DNA from: Cenococcum geophilum
Taxonomy: Eukaryota
Length of the DNA: 64,000 bases
Direction of reading: 5' to 3'
NCBI GenBank assembly: GCA_050273025.1
Contig: CP158635.1
Location: 18,662,001 to 18,726,000, forward strand
Under the pieces are notes generated by a model, which saw only the letters and a list, made by a program, of their open reading frames with translations, was not told where the DNA came from and did not search any database. The translations under genes were made by a program, and so were the position numbers. Positions 1 through 64,000 of this stretch are shown here, piece after piece (position 1 is the first letter of the stretch; every line of letters begins with the position of its first letter).

Positions 1-1173
1 AACTGCGTTATATTCTCTAGTTTTTACTAACTTACTATAGCTTTAATCTTTTTTAGGTCTATACTAATATAACCTAATTTAATAATAAATCTAATAAAAT
101 TGGTCTTCCTAGTAAAGAACTTATATTTCTTAATTGCTATTAGTATCTATTCTTCTTATAGTCTCTTTAAGACCTATTTAATATATTCCCCATATTCTTC
201 CTTAGTTATTAAGTAGATAATAATATCGTTAAGGTATATTATAATAAACTTATTAAGGTGTTCTCCTAATACATTATTAATTTATTTCTGAAATGTTACT
301 AGTATATTTATTAATCCAAATTATATAACTAATAGTTTATATAGTCCTTTCTTTAACCTAAAGGCTGCCTTTTATTTATTGCCTTCCTTAATTCTAATCT
401 AATAGTATGCCTATCTTAGATCTATCTTTATAAAGATTTACGCATTACCTATCTAGTCCTAAATTTTGCTAATTAAGGGTAAAGGATACCTATCCTTCCG
501 AGTAATGCTATTTAACTATCTATAGTTAATATATAGTCCAAGTTTTCCGTTCTTCTTTAGTACGAATAATACTGGATATCCTACTAATAACTATAATGGT
601 TTAATATATCCTTTTTATAAGTTCTCTTAAATAAACTCTTTAAGTACTTTTAACTCCTCTTAAGTAAACTTATAGGTTGGAAAGAACCTTAGACTTATTT
701 CTAGTTCTAATTATATCTTATAATCCTATGCTGTATAATCTACTAGCTTTTTACTTTCTAGGCTCTATAGTTTTTTACTATACTTATAGTATCTCTTTAG
801 TATATAACTTAAGCCTTACTTAATCTCTTCGTATATTACTCTAACTTAGTACTATATTAACTTGGTTTACTATTATATTTTACGTTATTAAGCATTTCTA
901 ATATTAACCTAACCTGTAATCTAATTAATCTTTAGATTGTATTTTTATAATTAAGGTATCCCTAATACTGCCTTATCCCGTCCTAATAGTAAAATATTAA
1001 AAGATATCTTAATTTACCTTCCTTTAATAGTTATTTAAATAGGTCCTGTTTTAAGGTTAATAATACCTCCTCCATAGGCTATTAGATCTCCTAAAATTAT
1101 AACTAATAGGTAAAGTTGTTCCTTCTATCTATAAGGTAATCCTATTCTCTTAACTGCTATAGGTAAAATATAG
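1..1173 (-). pseudogene. pol: RIP-degraded pol fragment (protease C-part and RT) of element A
   Basis: Reverse complement matches 48430-49600 of E (RT motifs such as KKNGKLGL and ITRKDRYPLPLI); many in-frame TAA/TAG. Confidence 0.88.
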
Positions 1174-1366
1174 TGTTACGGAACCCCACCGCAGGGGCCT
1201 CTATAGGAGAACCCCGTGCTCTCGCGTACACCTCGCGTACAGCTTATATTAGCTACGCGTAGGTATATTACCTCCTTACGCCCTTGACCCTTACAATCGA
1301 TCGCGCAACGTCTTATAGACTCCTCGAATACATACGCTCTATAGCCACTGCCCTTATCCCATAACA
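1174..1366 (+). repeat. 5' LTR of element B
   Basis: TGTTACGG...ATAACA, direct repeat of 7367-7559. Confidence 0.96.
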
Positions 1367-1549
1367 TTACGTTACGCCTTTTTTACTACTAATACTTAAC
1401 CTATAACTAATTCTACGTCTCTATAATACCGTAGGCGCTGCTAAAAGCAGCGTGTTTATAAGTTACCCTACTCTATACTTCTAAAGAACCTATAATAGTA
1501 AGACGATATTCCTTACTAGCCACTATATTAAACCTAAAGAATAATCTAA

Positions 1550-3140
1550 TACCTATACTTAACCTACGCCGCCAATTAACCCCAGAAGAATTTAACTTAT
1601 TAGCCCTAGCCTTAACCCCTAAGGGGAAGTCTAGTGGCTTAAAAGATTATAACGACCTTAATAAGGTAGATATTAATAATGTCTTATCCTTTATTAACTA
1701 TATAACTACGGATAAGCAAGTGGAAGAGCTACTACCTATTAAAATTAAAATATGAGACGCTAAGACGTTGATAAAAAAGGTAGTATAAGAACCTAATAAA
1801 TACTACCGCCTTCTATAGAACTACTATTTAAAGCTTATATAAGCTGAAATGCATACTGCCTAAGATCGCGATATTATCTAAGACCTGTAAGCTTGTAAGG
1901 CGCTTGCTAACAATATACGCTAAAAGACTAAAGACAACCTCTGTGTGTCTAAACGCGACGTCTAACGGTTAAAGAAGGCTAAGATTATACTTATTGCTAT
2001 AGTTACTAAAAAAGACGGCATAATTAAATACTTATAATCTTAGCTTAATAAGCACATTTATAATAACGCTAGATACCTCTTTACTGTATATAACGCCACT
2101 TAAGTCTCTACGCCCTTAGCAACTTTACCTACTTAACGCTTAATAGAGGGTTAGCGCTAAGTAGCTTTACCTAATAGGAACCCCTACTAAAGTAGTAATG
2201 ATAAAAGCTATAATAATTAAACTTAAGCTACTACTATAGGGTCTAATATATATTACCTTAATCCCCTAGTCTTTTAGGGAGACCGCAAGGAATATAGCTA
2301 CTAAAAGATATAAATCCGCGAGAAACTAACCTAGAGCGCCTGCCTTTTTCCTATAGAAGACACTAAGATTGGTTATATTATTGGGCGAATAAAGGGTATA
2401 CTATTTAATAGACTCTTCGCCTAATAGGAGACTAATAGCCCCTAGAAGTGGTAGTCCTACTAAAAAGTCCTTAATAATCTTAACCTAATATACCGCAACT
2501 ATAACCTATTAGCCACCAGCCGAGCTAAACTACGGGCCCTAAAGATGAACCCCACTAAATTATTTAATAAATTTTATATTAAATTCTAGGAATATACTAG
2601 AGCTCTTACCTAAGACGATACTAAAGACTAGGAGGACCTCCTTAAAAAAGTTACTTATTGCCTTAGTTACGAAGCCGCCAGCCATAACTATAATGATGTT
2701 TATAATATAGTAGCAGCTCTATAAAAGATTAAACGATAACTAAATTAGATTACTACTACTAACCTTTACCCAAAGACCTCTTTATAGAAGCCTTTTAGGC
2801 CTATTGGACCTACATATACTAAGCCACTAACGCTTACTGCCTTAAGTGCTACCAGAGCTAATATTGATTTCTCTATACTAACCTTCTTATAAAAACTCCT
2901 AAATGGAAAGCGCGAGCTACTTTAAAAACTAGGACGCTGCTATAGATGCCGTTAAGAAGGCTGCTATTACGATAACCTAAACTACCTAATAGCTAGGTTT
3001 AGTAGCCGCCGCCTAATACCTAGCCTAATACCCTAAACACTAAATATATTGCTATATACTACTACTATATAAGATAAAGACGTAATAATAGCGGTAGAGT
3101 TAGATATAGAAGCGGAAAACGCTAAGTTCTAGCTTTAAGT
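1550..3140 (+). pseudogene. gag: gag of element B (boundaries approximate)
   Basis: Lies between the LTR and the protease; retrotransposon gag-like stretch at ~2260-2700; Cys knuckle-like GRCYRCR at ~2932-2952. Confidence 0.65.
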
Positions 3141-3229
3141 TGCGGGTTAGGACGCCCTAATAACGGAGGGATCTATATATTGGCTTACTTAATAAATAAC
3201 TTAGTAAAGATAAATAGACGGAAATAGAT

Positions 3230-6200
3230 AGTTTTACCTATAATAGGAACTACTACTAAAAAATAATATAAAAGCCGTTCTATAATTAATTGCGGAGCTA
3301 CTAATAAATTTATAGATACCTAATTTGTGCGCACTTATAACTTACCTACTTTACCCCTTACTAAAGCCCGCGCCCTATAACTTGCTAATAGTAGTTATAC
3401 CGTATAAAAGATTACCTATATAGTATAACTCCACCTAGATATAAATAGGCACCAGGAAGAACTCTAGGCCTATATTATACTACTTACTAACTACCTTATT
3501 ATCCTTAGAATAAACTAGCTTAAATAATATAACCCCGCCATTAACTAGAAGAAGAGAGAAATAACTTTTAACTCTAAATACTATAGAGAGACTTGCCTAG
3601 GGTATAGCCTAGCCGCCTCTATTTACTCCCTAGGATATTAACCTATAGAACCCCTTATTACTCTACTTATAACTAACTACTACTATATAAGTGCCCTAGC
3701 CTTCTACCGTATAGTATATAGGAAAGGCTAGACCGTCGCCGTAGCTTCCTAATTATAACTATATAAGCTTAATAAAGAATAGGACTACGTCCTCTATAGT
3801 AATAGGATAGACATAGTTAACCTTTTAGAAGACGACGCCCCTATAGAACTCTACGGACTTTTACCTTTAGACTTTAAGAAGTTTATAAAGCTTAAAAAAG
3901 GTCTTACTAATAAAGAACTCCGCAAGCTCCTCCCTAAGAGGTATTATAACTTTACCGATATATGCTTATAAAAGGGCGTAGATATACTCCCCCTATATTA
4001 ACCTAACGACTATACTATTAACATTAAATAAGGAAAAATACTACCTTATAAAAGACCCTACCTAATATTAAAAGACAAACTTCTAGTTATAAAAAAGTAT
4101 ATTAACGAGCACCTTAATAAAGGATTTATTTGTCTTAGTATATTACTAGCAGCCGCCCCTATTCTTCTTACTAAGAAACTAAGAGGAGGTATTTAATTCT
4201 ACGTTAACTATAGAGGACTTAACGCTATTATAATTAAAAATTAATACCCAGTACCGCTTATATGTGAGACCCTTAAGCGGCTTAGTTAAGCTAAAATCTA
4301 TACTAAGCTTAATATTATTGCTGCCTTTAACTATCTCTAAATACGGGAAGGTAATAAATGGAAAACCGCATTTATATCGCGCTTTGGCTAATTTAAATAT
4401 ACCGTTATGCCCTTTAGCGTATATAACGGCCTAGGCACCTTCTAAAGCTATATTAATAATACCTTATAAGACTACTTTAACGACTTCTACTTTGCGTACC
4501 TAGATGATATACTTATTTATAGTAATAACCCTTTTAAGTATACCGAACATGTTTAAAAGGTCCTATAGCGCCTTAGGGACGTAGGACTTTATATTAATTT
4601 AAAGAAATGCGAATTCTTAGTTATAGAAGTAAAATACCTTAAACTAATTATTACTACTAAGGGTGTTTATATAGACCCCAAGAAAGTACGTATAATTACT
4701 AAATAGTAAGCCCCTAATTGTATTAAGGACGTATAAGCCTTCCTTAGTTTTACTAACTTTTATTAGAAATTTATATATAACTTCTTAGGTGTAGTAGTAC
4801 CACTTATAGCAATAATGTAAACGAAGGGCCTTTTTGTAAAAGGAAGAAAAACGCATTTACGCTTTACCTAAACGCCTAAACATAAGAAGGCGTTTTAAGA
4901 CCTTAAAAATGCCTTTACTAAAGCACTTATCCTAGCTTACTTTACACCAGAACAACAACTTTATTTTAAAACCAACTCCTTAAACTACGTTAATATAGGC
5001 GTCCTTTTCTAGATAGGTAATAATGATCTCCTTTACCTAGTTACATTCTACTCGTCTAAGCTTATACTATAAGAGTATAACTATAAGATCTATAATAAAG
5101 AACTCCTTATAATTATATAAGCGTTTAAAGAATTCTAACCAGAACTCTTCTTAGTAGAGCCCGACTAGCTAACTAAAGTCCTTACGGACTATTATAACCT
5201 TAAGTACTTTATAACTATAAAGTAGCTAAACTAACGCTAGGTATATTAGAATAAGTTTCTCTCTAGTTTTAACTTTAAAATTGTATATAAACTAGGAGTA
5301 TAAGGTACTAAACCTAATAGCCTAATACGCCGCTCGTAAGACCTTCCTTAGTCTAAAGATAACCCCTAAAATTAGTTCTAATAATAGATGATCCTAAAAG
5401 CACAAAATTTGGCCCTAGGTATACTACCTATAATAGAGCTAACTATACCTTAGCTTTATACTATAAAACTAAAGTTACCTCCCAAAATTAATAAGCTTAT
5501 TACTATGGTATATAACACCTCTATTAACCTACTACTGTATTAACTTATAGCCGTAAAGACTACTAGCACCTATACGCTGCCTATTAACCTCTAAAGCTTA
5601 GGCTAGATTAATATAGCAGCCTTAAAAGTAAAAGAGAATAGGCTCTATTATAAAGGCCGCCTATTTATCCCTAACTTAGAAAATCTATAACGGTAACTAA
5701 TTTAAATAGCCCACGACCTCTAATTAAGTGGCTACCTAGGTAGAGGAGGAACCTATAAACTCTTTAGCCGATACTACTTCTGGCCAAAAATGATAGACTT
5801 AGTTAAATACTTTATAGGCGCCTATTACGGTTCTAAGCGCGCTAAGGCCTTTAATATAAAGTACTAAGGACTATTACACCCTCTACTAGTACCTATATAA
5901 CGATAGGCAGATATTGCTATAAATTTCGTTATTAACCTACCACCCTATAAACGATATGGCCGTACCTATAAGAATATCCTTATAATAATATGCCGACTTA
6001 TAAAAAAGCGCTACTACGTCCTAACTAAAGGCGTAGCCGTTAGTAATGTTACTAACGCCTTCCTTTATAAAGTTTATTAACTACATAGGTTACCTAACTC
6101 AATTACGTCCGATTAAGGTATATAATTTAACTCTAATATATAGACAAATCTACTAACGCCTTAGTATCTCCGTTAAGATATCTATATCCTTTTACTATAA

Positions 6201-7090
6201 AACTGCTAGGTAACTAGAAAACGCTAATGCTAGCATAAAAGCGTACCTATAATAGGTAGTCGCCTATAGTTAAGATAACTGAGTAAATTACCTCCTACTA
6301 GGTAAATTTATAGCGAATAACTACATCTTAACCACTATAGGACTTACCCCGTTCTTTGCAAATAAGGGTTATTACCTCTAATCCGGCATAGAGCCACTAA
6401 AACCTATTAATAAGAAACTACTATATAGTAAACGCCTTAAGATGCTACTTACTAACTAGTATACAAACCGTATAAAAAATCTACTCGACTACTATAAGGG
6501 AGAAATGGCCTAGGCTTAAGCAAAGTAGGCCTACTTCGCCGACTATTATAAAACGCCACCACCGGAGATGCGTATTGGCGACTAGGTATAGCTAGATGCA
6601 CGTAATATCTCTATATAGAGGCCTATAAAGTCACTTAATTATAAGAACCTTAGCCCCTATCTAATTAAATAAGTTATTAATAGGGGAGCCGTATATAAGC
6701 TAGAACTCCCGCCTACCCTAGCTACCCGTGGGATATAGCCTATATTTTACCCATGGCTACTATACCTTTATTAGCCTAACCCCTTACTAGGGTAAATATA
6801 GCCTAAACCCCTACTAGTACTAATCCGAGATAAGAATAAAGACGAGAACTATAAGGAGTAGACTGTTAAACGAATTATTAACTCTAAATACTTTAGTAAA
6901 GGTAGAGGATAACGGCTCTACTATAGAGCTATATATATAGGATCTAATATAGATTAGCCAGAATAGTAACTATAGGAAGACTTTGAAAATGTAAAGGATC
7001 TAATTAGCAACTTTTACTACGCGAACCTATAGAAACTAGGTCTAAGCAGAGATTTTATACCTAATCCTTTATAGGAGCCCTTATAGAGTT
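3230..7090 (+). pseudogene. pol: pol of element B (PR, RT, RNase H, integrase, chromodomain)
   Basis: Protease I(N/D)CGAT at ~3285; RT YLDD at 4497-4508; RNase H de-RIP NYEIYDKELL at ~5078; integrase H-x6-H near 5712; chromodomain de-RIP EEWTVERIVDS...W.PWEDFEN at 6850-7000. Confidence 0.9.
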
Positions 7091-7366
7091 AAACCGCTAT
7101 ATATTACTATATAAGGGCAGATTACCATTAGATTGCGGTAAAGTGCGATTATATAACCGGAATATCGTTAAGATATCCAGGAACTTTAACTAGCGGTTAA
7201 AGTTATCTAATTAGTTAGATTCTTAGATGCCAAGCCTTATTATATAACGTTGTTTTAAGCCTTTAGCAATACCCCCCTTTCTTCTTTTCTATACCTTAAG
7301 TATCCCTTCTATATATATAGTAACCACAGCGTCGCCAGAGCTCTACCTTTATAGGAGGGGGGGTAG

Positions 7367-7559
7367 TGTTACGGAACCCCACCGTAGGGGCCTCTATAGG
7401 AGAACCCCGTGCTCTTATATACACCTTGCGTATAGCTTATATTAGCTACGCGTAGGTATATTACCTCCTTACGCCCTTAACCCTTACGATTGATCGCGTA
7501 ACGTCTTATAGACTCCTTAAATATATATGCTCTATAGCCACTGCCCTTATCCCGTAATA
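7367..7559 (+). repeat. 3' LTR of element B
   Basis: Direct repeat of 1174-1366, preceded by the PPT and followed by the TSD. Confidence 0.96.
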
Positions 7560-8222
7560 TATAGTTTCTTATTACTCTACTATCTATTAGTGCTTTAAAC
7601 TACTAGTCTTGCTAATTAACTTATAAATTTAGGTATTATTCTTAAATTCCTTTAAGGGTCTAAGGCTCTATCACTAGCTCCCTCTAGTTTTATAGGCCTT
7701 TACTTTTCCTAATTATTAGCTACTAGATTTTTATATACTTAGCTTATTCTTTAGCTAATGCCTAGTTTGCTTTTTATTCTTTATATACTATAGATATATA
7801 TTCTCTAGGTATTTCCACTACTATTATCTATTTAAGCATTCTTCCGTAAGGAATCTTCCTAATTAAAGTATTAATTCTCCTAACTTCTAAACTTCTACTA
7901 AATGCTAGCTGTATATATACTTAGTATTTCTATACTATTGCTTATCTAGCGCCTAATATATTCTTATAGGGTACTTCCGATTCTTTTCTTTTAGATTTTT
8001 ATATATTTTATATATATTATCTATATATGCAATCTATAATAGCGTATGGTATACTAGGTATTTTAGGTTAACTCTTAACTTGTCTTTATTTTTAATTTTA
8101 AACCTTTACCGTGTTAATCTAAACGTTATAACTTTATTTATGGGTACTAAGATACGCCTCTTACTTCTCTAGTCCTTTAATTGTTCCTCTAGATCCTTTA
8201 ATATTATAATTAAGGCTCCCTT

Positions 8223-8349
8223 TATCAGGTGACGAAGTCACCTCGCCTATATGTATTGTTCCGCACAGCCGTGTCTGGCATCAAGCCAGTCACTCGTTTA
8301 CCTTTTGTAGGTTTGTGTGGCTAAGTGGTGCGGAGCTTATTACCTCACA
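8223..8349. mobile_element. 127-bp solo LTR inserted in element A
   Basis: Absent from the homologous site of E (~47775); TSD CCCTT at 8218-8222 and 8350-8354; ends T(A/G)TCAGGTGA...TTACCTCACA form a short terminal inverted repeat. Confidence 0.8.
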
Positions 8350-10478
8350 CCCTTAATATAAGTTATAGCCTTTTTAGTAATTAGGTGGTTCTAGATAGCT
8401 CGCTTATCTAACTATATATAGAAATCTTCCTACTTATCGTTATATTGTTGCCTATACTACTTTTAATATAGTTACTAGAGTATATACGGCTTATCCGTAA
8501 GGAAATATCTTCTTATTACTACATTATAATAACCCTTTATATATCGTTTTTTAAACCTAATAAAAATTCCTAGATCCTCTTTATCTTCTAGTTTAGTAAG
8601 CTACTTAGCTCTTAGCGTGCCTGCCCTAGGCCTATTAGTAATTCTTTATATAGGTACTCTATCCCTTATATAACCTAGTATACTAAATCTTTAGTTTAGT
8701 TTCTATTCTTGCTATATAAGGATTCTCTATCTAAATTCCTCTATATTTTCTTTTGGTTTTTACCTTATAAGTAGATTTTTAAAGTCTTTTTACTTTTTAA
8801 TCTTAGTTTATTTAATAGTCCTTATTTATATCTAGAAATCTTAGTCTTATAGGATTCTTAATCCTAAGCTTACTTCTTTCTTAAGCTTAGCTCTAGCCTT
8901 AGTCTAACTAGGCTTTTATAGTGTTTTTATCTCGTCTTAAAAGTCTTAAATCTTACTTATCTTATCTTAAGAGTTTTATATCTTTAAGAAACTTCGTCTT
9001 AAGCTTATTTATATATTACTAAACTAAGCTATTACTCTGCTCTATTAGTTGTCGTTTATTATAGGTCCTTAAGCGTATCTTATCCCGTCTTAGGAATCTT
9101 AAGCGTTTTATATCTCTTCTTAAGAATCTTAAGCCTATGGCCTTTTACCTTTATTAAGTGCCGAAGTGGTTCGCTATCCTACTTCTTTTACGTCTTATAA
9201 AGCGATAGATATTGTGTTTAGTAGGGTCTTAATCCCTACTAATATTCCCTATTCTATAGTGGAATTATCCTTTACCTTTTTTATAATATCTCTAAGGTCT
9301 ATATACTCCTAGTAAGCTGCTTTTATTACCTTATTGTTACTAAATACTTTACCTATATTAAATTTATCGTCCTTAATGTCCAATCTATAAGATAGTTTGT
9401 TAGTTCCTTTAAACTCTAATAATTTTAGCTCCTATGGCTAATAGCTTACGCCATACTTAGCGTCCTTATAAATTTAGTATACGTTATTATAATAAAACGC
9501 AAAACTTTTAATTAAACATTTTTTTATTCCTCGTAGTATACTATTATCCCTCTATATATATATATCTTTTACTAGTCTCGTTCCTTTTACTATATAGTAA
9601 CTTTATCTACTTTTATAGTTTTTAATATAATAACCCTGTTTTCTGCAATTTATATAAGCTCCTTTTTTAAACCATTTTTCTTGCTATAGAGTCCGCCTAA
9701 ACGTTTTTTACTACTAAGATCCCTGGTTCGGCCTCTACTTTTTAACCTTTAATTACTTAAACCTTGTCCTCTGGGTTTCTATAGTTATTTATTTTATTTT
9801 TTATTTTCTTTAGTACTACTTAAGTCTATTAGCTCTGCGCTATATTATAGTTTCTAACTTTAACTTTGTTATTATATGCCCTGCGCCTTATATAACTGTA
9901 GAACTCTATTCTAACCCTTCTTAGTCTACTCTCTTTAATAGATTCTATTGTTAATCTTAATTGCTTAATTAATTAAATCCCTAAGGGTATCCGTATCTTT
10001 TATTAGGATAATTATATCCTAGACTTTTACTTTAAGTCCTTGCTTATACTGTACTATAAACGCCTTACTATTCTATTTAACCTATATTACTAATATTTAA
10101 AACTATATTGTATATTTAATTGCTAAAGTTTTTTATACTAGGTTTTAAAGCTTTTATTCTACTATAGTGGTTACCTCTAGGTTTCTAAATATTTACGTTA
10201 GGTATTCCGCAAACCTATTTTAACTTAAGAATATATATTATACCTCCTAGTTAGTAGTCGTTATACTATACTCCTATACCTTTATAAGGTAAGGCTTAAA
10301 CTGCTTAAGTGCTCTTCCTATTAAGAATAATCCTATATAAGTAACTTAATCTATAGGCGTTTCTAGTTTAACTTCTTTCTACATGGCCTTAAAGTGCATT
10401 TACATAAGGAATCCCTTAAGTTTTAACTTCTCCCCTAAGAATTGCTTAATTAAGGGTAACTTAACCTTAGCTGCTCTA

Positions 10479-12530
10479 CAGTAAAAACTCCTTATAACGA
10501 TAACGGTGTTATAACGATATACTCTATATCACGATCTACACCCCTTAACTAAGCCTTTTTTGGTATAATATTACGATATTCTGACATTTAACGATATCGT
10601 AGGGGTAGCCCCACCAAAATCATTATAAGGAGTTTTTAATTCGTCGGATTTGACCTTTCCTCACCATAAGTTCAGCCATCAATCTTCATCATATAACGAT
10701 TAAAATCTATTAAAATAATACTTAGATCCTACTCTCTATACTTAATTCTATCTTATTTATTATGCCTAGATCTTAAAACCCTTAAAGGCAACGTTATTAT
10801 GGGTTCTCTAACTTTAAGCGTTAGAAAATACGCGCCTACTATATAAAACACCCTCACTTATTATAAAAACACGTTACTTTATAGGCAAGCAACTTCCTCC
10901 GTTAAAAGATTAATTAATCCTTAATATTAGAAATACTAAGCGACAAATTTAACCACCTTAATTCAGCCAAATTGCCACGCGGGCACGGCGGGCGAGAGCG
11001 ATAGCGAGCTGGCGAACATCCTCTCCTTAAGGAAGCTCTCTTTAAGTGGCACTAACGCCTACAGATCTTACGCATTCCTATTACAAGCAATCTTATATAT
11101 ACTGCCGCATCTCAATTATAGCAACGGATACCTCTACTAGCTTAATCGCCTGAGCCAAGGTGGTCAATTGGGTGGCTAGAGGGTTTTAAATCTCGTAACA
11201 GAATTCGCAAAAGGAAGCAATATAGCGAGGCTGCGTTAGTCAATATAGAAGGTGCTAAAGATCATATAATAGAGCTTCGTGCGATTATCGTGTCTTTTCT
11301 ATTAAAGGATATTTATAATATAGATAAGACTAAGCTCTTTTAGAAGGCTATACTAGATACTACACTAGCTACTAAAGCTCTCTTAGGAATAAAAAAGTAG
11401 AAGGCAAAAATATCTCTAGCTAATTGCTCTAACGCAGATGGCTTAGATAAGCTTCCTCTCTAGATAATTAGATCCTTAGCTTAGCCACGATATTTTATAA
11501 GAGCTTATATTAATATCGCTTCACTTAATATTATATAGAAGAGCAATAAGAAGGCCTAAATAACGACAGCGATTATAACTAAATGGCTTACCTAGTTTAA
11601 TAAAAGGATATATAGTAAAAGAGTCATCTTTTTACTTAATAATTTTAGCGCGCATAAAGCAGCTATTTGAACACTTACTGAAAATAATACTCTTAAGAAT
11701 ACACGGGTTGAGTTTCTTCCTCCTAATTGTACCTCTGTATACCAGCCACTTAATTAAGGAATTATTACAAACTTTAAGTTATACTACCAACAATATTAGC
11801 TTAGATTTATGGTGGAGCACTCCCTCTAAGATTAAGATCTATTTAAGCAGATATATGTTCTTTGGGCTATCCAATAGGCAATTATAGCTTAAAAGGAAGT
11901 TATACTAAAAGTAATTAACAGTTACTTCGTCAAATCCACTCTCTTTAGCTTAAGAGAAGGCCTGCTGCCTTACCCTTATAATTATATAGATCCGATTATT
12001 AATAAGGTATAAGAGATAGCTAAATAACTATGTGCTGCTGGAAGGATCCATAAGCCTATAAATATTTAGAATTTTATTTATCTTCCGGGCGAAGATGTAG
12101 TAGACTCTACTAAAAATCTTATTAAGCACGTAGCGGAGCTCTATGCTGGGCTAGATTACAATATAGAAATAGATAAGGAGGACTCCTAATAACCTTAAAT
12201 TAAACTTAATAAGGCAATAGAGGCCTTACAAAAGCTTCGTCTATATAAGGAGCAACAGGAGGATGGTAAGAGAGAGGTTATTACAACTCTATTAAGGCAC
12301 GAGCGTTAAATCCAAGGATGACGACTCTAAAACACCAAGCAGACGACGATTAAATCGGTTTTTGGTGGAGCTAATCACTTAATTTTAACTTCGGGCTTAT
12401 AGATATGCAATATCATTATATAATTTTAACGTTTAGTATGTTTTACGTATAAAGTCTAAATATAACGATACCTTTAGTATAACGATACGGACGGTAAAAA
12501 AAACCGTATCGTTATAAAGAGTTTTTACTG
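10479..12530 (+). mobile_element. pogo/Tigger-type (Tc1/mariner superfamily) DNA transposon, 2052 bp
   Basis: TIR CAGTAAAAACTCCTTATAACGATA at the left end and its near-perfect inverse at the right end; TA TSD at 10477-10478 and 12531-12532; the gag of A resumes across the TA. Confidence 0.95.
10762..12400 (+). pseudogene. CENP-B/DDE_1 (pogo) transposase with RIP stop codons
   Basis: Motifs NIDKTKLF* (de-RIP NMDETGLFW), CSNADGLDKLPL, LLNNFSAH (LLDNFSAH), EFLPPNCTSVYQPLN*GII (QPLDQGII). End approximate. Confidence 0.88.
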
Positions 12531-13280
12531 TAATTCTATTAATCCTTTTTTTAAGTATCCTATTATTATCTATTAATTAATTAACTATTTCTTATAGCTG
12601 TCTAACGGTAACTAGCTAAGAGTTAGTATCTACTATACTGGTGTCTTTACCTAATCCCAATATAGTTACTACCGTTAACGCTATTTATTAGCATTTTATT
12701 AGGGTGCTAAGATCCTAGAGGCCTCCTAACAGGATTTTAACTTTCCTAGAGGTCCTAATCGTCCTAATAGGCTCCTAGCAGGCTCCTAGCAGGATTTTAA
12801 TTTTCCTAATCGTCCTAGTCGTCCTGATAGGCTCCTAGCAGGATCTTTAATTTCCTAATTATCCTCTTACGGTCCTATTAGGGTCCTAATAGGAAACTAG
12901 TATTTCCTAATCGTTCCTAATAGGCTCCTAGCAGGATCTTAATTTTTCTAATCGTCCTATTAGGTTCCTGATAGGATACCCCTAAGCAACACCCCTCCTA
13001 ACCCCCCCCCCCCTAAAGCGACACCTCCTATACACACCCCTCAAGACACCCCCCCAATGCGACACCCTCCCCACTATAATACCCCCCCTAATAGGATACC
13101 TCCCCCCTAATGCAACGCGACCCTATATGCGCGTATACGCGACACACAGTGCTATTAGGTCCCCGCTATATTCCCAATAGCCTATATATACCTCTGCTAA
13201 GTTACCCCCTTTATAGTCACCCTATTCTTTACCCTTCCTTATATCCTCCCTTAGGAGGCACTAGAACGGCAGCCAGTAGA

Positions 13281-13440
13281 GGACCGTCGCCAAAACTAGA
13301 CGATTGTCGCTAGAACTAAACGACCGTCGCTAAAACTAGACGACCGTCGCCAGAACTAGACGACCGTCGCTAGAACTAGACAACCGTTGCCAGAACTAGA
13401 CGACCGTCACCAGAACCAGACGACCGTTACAAGAACTAGA
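13281..13440 (+). repeat. Tandem array of eight 20-bp units (CGACCGTCGCCAGAACTAGA)
   Basis: Directly visible 20-bp period with no spacers. Confidence 0.95.
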
Positions 13441-14100
13441 TAATAACCTTTTAAATAACCAGCTAGCGAAGACCACGAACAATTTAATTAATCAATTAAT
13501 TAAATTTAATATTAGCCTATTACTAAATCGTATTAAGGCCTCCTAGGGAGGCACCCTAGACGACTACTATTTAAATATACAGCTAGCGAACGGCTATAGA
13601 GAATAACCTGGATTAATTAAAGCCTTTAATTAGGCCGACCTCTCCCCTAAATTAAATTAGATACTAATATAGGCAGGTAGGTAAATAGGTAGGCAGGCAG
13701 GTAAGTAGGTAAGTAGAAAAGGACCATCATTAGAACCAGACGATAATCATTTAAATAACCAGCTAGCGAATACCATAATTAATTTAATCGATCGATTAAA
13801 TTAAACTAGAGCCTTAATATTAGCCTATTACCAAATTAAATTAAATTAAGGCCTTTTAGGGAGGCACCCTAAATAATTACTATTTAAATATATAGCTAAC
13901 GAACGCCTATAGAGAATAATTTAAATTAATATAATTAATCGTAATTAAATTAAGCAGAGCCTTTAATTGGGCTAACCTTTCCCCTAAATTATAGATATAG
14001 ACAGGTAGGATAGATAGGTGGGCACGACAGGCACAGGCAGGCACAGATAGGTAGGATAGGCAGATAGGTAGGCAGGCAGACAGGTAGGTAGGCAGGTACT
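13431..14100 (+). repeat. Two ~300-bp tandem units, each ending in an (AGGY)n-like microsatellite
   Basis: TTAAATAACCAGCTAGCGAA at 13451 and 13751; GGGAGGCACCCTA near 13546 and 13859; AGGC/AGGT/AGAC runs at 13670-13715 and 14000-14098. Confidence 0.85.
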
Positions 14101-14620
14101 AGGCCTAGTTAGGAAATCAGTATACAGCTAGCGGATTATCAGGAACACCGCCAATTAACAATTTAGAGCCTCCGTAAGAGGCTCCTTAGTTAATCGCCTA
14201 ACGCCTAAGTAGAGCTCCATAATAGATACAGGCGGTAAATAAAAGAGATTAATTTAGATTATTTAGATTATATATAATTAAATTAATTATATATTTTTTA
14301 ACTAGCTATAAATACTAGAGTGTTAATATACCTTATTTTTAAATCTAGAATTTTTATTATTATCCTAATGGTCCTAATAGTTCTGGAGGTCCTAGAGGTC
14401 CTAGAGGTCCTAGTAGTCCTAGTAGTCCAGGCGACCTCCTAACAGGTTCCTAATAGGATGCTAAGTGTAAATATCTTTTAGAGCTCCTAATAGCCCTAAC
14501 AGGAGCTGTTAGGAGCTGTCAGTACTGTCAGGAGGCATAAACATTTTGCTAATGTTATGGCTGCTGCTTTTAGTAGTATATTATTTAACTTTGTTAATAC
14601 TATAACCTTAGTAGTAAATA

Positions 14621-15039
14621 TATAATGAAGCCTTATAGCAGGAACTATAATAGACTTATTAATAGGCCGGGTATATAGGTAAATAAGAAGTTAACAACGT
14701 AATAATAACTGGTGGAGTGGTTACCTAACAGATTAACTCTAATTATATTCTGAGATTTACTATAAGGAAAGAACTATCTAGGTAGGGACTATGGTTTCTT
14801 AAATATATAACCGTACTTCTAAGAAATCCTCCTTATATGTAATGTACGTATAGTATATAAGGTATATAAGTTCCTTACGTTCCTTTTATTTAATATATAG
14901 TATATTATATAACCTTAGTTACTATTCTTTGTTATATAGCTTGACTAGTTCTATTCTAGACCGTGCCTATATTAACTAACTAGCTTCTTCCGACTTCTCT
15001 CCTAGTAGTTATAATATTATACTTAAAGCGTCCGTAATA
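14621..15039 (-). repeat. 5' LTR of element A (419 bp)
   Basis: Reverse complement of the E LTRs (TGTTACGGACGCTTTAAGT...AAGGTTCCGTTACA) with a diverged middle part. Confidence 0.9.
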
Positions 15040-16542
15040 GGCACTCCTATAGACCATAAAGAGGATATAATTATTTTTAGGTTTTTATAACTTCTACTAA
15101 TACTTTATTAAGAACTATAGTAGGATCGCCTGGCCTCTTAACCGTCTTATTAAAAAAGGCTAGCCCTTTTACTTTAACGCTATATATAGGTAGGCCTTTA
15201 ATAAGCTTAAAAAACGGCTAGTATCGGCTCCCTTACTTGCCTATTTTAACCTAGAATAGCCCTTAATATTAGAAACTAATGCCTTAGACGGCGTAATAGC
15301 TAGTATTTTTTTAAGAAGTAACCGAATGAAGAATAGCGCCCTATTATATATTATTTAAAGACTATAATAAATACTAAGCTAAACTACTATATCTATAATA
15401 AAGAAATACTAGCTATTATCTCTAGCTTTTAGCACTGGCGTATATAGTTAGAGAGGACCCCTAAGCTAATTAAGGTAGTTTTAGATTATAAGGCCTTAGA
15501 ATACTTTATAATAACTAAGGCCCTTATAGCCTAGTAGGTACGTTAGCTAAATACCCTATCTTAGTTTAACCCCTAATTATATATAGACTAGGCGCTATAA
15601 ACTGTATAAACGCTCCTATAAGGCGTAAATAAGACCTAAATAACTAAATAGTTGTAAAGATCTTATTATAGACCTAGACGCTACTATAACTAGAATACCT
15701 TAATCCCTAAATATAGGCAGAACTAAGTACGGACTACTTAGGCGCTAAGATATATCTTATTAACTCCTCTAAACTTAACCTTATTAATAAACTACTATAG
15801 GCTAACTAAACAACCCCCTCTCTATAGGAGTACTATAAAAAGGTAAAGAATATTACTAGCCTATACTCCCTTAAAAACGGACTACTTAAGTACTAGAAAC
15901 GGCTAGTAGTAACTAAAGAATAGAACTTACAGACTTAGCTTATTGCTAAAGCTTATACCTAGGTCTCTATAGCCTACCCTAGAAAAAATAAGACCTGTAA
16001 GATTATTAGTAACCACTACTACTAGCCTAGAATAGTTATAGATATTAATAGTTATATACGGAACCGCGACAGCTGTTATAAATCTATAATCCCATAAGAT
16101 AAAACCCTAGGACTATTAAAACCACTCCTAATACTAAAACGCTCTTAGTAGTATATCTTTATAGACTTTTATAAGCTACCTATAGACCGTAATAGATACG
16201 ATATAGTTATAATTTTAGTTAACCGCTTTAGTAAGCGCCCGTTCTTAATCCTATATTATAAGATTATTAATATTAAAGAAGCGGCCTAACTATATATCTA
16301 CTATATTTACTAAATCTATAGACTACTAGATACTATTATATCTAATTATAGGCCGTAATTTATATCGGCCCTCTAGAATAAGTTTACCTAGATCTTAGGT
16401 ATTAAGCTAAAGCTTTCTATAGTATACCACCCCCAAATAAATAGTTAGATAGAAATTATAAATTAATACTTAAATTAGAGACTTCGGCCCTTTATTAACT
16501 ACTTCTAAGATAACTAGGCTAAACTACACCTAAGCGACCCTA

Positions 16543-16768
16543 TGTTAGCGACTCAGTCAATTAAGACATAAGTACGGCAAAAGGGTCGCGCAAGCCTGTA
16601 TAATTGGATTGTCTATAAACGAGAATCTAAAGCTAAAGAAAAGGAAAGGAAAGGATAAGTAGTAATGCGAGGAGTTATATATAATCCCCTAGTCACGTAA
16701 GAGTTACATAAGCCCTGTGTCTACTATAATGTCTACTATAGCTGCCGCTTTCTACCAGTGCCGTAATA
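16543..16768 (-). repeat. 3' LTR of element D
   Basis: Direct repeat of 22152-22372, adjacent to the PPT. Confidence 0.95.
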
Positions 16769-19700
16769 TTACCCCCCCCCCCTTTCGCAAAAGCCTGCCC
16801 TTAGGCTTTGTATATCTATATTATGCCTATAGGGCGTTCTTATCTTTATGTTCTTCTAGTAGCTTATTATCTTTATTATATTAGCATTCTATCCATTCGT
16901 CTAGGTACCTTAGCGGTTTTAGTTTATTAGGGTAACAGCTATAAAATTCTTAAAGCTTATGGGGACTGTTAATAAAGTTCTATATAGGGTACTAGGTAGG
17001 ATCTAGGTTATAGCCTTTCCAACTAACGCAGTACTTTAGCGTTTTCCTTACTAACTTATAGGCTAGTATCTCTTTAATTTCCTATTTGTTGTCGCTATTG
17101 ACTTAATTAGTAGGGGGGGTTTGTTCTTTTGTCTAGGTAATGGGTTATTTATAGCCTTCTATAGCTTATCTGGTAAGAAGGTAGAGTAAACCTTAATTAA
17201 ATCTAGGAGTTTTACTTTGTATAAGTTGCCTATTTTCTTAAGAACCTTATACGGTCCTGCTATCTAATAATTAAGCTTATAACTAGACCGTTCCGTCTTT
17301 TAGTTCTTTATTATAACCTAGACTATATTACCTACGGTAAAGTCAGGCTTACGCCTATACTTATTTGCCTGCTGTTTTATTAATTTTTAGGCCTTTTCTA
17401 AATTTGTACAGGCTACTATTTAGGCTTCCTTTAAGCGCTTAGTGTATTGCTGGGCTTTTTTATAAAATAGTTTCTCGCGTATAGTCCGTGGTTCTTCTGG
17501 CTTATTCTAGTTAAAGCTTATTTAGGGTAGATACCCTATTTCTAGTTAGATAGGTATAAATCCCGTAGAGTTATGGGGTAAGGTTACCTAGGCGTAGTCT
17601 ATTAGAGGTAGTAGTTTGCCCTAGTTATTTTAGAAGTAGTTAATAAAGGGCCGGAGTCTTTGGTCTAAGTATTAATTTATAATCTCCGTCTAACCGTTTA
17701 TTTGGGGGTAGTATACTATAAAAAGCTTTAGCCTAATTCTTAGGATCTAAGTAAACTCGTTCTAAAAAGCTGATATAAACTATAGTCCGTGGTCCGATAT
17801 AATAGTATTTAGTAGTCCGTAAATTTAGTAGATATAGTAGATATATAGTTAGGCCGCCTCTTTAGTATTGATATTCTTGTAATAGGGGATTAAGAAGGGG
17901 CGTTTGCTAAAACGGTTAACTAAGATTATAACTATATTGTACCCGTTATGGTCTACTAGTAGTTTATAAAAGTCTATAGAGATATACTGCTAGGGGCGCT
18001 CTAGTATTAAGAGTGGCTTTAATAGTCCTAGGGTCTTATCTTATGGAATTATAGACCTATAGTAGTTATTGCAGTTCTGTATATATTGGTTAATATCTAT
18101 AACTATTTTAGGCTAGTAGTAACGGTTACTAATAATCTTATAGGTCTTATTTTTTCTAAGGTGGGCCGTAGAGACCTAGGTATATGCTTTGGTAATAAAA
18201 TAGGTTTATAAGTTCTATTCTTCTACTACTACTAGCCGTTCCTAGTGCTTAAGTAGTCTATTTTTAAGGGACTATAGGCTAGTAATATCCTTTGCCTTTT
18301 CGCGGTATTTCTATAGAGAAGGGTCCGTATAGTTTGCTTACAGTAGTTTATTAATAAGGTTAAATTCCATAGGGTTAATAGGATATATCTTAGCGCTTAA
18401 AGATTTAGTACCTAGTTCTTCCTATATTTAAGGGTTAAGGTGCTCTAGTTATAGTAGTATTTAGGTCCGTAATAAGATCTTTACAGCTATCTGGTTATTT
18501 AGATCCTATTTATATCTTATAAGAGCATCCGCACGGTTAGTGGCGCCTAGCCTATATATAATTAGGAAGTTAAACTAGGATATAATGTCCGCCTAGTGTA
18601 CTTACCGGGCCGTAAGGGCTTTTATTATTATGAAATATTCTAAGGCCTTATAATCTAAAACTACTTAGATAGGTTTAGGGGTCCCTTCTAGCTATACTCG
18701 CTAGTGCTAAAAGCTGAAGATAATAGCTAATATTTCTTTATTGTGGATTGGGTAGTTTAGCTTAGCGTCTACTATAGTCTTTAAGTAGTAAGTAATAGAG
18801 TGCTATTCTCCGTCCGTCTGCTTTTAGGAATAAACGCTAGCAATAATACTATCTAAGGCATCCGTTTTTAGTATTAAGGGCTATTTTAGGCTAAAGTAGG
18901 TAAATAAAGGAGTGGAGACTAGCCATTTTTGAGTTTATTAAAAGCCTACCTATATACGGTATTAAAGTAGAAGGGCTAGTCCTTTATAGTAAGGCGGCTA
19001 AAGGGCTAAGTAATCCTGCTATAGTTCTTAATAAAGTGTTAGTAGCAGTTATAGAAGTCTAAGAATAACTATATCCCTTTTATAGTCCGTGGTGGTTCCT
19101 ATTAATTAATTACGGCTATCTTTTCTAGGTCTGCCTTAATTTCGTCCATACTAATAATAAACCCTAGGTACTTTATACGTTTTATACTAAATTCTAACTT
19201 CTTAATATTAGCCTAGAGACTAGCCTTATAGAGCCGTTATAAGACCTTATAGACGTGCTCCTTGTATTTTAGCTCGTTCTTAGAGTAAATTATAATATTA
19301 TCTAGGTAAGCCGTATAGAAGTTGTTAAGATAGTTAAAGAGAACATCGTTTATATATCGTTAGTATATCGCTAGTCCGTTAGTTAGTCTAAAAGGAAGTA
19401 CTTTATACTTATATGATCTGTATTAAGTCCGAAAGGTAGTAAGATCTATAAATTTAGAGTTTATTTTAATTTAGTGGAAAGCCTAATAGATATTAAGCTT
19501 TGTAAATATCTTAGCTCTATTTATTTAGGCTAGTGTCTTATTAAATAGGGGTAGCGGATAACGGTCTTTATGGGTTATATTATTAAGCTTATAGTAGTTA
19601 ATATAGAAATAAAGTCCTCTATTTAGCTTTTTAGTAAAGAAAATAGGAGAGGTAAAGGGGGCCTAGTTAGGCTTAATAAACCCCTTTACTAGGTTGTTAA

Positions 19701-22151
19701 TAAGGTACTACTTAGTGGTCTATAATTTGGTAATAGACTATTTATAAAGGGGGGTATAGCTAAGGATGTTTTTTTTATTTGGCTTAATCTCGATCTTATA
19801 GTTGTATAGTTAATAGGGTAGAAGTATATTAGATGCTGCCTTAGAGAATATATTCTTAAACTTTTAGTACTAATAGGGTAGTTTCTGTTCTACTAGCTCC
19901 TTATCTATAAGCTTACTTTCCTATCTACTAAGCTTGCCTTTCTTTTCCTTAATTATTTGATTAATTTCGTATAAGCTAGTAGTAAAGGTAACGGTATTAG
20001 GTTGGACTAAGTTCTAGTAGAATCCTACGGCGCTAATATAATAGATATTAACTGGTAGGAGATCCGCAGGTTTCTTTATAGACTTTTATTGGGCTGTATT
20101 TTGCGGTATAAGGTTTATAATCTTCTTTAGCTTATATTCTATTTTCCGTAAGTTATCCTTTTAGTCTATTAGTTTAGTATAGCGTCTAGTATTTCTAGTC
20201 TTTTTTTATGGCTATGTAGGGCCTAAGTTCTCTATTAGGAACTTAGGTAGGTTATTACTAACTTTTTAGGTTTCTGGTGTAGGTAGTATAATATAAGTCT
20301 AGGGGTGGCGTAGTATGTGGATCTGTTACGGGTTAAGCTGTATATCCTTCTTAAAGGCCTAGTCTTTATATATAGTATCGGTTTAGTAGATAGTATTAAT
20401 CTAGGGTTATATAAGGTTCTTTATTATAATGCTAATTTCTTTTATAAAAGAAGGGGTTAGGGATAGGGTTTTAGGCTAGATAAGCTATCTGCTTTATATA
20501 TTAAGCTATAAGCCTAAATAGGCTAGCTATTTCCTCCCTAAAATTATATCGTGGCTCCTAAGGTCCGTAATAAGAAAGGGGACGTTATACTGCCTTTATT
20601 TGTCTACGCGGAGGTAGATCCGTAAGATTGTTATAATAAAAGGTCCTGCCCGTCCGTTATACCTATAAATTAGAATTAACTTAGGTAGTTCTTCTAGAGG
20701 TATATTTAAAAAGTTAGCTAGTTTTATAGCGCACTTTATATTAATTAAGGTAAAGGCATTTACTTCTAAGTTAGCTAAGGTAGAGGTTAAAACTTAGTAT
20801 CTATTGTAAAATAAAGTATAAGGGATAGTGTAGCTTTTTTTACTAACTAGCTGACCTAGATTAATATATAATATATTAATCCCTTTTAACCCTAGAGAGG
20901 AGTCTTTTTCTAGGGTTCCTCTTTTTCTAACTCTATGCTATCCTTCTGAATTAATAGGACCTCGTTTACTTTTGCCTTTATTAGGTAGTTCCTTATAGAG
21001 TAGCCTTTTTAACCGTATAAGAAGTAAGCCCCTTAATCGCTAAGGGCCTATATATAGGGGTTATTATAAGTAGGCTGAGTAAACACTTAGCCCGCAGTAG
21101 GGCTAGCTATATAGCTAGTTACTAGGTTAGCGGCCGGTGTAGTAGGTGTTGCAAGTTATACTAGGGTATTATAGGCCGTTCTTATATTGCTTATAGCTTA
21201 ATTTAAGGGATTCCTAGCCTTTATCTAGTTAGCTTATGCCTTAATTTAACAGAGGCCTTAGTTAATAGCTAGGCAGTAGTCTATAAGTTCTTTTAACGTC
21301 TATATAGTAGTAAAAGCTAGTAGTAGGTCTTTTTAGGAAATTTAGGCTTATCTAGCTAGGTATAAGAAGCGGGTTTAGAAGGCTAAAAAGGTCTCTATTG
21401 TTTTTATATTTAGACTTTTATAGCTAAGGCGGGCGTTTTATACCCTAAAAGGGTTCTTATAGATAGAAGATAGGTAGTTAATTATTTCTTCTTCTAAGAC
21501 AAAAGGGTTTACTAAGTCTGCAGTATATCGCGGACGTAGGTGCGTCTAGGCGTCTTTACTAGTACGGCCGAAGACGTAGGCCATTTTAGCTTAAGTAGTA
21601 GGGAAGTGGTCCGCATTAACTTCGAGCTTATTCTATAATTAAAGCTTTTAATTATTAAATATAGGGTTAGCTCCGTCTGTAAGTAATAGGGGATTTATAA
21701 CCTTTGCGGACCGCGATAATGCTAATGCTATATATTGGGCTAGGGCCTTAAGGACCGTAGCGAGTTTGTTTAATAGGTTACCGCTAGATATAGGGGTGTC
21801 TCTAGTTTTAAGCAGTTCTTATAGCCGCTTAATTTCGGCATTAGCTGCTATAAGCTCCGCTTAGGGGGTTAAGATATTAATTATCTCCTTATGTAAGGTG
21901 TTTGTGGGTCCTATAGCTACTTTACCTACTACTATGTTTTGTAGTATAGTGCTAGGGTATTAGGTAATTTTGGGTAATTTCTTTAGGGGTTCTAGTTTAT
22001 GCGTATCTTATAGGTCCTTTCCTTAGGGTTCTATTATTTTCCTTTAGGTTCTTTTCTTAGTTCTAGTGATGTCCTTAGGGTCCTATTTGTGGTCTTATAG
22101 ATATATTTAAGTTCCTTTTTAGGAAGAAAGAGTGGTTCGAGTTTTAGATAA

Positions 22152-22372
22152 TGTTAGCGACTTAGTTAATTAAGATATAAGTACGGCAAAAGGGTCGCGC
22201 AAGCCTATATAATTGAATTGTCTATAAACAAGAATCTAAAGCTAAAGAAAAGAAAAGGATAAGTAGTAACGCAAGGAGTTATATATAATCCCCTAGTTAC
22301 GTAAGAGTTATATAAGCCCTACGTCTACTATAACGTCTACTATAGCTGCCGCTTTCTGTTAGTGCCGTAATA
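22152..22372 (-). repeat. 5' LTR of element D
   Basis: Direct repeat of 16543-16768. Confidence 0.95.
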
Positions 22373-23079
22373 CCCTACTCTATAACTCTATAGGATTTGC
22401 CCCTATTTAACTAGAAATAGGCTACTTACCCTATATAAGCTTTAACTAGGAAAGACTAAAAGGACCCTAGACTATACGCGAAAAACTATCTTATAAAGAA
22501 GTACGGTAGTATACTAAGTACTTAAAAGAAGCCTAAACGGTAGCCTATATAAATCTAAAAAAGGCCTAAAAATTAATATAACTGTCGGTATCACTTCCGG
22601 TGATACGTAATGCTATTGTAATAGTATGGGGTGGTAACTAATTTTGATTGATGCTTATTAATTCTCCTATTTTATAGGTGGAATTTGGTGGATTTCCTAA
22701 GCTTGCTTAGCTTATATAACTAACCCAATTAGTTATAGACAACCTCGTTTAGACACTAGGAGTATTTAGTTTTTAATAGTGCTTAAGTACGCCTCCTACT
22801 AAATTCCGTTAAGTTCTACTATATTCCACCAAATTCTATTAAGTTCTACTAAATTCCGCTATATTCTACTAAATTCCATTAAGTTCTGCCAAATTCTACT
22901 ATATTCTACTTAGATTCTGCTAAATTCTGTTAGGTGGTTAAAGTAACTAATTACGATTTTCCATCCCCGGGATAGAAAGTCGCTATTGGCTTGCTTAGTA
23001 CTAGCGCCTTAGCGGCTGGCTTGATATCTTTGTACACTCTATTTCTACCTTAACGTCTTCTCTTTCTACCTACTTGGTA

Positions 23080-26000
23080 ACCTATAGCTTAATTATATTC
23101 GTATTAATTAGGTCCTTTAACGCCTGGTAAGGCTTTAATTTTATTATAGCGTCTATAGGGTTACTACCTCCGTTGATTTATTTAATCTCTACTATTTCTC
23201 TTCTCTCGTATAATTATTGTAAATATATTAGGTCAACTATAAGTTGTTTCTCTTATATTGTTCTAAGTTTAACTAGGCAGTTATATAGAGATTTTAAATT
23301 AGTATAAAGGGTAAGCGGTAGTTGTTTAAGTTGTAGGATCTTCTTAATGGTTACTTTAATCGCAGCTCTGGTGTTAAATCCGTGGGCTATGCTATATAGT
23401 TTAGATGCTAAGACACTTTATATAACTCGCTTGCACTTAGTAGATAACCAATAGAGGATATTGGCCCTATTATCCTTATCTATAAGTATAATAATAAAGC
23501 CGATCTAAGAGGAGAGGTCGTGGTTATTGGCAAAGGATGAGTCCGTGAATATTATTAGTTTAAGAGTACTTATATCGAGTTATATGAAATAAAGTCCTTA
23601 GGAGGGATTATTAATTTACTATTATAGCCGCTTATTAAGCTGCTTTGCATGTTTTTCCTTTAGGTTAACGACTTATGCTGTAAAGGAGAGGTTAAAGGTA
23701 GCTTCTAGTTGATAGACTATAGTGATATAGGCTCCTCTTGCTTTTTAAGTAACGTACTGGTCCTTTAGTGTAACTGCCTTATGGACTTCCCCTCTGGAGC
23801 TAGTTAGGTTTGTAGCCTTTATAGTGACCAGCTTTAGGTTCTAGTATTAACGTTCCTAGGTAAGGGCTATTAAATCTTTTTCTTGCTTAATATAGCCTCC
23901 ATTAAACTTAATTAGGGTATTTAGTATAAGCTTCTCTCTCTTTTTTGCTAGGAACTTTGCCTCCTAAAGTCTAGCTTCTTTAGCCTCCGTAAAGGTTTTA
24001 TTAGTAAGAAATAGTGTATTATTAGTCTGCAATCCTATAATTCCGAAGCTATCGCTGTTTGTATATAATAAGTAGGGGTTGTATATTAACTGGTTTATCC
24101 ATAGCTTATTAAGGTGGTGGCGGTAGTATATATTAAACTAGTGGTTACCAGCTTCCGGGATACCGTATAGTGGTTTAATAACTCTTAGAATTAATCTATC
24201 TTTTAGTTTAAGTTCTAGTAGCGGGCGTATAAAGAAGTCTCTGTTTAGGTGGGTGCTGGACTATATATAGGCTTGTAAGATATCGCGTAGGTATAAAGAG
24301 GCTGGTCTTCTTTCATTTCCTTATAGGGTTGCTATAAGTGCTAGAATAATTCTCTAGCTGATATATTAAATGGTTGGTGACTATATTAGAACTAGATCTT
24401 TGTTATGGTTGTTATAGACTTATATAATTAGTCTAGACTTCTTAAAGGCCTTGTTTATTCTGGCGTTCTTAATCTTGTTAATAAATTGGGAGTTAAAGAT
24501 TCTAACTCCTTTTAGGACGTCTGCTGTATTGGTAAACTTAAAGACGCCTTTCTTAAGTAAACCGTTTATCTCCTTACGTTAAGACTCTATAAATGACGGT
24601 AAGGTACACTTAGAGGTTATAGTATTAGATTTCGTTAGGCTGTTGTTAATAAATATTAATACGTCTGTAATGTTTTACTAGGACTTTATTAGCAATCATC
24701 ATATCTGTTTTAATCTTTGGAGGGGTATAGTAGCTGCCAGTTCCTTAGTTGGTTCCTTAGTTAGTTCCTTAATTAGTTTCTTAGTTGGTTTCTTAGTTAG
24801 TTCCTTAGTTGGTTTTTCTAGTTTAGGTTATAGGTATAGTTTTACTGCTATAGTCCTAAAGTTAGTAGGTCTACTAGGGAGCTATATCTTATATATCTCT
24901 TCGTTAATTCTAAGTAACTTAAATGGGCTAGTCTATCTGCCGCTTTGTCTAGTATTGCCTTTACGCTATATAAGTATATCTAAGTTAAGGGGGAGGTTAT
25001 AGATTATGGTGACAGATAGACCGTTTTGTTGGTTTAGTATATTGTTAACTTACTTCTTTGCCCTAATCCTTACGATCTCCTCTATTGCCTTCTTTATAGC
25101 TGCCGCTTGCTATATAATAGAGGGTGCTAGTAGGTTAAGTTCGCTTATTTAAGGGTAGGCACTAAAGACGAGAAGTGTTAGGACTAAGCTATTTGGGCTA
25201 GCTATGTTATTAGTAGCCTTTACCACTATTTATAAAGCTAGTTCTTTGGTTATTCCTAAGTCCTATAGCTCCTTTATGATTATTTAATATGCTTGGCGTA
25301 GGGTTAAATAAGCTCTTTTTACTATTCTAATAGACTAGTGAGCTTTTACTAGGACGCTCTTAGTTAATATGGCTATTGCTATAGCGTGCTGTTAAAATTC
25401 CTTACTTATAAAGTTTTTCCTAGCGTTATGGGTAATATAGTCGGGTGGTTTAATATAGGTGTTAATCTAGTAGAGTTGTAGGATGTCCTAGGTATGTTTT
25501 GTAAAGATATTACGTAGCTATCTTACGGCTTAAAATTTAGTAGCTTTATTGATTATATAGAGGATAGGGCTTTTATTAATGTATATAATATTAATAAAAA
25601 TAGAATGGTTAAAATCGGAATCTTAGTCTTTTTGTAATGTGAACTTAAACTATTTAAGGGATTTGCCGTGTTTCTGGTAGTGGGAGCAGTACTTAGCGAG
25701 GTAGTTAATAACCTGCTTATTAATGTTATCGTAGCTAGAGCGTTCTAGTACCTTATATAGCTTATCTATTAATAGATGTTTAAAGCGGTGGTAGAGTCGG
25801 CGGAGTTTAGTAGTAGTTAGGTAGTAAGGGTTTTGGTTAAACAAGTAGGTTATAAATAACTATAATGACTTTTCCTATAATAGGAAGGGGTAACTAAATT
25901 AGCGAACTACTAGTACTAATTTTGTTGGGGTAACTAGGACGTTCTTAAGGTTATTATAATAGACCTTTAGTATATCTATATCTGCGAGATATAGTAGGAA

Positions 26001-27148
26001 GGGTATATTGGCCTTTATAATATGAAATTTAATATTGCTAACTGGTGTATTAGCTATAATAGAGCTAATAGAAGAGGTAGAGCCGATGCTAAACTGGACG
26101 TTAATGGCGCCGGCCTTTAAGGTGTCGATAACGGTATTATAGGTCTTTCTGTATGTAAGGTATTATCTATAACCTATTATTGATCTCTTTAAAGCTTTAG
26201 TGTTAATTATTACTCTATAGAACTTGTTAGAGGTATATTAGCTAGTAGTAACGTAGGTAAATAGGTTTGGGTCATTGTGGTAAGCAGTTAGGTTAGTGCC
26301 GGTAATTGTATAGGTAAAGGATTGGTCCGCTAAGTTAGTTATAGTATTAGTGGCTCCTTTGTGCTATATTGTTCTAAAAAAAGTAAGAAATAGTTTAGTC
26401 TGTTTCTAAGCCGGAGATATTAGTAGTAACTTAATATTAATTATAAGGGCTTCTATTGCGTTATTAGTAGATTTTAAGTTAAGTTTATTATTGTAATCTG
26501 TTCCCTTGTACTTGGTGATATATTACTTAATATACCTATTAAAGCAGCGGTTAAGTCTATCCTTAAACTTCTTCCTTAATTTATTACGTTCTTCTTTTAA
26601 GTATTTAGATAACTAGTAGCCTTTCTTATAGTAGACAAAGTAGCGCTTTTTTAATAATGTATATTGGCTAGATAAGGATGATTGTGTTCTATAAGGTAAT
26701 TAGGGGTATTATTTGTAGTAGCGGCGGTTGGTGAAGTAGGCTTAGGGGTTCTTACTGTTTAACTTTTTAAATGTTGTGATAGAGGATTGTAAGTTATTAA
26801 TTAGGCTAGTTAAGCTATTAGAGGGTTTAAAGTAGGTATATTAATATGCTGGTAACTCCTGGCAGGCGTTAATAAGCTTATTATAAAGAAACTTGTCTGT
26901 GTATAAATCTGGGTTAAGACTGTACTAGAGGTGTCTTAGTTCTTTAATAAGTAACTATAGGTAGTCTAGGGTTAATTTTCTAGTATTCTTGCCTTTGCTT
27001 ATTATAGACCTTAAGGTTATTAAGTTCTATTGCCCTAGTATATTACACCTGTACTTAAGTCCCTTAAAGTAATTACGTGTAGTGTTATAGTGACGTTCTT
27101 AAGGTTAGTATAGTAATGGTTAAGTGCTAAGCCGCGTAGTATTGTAGG
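23080..27148 (-). pseudogene. pol: Copia polyprotein of F (gag C-part, PR, IN, RT, RNase H), RIP-degraded
   Basis: Integrase zinc-finger remnant in ORF 25650-25844 (LRRLYHRFKH...YCSHYQKH); RT KPLYGIPEAGNH at ~24145-24178; RNase H IFTDSSFANNHDLSS at ~23510-23555. Confidence 0.88.
24741..24815 (-). repeat. 12-bp tandem repeat in the F IN-RT linker (EPTK/E-like peptide repeat)
   Basis: TTCCTTAGTTGG unit repeated about six times. Confidence 0.8.
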
Positions 27149-30100
27149 TGTTGGTTACACAAGGGGGATATCACGTAGCTACGGTTCGTAGATAGTATAA
27201 TAATTGTTATTATTTTTGTTCCAAGAAAGGGGAAGGGTAAAAAACTTAAGGTTCCTTATCACGCTAGTGCCGCAGCAACACGTGACGGCAACTTACCTCA
27301 CATGACGGCAATTTGCCGCATATAGCGGCAATTTACCCTATTCCCAACACTAGCAACTCTTCTTTTTATAGTTGCTATCTATAAACACCTATAGATTGCT
27401 ACTATACAAAAGTACAAAGTTAAGGGGAAGAAGGAAAAGAGAAAGGGTATTAGGGGGTTAACATAAAGACGAGTAGGCCGCTGAGGCGCTAGTAGTAAGC
27501 AAGCCAATGGCGATTTTTCATGCCGGGTATAGAAAATCCTAATTGGCTAGATCAATAAATGGCGTCGGTAGAACTCCACACCGCCACCTAAATTAATTAG
27601 GCGCGGCGCTTTTAGCAAGAATCTAACTAATTAGACAACTTTAACCAGCGGTTAAAGTTCTATAAGATCTTAACTTCTCTAAATTTCCCTCTTAACCTAA
27701 CCTTTAACTCATATATATAGAGTATTTATATTAATAAATATCTCTAGTGCCTTATTTAGGTTTACCTTCGTTATTACATCTACCGGGTTATCTTGGCCAT
27801 TAATTTATTAAATCTTAAAGAGTTTTTAACGCTCGTAGGATTGCCGAAGTACTATAATATTAATTATAAGACGCTTCTCCTTTATGGTGCTAAGCTTAAC
27901 TAAATACTTATAGAGGGAGTATAAGTCGGTACACACGATTATAAAAATAGCGGGAATTTTAAGTTAATCCGTAATTATCTTAAGGGTAGTTCTAATTGTA
28001 ATTACTATATTAACTCCGCTAATTATTCTATATATCTCTAACGCTAGAACGCTTTAAGTAACGCATTTGCTCTTAATTAAGCTCTAATAAATAAGGTTGC
28101 TGTAAATCGTAAAGTTATTCTCTCTAATAGATTCGTTTGCGATAATAATCTTATATCCTAACTAGGAGCTAAAATCTTTATTATTAGCAAACAATCCATT
28201 AACAAACATAAAGATCTTAGCGGTAGAGAGATTAATAGGCATATAGAGTAGCCCTTAGTTAAGATAATTTATCTACTAGGAAAGGCGCTTATTTAGAGCA
28301 AGAACATTATCCTTAGTTAGTTCCTGGTGTTAGGCGGCAATAAAGAGATTAAAGGAAGCCTTAGGTTAACAAATAGAAGCAATATAAGCCCCACAAGCAC
28401 GTTATTCCACGTATCCTTATTTTAGAAAATTAACGTTAATAACGTTAATTTTCTTGCCTTAACCCTTCTAGCGTAAAGCAATGGAATCCTTATTTATAGA
28501 AAGGATACATCTATTAAAGAGCAATAGTGTTATTAAATTAAGTCTTTCCTTTAGCTTTACTATAAGATTTACCTTTACTAGCTTATCTTCTTTAAGAGCT
28601 AAGAATTAGTCGTCTCCTAAGATAATTATATTATTAGTTTATATACCGACAATTCCAAATAGAGTTCCTATAGTTATAATAAGGAAGCAGGGATTAAATA
28701 TAGAAGTAGTCATTAAAAGCTTCTCTTTATAGTGCTTACTGTAAGTAGCCTACTAATAAGTTCCTACCTCTGCAATTCTATATAATGGCTTAAGCACAAC
28801 CATAATTATATCTTTAGGATACTGGTGGCGAATTTACTCTAGAAGGTATGCTAATATTAAGCGCTAAAGGTGCGTCTCTAATTAGGTGTAGGCTTAAGTA
28901 ATATCTTACAAATAAACTGCCATTCTATTCTTTATTAAGGAGGAAGCTAATACAACAATGACTCGCTAACTAGCTCATTAAATTGTAAAAGATTGTGTAA
29001 GAATTATCTCTTTACTATTATCGTTGTAACCTTAGATAATAAGCCTTAATTTCTCAAATGGGGCGTTAGTAGCTTTGCCCTTAATCTCATTAACTATTCT
29101 TAACTTAAAGATGCGAACTCTATTAAACTTAATAGGGTTATATTTCTTAAATTTAAAGACTCCTCTTATAATAAGACCGTCAATCTCCTGCTTATCGGAT
29201 GCTTAAAAAGGAGCTCTTAGGGTTATAATACGACCTTCCTTTTAGAGCTGTTTTGCGAGCTTAAAGTTAGCCTTCTCTTTAGCTGTTATAAAGGCCATTA
29301 ATAACTTAACTCTACTCTCTATAGCAGCAACAAATTGCTCTTTAAAATTAATAAGATATTGGCAATTTCGTGATCCCTTTGGGCAACCTCTACCGCGTTA
29401 TAGTTGCGGCACGTCTACTATAATTGTATTAGGATCACAGTCGCCTTCTAGGGCACGTTAATTATGGTTCTCCTCTAGGGCATCTTCTAGGGTATCTTTT
29501 AGGGCATCCTGCAAAGGCTTAGAACTATTATCTTTATAGTAGGGCCTAATAACGGTTAAACGGAATTAAGTAGGTCTATAGGGCATCTAAAGAATATAAG
29601 TTTAACTATTAATTATAATAAGTTTATATAGGCCTAACCATCCTCCCTTTTCACGCCATACCTATACTTTAGATTAGAGTGGCAGATTAAGCGTAGTTAA
29701 GGTATTTAGGCCATTTCTTATTCCTAGTATGTTATTAACCTAGCGCGTAGCGTATAGACGTTAGACCTCCTTTATTGCTTTATAAATAGCCTTAGCTTAT
29801 TACACAATAGAGGGAGATAGTAGAGAATTGTTAGTTATTTAAGGGTAGGCGCTAAAGACTAGTAATATAGGTACGAGTCCATCCGGGCCAGCGGAATTAT
29901 TAATAGCTTTAATAGCCATTTATAAGGTAAGTTCTTCGCTAGCATCCTTTAGTTCTAAAGAGATAATCTTATATACGCGGCGTAATAGCGCGTAATATCG
30001 CTCCACTTTTTTAATACTATTATATACCTTAATAGGGACTTCCTTAACCTTAATTGCTATTACCTTTATTTATTATCGGAACTCTATAGATAAGAAGTTC

Positions 30101-33100
30101 TTTCCTATATTATAAATAATTTAATTAGGGGGTCCTAGGTAGACATCGATCTAGTATAACTAAAGGGTATCCTATACGTTTCTAGCTAATATATCCCTTA
30201 AGAAACGTGCGGCTTAAAAGGAGGTTAATAAGTTAACAGCTTAAAGGACTGGCTTGCCATTAAGATATATAACATTAATAATAATACAGAAGTTAAAGTC
30301 GTAGTTATTTTTAAGGGTAAACTTAAATCGGCCAGGGGACTTCTAGTTCATTTAGTAGTAATAGTAGTACTTTATAAGATACTTAATTGCCTTAACCTTA
30401 ACTTTATAACCTGCTTATTAAAGAACCCTAAGCAGTTAGTAAACGGATAGGTGGCCAAAATAACGGTGTAGTTAACGTAGCTCTGACTTGGTTAAGTAAC
30501 TCTAAGCAACGCTCCTTTCTAGTTATTAGAGGAGCAACTAAGGGTAACCCCACTTGCGTACAACGGGCACCCAATTATCTCCCTAAATAAGCATATTCTT
30601 AAGGTTATTAAGCTTAACGCCTAATTTATCTATATCTTAGATACAGAATAGGAACGGGGTATTCGCGGGAATAATATAGAAGGTAATATATCCTAATAGG
30701 GTTTGGACCTTAATTGTGCCGAGAGAGATTATAGTACCCTTACCAAAGCAAATTGTATATTAGCCTACCGTTAATTAGTCAATTTAAACAGAGCTATTAA
30801 GCTGCTAAAGAGCTCGAACTTAAGGTTCTCCTACTATAAATACTCCTACGGCTCTAGTATCTAGTATAATACTATAGAAGACGTTCGCCGAGTATCTATT
30901 GTTAAAGGAGAACGCAGAACTTTCCTTTGGCTTATTAAAGATATTTAACTTTATAACAGAATGGAACATAGATTAGTTATTAAGGATAGCGACGGTTTAT
31001 ATACCATTTACCTTACTATACTCAGTAAAGTATTAATTAGGAGAGTAGTCCTTAATATCTATATCTATAAGGAGCTATTCGGCCTTATTAACCTTATCCT
31101 TAAGGTCTTCTATACCTTTATATTAGACTAGAAAGCTTTAGAAGTAGGCTATAGTAACCTTATAATTTTTAATGTTTCTTACACTCTATTGGAACTTATT
31201 ATATACCTCCTTTCACTTATTAAGAGAGTGTCTATTTAACTAGCAATTTAGCTTCTTATAAACGTAGCACTTCTTCTAACGGTTGTTCTAAAATAAACCT
31301 CCACAAGGACCTCTACGATTGCTTTATAGTCGATATTAATTATACCCTCTACCATATCCCCTACTCCGGCCACCATATATTTAATTAGTCTAGTTATAAT
31401 TATATTAGTCTAGAATCTCGGTTTAAATAGGGTTTTTAGTATAGAATTGTTGGGGTTCTTATATTCGCATTATAGTGCCTATAGCAGAGCATAGTTTAGT
31501 ATATACTCCTTTAAATATATCTACAGGTTTATATAGCGCTAAGTTACACTTAGGAACGCTACGGCATGCTAAAATAACCTAGTCCCTTAAACTGTTCTTG
31601 TTTTAGTAGGTTTTAGTAAAACCATATTAGATTTTCTAGAGTTTATTAAAGAGTAGTTAAAGACACTCTAGGTAAGTCGTTGTCGGGTTAAAAGCGATAA
31701 CTCTCTAAAATATAGTCTCCCGCTATTCGGATATATAGAGTTAGCAGTTCTTATCGGTTTTAAAGTAGGCTCTAGTAAGCTAAAGCATTATATTAAAGCT
31801 ATAGTTTTTACCTATAATATGGTCGTAATAGAACGTTGCCGCCCGTCCCTTTAATATAATAGAGAAAGCATAATGGAACTAGTGGCATTAAATTCCAACC
31901 TTATTACAGCAGTTATAAAAGACCTATAGTTTTACTCCAAGTATATCGTATAATTCTCCTCTAAACTTCTTCTCTTCGTCCAAATATACCTTTATTAGAT
32001 TCGTGACTTCTTAAGATAGAGGCTTATTAATTAGCTAGGATAGAGAAGTTAGAGGTAATAAAGGTAGAGGAAGAGCACCTTTAGGTGGGAGAGTACCTCT
32101 AGGTAGGAGAGTAGCGTTCTAGGGGTTTCGTTCCGAATTAAAGTTACCTTCCAAAGAATATAGGTTGGTTTTAGGTTTCCGTAGTTAACGTATAATCTTA
32201 GCTTCCGTCTATACTAGTTCTTCTATACTAGTAAGAATGGCGTAAATATTACTAGCAATTGGGTTACCATCCTTAGTAACGTACACCCTATTCCTTTAGA
32301 GGGAGTCTTAAAAATCCTAAATAATATTAACATTACTAAGTGCCTAGGTGTCGGCGGTCCATCCTATAAAATCCTCCCTAAAGTATTCCCATAACTATAA
32401 ATCGGTATAGTAGCTATCTTAGTAGAATAGAATATAGTGTAGGAGAAAGCCGTTAACTTGTTTTACGGTATAGGTTATTATATTAAAGGTAAATACGTCC
32501 TAATCTTTATCGATAAGTTTCGCGTATATAGCTACCCCTAGTAGTAAGGAGTCTCTTTAGTTATTTGGAGTGGCTATAGTTATGTCTTTGGAGGAAGGGA
32601 ATATTAGTAGTATAGGGATTGTTATTTAGTACGCGTTCGTGACATATATTTGCAATTATAGGGCTTAGGACTAGTTCTAGCCTTAAATCGCAAAGACTTA
32701 TAAAGCGTATTATTCTGCGTAATAGATATAAGAATCTATAATCTAGGGAAGGCTTAAGACTAGTTCTAGCCTTTAGATCCTTAGATTTATAAAAGAGTTC
32801 TATTTAAGGTTTAGGACCAGTTCTAACCTTAAAAGACAGCTTCCCTTAGCATAAGTAGCACTAGTATAGTGGCTCGTCTCTTCTTAGTAAATACCTAGCT
32901 GTTCTATAGCATAACTATAAAGTTAACCACTAATTAGTGTTAGTTACATAAGGGGGATATCACATAGCTACGGTTCGTAGATAGTATAATAATTATTATT
33001 GTTTTTGTTCTAAGAAAGGGGAAGGGTAAGGAACTTAAGGTTCCTTACCACGCTAGTGCCGCGGCAACACGTAACGGCAACTTGCCTTACGTGACGGCAA

Positions 33101-33138
33101 TTTGCCGCATATAGTGGCAATTTGCCCTATTCCCAACA
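27149..33138 (-). mobile_element. Full-length Ty1/Copia element G (5990 bp) nested in F
   Basis: 201-bp LTRs at 27149-27349 and 32938-33138; TSD GTAGG at 27144-27148 and 33139-33143; Copia motifs FGIVGI (~28640-28660), de-RIP QPEASFDLS (~28340-28370) and LRQLHRYFGH (~30455-30485). Confidence 0.95.
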
Positions 33139-34779
33139 GTAGGGTAGGCTTTAACCTTGGCTTCTTGGGGTATATTAGCTCTACTATAGAGGTTATAGAA
33201 GATGGTAAGTTTAAAGTTAAAGTTGTTATCTTCTTTACTATACTTATTGTCTTCTATGTATATCTTTACGAGGTTTATTAACTCCTTGCCGAAACCCTAG
33301 TTTAATAAGGTAGGTTATATTAACGAGATAGGTTATAGGGTTAGTGAGGTTAAGGTTGGGGTTTTAATGGTAGTTTATAAGATTAGATTTTTAGTAGTAT
33401 TAGTACTAGTACTAGTACTAGCGAAGTTGTTCTTAAGGAGGTAGTTAATTCGTCCTAAATTAAACTTCCCTTTGGCTGCTATGTACTTTTTAATCTTAAG
33501 CTTAGTTTACTCTATAGGTTCTTATTCTTATAGGGTGTTAAATAGCGATTTAGGAATTGTAGCGTTTCTATACTTTCTTACCTATACGCCGTTAGTTTAT
33601 AGGAGTAATTAAAGCTTTCTAATGTATGTCTGGTTACAGTTTTTAAAGATTTATACTATAAAGTTTTGGAAATTATCCTTATAGGCTTCCTATAGTTTAT
33701 TGTCTTTAAAGTTATAGACCTTATATTCTAAGGTCTTAAACTGTATAAAGTTATTAATGTCTGTAATATTGATGTCATTAGAGTCTATATCGATTCCTCT
33801 GCCCTACTTCTTTTGTCCTTTTCTAACTTATTGCCTAATATCTGTTATAGTGGTTTTTGTAATAACGGGTGAGTTTGTGTAATGGTTGTAGGGTTTAAAA
33901 TACGTAATAGACGCGAACTAAGGTTCTTTATTTTATTAAGTTTTAATTTTTAGGTTTTAAAACGTGTAATAAATATAAAACTAAGGGCCTATTAGGGGGT
34001 TAGTTCCTTAAGTACCTAACGCCTTTTAGAGTGCGTAATAGACGCGAACTAAGGGCCTGTTAAGGGGTTGGTTCTTTAAGTATCTAAGGACTATATGTAA
34101 AGAATTAAGGGCCTATTAGGGGGTTGTTTTTTTAGATATATATTAACTAATACTTCTTAGCAAATAGGTTTAGTAGAGGCCTATAAGCAGGGACTAATTA
34201 AGCTCGTCTTTCTTTATAGGTAGTACGTCTCCTAATCTATAATTACTAATTAGTGTTGGTATCACTTCTGGTAATATGTAATGCTATTGCAATAGTATAG
34301 GGTAGTAACTAATTTTGATTAATGCTTATTAATTCTTCTATTTTATAGGTGGAATTTGGTAGATTTCCTAAGCTTACTTAGTTTACGTAACTAACCTAAT
34401 TAGTTATAGATAACCTTGTTTAGATAATAATAGTAGGTAAATAAGTATAGGTGTGAGGTGAGGATGTGGATAGGGAGCTCAATGATGGAACAATAGGGTA
34501 TATTGTATAGACAGAGACGAATCCTTAAGGGAGAAGGAGGAGTCTGAGGTGCGAGGTAAGGGGTTTCTATAGGCACGTGCAGCGTACGTGCCTCACAGGC
34601 GAGTCGCCTGCGGGTCGCCTGTACCTCGCAGCTATATAACTATATGCTCAGGTTTCACCTAACAATGCCCCCCCCTTTAAAAAGGGTCGTCCCCAATCCT
34701 TTACATACTCAGGCCTTAATAAAACCCCATAAAAAACCTTAATAAGGAAAAATTGAAAAGGGAAAGAGTGTCCTAATTT

Positions 34780-36085
34780 TGCGTACGAAAAGATAGGTAT
34801 ATACTTTGCCGGTAAGTTATAGGTTATTTGTATATAGCTAGGCGTATAGTAGTAAGGCAGTATGCCCGTTAAATCCACCGCTAACCCCATACTTTGGCCT
34901 TATACTATACCTACGTAGCATATAGAGATTCCGCCAAGTTTTGCTAAATTCTACTAAATTCTGCCAAATTCTAGATGCGTACTTATATAAGTAGGTCGCT
35001 AATACCTTACGGGTAGGTTATAGGTTATTCGCATACAGCCAGATTTATGGACGGTAAGGCTATATACCTATTAAATCCGCCGCTAACCCCGCTTTAGTCT
35101 TACGCTATACCGGCGTAGCGCCGTGTATACTTTATGGGTAGGTTGTAGGTTATTTGCATATAGCCAGACGTATAGTAGTAGGGTAGTATACCTATTAAAT
35201 CTACCGCCGACTTTATACTTTAGCCTTGCGTTATCTACGTAGCACATACGTAGCATATACGTAGTTACGTTAGGTCGCGATGCGCCTACGCAAGGTATGC
35301 GTTTAGGGGTATACGGTATCCGAGTCTTTTGCCTATCTAACGTTGGGTCGCGATACGCCTGCGTATAATATACGTTTAGGGGTATGTGGTATCTAAGTCT
35401 GATATATAAATTGTCGGTATAGGTTACTACTAGTAGGTTACTAGCAGGTTATAGACCCTAGTTAAAGGACCCTAGTTACGGATGGATCTATCCTCTAAGA
35501 TATAAGTTATTAGTATAGGTTGCTACTAGTAGGTTACTAGCGGGTTAAAGGACTTCGGTTAAAGGACCCCAGTTATAGGCGGTATCTATTACTAGTAGGG
35601 ACTTGCCCCTAAGTTAGCTAATTATGTATAGAGTGTAAAGCGTCCCTTTTGCTCCACGGATAAAATCGACTAGTAACTCATAGGGTTATTAGGTTGCGAT
35701 GCGCCTGCATAAGGTATATACTTAGGGGTATACAGTATCCGAGCTTTCTTTTCTCTAACGTCGGGTCGCGATATACCTACGCACGATGTGCGTTTAGGGT
35801 ATATGGTATCCAAGTCTTCTTCCCATTTGATATTAGGTCGCGATGCGCCTATACAAGGTATATATTTAGGGTATACGTTATCTAAGTCTTTATAGAGTAA
35901 TGTATACATCGTTAGTATAGGTTACTACTAGTAGGTTACTAGTAGGTTATAGACCCTGGTTAAAGGACCCTGGTTACGGATAGGCCTATTATATAATATA
36001 TATATATAGTTGTTGGTGCAGGTTACTACTAGTAGGTCACTAGCAGGTCGAAGGACCCTGGTTAAAGAACCCCGGTTATAGACGG
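34780..36085. repeat. Three families of internal direct repeats in H
   Basis: GGTCGCGATRCGCCT..GGTATRCGTTTAGGGGTAT unit x5 (35271-35400, 35690-35890); AGGTTACTACTAGYAGGTTACTAG..TTAAAGGACCC unit x4 (35420-35580, 35915-36080); TTAAATCCRCCGCTAACCCC unit x3 (34810-35230). Confidence 0.85.
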
Positions 36086-36089
36086 ACCT

Positions 36090-37281
36090 ACTACCTATTA
36101 CCTAACGGCTAGGACTTATCTATAACGGCTTACCGCTAGTGTTCTTTATGGTTACTGCTTGCGTTCCTCTAGTGAGTTATAGGTATAGCGCCAGCGTCTA
36201 GGGGGTCCTTAGGGCCATCTGGCTGTTAAGTAGTCTTCCTAGGAGTTTACTTAGGAAAGCCTCGCCTTTTTTAGGTTCTGTCTTCTAAATCTAACCCTAT
36301 AGAGCTTATGCTATAACTGCGCTTTAAGTATAAGGATCTATTACTAACTATGCAATCTTCCGCAAGCTTTATAATGTTAAGTAATTGCTCTATACGGCGG
36401 ACTTTAGTAAAGAGGTCCTTAGTAGTTCTTACCTGTGCAGTAAAGTTCTGGCGGAAGAGCTTTGCTTATAGGTAGGTTGGGAGATATAAGAATTAAAAGT
36501 CTACTTGCTAATTAGGATTAATAAAGGGGGTATATAATAAGAGGTCCTCTAAGCTATATATACGGGCTAAGAAGGTGTTAAACTTTTGGTTCTCCTTTAT
36601 TACAGTTATATAGTACGCAGTAGTATTATTAAAGCGTCTTACTATAGGGTCCTTAATCTGGTCTTGGACTATAGTCTTAAATTCGTCCTATAGTAAAGGA
36701 CCTTTATCTTTAGCGCCCAGCCGGCGATATACTAGTTAAGTAATTGTCTTTATTTTTATAAGACCTTTAATGGCCTAATACGTACGTCGCTCGCAGTTAT
36801 AGTTAGCGTCGTTAACCTTAAATTAGTTCTTAACTGCGGCGATCCACTAGTTAAACTTCTGTTAAATAGTGCTACTAATATTAGGCGGTAACTTCTTAAC
36901 TAGGGCGTTAAGATTTATTTGGCGTATACGCTCGCTATATAACTTATATTCTTTACTTAAGAGATAATAATAATAGGAGGGCTTTGTTGAGTTAACAATA
37001 CTCTATAAGTTGGCTATTTTTTTAGCTAGCTTATCTAGCTTCTTTAGGTTAGTAGTATTTGGTAGAACGCTAGTAACCTTATTAAGCTCCTGTTAAGCCT
37101 AGGTATATAAGTTAAACTAGTCTCTAGCGTTCATAGATGTCTAATCATCTTAAGATTTAGAAGGTAGCCTAGATATTACTAGTGTAGAGGGTTTATCTGC
37201 ACTAGATCCTAAGGCGTTCTGCCATTATATCGCGGGCGTATTGCCGTTAAGTATAGGGGTTGATTTTATCTTTGGAGGCAT
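36090..37281 (-). pseudogene. gag: gag-like ORF of H, RIP-degraded (3' end approximate)
   Basis: Starts MPPKIKS at 37281 just inside the 5' LTR; position and length are gag-like; homology not verified. Confidence 0.55.
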
Positions 37282-38139
37282 CGTAGATCGTAGGAAAATT
37301 AAACCGGCTATCCTCCTAAAGGGATTGGTAAGGATTTGAATGTAAGGTGAGGATGTAGATAGGGAGCTTAATAATGGAATAATAGGGTATATTGTATAGA
37401 CAGAGACGAATCCTTAAGGGAGAAGGAGGAGTCTAAGGTGCGAGGTAAGGGGTTTCCATAGGCACGTGTAGCGTACATACCTTACAGGCGAGTCGCCTGC
37501 GGGTCACCTATACCTCGCAGCTATATAACTATATACTTAGGTTTCACCTAACAATAGGCGAGAGCCTAACTTTACTATAGGAGATATAGTTTAGGTTATA
37601 ATAAAGAACTAGAAGATGGAACGACCTAGCTATAAGCTAGACTATTAGATAGTAGGACTATATAAGGTTTTTAAGAAGATAGGCAACTTATATAAAGTAA
37701 AGCTTCTAGATTTACTTAAGGTTTACCCTATTTTCTCTTTAAATAAACTATAAAAAGCTATAAATAACCTATTACCTAAATAAAAGAATAAACCTCCCCT
37801 ACTAATTTAAGTTAATAGCGATAATAAATAGGAAATTAAAGAAATACTAGCCTATAAGCTTATAAGGGGACGTTAAAATATTATATTAGTTAAAAAGGGT
37901 ATAACCTAAACCCTACTTAGTACCCTATATAGAACTTTATAGGTAGTCTCTATAGGCTTTAAAAGTTTTATAGTCGTTACCCTAATAAACCTAGACCCTT
38001 AAAGTACCTTAATAAGTAAATAGAGTACTAGAATAGCGAAGATAATAAGCTGCCTATTAAGTATAAAGATAAGAATACCCTATAGATATAATATAGACGT
38101 ATAAAGCCTAAGAGCAGGCTTTTTTAAAGGGGGTGGTAA

Positions 38140-38611
38140 TGTTACGGCGCTAGTAGAAACTAGTAGAAACTAGTGGATTGTAGCTAATAGATATTGGTAG
38201 ATTATAGTAGATTGTTATAGCTTGTATAAATGCCTCTGAACCAAAGCTTGTTAAATGCTGTATTATGAAGATACTAAGCTAAGGAGAAGGAAAAGGGGTT
38301 GCTAGGACTAATGTAAACAAATATATAGGGTAAGCTGCTAAGGCGCTAGCTTTAGGCGAGCTAATCGTAGGTTAGCAGAATTTGGTAGGTAATGTATAGT
38401 AGTGCCATTATATAGATAGTTGCAGATAGTTTTATATAGTTTTAAATAATTGCCGTTATGTAACTAGAGGATTGTATATAACGTTAAGCGAAGCTACCCC
38501 CTATCTTCTTTCCTTTCTTTAGCTTTAGATCCTTATTTATAGACTACTAACTATATAGGCTTACCCGTCCCTCTTACTGTGCTTATGCCTTAATTAACTA
38601 AGTTACTAATA
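38140..38611 (+). repeat. 3' LTR of C0, long variant (472 bp)
   Basis: Same ends as the K/L/D LTRs (TGTTACGGC...AGTYRCTAAYA) with more than 220 bp of extra U3 sequence; follows the PPT. Confidence 0.88.
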
Positions 38612-39165
38612 CTGTATATCCGTTAAGTAGTATATTTCTACCCTTATCCGTAAACTAGTCCTTTTCCTATTATACGTCCCTTTATTATAGAATCTTTAGG
38701 TGCTTTTAAATATTATCCTCCTATAGAAACTAGTGGCTATTTATCCCTATAGCCTTTTATGCCTAGTAGAGATCTATTAGGGCTATAATATAGCTGTAAA
38801 CTAAGCGCTAGAAAAGCCGCGTCTTATCCTAAGGTATGTTATTACTAGCCTTATGGCTTTTTACTTTTAGGGGCTAGCCTATAACCTTCTAAATAAGGAA
38901 AAGGAGTTGCTTCTCTTCCGTAATAATATTGCTATTATAGTACTGCTTCTTCTTATAAAAGGCCTAGAAAGATACGCGTTAGCTATAAATATACTACTTT
39001 GTAAAGCACCTAGCTACTTACCTTAAACTCCTTCCGCTTCGGCTTATAATTTAAAGATGTATTTTTAGGCCTCTTGGTATATATAAGGGCGAGGATACTC
39101 TGCGCGTTAGCGCGTAGTTTGGTATTATTCGCGACGTTAATCTTTACGCGACTAATTAACGCCAT
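38612..39165 (-). pseudogene. 5' part of a Crypton/Ndc10-Gcr1-type tyrosine recombinase gene, interrupted by C0
   Basis: Exon 1 (39165-39022, 48 codons) ends RPKNTSLNYKPKRKEFK; 58-nt intron GTAAGT..GCTAAC..TAG (39021-38964); exon 2 de-RIP AFCEKKQYHDGDTVTEEKQLLFL...YITALTDLY..QK..G.N...FADKGRDTLLDGYT. I recognise these motifs from fungal Crypton-type proteins; the catalytic domain is not in the window. Confidence 0.72.
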
Positions 39166-39714
39166 TTTTAAGATAGGACGCTGCTAGAGAAGCGGCGCCT
39201 TAGGGGGGTTCCTATTTTTTTATATATACGCAGATATAGACCGGGGAGGAGAGGTAGAGAAAGTATACCTACTTTACTTACTAACCGCTTAGCGACGCGG
39301 ATAAGTAACCTTACTGTATAGGGTAAATATATGGGCGTACGGCTGGCCTAATAGGCTAATAGTATGCGTGTATTAGCGACTTAATTAGCGGGGGTAAAGA
39401 TATTTAAAGTTGTCTATGGCTTAGCTATAGGCTCGGCCGTAGACATTCGCGAATGTCGATGGGTTGTCTTAGTATGCTTAGACTAAGAAACCGATAAATA
39501 TCTGCTGTGTAGATTATTGAATATCCGCAAGCTAACCTATTTAATTGATTTATTTGTTCCTTAGTCTAAGCCACTTTAGTAAGCTTTTAGAAGCTAAGCC
39601 GCTCTGTTTATATAAGGTAAACTATTAACTTTAATAAAATTAATATAAGCAATTACTACGTCTATTATCCTATAAATACCTGCGTTAGAATCGCCTTAAT
39701 TAGTTCTCTAATTA

Positions 39715-41581
39715 ATGGATTTTCTAGAACTAACTGCTAGCTATAGGTGCATCTAAAAGGTGTTAAAGAAACCCCTTTACTTCGTCTAGCAGGAGCTAGT
39801 CTTCTTAAGCTTTTAATAATAAACTACCCTTTCTATTAACTAATACCGCTAGAGGATTAAGAGATATAGCGGATATAGTACCTAAGGATATTAGCAGTCT
39901 TGTCCTACCCCTATTATCTCCCCTATTACTATCCTTAGCTTAAATGCGGTCCTTAATAGCCTATTTACTACTATTAAACTATATAGATTCCTAAGAGGAT
40001 AAAGAAGTAGGGGTTAATAAAATACCTATAATATCCGCAATATCTGCAATATCTATTAAGAGGATATCTGCTGTAGAGAAGGTCTGGGTAATTATTAACC
40101 GTCTTAGGCTATAGTGGATGTCTATAGAAAACCTAGTATTTAAATAGATTATAATAGCTAAAGGTTTATGTAAGGTACTAAAGAAGAAAAAAGTAAGGGA
40201 GCTTCTTAGTAAACTTTTAGAGGATACTAATATCCTAGATATCTATATTAAAGAGATAAAGAAATGTGGTATAGCGGGTATTAGTATTACTCTTACTATC
40301 TAGGGAGAGCTTAAAGAGCTAAGGGAGAAAGAGTTATTATTTAGCGGCTTTAATTAATATGCGGATATTAAGCAGCTTAACCTTAGGCAGTGCTATTAAG
40401 CCGTAAAGACTTATATACCTATACTAGAGTATATAATTATAGTATGTTAAAAGGGTTAATATAAATATTCTTTATATAAAGGCCGTGCGGTTCTAATAGC
40501 TTTTATACTTATATTTAGCCTTTTATAAAACTCTATAAATTATATTCTATGGCTATTAGGGATATATCTCTAAGCTAACGGCGTTAAGTGCTGTGTGCTT
40601 TCTGTGCTCTATAGGCTTAGATTAATTAATAGTTATATTACTTTAAATTGGTAGAAGGAGCGGGTAACCTAGAAGTTAAGGTTTAGCCTATAATCTTTGT
40701 GGTATAGGCGTATACTAACCTATATATAGGTGAAAATCCGTTTAATAGGTGCCGCTTCTAATATAATTATTGTCTATAATAACTTTAACTACCTCTAGTA
40801 AGTTTAGTATTAAATACTTAGGGATACTAGGACGTTTTATTCGCGTATAACTGGTAAGCTTGTTTTTGGCGTATATATACCTAATAGTAGGCTTTAATAA
40901 AGTATGCTTTGTGTAGATATCCTAATTAAGTTCTTAGATATTATAGAGGCTCTAGGTAATTTATAAAACGAGATATAAAAGCAGATCTTAATAGCTTTAA
41001 TTTATAAAGCTATTGTAGAAGCGTACCTAGGCCTTAATATATTACTTAGTAAAAACCTATAGTTTAAATATCTATATATGCCTACTATTAATATAATACC
41101 CGCTACGCGGACGTCTAGGCTTAATCTAGAGCCTATTATAACTAGAGAGGCTTCTATATCTAAAACCTATAAGGTACTAAATAATATCTTTCTTTATTAA
41201 ATAAATCTATAATGTACTAATAAAGTATTTAAAGAGTAACTGTTTTTAATCTATAGTAATTAAAAGCTTATAAAGCTTATTTGGTTATATTAGGGAGAAT
41301 ATATTAAGTTAATATCCGCCTATAATAGCCTACGTTAGGCTTTACCTACTTTAGCTCTTTAGCACCTAAAGCTAAACTACCTATATATGGTTATATGGTA
41401 TTACTATAGTGGCAAGCAATTAGCCTAAGAGTACTCTACGTTGTATACCTATATAAACTACCTAAGTTAAAGGAATATCCTAGCCAAGTATATGCTGTTT
41501 TATTATATAGAGGAGCTAATTCTCTATAGCTTTAACGCTTATATTATAGCGTTACTTTATACTTAGATTAAGGACTCCTAT
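39715..41581 (+). pseudogene. DUF6589/Academ-type transposase, part 1
   Basis: De-RIP motifs IVYDNFNY (~40770), LIYGDQKL (~41245), LALWHLKLNYL (~41350), FHHMEELILHSFDARI (~41500). Start approximate. Confidence 0.7.
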
Positions 41582-41827
41582 TATTACAGCACTGGCAGAA
41601 ACTGGCAGAACCTAGCAGAACTTGGCAGAACTTAGTTGGCAGAACTTAGCAGAACTTCGCGGTCACGTGACTAGAAGACCGCATAAAAAGAACCCTACTT
41701 TAACTAGCGCTGCTCTTCTTCTCCTTTCCTTTCTCTAGCTTTAGATCCTCGTTTATAGACTACCAATTATATAGGCTTACGCGTCCCTCTTGCCGTACTC
41801 GTGCCTTAATTAACTAAGTTGCTAACA
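41582..41827 (+). repeat. 5' LTR of K
   Basis: Direct repeat of 55200-55445. Confidence 0.96.
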
Positions 41828-44800
41828 TTATCTAAAGCTTAACTACCCTTTTTTTCTAAAAAGGAACTTAAATATATCTATAGACTACAAACTAGAATAG
41901 AATATAGAATTAGACCTAAAGAATATTACCAGAACTAAAAGAATAGAAAAGAATAATAAGACCTATAGAATATGTATAGATCAGAACCCCTATAGAATCC
42001 TACTAAAAGTTACCCTAATAACCGTACTATAATGCCAAGAAATATAGCAGCCGGTAAAGCAGCCGCAGGACCCTTAAATACCTCCAATAGTAAAATAGCA
42101 ACTAACTTAAACTCCTAAGTAGAGCTTACAGCAGCTAATGCCGAAATTAAATAACTTTAAGAGCTACTTAAAGCTAGAGAACCCCCTACGCCTAGTAAGG
42201 AATTATTAAACACCTAAAGACTTACTATAGTCCTTAAGGCTCTAGCCTAATATATAGTATTAGCATTATCGTAGTCCGTAAAGGTTGCGGACCCCCTATT
42301 GCTTATAAATAGAACTAACCCTATATTTAATAATTAGAAGCTTTAATTATAGGATAAGCTTAAAGTTAATGCGGACCACTTCCCTACTACTTAGGCTAAA
42401 ATAGCCTATGTCTTCGGCTGTACCGGCGGGGATATATAGACGCACCTACGTCTATAGTATGTATAGGACTTAGTAAAGCCCTTCCTCTCTAAAGAAGAAA
42501 TAATTGTCTACTTATCTTCTATTTATAAGGACCCCTTTAAAGTATAAAACGCCTAACTTAATTATAAAAGCCTAAATATAAAAACAATAGAGACCTTCTT
42601 AGCCTTTTAGACCCACTTTCTGCACCTAGCCGGCTAGGCTTAAATTCCCTAGGAAGATTTAATACCAGACCTATTTAACAAGCTTACCCTAGACCTATAG
42701 CGAGCCGTACTACTAGTTTTTACTATTATATAGACGCTAAAGGAACTTACGGACTAGTGCTTGGCTATTAACTAAGGCCTCCGCTAAATTAAGGCACGCG
42801 CTAAACGGTATAAAGCTAGAAATCCTTTAAATTAGACTATAAGTAATACAAGAACGGCCTGTAATGCCCTAGCACAATTAGCAACCCCCGCAGCACTACC
42901 CGTATAGCCTACCACCAATTTAGCAGCTAGCTATATAGCTAGCCCTACTATAGGTCCGGCGAATGCTTAGCCTATATACAGCAACCCCCGTATATAGGCC
43001 GTTAGTAATTAAGGAACTTACTTCTCTTATAAATAGAAAGGTCACTATATAAAGGATTACTTAACAAACGCGAAAGTGGACAAGGTTCTATTAATCTAAG
43101 AGGACAGCATAGAGTTGGAAAAAAAGAAACTTTAGAGAAAGACTCCTCTTTAGGGTTAAAAGGGATTAATATATTAGATATTAATCTAGGTCAGCTAGTT
43201 AGTAAAAGAAGCTACACTATCCCTTATACTTTATTCCGTAATAAATACTAAGTTTTAATCTCTACTTTAGCTAACTCTAAAGTAAATACCTTTACTTTAA
43301 TAGATACCTAGTATGCCGTAAAGCTAACTAACTTTCTAAATATACCTATTAAAGAATTACCTAAACTAATTCCTATCCGCGGGTATAATAGGCGGATAGG
43401 ACTACCTATTATAACTATCTTACGGATTTACCTCCGTGTTAATGGACGAAGGTAGTATAACACCCCCTTCCTTATTACGGACCTAGGTAGCTATAATATA
43501 ATCTTAGGGCGAAAATAGCTAGCCTATTTAGGCTTATAGCTTAATATATAGAGTAGACGGCTTACCTAGCCCAAAACTCTACCCCTAACCCCTTCCTTTA
43601 TAAAAGAAATTAGTATTATAATAGAAAACCTTATATAGCCCTAGATTAATACTATTTACTAGGCTAATACTATATATAGGGACTAGGCCTTTAAGAAAGA
43701 TATATAGCTTAATTTGCAACGGATCTATATACTACGTCGCCCCCAGACTACCTATATTATACTACCTATATTAAAGACCTAAGAAGTTAGTAGTGACCTA
43801 AAAAAGCCCCCTATAGAGAGCTTAGGCCCTATATAGCTACAAAGAACAGTAAGGGATGTTAGACGTTATACTAAACTAATAGATTAGAGGGATAACCTAT
43901 AGAAGATAGAATAGGAGCTAAGAAAGATTATAAACCCTAGACTGTAAAATACGGTCTAAAAAACGGCTATAATAAAACTAGCGGACCTCCTACCAGTTAA
44001 TGTCTGCTATATTAGTGCCGTAGGATTCTACTAGAACTTAGTTTAGCCTAATACCGTCGCCTTTATAACGAGCTTATATAAAATTAATTAAATAATTAAG
44101 GAAAAGGAAAATAAGCTTAGTAGACAAAAAAGTGAGCTTATAGATAAGGAACTAGTAGAACAAAAGCTGCCCTATTAACACTAGAAATTTAAGGATATAT
44201 TCTCTAAAGCAGCGTCTAATATACTTCTACCTCACTAACCATATAACTATAAGATTAAGATTAAGTAGGGCAAAGAAAATACCCTTAGCTTTAGCCCCCT
44301 TTATAAGTAGTCTATTACCAAATTATAGGCCATAAAGCAGTATCTTATTAATAACCTAAATAAGGGCTTTATTAAGCCTAGCTAAGCCCCTTTTACCTTA
44401 CCTATTTTCTTTATTAAAAAGCTAAATAGAGGACTCCGCTTTTATATTAACTACTATAAGCTAAACAATATAACCCACAAGGATCACTATCCGTTACCCC
44501 TACTTAATAAAACTCTAGCCTAAATAAATAGAGCTAAGGTCTTTATAAAGCTTAATATCCACTAGGCCTTTTACTAAATTAGGATAAACCCTAGGTCTAA
44601 AGATCTTACTATATTTTAGACCTATTACAAAATATATAAATATAAAGTACTCCCTTTTAAACTAACTAATAGACTAGCTATATACTAGCAGTATATAAAT
44701 AATATACTCTTTAACTACCTTAATAATTTCTATATAGCCTATTTAGATAATATTATAATCTACTCTAAGAATAAGCTAGAATATAAGGAGCACGTCTATA

Positions 44801-45363
44801 AAGTCCTATAACGGCTCCGTAAGGCTAGCCTCTAAGTTAATATTAAGAAGTTAAAGTTTAGTATTAAGCATATAAAGTACCTAGGTTTTATATTACGGAC
44901 GCTTTAAGTACGATGTTACGACTACTTAAAGAAGAGACGGAAGAAGCTAGTTGGTTAATACAGGCACGGTCCAGAATGGAGCCAATAGAACTATATAACG
45001 AGGAATGGTAACCAAGGTCACATAATATAATCTATATAATCTGTATAATCTGTGGGATCTATAACAGAGCAGATAGAGCACACATACATTACATATAAGA
45101 AGGATTTCATAGGAGTACGGTTATGTATTTAAGGACCCTTAATCCCTACCTAGATAGTTCCTTCCTTATAGTGATTCTTAGAATATAATTAGAGTTAATC
45201 TATTAGGCAACTACTCTACTAGTTATTATTACGTTATTGACTTTTATACTTGCATTTTCTATATACCTAGCCCAATAACAAGCCCATTATAGTTCTTGCT
45301 ATAAGGTTCCGTTATACAATTACTACCTAGTTACGGTATTAATATAAGAAGTCGAACAACAAC

Positions 45364-48330
45364 ATACTACTAAAAGCAGCTACTATAATGCTATTGACGG
45401 CAGCAACTACTTTAGGGACAGGAGGTGATACTAGTATGGCAGATACTAACTTATAGTAACCTGTAACAGTCAGACAGCTATAGGAAATAGTTGACCAGCT
45501 AATAGCTAATAATACAGTATTAGAAGAAAGACTTAACAGGATAGGAGCAGTAAAGATTAAGCTACTATTAATTAAAAGATTTATAGGAGAGAGGTTGAAG
45601 CTTAAAGGATTCCTTACGCAGATATACTTTAAGGTCTTATAGAAAGGAGTAAAGTTACCTATACCCGTAGATCGGATAGCCTATATAGGACTATTCTTAT
45701 TAGGAAAAGCACTTAAGTGGTTCGAACCTTACCTTACGGAGATATAGGTAAATGGAATAACGACCACTAACTAAGATGTGCGATTTATATTCTTAAGTTA
45801 GGAAGGATTCGCAGAATAACTTACGCAGATATTTGGAGACTCGGAAGAAATAACTACAGTAGAAAGAAAACTCTAAAACCTCGTGCAACAAACTTTAGTA
45901 ATTAAGTATACGATATAATTCCAGACACTAGTAATATAAGTAGAGTGGAATAATAGGGCGCTTATAGTATAATATAAACAGGGACTTAAGGCTAAAGTCT
46001 AGGACGTAATTATTCTAATAGAAGATACGAACACCCTAAGGGAACTAATAGATTAGGCGATTAAGATTAATAATCGGATCTACTAAAGGGAATAGGCTAA
46101 AAGAGGCTAGGATAGAGTTCTATAGTTGTATAAGGCGTAGAGTACGTAATAACAAAAGTTAAGTTAGAAACTATAGTATAGCGCAGAGCTAATAGACCTA
46201 AGTGGTACTAAAGAAGCCTATAAAAGATGGAGCAAACTATAGAAACCTAGAGGATAAGGATTAAGTGATTAAAGGTTTAGGGAGCAAAGGCTAAATTAGG
46301 GATTTTAATAGCAGAAGACATTTAGGCGGACTCTATAGTAAGAGAAATGGTTTAAAGAAGGAGCTTATATAAATTACGGAAAATAGGGTTATTACGTTAG
46401 AGACTATAAAGGCAGGCAGAGTTACTATGTAGTAAAAGGCATAAGATTAGTAGACGATATATACGTATAGAGGGATAATAATATGCTACGAGGAACAAAA
46501 GAGTGTTTAATTAAAAGTTTTGCGTTTTGTTATAATAACGCATACTAAATTTATAAGGACGCTAAGTATGGCGCAAGCTATTAGCTATAAGAGCTAGCAC
46601 CTACAAAATATAGAGGAACTAATGAACTAGTTCGCAGATCGGATATTAAGGACGATAAATTTAACCTAAGCAAAACATTCCGTAACAATAAGGTAATAAG
46701 GGCCGCTTACTAGGAGCGAGCAGACCTTAGAGATATTATACTAAAGGTAGAGGATAATTCTACTATAGAATAAGGAATATTAGTAGGGATTAAAACCCCA
46801 CTAGATACAATATCTATCGCTTTATAAGACGTAAAAAAAGTAGGATAGCAAACCACTTTAACACTTAATAAAGGCAAAAGGCCAAAAGCTTAAGATTCTT
46901 AAGACGAGATAAGGCGTACCCTAGGACCTATAATAGACGAAAACCGATAGAGCAGGGCAGCAGCTTAGTTTAAAAACATATAAATAAGCTTAGGATAAAG
47001 TTTCCCATAAACATAAGACTCTTAAGATAAGATAAGTGAGATTTAAGACTTTTAAGACGAGATGAGAATACTATAGACGCCTAGTTAGACTAAGGCGGGA
47101 GCTAAGCTTAAGTTAGAAGTAAGCTTAGGATTAAAGAATCTAAGGGACTAAGATTTTAGAGTATAAATAAGGACACCTATAAATAAGAGGTAAGGAGCTT
47201 CTTTATAGATTAGAGAATCTATAATATAAATAGTAGTTAGACTAAGAGACAGACATATAGACCTAGAAGACTTACTAGGGGAATATAGTATTTAGCCTAA
47301 AGATCGAAAGTTTAATACTAGGATTAAGAAGTAAGACGACTTTAAGGATTAGGGCGTAAGGCGCAAACCAAAAAAAACTATAGAAGAATTTAGGTAAAGA
47401 ATTATCGCATAGCAAGAACAGAAACTAGATAAGAGATCTAGTATATTGGGACGTATAAAGGACAGAGCATTAGTACGAAGAATTACTAATAGGCCGAGAG
47501 TAGGCATACTAAGAGCTAAGTGGCTTACTGAACTGGAAAATGAAGAGGATTTAGGGATTCTAACTAGGTTCGAAGAACGATATATAAAGGGCTATTATAA
47601 TATAGTAATAAGAAGATACTTCCTTATAGACAGACTATATATACTCTAGCAGCTATACCAAAAGTAGTATAGGCAAAGGCATAATAATAAGTGGGAAGAT
47701 TTCTATATATAGTTAAATAAAAAAGTTATCTAGGACTACCTAATTATAGAGAAGGCCATAACGTATATTAAAGGAGCCTTAATTATAATATTAAAGGATC
47801 TAGAGGAACGTTTAGAGGACTAGAGAAGTAAGAGACGCATCTTAGTACCTATAAATAAAGTTATAACGTTTAGATTAGCATGATAAAGGTTTAAACTTAG
47901 GGATAAAGATAAGCTAAGAGTTAACCTAAAGCACCCAGCACACTATACATTATTATAGATTGTGTGTGTAGACAATATATACGAAATGTATAAGAATCCA
48001 AAGGAAAAGAATTAGAAATACCCTATAAGAATATACTAGATAACGGACAAATAATAGTATAGAAATGCTAAATATATATATAGATGGTATCTAGCAGAGA
48101 TCTAAAAGGAAGGAAGTTTAGTACTTTAACTAGGAAGATTCCTTACGGAAGAATGCTTAAACGGACAATAGTAGTAGGAATGCCCAGAAAATACGTGTTT
48201 ATAGTATATTAAAGATAAAAAGCGAACTAGGTATTGGCTAAAAAGCGAGCCAAGTGTACTAGGATTAAGCAGCTAATAGTTAGGAAAAGTGGAGGCCTAC
48301 AGAACCAGAGGGAGCTAGTAGTAGAGCCTT
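45364..48330 (+). pseudogene. gag: Extended gag of E (capsid, CCHC knuckle, ~1.8-kb extra region)
   Basis: De-RIP MPPKAAT start; LKGFLTQ and AL(K/E)WFEPYL capsid motifs; knuckle de-RIP C.NCGKQGHYARDC at ~46365-46410; track ORF 47446-47649 lies in the extra region. Confidence 0.78.
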
Positions 48331-48339
48331 AGACCCTTA

Positions 48340-51300
48340 AAGGAATTTAAGGGCGACACCTAAATTTACAAATTAATTGGTAGGATTAGCAGTTTAAAGC
48401 GCTAATAGATAGTGGAGTAACGCGAAACTATATCTTACTAGCAGCAGTTAAGAGAATGGGATTACCTTATAGACAGAAGGAGCAACCTTACCCATTAATT
48501 ACGATTTTAGGAGATCCAATAACCTATAGAGGAGGAATTATTAATCTTAAAACAGGACCTATTTAGATAACTATTAAAGGAAGATAAATTAAGATGTCTT
48601 TTAATATCCTACTATTAGGACGGGACGAGGCAGTATTAGGTATACCTTAGTTATAGGAATATAATCTAAAAATCGATTGGATTATAGGTTAGGTCGATAT
48701 TAAAGATACTTAACGCCATAAGATGCGATAATAAGCCAAGTTGGTATAGTACTAAGTAGGAGCAACCTATAAAGAAATAGAAAAGGGACTAAGTTATATA
48801 CTAAAGAGATACCACAAGTATAGCAAAAAACTATAGTTACTAAAAAGTGAAAAGCTGTTAAAATATATAGCATAGGACTATAAAATAGAATTAGAACTAG
48901 GAATAAGTCTAAGGTTCTTTCTAATCTATAAGCTTACCAAAGAAAAAGGTAGAGCGCTAAAAGAGTTTATCTAGGAAAATCTATAAAAGGGATACATTAG
49001 ACCATCGCAGTCATTAGCGGGTTATCCAGTACTGTTCGTACTAAAGAAGAATGGCAAACTAAGGCTGTGTATCGACTATAGATAGTTAAACAGCATTACT
49101 AGGAAGGATAGGTATCCTTTACCCTTAATTAGCAAAATCTAAGATAGGATAGGTAATGCGCAAATCTTTATAAAGATAGATCTAAGATAGGCGTACCATT
49201 AGATTAGGATTAAGGAAGGCGACAAATAGAAGGCAGCCTTTAGGTCAAAGGAAGGACTATATAAACTATTAGTTATGCAATTTGGGCTTATAAACGTACT
49301 AGTAACGTTCTAAAAGCGTATTAATAATGTGTTAGGAGAACACTTGGATGAATTTATTATAGTATATCTCGATGATATTATTATCTACTTAATAACTAAG
49401 GAAAAACACGGAGAACACGTTAAATAGGTCTTAAAGAGACTATAAGAAAAACAGATGCTAGTAGCAATTAAGAAATGCGAGTTCTTTACCAAGAAGACCG
49501 ATTTCGTGGGATTTATCATTAAACTAGGCCAACTCAGCATAGATCCAAAAAAGATTAAGGCTATAGTAAATTAGCAGGAACTAGAGAACGTTATATAGTT
49601 GAGATTGTTCCTAGGGTTTTGCAATTACTATAGAAGGTTTATAGCGCAGTGGTTAAAGGACATTAAGCCATTTACGCGATTAATAAAGAAAGAAGAACTA
49701 TAGGCATAGGGAAAGGAGTAAAGAGAACTCTTTAAGAAAGTTAAAGAGTTGTTTACCTAGAAGCCAGTTCTTAAAATCTATTAACTAGGACTAGAGATGG
49801 TTATAGAGACAGATATATTAGACTATATACTAGGGGCGTACTTTATATAAAGATATTAAAATAGATAGTACCTAGTGGCATACTATAGTCGGAAGATAAT
49901 ACTACCAAAGTTAAACTATAACATCTATAATAAGGAGTTGTTAGGTATAGTTATAGCATTAAAGAAATAGAGAGTATTCTTGCAAGGTATAGAGAAACTA
50001 TTTATAGTTAAAACGGATTATAAAAACCTAACAGGATTCCTAACGATAAAGGAACTTAACTAAAGACAGGTTAGATGGGTAGAGATGCTTGCGGAATACT
50101 ATTTTAAGATTTAGTATACTAAAGGTACAAATAATACACGGGCAGATGCTCTAAGCTATAAAGCTAAACTATAAAATAAGGAAAAGCTATTAGGGGCTTT
50201 ATTACAAAAAGATATAGACGGATTAATTAGGTATAATTATCCGAAAATCGCAGTAACTTAAGAAGACGATAAACTAGAGAAAGTCTATAAGATACCGGAA
50301 AGCTTTTAGGCATAAAGAATTCTAGAAGTATAACTAGAAGATCTATAGACGGATATATACAAAAATTAAGAAGCGAAATATATCCTAAGAAGTATAGCAG
50401 AGTAGTTCGTGGAGGACTTTTATAAGGGACTAACTTAAGGACATAATAGGGCCACGGGCTTAGTGTTAAGACTTTAGGAGGAGTATATTATTAACGGAAT
50501 CTAGAGGATAGCTAGAAGGGTTACTAAAGAGTATTTAAATTGCTAAAGGAATAAATTAATAAGGCATAAGCTATATAGGGGGCTATAACCTATTAAAATA
50601 CCAGAGAGACTATAGGAGGTTATATTATAGGACTTTATTATTAAGTTGCCAAAATTAAAAGATCCTATTACCGAATAAGAATATAACGTGATCTTAGTAA
50701 TAGTAGATAAGCTTACAAAGTGGGGATACTTTATAGCATGTATAGAAGAAATCTCAGTAAAGGATATCGCTAGAATCTATGTAAAAGAAGTGTTTATAAG
50801 ACATAGAGCACTAAGTAAGATTATATCGGATAGAGATCTAAGATTTATAGTAGCATTTTAGGAAGTGTTCTTAGCGGAGCAAGGAGTTTAAGCAGTAACT
50901 TCTACTATATATTATCCACAAACAGACGGTTAAATAAAAAGATTAAACTAGACACTAGAATAATATCTAAGGCATTATATTAATTATGCATAAAATAATT
51001 AGGTATTATTATTACCAATTATACAATTTATATATAATACAATATCTTAAGAAGAAATAGGCATATTACTATTTAAGGCAAATTATGGATATAAGCTAAG
51101 AATATCGTTGTTATTATAGTAAGTAAAGAAAACGAGTAGTATAGCTAAAGAAAGGATAAAGGATTTAATAAATCTTTATGTAAACCTTATAGAGACAGCT
51201 AAAGTAGTACAGCAGAGAATAAAAAGGTACTATAATGCTAAGAGATCTAAGGGACTAGATCTTAAGGAGGGAGATAAAGTATAGCTACTATACAAAAATT

Positions 51301-51700
51301 TTAAGAGTTAACGACTAAGTAAGAAATTAGACTATATTAGACTAGGACCTTTTAAAATTATATAAAGGATTTCACCGGTTATGTTTAAGTTAAACCTACC
51401 AGCTAAAATGAAGATCTACCCTATACAGCACATTATAATGCTAGAGCCAGTATATAGGAATATTAAGCCACTAGTCTATAAAGCAGACACATATAGAGGA
51501 TAAGAAGAAGACAAATAGTAAGTTTTAAAGATCGTTAATTATAAGGATATTAACGACAAGATATAGTACAAGGTTAAGTAGATAGGCTATACTAAGACTA
51601 CCTAGGAACTACTAGAGAATCTAAAAAACGCTATAGGAAAGGTACAGGAGTATTAGAAGAAATTAGGTCAGGCAGTATTAATAAAAAAGGATTACTAAAG
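48340..51700 (+). pseudogene. pol: pol of E (PR, RT, RNase H, integrase, chromodomain)
   Basis: ALIDSG at ~48400; YLDD at 49365-49376; HPQTDG-like at ~50912; GPF at ~51345; chromodomain de-RIP WYKVKWTGY..TTWEP.ENL at ~51560-51625. Confidence 0.92.
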
Positions 51701-52303
51701 AATAAGTCACCTAAGGGGGACCTAAGAAGAGCAGTTGCTAAACTACTTAGATCTATTTCCTTCTCTATTAAAGGAGAATCCGTTCTTTTATTACCCAGTT
51801 CCTATAGACCTTATTTTATAAGTTTCTACTCCTTAGAACGGACCTTCTTACGCACCTTCTTAAGATGGATTAGTTAAGCGGACGCCGCTAAACAAGACTT
51901 AAGAGCCCGTTACTGAGTATCGGCAGCCTTCTATTTAGCGTCCTAAGATTGGCGCAATTTAGCAAGAGTAATAGATAGTTTATTATCTAGCCGCGTAGTA
52001 GTAGATTAAATATAAAACCCTAAGATAAATTAGTTAGGGAACCAGACGACTATTAAGAGTAATAGGTCGCGTATATTTAGTATTAGAAGTAGAGCAAACG
52101 TTATAGAACAAACGAATATTTGCTTTAGTATACTCTAAGCAAGAGAACAGTTGTTATAAAGATGGGTTCGCTAACGTAATATAAACCAACCCCTCTTTTA
52201 AATAGCGGAAACACGGAGATAGTATAATCTTACTAAGAGATAATATTGTAACAACAGTGCGAGCACAACGAGCAGTTAAGGAAGAAGAAATTGCTTTAGG
52301 TAT
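51631..52303 (-). pseudogene. Antisense two-exon gene in E: Zn(II)2Cys6-pattern plus coiled-coil protein (~200 aa), RIP-degraded
   Basis: Exon 1 at 52303-52075, intron at 52074-52020, exon 2 from 52019; C-x2-C-x6-C-x13-C-x2-C-x8-C after reverting TAT>TGT (see findings). Confidence 0.68.
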
Positions 52304-52411
52304 AATAAGCAATAATATTAACCAAATTAATTAGACGGATATTATACCTCTAGTAAATAACTTAGAGATATTTTAAATCTTTAAGGACGAAGATAAAGAG
52401 AAGGGAGATGG

Positions 52412-52837
52412 TGTTATGGACGCTTTAAGTATAATATTACGACTACTTAGAGAAGAGACGGAAGAAGCTAGTTGGTTAATACAGGCACGGTCCAGGATAG
52501 AGCCAATAGAACTATATAACGAGGAATAGTAACTAAGGTTACATAATATAATCTATATAATCTATGTAATCTATAGGATCTATAATAGAGCAGACAGAGC
52601 ACATGTATATTACGTATAAGAAGGATTTTATAGGAGTATGGTTATGTATTTAAGGACCCTTAGTCCCTACCTAGATAGTTCCTTCCTTGTAGTAATTCTT
52701 AGAATATAATTAGAGTTAATCTATTGGGCAACCACTCCACCAGTTGTTATTACGTTGTTGACTTTTGTACTTACATTTCCTATACACCTAGCCCAATAAC
52801 AAGCCCATCGTAGTTCTTGCTATAAGGTTCCGTTACA
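52412..52837 (+). repeat. 3' LTR of E
   Basis: Direct repeat of 44891-45316. Confidence 0.97.
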
Positions 52838-55450
52838 TTTTATTATTAGTATAAACGGAATTAAAACCAACCTAGAGAAAACAGCCGTAATTAACTAGTA
52901 GGCACCCCTATAGACCGTAAAGGGGGTATAATCCTTTTTAGGGTTTTATAACTTCTACTAACGCTTTATTAAGAACTATAGTAAAATCACTTAGCCTCTT
53001 AACCGTCTTACTAAAAAAGACTAGCCCTTCTACTTTAACACCATATATAGGCAGGCCTTTAATAAGCTTAAAAAACGGCTAGTATCGGCTCCCCTACTTA
53101 CCCATTTTAATCTAAAACAGCCCTTAATGCTAGAAACTAATACCTTAGACGGCGTAATAGCTAGTATTTTTTCCTAGAAATAACCGGACGGAGAGTAGCA
53201 CCCTATTATATACTATTTAAAGACTATAATAGATACTAAGCTAAATTACTATATCCATAATAAAGAAATGCTAGCTATTATCTCTAGCTTTTAGCACTGG
53301 CGTATATAGCTAGAGGGGACCCCTAAGCTAATTAAGGTAGTTTTAGATTATAAGGCCCTAAAATACTTTATAATAACTAAGGCCCTTATGGCCTGGTAGG
53401 CACGCTAGGCGGATACCCTATCTTAGTTTAACTTCTTAATTATATATAGACTAGGCGCTATAAACTGTACGGACGCTCTTATAAGGCGTAAGTAAGACCT
53501 AAATAACTAAATAGCTGTGAAGATCTTATTATAGACCTAGACGCTACTATAACTAGAATACCTTAACCCCTAAATATAGGCAGAACTAAGCATGGACTCC
53601 TTAGGCGCTAAGATATATCCTATTAACTCCTTTAAACTTAACCTTATTAATAAACTACTATAGGCTAACTAAACAACCCCCTCTCTATAGGAATACCGTA
53701 AAAAGGTAAAAAAATGTTATTAGCCTATAGTCCCTTAAAAACGGACTACTTAAGTATTAAAAACAGCTAGTAGTAGCTAAGGAACAGAACTTACGGACCC
53801 GGCTTATTACTAAAGCTTATACCTAGGTCTCTACGGCCCACCCTAGAAAAAATAAGACCTATAAGATTATTAGTAACCGCTACTACTAGCTTAGAATAAT
53901 TATAGATATTAACCGTTATATACGGAACTGCGATAGCTACTATAGATTTATAATTCCATAAGATAAAACCCTAGGATTATTAAAACCTCTTTTAATACCT
54001 AACCGCCCCTAGTAGTATATCTCTATAGACTTTTATAAGCTACTAATAAACCGCGACGGATATAATATAATTATAATTCTAGTTAACCGCTTTAGTAAGC
54101 GCCTATTCTTAATTCCCTATTATAAGAATATTAATGCTAAGGAGGTAGCCTAACTATATATCTACTACGTCTACCGCATTTACGGACTACTAGATACTAT
54201 TATATTTAATTATAGCCCGTAATTTATATTGGCCTTCTAAAACAAGTTTACCTAGATCCTAGGTATTAGGCTAAAGCTTTCTATAGCATACTATCCCTAG
54301 ATAGACGGCTAGACGGAGATTATAAATTAATATTTAGATTAGAGACTCCGGCCTTTTATTAACTACTTCTAAAATAACTAAGGCAAACTATTACCCCTAA
54401 TAAACTACGCCCAGGCGACTCTACCCTATAACTCTATAGGATTTGCACCTATTTAACTAGAAATAGGGTATTTATCCTAAATAAGCTTTAACTGGGATAG
54501 ACTAGAAGAACTATAGACTATACGCGAGAAACTATTTTATAAGGAAGCCTAGATAGTAGCCTATATAAATCTAAAAAAGGCTTAGAAATTAATAGAATAG
54601 TAGGCAAATAAGTATAAGCGCAAACCTAACTTTACCGTAGGTAATATAGTCTAGGTTATAATAAAGAACTAAAAAATGGAACGGCCTAGCTATAAGCTAG
54701 ACTATTAGATAGCGGGACCGTATAAGGTTCTTAAGAAGATAGGTAACTTGTATAAAGTAAAGCTCCCAGATTTAATTAAGGTTTACTCTATTTTCTCGCT
54801 AAATAAGCTATAGAAAGCTATAAATAACCTATTACCTAAATAAAAGAACGAACCTCCCCTACTAATTTAAGTTAATGGCGACAATAAATAGGAAATTAAA
54901 GAAGTACTGGCCTATAAACTAGTAAGGAAAACGCTAAAGTACCGCGTTAGTTAGAAAGGCTATAACCTAGATCCTACCTAGTACCCTATATAAAACTTTA
55001 TTAGTAGTCCCTATAAGCTTTAAGAATTCTATAACTGCTACCCTAATAAATTAGGACCCCTAAAGTACCTAGATAAGTAGATGGAGTACTAGTATAGTAA
55101 AGATAATAAGCTATTAGAAGAATATAAAGATAAGAACGCCCTATAAGTATAATATAGACTATAAAGCCTAAGGGCAGGCTTTTATAGAGGGGGGGGTAAT
55201 ATTATAGCACTAGCAGAAACTGGTAGAACCTAGTAGAACTTAATAGAACTTAGTTAGCAGAACTTAGTAAAACTTTATAGTTACGTAACTAAAAGACCGT
55301 ATAAAAAGAACCCTACTTTAACTAGCGCTGCTCTTCTTCTCCTTTCCTTTCTTTAGCTTTAGATCCTTGTTTATAGACTACCAATTATATAGGCTTACGC
55401 GTCCCTCTTACCATACTCGTGCCTCGATTAACTAAGTCGCTAACACCTAT

Positions 55451-56265
55451 AATACTAAGTCGCCTATAGATATTAAGCGGTACCTTAAGAGTCTATCTCC
55501 GTAACGTTTATTAGCAGTAGTTAAGGATATCTACACTGCTGTTTTTAGTTAGGAAGTTTTTTAGATAGCTAACTATGCTAGCTAGTCTATGGAACCGCGG
55601 TAAAAGGGTTACCCTAAGTAGGCTAGTAGTACTACATCCTTATAAATACTTTTTAAGCCTACTAATGCAGAGTTTCTAATGTATATCCGCTTCTTATAAC
55701 TAGTAGAAACGTATAAAGTCCTTAAGCACGCTATTAAGCTTATAGATATCGGCCTACTTAGCTATATGCTCCCCTATATCTATATCTATTTCGTAGGTAG
55801 TTAGAATAAAAACTATCTACTAGAGATATTACGTTTCCTCTAGCTAACTTTAATAGATGTTTATTTTTTTAAGCTCTAGTAAGTTATTCTAGTAAATAGT
55901 TTAGTAAATAACCGCGGTAAATAGAATAGTTATTACCTAATAGATCTTAATAATAAGTTACTTAATAGGGAGATAAAGTAGCTTATATATACTTATAGTA
56001 ATTTAATATTTAACCTAGACTTGCTTTTTTGCTAGAGTATCTATATAACTAATTATATAGGGCTACTATATGTAAAGTTTAAGATTATATTTAGCGAACG
56101 GATATTTACTTAATTTACTATTAAATCTACTATAGTAAATATTTAATTACTTACTAATGTAATTACCGTAGGCTCTATTATCCGCTATTAGGTATAGTAA
56201 GTAAAGATAAAAGCGCCGCCTCTATTATAACTAGGTATTAAATAACTTAATTAATCTGCCCTTAA
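55451..56265 (+). pseudogene. DUF6589/Academ-type transposase, part 2
   Basis: ETYKVLKHAIKL(A)DIGLL (~55705); de-RIP ILANSLVNNRG..DSYYPMDL.NELLNGEMK (~55885-55980); resumes after the K TSD. Confidence 0.72.
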
Positions 56266-59200
56266 TGTTAGCGACTTAGTTAATTAAGGCACGAGCACGG
56301 TAAGAGGGACGCGTAAGCCTATATAATTGGTAGCCTATATAATTGGTAGTCTATAAATAAGGATCTAAAGCTAAAGAAAGGAAAGAAGAAGAAGAGTAGC
56401 GCTAGTTAAAGTAGGGTTCTTTTTATACGGTCTTTTAGTTATATAACTATAAAGTTCTACTAAGTTCTGCTAACTAAGTTTTGCCAAGTTCTACTAGGTT
56501 CTGCTAGTGCTATAATATTACCCCCCCCCCTCTATAAAAGCCTGCCCTTAAGCTTTATAGTCCATATTATGCTTATAGGGCGTTTTTATCTTTATATTCT
56601 TCTAGTAGTTTATTATCTTTACTATATTAATACTCTATCTACTTATTTAGGTACTTTAGGGGTCCTAGTTTATTAAAGTAGCGGTTATAGAATTTTTAAA
56701 GCTTATAGGGACTGCTAATAAAGTTTTATATAGGGTACTAGGTAGAATCTAGGTTATAGCCTTTCTAACTAATATAGTACTTTAGCGTTTTCCTTACTAG
56801 TTTATAGGCTAGTACTTCTTTAATTTCCTATTTATTATCGCTATTAACTTAAATTAGTAGGGGAGGTTTGTTCTTTTATCTAGGTAATAGGTTATTTGCA
56901 GCTTTCTATAGCTTATTTAGTAAGAAAATAAAGTAAACCTTAATTAAATCCGGGAGCTTTACTTTATATAAGTTACCTATCTTTTTAAGGACCTTATATG
57001 GTCCTGCTATTTAATAGTCTAGCTTATAGCTAGGCCGTTCCGTCTTCTAGTTCTTTATTATAACTTAGACTATATTACTTATAGTAAAGTTAGGTTCGCG
57101 CCTATACTTATTTACCTGCTATTCTATTAATTTCTAGGCCTTTTCTAGATTTATATAGGCTACTATTTAGGCTTCCTTTAAGTGCTTAGCGTACTACTAG
57201 GCTTCCTTATAAAATAGTTTTTTGTATATAGTCCGTGGTTCTTCTAGTCTATTTTAGTTAAAGCTTATTTAGGGTAAATACCCTATTTTTAATTAGATAG
57301 GTATAAATCCCGTAAAGTTATAGGGTAGGGTTACCTAGGTGTAGTTTATTAGGGGTAGTAGTTTACCTTAGTTATTTTAAAAGTAGTTAATAAAAGGCCG
57401 GAGTCTCTAATCTAAATATTAATTTATAATCTCTGTTTAGCCGTCTGTTTAGGGGTAGTATACTATAAAGAGCTTTAGCCTAATACCTAGGATTTAGGTA
57501 AACTTATTTTAGAAGGCTAATATAAATTACGGGCTATAATTAGATATAATAGTATCTAGTAGTCCGTAAATATAGTAAATATAGTAGATATATAGTTGGG
57601 CCGCCTCTTTAGTATTAATATTTTTATAATAGGGAATTAAAAATAGGCGCTTACTAAAGCGGTTAACTAGAATTATAACTATATTATATTTATTGTAGTC
57701 TATTAGTAGCTTATAGAAGTCTATAAAGATATACTACTAGGGATAATTAGGTATTAGGAGAGGTTTTAATAGTCCTAGGGTTTTATTTTATAGAATTATA
57801 GATCTATAGTAGCTATTGTAGTTCCGTATATAATGGTTAATATTTATAATTATTTTAGGCCAGTAGTAGCGGTTACTAATAATTTTATAAGTTTTATTTT
57901 TTTTAGGGTGGGCCGTAGAGACCTAGGTATAAGCTTTGGTAATAAGCTAGGTTTATAAGTTTTATTTTTTAGCTACTACTAGCCGTTCCTAGTGCTTAAG
58001 TAGTCCGTTTTTAAGGGACTATAGACTAGTAATATTCTTTACCTTTTTATAGTATTTCTATAAAGAGGGGGTTGTTTAGTTAGCCTATAGTAGTTTATTA
58101 ATAAGGTTAAGTTTAAAGGAGTTAATAGGATATATCTTAGCGCCTAAAAAGTCCGTATTTAGTTCTGCCTATATTTAGGGGTTAAGGTGTTCTAATTATA
58201 GTAGCGTTTAGGTCTATAGTAAGATTTTTATAGCCGTTTAGTTATCTAGGTCTTACTTACGCCTTATAAGAGCGTTTACACGGTTTATAGCGCTTAGTCT
58301 ATATATAATTAAGAAGTTAAATTAAGATAGGGTATCTGCTTAGTATACCTACTAGGCTATAAGGGCCTTAGTTATTATAAAGTATTCTAGGGCCTTATAA
58401 TTTAAAACTACCTTAATTAGCTTAGGGGTCCCCTTTAGCTATATATACTAGTACTAAAAGCTAGAGATAATAGCTAGCATTTCTTTATTATAGATATAGT
58501 AATTTAGCTTAGTATCTATTATAGTCTTTAAATAGTATATAATAGGGTGCTATTTTTTATCTAGTTACTTCTAGGGAAAAATATTAGCTATTACGCTATT
58601 TAAGGCATTAGTTTTTAGTATTAAGGGCTATTTTAGGTTAAAATGGGTAAGTAGGGGAGCTAATACTAGCCGTTTCTTAAGCTTATTAAAGGCCTGCCTA
58701 TATATAGCATTAAAGTAAAAGGGCTAGTCTTTTCTAGTAAGACGGTTAAGAGGCTAGGTAATTTTACTGTAGTTCTTAATAAAGTGTTAGTAGAAGTTAT
58801 AAAACCCTAAAAAGGATTATACCCCCTTTATAGTCCGTAGGGGTGCCTACTAGTTAATTATAGCCGTTTTCTCTAGGTTAGTTTTAATTCCGTCTATACT
58901 AATAATAAAACTTAGGTACTTTATACACTTAATACTAAACTTTAACTTCTTAATATTAACCTAAAGGCTAGCCTTACAGAGCTATTATAAAACTTTATAA
59001 ATATACTCCTTATATTCTAGCTCGTTCTTAAAGTAGATTATAATATTATCTAAATAGGCTGTATAGAAATTGTTAAGGTAGTTAAAGAGTATATTATTTA
59101 TATACTGCTAGTATATAGCTAGTCTATTAGTTAGTTTAAAAGGAAGTACTTTATATTTATACGTTCTGTAATAAATCTAAAATATAGTAAGATCTTTAGA

Positions 59201-62200
59201 CCTAGGGTTTATTCTAATTTAGTAAAAGGCCTAGCGGATATTAAGCTTTATAAAGACCTTAGCTCTACTTATTTAGGCTAAAGTCTTATTAAATAGGGGT
59301 AGCGGATAGCAATCTTTATAGGTTATATTATTTAGCTTATAGTAGTTAATATAAAAGCGGAGTCCTCTATTTAGCTTTTTAATAAAGAAAATAAGTAAGG
59401 TAAAAGGGGCTTAGCTAGGCTTAATAAAGCCCTTATTTAGGTTATTAATAAGATACTACTTTATAGCCTATAATTTAGTAATAAACTACTTATAAAGGAG
59501 GCTAAAGCTAAGGGTATTTTCTTTACCCTACTTAATCTCAATCTTATAGTTATATAGTTAGTAAGGTAGAAGTATATTAGACGCTATTTTAAAGAATATA
59601 TCTTTAAATTTCTGGTGTTAATAGGGTAGCTTTTATTCTACTAGTTCCTTATCTATAAGCTTACTTTCTTATCCGCTAAGCTTATTTTTTTTTCCTTAAT
59701 TATTTAATTAATTTTATATAAGCTTATTATAAAGGTAATAGTATTAAACTAAACTAAATTCTAGTAGAATCTTACGGCACTAATATAGCAGACATTAACT
59801 AGTAGAAGGTCCGCTAGTTTTTTTATAGCCGTTTTCTAAACCGTATTTTACGGTTTAGGGTTTATAATCTTTCTTAGCTCCTATTTTATCTTCTATAGGT
59901 TATCCCTCTAATCTATTAGTTTAGTATAATATTTAATATCCCTTACTGTTCTTTATAGCTATATAGGGCCTAAGCTCTCTATAGGGGGCTTTTTTAGGTC
60001 ACTACTAACTTTCTAGGTCTTTAATATAGGTGGCGTAATATAGGTAGTCTAGGGGTGATATAGTATACGGATCTATTATAAATTAAGCTATATATCTTTC
60101 TTAAAGGCCTAGTCCCTATATATAGTATTAGCCTAGTAAATAGTATTAATCTAGGGCTATATAAGGTTTTCTATTATAATACTAATTTCTTTTATAAAGG
60201 AAGGGGTTAGGGGTAGAGTTTTAGGCTAGGTAAGCCGTCTACTCTATATATTAAGCTGTAAGCCTAAATAGGCTAGCTATTTTTGCCTTAAGATTATATT
60301 ATAGCTACCTAGGTCCGTAATAAGGAAGGGGGTGTTATACTACCTTTATCTATTAATATAGAGGTAAATCTATAAGATAGTTATAATAGGTGGTTCTATC
60401 CGCCTATTATACCTATAAATAGGAATTGGTTTAGGTAATTCTTTAATAGGTATATTTAGAAAGTTAGTTAGCTTTATAGTATACTAGGTGTCTATTAAGG
60501 CGAAGGTATTTACTTTAGAGTTAGCTAAAGCAGAGGTTAAAACTTAGTATTTATTACGGAATAAAGTATAAGGGATAGTATAGCTTCTTTTACTAATTAG
60601 CCGACCTAGATTAATATCTAATATATTAATCCCTTTTAACCCTAGAGAGGAGTCTTTCTTTAGGGTTCCTTTTTTTTTTAACTTTATGCTATCCTCCTAG
60701 ATTAATAGAACCTCGTCTGCTTTTATATTTATTAGGTAATCCTTTATATAGTAACCTTTCTATCTATAAGAGAAGCAAGCTCCTTAATTACTAAGGGCCT
60801 ATATATAGGGGTTGCTATATATAGGCTGAGTATTCGCCAGACTTATAATAGGGCTAGCTATATAGCTAGTTGCTAAATTGGTAGTAGGCTATATAGGTAA
60901 TGCTATAGGGGTTACTAATTATGCTAGGGTATTGCGGGTCGTTCTTATATTACTTATAGTCTAATTTAAAGGGTTTCTAGCTTTATACTGTTTAGCGCAT
61001 ACCTTAATTTAGTAAAGGCCTTAGTTAATAGCTAAGCACTAGTCTATAAGTTCCTTTAGCGTCTATATAGTAGTAAAAACTAGTAGTACGGCTCGCTATA
61101 GGTTTAGGGTAAGCTTGTTAAATATATCTAGTATTAGATCTTTTTAGGGAATTTAAGCCTAGCTGGCTAGGTATAGAAAGCGGGTTTAAAAGGCCAAGAA
61201 GGTCTTTATTATTTTTATATTTAGGCTTTTATAATTAAGTTAGGCGTTTTATACTTTAAAGGGGTCCTTATAAATAGAAGATAGGTAGACAATTATCTCT
61301 TCTTTAGAGAGGAAGGGCTCTGCTAAGTCCTATGCGTACCGCGGACATAGGTGCGTTTATATATCCCTATTGGTACGGCTAAAGACGTAAGCCATTTTAG
61401 CCTAAGTGGTAGGAAAGTAGTCCGTATTAACTTTAAGCTTATCCTGTAATTAAAGCTTCTAATTATTAAATATAGAGTTGGTTCCGTCTATAAGTAATAG
61501 GGGGTCTATAACCTTTGCGGACTGTAATAATACTAATGCTATATATTAGGCTAGAGCCTTAAGGACTATAGTAAGTCTCTAGGTATCTAATAATTCCTTA
61601 CTAGGCGTAGGGGGTTCTCTAGCTTTAAGTAGCTCTCAAAGTTATTTAATTTTGGTATTAGCTACTATAAGCTCTACTTAGGAGTTTAAGTTAGTTGCTA
61701 TTTTACTATTAGAGGTATTTAAGGGTCCTATAGCTGCTTTGCTGGCTATTATATTTCTTAATATTATAGTACAGTTATTAGGGTAACCTTTAATAGGATT
61801 CTGTAGGGGTTCTAATCTATGCGTATTCTATAGGTCTTATTATTCTTTTTTATTCTTTTAGTTCTGGTAATATTCTTTAGGTCTAATTTTGTGTTTTATT
61901 CTAGTTTATAATCCGTAAATATATTTAAGTTCCTTCTTAGGAAGAAAGGGTAGTTAAGCTTTAAATAATATTAGCGACTTAGTTAATTAAGGTATAAGTA
62001 CGGTAAAAGGGACGCGTAAGCCTATATAATTGGTAGTCTATAAACAAGGATCTAAAGCTAGAGAAAGGAAAGGAGAAGAAGAGCAGCGCTAGTTAAAGTA
62101 GGGTTCTTTTTATACGGTCTTCTAGTTATATAACTGTAAAGTTCTGCCAAGTTTTACTAACTAAGTTCTACCAAGTTCTGCTAGGTTCTGCTAGTGCTAT

Positions 62201-62204
62201 AATA
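56266..62204 (-). mobile_element. Full-length Gypsy chromovirus L (family C, 5939 bp)
   Basis: LTRs at 56266-56517 (with a 16-bp internal duplication) and 61969-62204; TSD CTTAA at 56261-56265 and 62205-62209; reverse complement collinear with K. Confidence 0.96.
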
Positions 62205-62209
62205 CTTAA

Positions 62210-62345
62210 TGAGTTTAATTTATAGCTAGGCGGTAATCTTTTTGCTATATTTAATAAGCTTAATCTCTATAACGATAATAATAAGTTAGATAGCTTTATA
62301 CTACCTATTAACTTTACTTAAACCTAGCTTTAACCTGCGTATAAG
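62210..62345 (+). pseudogene. Probable C-terminal tail of the DUF6589/Academ-type transposase
   Basis: Resumes after the L TSD; de-RIP acidic tail; end approximate. Confidence 0.45.
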
Positions 62346-62699
62346 TTGCTTAATAAGTAATATAAGATATTAGCTATAAGCTACTACTATAACCGTTTAA
62401 TATCTGCTATAGTTAGTAGTACTAGTATATATTCCTAAGTAATTAATGTTATTAATTAATTAATCTATTTAGTTTCCGAGCTGCGTTTACTAGGGGTATA
62501 AGGTAAAAGGGGGAGGGGTATTATCCTAATAGATATTAGCTACTATAGTTGCAATATCCGCTTAGCGGATATAAGGTAAACTTACCTAGTATTAGCTAAC
62601 CCTGCCTAATATTAGCCCGCTATATACTAATTAGCATTACTATTAATTTCCTATAGTGCTCTTCGCATATATTTACCTCTATTTAATCACATTAACCGC

Positions 62700-64000
62700 A
62701 AAGACGTATCTAACTAGCTAGTTATTAGTGGTATAGATATATCTAACGGCTAATATAAGGGTAATAATGGAGGAGTAGGAGCTAGAGACCTAAGAGTTAG
62801 TAAAGGTATAAGTATATTCTTTTCCTAAGTTATTAGTAAGAGGTTTATAGCTAACTATTAACTAGCCTATAATATATTAGCGCTATAGTAAGGCGCTAAT
62901 TACTATAGCGCTAATATTTTAAATCTTCTATTTAAAACCTATAAAGCCCGTATAAGAGCTTATAATAAGCGCTTATTTATAGCAGCGTGCTACTCTAATA
63001 CTTAGGAAAACCGCTCTAATATTTATATAATTAACCTAGAAGGACCTAAGAGTTACCCTATTTCTTTTTATTTCTACTTTTATTTTTTATCTATTAAAAG
63101 CTTAATAAGGGATAGAAGCTCTTTACTAAGGATATTAGGATCCTACTTAGGTATTACTTACCTTAATAATATTGTATCTAGAACCCACCCTATATTATAA
63201 AGGTGATAGAGCTACTTATCTAGTATAATATAATTAACTATAGGCGTTTATAGTATATCCTAATACCTAGCCTCCGCCTATTACGTAAACTACTTTTATA
63301 TATTACTTAATATAGGCTCCTAGCGGGTTTTCACAATATCCGCACTAGCTATAGTGCGGATATTATACTTATAATCCGTAAATATTGCTTAGTTATAGTT
63401 ACTATAATATAAGTCTTTGCTAATAGTAAACTGTGAGTTTCTATAGTGTATAAGTTATATCGCTTATAAGTATACCTAATCCTTATTAACTAGCCGCTAT
63501 AGGGTAAACGGCAGTTTACTATATAACTGCGTATTAGTTAACCGCTTCTTTAGGTATAGGTTAGTATAATAAGCTTTTTAGGTAGGCGTACTATAGAACT
63601 ACTAGGGCTTAACCTATACCCGCTTCTTATATCTACCAACTACTTAGTATTAACTAATGCTATAGATAAAGCATTACTTATAATATCCGTAGTCTTTACA
63701 TTTTATCGCCCGCGGATATTATTACGCAGCGCGCTTACGCGAAAATCGCCTATATACTAAGGTTGTATATACTTAGAACTACCTAATTTATTATAAGGAC
63801 CCTACTAGCAGCTCTTAACTATAAAGATTGCTTTACCTAAGAGGCCTTTTCCTTGGCCTGCCTAGCTAAACTACTATATTAGTATATTACAGGATTTATA
63901 GTAAGGTATTCTATATTAGATTAAACGGTAGATATCTAGGATATCTATACTATATACTACTACATCTAATATAACTAAAATTTAAATTTAAGACGTTGGG
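62700..64000 (-). pseudogene. C-terminal part of a RecQ-like SF2 helicase (continues beyond the window)
   Basis: 63999-63820 reads ILVILDVVVYSIDILDIYRLI*YRIP...LI**FS*AGQG, de-RIP ILVASDAAACGMDIPDI..LIQYGIP...MQRFGRAGR (helicase motifs V and VI). 3' end uncertain. Confidence 0.72.

Follow-up and report, generated by a model that had tools for sequence, protein, structure and literature searches.

Does the minus strand between pol and the 3' LTR of a RIP-degraded retrotransposon encode a protein of its own, and if so, what kind of protein might it be? The locus lies in a 64,000-nucleotide stretch of Cenococcum geophilum DNA (hereafter the window), within an element that we call E, where an initial annotation had proposed a spliced antisense gene for a protein with six regularly spaced cysteines. 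RIP has left the window copy without its start codon, its splice donor and four of its six Cys codons; nine stops created by RIP lie inside the gene, one in exon 1 (52156) and eight in exon 2.

Element E and the antisense gene in the window

Element E is a RIP-degraded Ty3/gypsy chromovirus, as indicated by its LTRs, both flanked by a 5-bp target duplication, its pol domains and its C-terminal chromodomain (Table 1). With X set at the stops, the pol of the window matched the Pfam families RVT_1 (6.7e-26), RT_RNaseH (4.7e-21) and SH3_Tf2-1 (3.4e-10), and rve and Chromo were found by Pfam on close pol relatives of the element; the chromodomain of element E itself, which has no Pfam score in the window, is readable in the window frame and ends near 51650. 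Among the family copies described below, transversions are nearly absent from 52340 to 52459.

Table 1. Positions of element E, its pol frame and the antisense gene within the window
Feature	Position	Strand	Remarks
5' LTR	44891..45318	+	preceded by target-site duplication TTTTA, 44886-44890
RIP-damaged pol	48300..51650	+	protease, reverse transcriptase, RNase H, integrase, SH3-like domain, chromodomain
Pol frame extension past the chromodomain, ~294 codons	51651..52532	+	open in intact relatives
Polypurine tract (PPT)	52383..52411	+	directly abuts the 3' LTR; doubles as an acidic E/D-rich stretch of the sense frame
3' LTR (TG...CA)	52412..52837	+	followed by target-site duplication TTTTA, 52838-52842
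Antisense gene, whole	52303-51631	-	chromodomain end near 51650, 3' LTR start 52412
Start codon	52303-52301	-	ATA in the window, formerly ATG
Exon 1, 229 nt	52075..52303	-	N-terminal helix and six-cysteine region; from translation, copies, P0173, P0333 and selection test
Six-cysteine region, C-x2-C-x6-C-x13-C-x2-C-x8-C	52103..52213	-	from copies, P0173, P0333 and P0067
Intron, 55 nt, spliceosomal GT-AG	52020..52074	-	donor GT now AT; acceptor TAG followed by G
Exon 2, other reading phase	51631..52019	-	long helix, acidic/Ser-rich stretch, conserved C-terminal motif
Terminal stop TAG	51633-51631	-	

Translation of the minus strand from 52303 to 51631 gave, in both frames, letters identical to those on which the initial annotation was built. 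The codons of the six Cys positions start at 52213, 52204, 52183, 52141, 52132 and 52105, and the four of them that encode Tyr in the window (52204, 52183, 52132 and 52105) are each TAT, as had been described. The 55-nt segment at 52074-52020 starts with ATACGC, contains CTAAC (52037-52033) and ends in TTAG, and its removal joins T(52075) to GG(52019-52018), creating the TGG codon for Trp that was expected across the splice.

Taken alone, the Cys/Tyr spacing is no more than chance would give: Tyr accounts for 7-8% of the codons in this region, and with Tyr allowed in place of Cys the spacing is matched twice in the six frames of the window, the second match being a reverse-transcriptase motif at 59065, while the pattern with Cys only has no match in those six frames. 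The statement that the stops of the gene are all TAA or TAG is true and at the same time uninformative, because the stops of the RIP-damaged pol frame (all 60 listed, of 77) are likewise TAA or TAG. The case for more than chance comes from outside this copy: from the other copies of the family, from unmutated relatives and from the way in which substitutions are distributed.

Conservation and selection in the overlap with pol

For comparison we assembled 83 further RIP-damaged copies from 80 metagenome loci, giving 84 rows together with the window. The antisense gene is present in frame in 83/83 of the further copies. Its ATG is intact in 22 of the 83, and a G stands at 52074 in 27, in agreement with the proposal that the ATA start and the AT donor of the window were formerly ATG and GT. 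Cys codons occupy the six positions in 34, 51, 34, 45, 72 and 42 copies, in order, indicating that the Tyr codons of the window are RIP products of Cys codons, as the initial annotation had assumed. The acceptor AG is retained in 79-83 of the 83 copies, the terminal stop in all 83, and the intron measures 55 nt in every one of the 84 rows, no genomic copy having lost it. All eight exon 2 stops of the window are non-stop codons in other copies, and each internal stop of the window gene has a non-stop RIP precursor among them. Neither Tyr codons or stops fixed across the family nor absence of the GT donor, the observations that had been named as speaking against the gene, was found among the 83 copies, and the gene model as first drawn (ATG, exon 1, 55-nt intron, exon 2) holds. 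One detail of it does not: the CTAAC taken for a branch point is peculiar to the window copy, GTAAC standing there in 75 of the 83. A scan of viral_contigs with P0007 returned 95 pattern matches with no relative among them.

The gene had also been placed between pol and the PPT, as though in free spacer, which is contradicted by the intact relatives. In these, the pol frame continues through the region, crosses the PPT and enters the 3' LTR, reaching a common end in 8/8 relatives that extend there; the extension overlaps the antisense gene in full and terminates 120 nt into the 3' LTR, and its stop at 52530-52532 is present in 80 of the 83 copies. An open pol frame of this kind favors a reading in which there is no antisense gene at all, the region being a C-terminal extension of pol and the minus frame its shadow, with Cys codons arising as complements of His and Gln. 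Each of the six Cys codons does lie opposite a His or Gln codon kept by all 8 relatives, the motif by itself is at chance level, as noted above, and the two frames of exon 1 share their wobble positions. In random back-translations of the sense protein, the antisense frame was open by chance in 16-29% of cases for exon 1, but in just 0.8-12% for exon 2. The conservation of the terminal stop and of the splice sites, and the existence of spliced records (see below), also argue against a shadow frame.

The distribution of transversions among the copies distinguishes the two frames more directly. In exon 2, transversion diversity is 0.126 at the antisense wobble position versus 0.062 and 0.066 at the other two, with 45 polymorphic sites versus 24 and 23 (chi-square p=0.0065, permutation p=1e-4). 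For exon 1, in which the two strands share their wobble positions, the frames were separated by degeneracy: 24/52 antisense four-fold sites are transversion-polymorphic versus 2/24 other sites (p=0.0014), and four-fold status in the sense frame has no effect (13/40 versus 13/36, p=0.81). No sense-phase periodicity was found in the transversions among copies along the pol extension. The integrase, used as a control, follows the sense frame in both tests, with 102 polymorphic sites at sense wobble versus 70 and 52 and a four-fold-site ratio of 65/106 versus 37/143. Purifying selection on the antisense frame, on which the initial annotation had made its gene depend, is thus indicated by the phase of exon 2 and the four-fold sites of exon 1, with an integrase control in sense phase; judging from these substitutions, purifying selection in the overlap follows the antisense protein and not the sense protein. 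After the spliced records, the antisense-phase transversions and the four-fold-site test, we dropped the idea that the region holds nothing but the sense end of pol and its shadow on the minus strand, an idea that we regard as scarcely tenable.

The functional product could also be an antisense regulatory RNA whose open frame is incidental. Antisense RNAs regulate other LTR elements, for example Ty1, and in two metatranscriptome runs most of the RNA depth falls on the LTR. Selection here, however, shows codon periodicity and respects the four-fold degeneracy of the antisense frame, and conservation extends to the reading frame with its start and stop and to the frame-restoring intron, all of which makes a purely RNA-based function highly improbable. 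We consider it very likely that the antisense gene is real and under selection.

Intron-less records and transcription

Removal of the intron predicts a specific protein junction, and six intron-less unmutated proteins (P0173, P0333, P0335, P0336, P0337 and P0339) contain it, reading ...(D/N)(A/S)EW-S(R/Q)V..., where the hyphen marks the junction and Trp stands as predicted. Two of them, P0173 and P0333, hold the entire cysteine region together with the helix, and the other four start just 6-14 residues ahead of the junction. When P0173 was searched by tblastn against the window and four other loci (L001, L004, L030 and L032), it aligned in two segments in different frames, ~55 nt apart. In P0219 the junction is six residues long instead of five. 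P0333, a full-length relative, is without the ATG region and has an upstream stretch joined instead, an arrangement that would result if another 5' intron, of ~61 nt, had removed that region, so that the start of the antisense gene is uncertain; no confident placement of this second intron was obtained on the window.

The six intron-less records come from contigs of 921-1423 nt, and because these contigs are short and the intron is kept in every genomic copy, we infer that the records represent spliced RNA. They might instead be DNA, either processed or domesticated copies that have lost the intron or elements that never had one, considering that the intron-less evidence consists of protein records only and that the RNA runs on the window show no junction. 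Against a DNA origin stand the 55-nt GT-AG segment in 84/84 genomic rows, the 0.9-1.4 kb contigs of the six records, which have the size of a small mRNA, and P0340, an exon 2 record from a 120.8-kb contig that continues upstream into intron-like sequence. Furthermore, loss of the 55 nt from DNA would break the pol frame, which is open in 8/8 intact relatives. Overall, a DNA origin appears quite unlikely.

Four runs were mapped to 51300-52900 at 80% likeness, yielding contigs that are uninformative on strand or absence; the 52074/52020 joint occurs in none of the mapped reads or contigs of these runs, which says nothing either way. The raw RNA run contributed 44 reads, each matching 51300-52900 only partly, and the metatranscriptome contigs cover chiefly the LTR, one of them (record 12) spanning the intron in unspliced form. 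Transcription from the 3' LTR side, as the initial annotation had suggested, would fit the 5' end of one record, which matches the edge between the PPT and the LTR.

The predicted protein and its known counterparts

The antisense protein belongs to a broad family: a profile of the 84 antisense translations retrieved 205 clusters (50% identity) at E<=1e-3, 125 of them at E<=1e-10, and a word-based search found 528 proteins. The six-Cys spacing is the same in P0173, P0333 and P0067, with all six Cys present. The proposal that the splice leads into a helical stretch is supported by the six intron-less proteins and by AlphaFold, which predicts a single helix of 75-103 residues with pLDDT 95-99, at residues 77-151 of P0173 and 98-200 of P0333. 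Tested for heptads in five proteins, the best single register gave p=0.001-0.19 versus shuffles.

The initial annotation had identified the cysteine spacing as that of the Gal4-type zinc clusters; the spacing is Gal4-like, and membership of that family is not supported by the searches below. The Gal4-type consensus is C-x2-C-x6-C-x5-12-C-x2-C-x6-8-C, and the order of cysteine cluster, linker and long helix is that of the Gal4-type DNA-binding and dimerisation regions. The antisense protein resembles this type (PF00172) in being a fungal protein that has six Cys with x2, x6 and x2 between them and, after these, a linker and a predicted long helix; it differs in its middle loop of 13 residues, one above the range of the consensus, its last spacing being 8. 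Gal4-type fingers carry basic residues between Cys2 and Cys3, whereas the antisense protein lacks such a cluster and has just one basic residue there. The best Zn_clus (PF00172) score was 17.4 bits versus a cut-off of 21, with matches at E<=1 in 7/84 and 5/43 sequences, and Pfam found no match on the window's own exon translations. Searched against PDB sequences, the family profile retrieved no Gal4-type chain, the sole row being a de novo TIM barrel at E=5.9, and phmmer with P0067 gave 0 matches. The suggested structural comparison of the spliced protein likewise returned no PDB fold, with 0 Foldseek matches at E<=10; the model of the cysteine region is of low confidence (pLDDT 44-62), so that this fold test is weak.

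The nearest ESM Atlas cluster carries the automatic name 'Zn(2)-C6 fungal-type domain-containing protein' (204 aa, Ascomycota, score 0.92), and a search with the domain only found a cluster with DUF3716 on 28% of its members (score 0.76). DUF3716 (PF12511) is a Cys-rich fungal module of about 59 residues, and P0067 and P0334 align to nearly the whole of this profile (4-59 and 3-59 of 59; E=0.007 and 0.018) with 16.7 and 15.4 bits, below the cut-off of 22, matches being found in 1/84 and 2/43 sequences. Passages in PMC10776026 and PMC8232023 place DUF3716 in transposon-borne genes, such as REP9-1 and REP9-2 of the Zymoseptoria IS3EU transposon, as well as in the orthologue of a protein that binds telomere sequences, PSC58/NCU05718.

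These results leave a sizeable, though minority, chance that the product is a protein other than a Gal4-type DNA-binding factor, in which the cysteine region adopts another fold, for example a divergent DUF3716-like one, or is stabilising, and the helix serves as an adaptor for Gag, integrase, RNA or a host factor. This is favored by the absence of any Pfam score above cut-off and of a matching solved structure, by the near-complete DUF3716 alignments of P0067 and P0334 and the DUF3716-containing Atlas cluster, and by the missing basic residues between Cys2 and Cys3. It is countered by the Gal4-type order of cysteine cluster, linker and long helix and by the name of the nearest Atlas cluster. 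In addition, DUF3716 proteins are themselves tied to DNA in the passages cited (PMC10776026, PMC8232023). Whichever fold the cysteine region has, its position in the element can be compared with known antisense genes.

A paper by Zhao et al. 2011 (Virology 417:248) is reportedly tied to brtn, a gene of the Boty element. As far as passages in PMC7264820, PMC8365987, PMC4227169 and PMC5987419 describe it, brtn of Boty (Botrytis) is an extra gene of a fungal chromodomain Ty3/gypsy element, placed in antisense after pol and before the 3' LTR, and is the closest known case, the likeness being one of position and orientation. The gene of element E has the same placement, being encoded opposite to gag-pol in the stretch from the pol domains to the 3' LTR, and it occurs in all 83 further copies, where it is conserved like coding sequence. 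An intron, a six-Cys pattern and an overlap with pol, which distinguish the gene of element E, are not stated for brtn in those passages (PMC7264820, PMC8365987, PMC4227169, PMC5987419). The nearest Sclerotinia pol match has just 35% identity to the pol of element E, so that element E represents a different lineage. Among plant Ty3/gypsy elements, Grande1, RIRE2, Retand and PvRetro13 carry antisense ORFs between pol and the 3' LTR, which share the position and orientation, are found in most copies of a family and are conserved like other element proteins, according to part of PMC7264820; these elements are mostly non-chromoviruses, and section 5 of that article mentions no overlap with the pol frame.

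Our preferred explanation combines these observations as follows. The gene is read from the minus strand, starting just within the internal region beside the PPT and 3' LTR, and is split by one 55-nt GT-AG intron. Its predicted product of about 205 residues comprises five parts, namely a short N-terminal helix, the six-cysteine region, a proline-free helix of 75-100 residues, an acidic/Ser-rich stretch and a conserved C-terminal motif, and is encoded codon for codon over a pol extension that intact elements keep open. The six Cys may bind zinc, the long helix may mediate dimerisation, and the protein may act in the nucleus on nucleic acid. That this is a real third gene of the chromovirus family, antisense and dead in the window, we judge to be likely overall.

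A possible parallel from outside fungi is HBZ of HTLV-1, which is encoded on the minus strand beside the 3' LTR, spliced, and produces a nuclear bZIP factor that regulates the element's own transcription. The two would have in common a minus-strand retroelement gene by the 3' LTR, a spliced mRNA and a dimerising helix, a likeness of design only; HBZ belongs to the bZIP proteins and comes from a vertebrate retrovirus, and we claim no homology to the antisense protein. The antisense protein might act on the LTR or chromatin of its own element, regulating transcription or integration as a retroviral antisense factor does, a suggestion that we offer tentatively. More speculative still is a wider reading, in which the gene would be the third canonical gene of a large fungal chromovirus clade, with a true dual-coding overlap of ~670 nt over a pol extension that has to remain open, its product being a zinc-binding, dimeric, LTR-recognising DNA-binding factor that balances sense transcription, silencing and integration, a counterpart of HBZ possibly built on a DUF3716-like module shared with class II transposon genes.

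Antisense extra genes have been listed before for plants and for one fungal element. What the sequence adds is that the fungal gene appears to be spliced, that selection acts on its protein and not on the overlapping pol frame, and that its family extends to ~200 clusters at 50% identity, which turns a curiosity into a gene family open to test. There are also two consequences for annotation: no conserved protein domain stands behind the long 'pol tail' of these elements, and small Cys-rich proteins listed as 'hypothetical' in many Ascomycota may come from transposons.

Position of the antisense gene within element E

Retranslation of 52303–51631 in both phases returned a minus-strand text identical to that of the initial annotation, including the four TAT tyrosine codons, a segment that starts with ATACGC, contains CTAAC and terminates with TTAG, and the tryptophan codon TGG formed when splicing joins T 52075 to GG 52019–52018. 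Considered alone, this pattern does not exceed chance. The entire window is RIP-degraded (GC 0.25–0.41), and tyrosine and stop codons make up 7–8% and about 10% of its frames. The spacing with cysteine or tyrosine at each position has a second match in the six frames besides the antisense gene, within an RT motif (59065). The damaged pol frame has 77 stops, and the 60 that were listed are likewise all TAA or TAG. The same spacing with cysteine alone has zero matches in the six frames of the window.

Features of element E, a RIP-degraded Ty3/gypsy chromovirus, and of its antisense gene
Feature	Position	Strand	Details
LTRs	44891–45318 and 52412–52837	+	TG...CA ends; flanking 5-bp duplication TTTTA
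pol		+	Pfam, X at stops: RVT_1 6.7e-26, RT_RNaseH 4.7e-21, SH3_Tf2-1 3.4e-10
Chromodomain	end near 51650	+
pol frame extension	51651–52532	+	ends 120 nt within the 3' LTR; 8/8 intact relatives
Polypurine tract (PPT)	52383–52411	+	doubles as codons of an acidic E/D-rich run in the sense frame
Antisense exon 1	52303–52075	−
Antisense intron	52074–52020	−	55 nt
Antisense exon 2	52019–51631	−

A search with the integrase–chromodomain part of pol yielded 61 proteins, the nine closest of which (database proteins P0006–P0014) are at 53–69% identity and have no RIP stops. Eight of these nine extend beyond the chromodomain. Their pol frames all remain uninterrupted over ~290 further residues, crossing the antisense-gene region and the polypurine tract and entering the LTR up to a shared endpoint. 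The window's plus frame matches these eight relatives, and its stop, at 52530–52532, recurs in 80 of 83 other family copies. The antisense gene had been assigned to a free spacer between pol and the PPT; since the pol frame of intact relatives continues through the region, that placement is withdrawn. In relatives such as P0334, the polypurine tract can be read without a stop in the minus-strand frame as well.

The whole 64-kb window consists of nested RIP-degraded repeats. A second family copy runs on the minus strand from 15039 to 13, with an LTR at ~14555–15039; it is fragmented by other insertions and its 3' part is missing. Using 19 relatives of the antisense protein as tblastn queries, we located the antisense gene in the window in element E only.

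Spliced relatives and RIP-damaged copies

A profile of the antisense translations of 84 rows, comprising the 83 other copies and the window's copy (alignment A2), found 528 predicted proteins of 48–167 residues, and a search of an exhaustive library with it gave 205 clusters at E ≤ 1e-3, 125 of them at E ≤ 1e-10. Most relatives from the profile search are frames of 86–93 residues called on RIP-damaged contigs. P0173 (152 aa, contig of 1246 nt) is unmutated and matches the spliced product that had been predicted, with the N-terminus, six cysteines and ...DAEW passing directly into SRV... and the long helical sequence, the tryptophan included. Searching with P0173 gave P0333 (239 aa, contig of 1423 nt), which reaches the window's C-terminal motif, and P0335, P0336, P0337 and P0339, which have an identical junction (contigs of 921–1193 nt). 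Mapped to the window, P0173 falls into two segments in different frames (52303–52067 and 52005–51814), as it does at metagenome loci L001, L004, L030 and L032. The spliced relatives are protein records, not contig DNA, and four of the six begin just 6–14 residues ahead of the junction. P0340, from a 120.8-kb contig, has an intron-like read-through upstream of exon 2.

P0219, P0166, P0144 and P0191 form a sister subfamily with differing sequence beyond the sixth cysteine. P0219 is seemingly joined to the helix a few codons further on, its junction being one residue longer than in the other spliced records; the intron position may vary among subfamilies.

The 83 tail copies were drawn from the best 80 loci retained from a metagenome contig scan (538 relatives). 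All are RIP-damaged, with 18–37 stops per 333 sense codons and 69–77% identity to the window. They bear out the proposal that the tyrosines are RIP products of cysteine: the six positions carry Cys codons in 34, 51, 34, 45, 72 and 42 of the 83 copies, and the other codons there are Tyr, except for His in one copy at one position. All six cysteines are intact in 2 of the 84 rows and five in 12, and the window retains two. The antisense frame opens with ATG in 22 copies and with ATA in the other 61. In all 84 rows the intron-sized segment measures 55 nt; 27 of 83 copies have G as its first base, in line with the ancestral GT donor, and 79–83 have AG at its end. The proposed branch point did not hold up, the window's CTAAC being GTAAC in 75 of 83 copies. 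All eight internal stops of exon 2 are CAA, CAG, TGG, CGT or other sense codons elsewhere, as expected of RIP damage, and the terminal TAG/TAA is present in 83/83 copies.

Selection and dual coding

Because RIP produces transitions only, transversions among copies represent ordinary divergence and were used as the measure. The antisense wobble position of exon 2 is the sense second position, and transversion diversity there is 0.126 versus 0.062 and 0.066 at the others, with 45 polymorphic sites versus 24 and 23 (p = 0.0065 by chi-square, 1e-4 by permutation); the sense wobble shows no transversion excess among the copies. Both strands share their wobble positions in exon 1, and sites were therefore split by degeneracy: 24 of 52 antisense four-fold sites are polymorphic versus 2 of 24 non-four-fold sites (p = 0.0014), and sense-codon degeneracy has no effect (13/40 versus 13/36, p = 0.81). 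The same tests, applied to the integrase core (103 copies) as a control, followed the sense frame, with polymorphic sites numbering 102 at the sense wobble versus 70 and 52, and 65/106 versus 37/143 in the degeneracy split; transversions in the chromodomain are likewise in the sense phase. Given the antisense signal in both exons and the sense signal in integrase and the chromodomain, it is the antisense protein on which selection acts, which upholds the purifying selection expected of this frame.

Transversions are almost absent from the intron at all three codon positions (diversity 0.001–0.03, 83 copies) and likewise from 52304–52459, a stretch that begins at the antisense start, crosses the PPT and the LTR edge and takes in ~45 nt of the LTR. 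Both segments are more strongly conserved than the exons, which suggests nucleotide-level constraint and cis-acting signals, e.g. splice sites, PPT, LTR end or an antisense promoter.

The antisense frame was at first entertained as a mere shadow of the pol tail, since each proposed Cys codon complements a His or Gln codon kept in all eight relatives; this reading was dropped, as the spliced records and the antisense-phase transversions contradict it. With the antisense exon 2 protein fixed and synonymous codons randomized, the sense frame acquired 1.5–6.6 stops and was open in 0–18% of trials; with the sense tail fixed, antisense exon 2 was open in 0.8–12% and exon 1 in 16–29%. The openness of both frames in intact elements exceeds what either would yield as a by-product of the other. 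Within the overlap with the antisense gene, the pol extension carries no signal of sense-phase selection, yet it is kept open in 8/8 relatives. The antisense gene of element E is conserved, under selection and split by an intron; it overlaps a pol extension that intact relatives keep open, and RIP has killed it in the window.

Predicted protein, transcript and known counterparts

AlphaFold models of relatives of the antisense protein (~205 residues) show a single helix at pLDDT 95–99 (residues 77–151 of P0173, 98–200 of P0333) and a short helix at the N-terminus, whereas the cysteine region is modelled poorly (pLDDT 44–62). The long helix has no proline and 36–46% charged residues, and its best heptad register scored p = 0.001–0.19 against shuffles in five proteins. 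The six-cysteine spacing (x2, x6, x13, x2, x8) resembles that of the proposed Gal4-type zinc cluster, with a middle loop one residue beyond the usual x5–12. Membership of that family was not supported, the best Zn_clus score being 17.4 bits (cut-off 21), with Pfam matches in 7/84 and 5/43 sequences, all below cut-off. DUF3716 matched P0067 and P0334 over nearly the whole profile at 16.7 and 15.4 bits (cut-off 22). Searches of the PDB gave neither a zinc-cluster-type sequence match nor a fold match, with the cysteine region at pLDDT 44–62. Judged by profile scores, the protein is assigned to neither the Zn_clus nor the DUF3716 family. The nearest ESM Atlas cluster (77 members, Ascomycota, 204 aa, score 0.92), which bears the automatic name Zn(2)-C6 domain protein, and the one retrieved by the domain alone, with DUF3716 on 28% of members (score 0.76), serve as leads only. 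According to two papers (PMC8232023, PMC10776026), two genes of an IS3EU transposon from Zymoseptoria contain DUF3716, as does a protein orthologous to one that binds telomere sequence.

Mapping to 51300–52900 of a raw RNA run, a pair of metatranscriptome contig sets and a DNA set showed no splice junction in that interval and does not bear on the splicing claim; RNA depth there is chiefly LTR. At 52380–52865, the summed LTR depth in the two metatranscriptome contig sets is 10–100 times that of the internal region (≤1166 versus ~10–20), indicating that LTR-containing RNAs of the family or its relatives are abundant in those sets. P0333 begins with 31 residues that match a third minus-strand frame at the PPT/LTR edge (window 52436–52276, minus strand; L001 14089–13953), and the antisense transcript, judging by this match, probably extends into the 3' LTR side. 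This 5' end omits ~61 nt of the genomic copies, ATG included, perhaps through a second 5' intron or because the record is an alternative isoform that starts elsewhere.

The protein would bind zinc, dimerise via its helix and act in the nucleus, where it would target the element's own DNA or chromatin. HBZ of HTLV-1 offers a comparison for such a putative factor, as a likeness of design. Zhao et al. reportedly described brtn in 2011 as an additional antisense gene of Boty-like elements. A review (PMC7264820) places brtn, as an antisense ORF, in the interval from pol to the 3' LTR and sets it beside plant counterparts in Grande1, RIRE2, Retand and PvRetro13, all of unknown function; on that account, they share with the gene of element E the antisense orientation and the position between the pol domains and the 3' LTR. 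Our literature search retrieved no report on antisense ORFs in fungal gypsy retrotransposons under those terms and, judged by title and abstract, no intron-bearing antisense gene in a fungal chromovirus. This kind of gene is thus already known, from brtn and the plant antisense ORFs; what this analysis adds is evidence that it is spliced, under selection and part of a dual-coding overlap, which merits modest follow-up.
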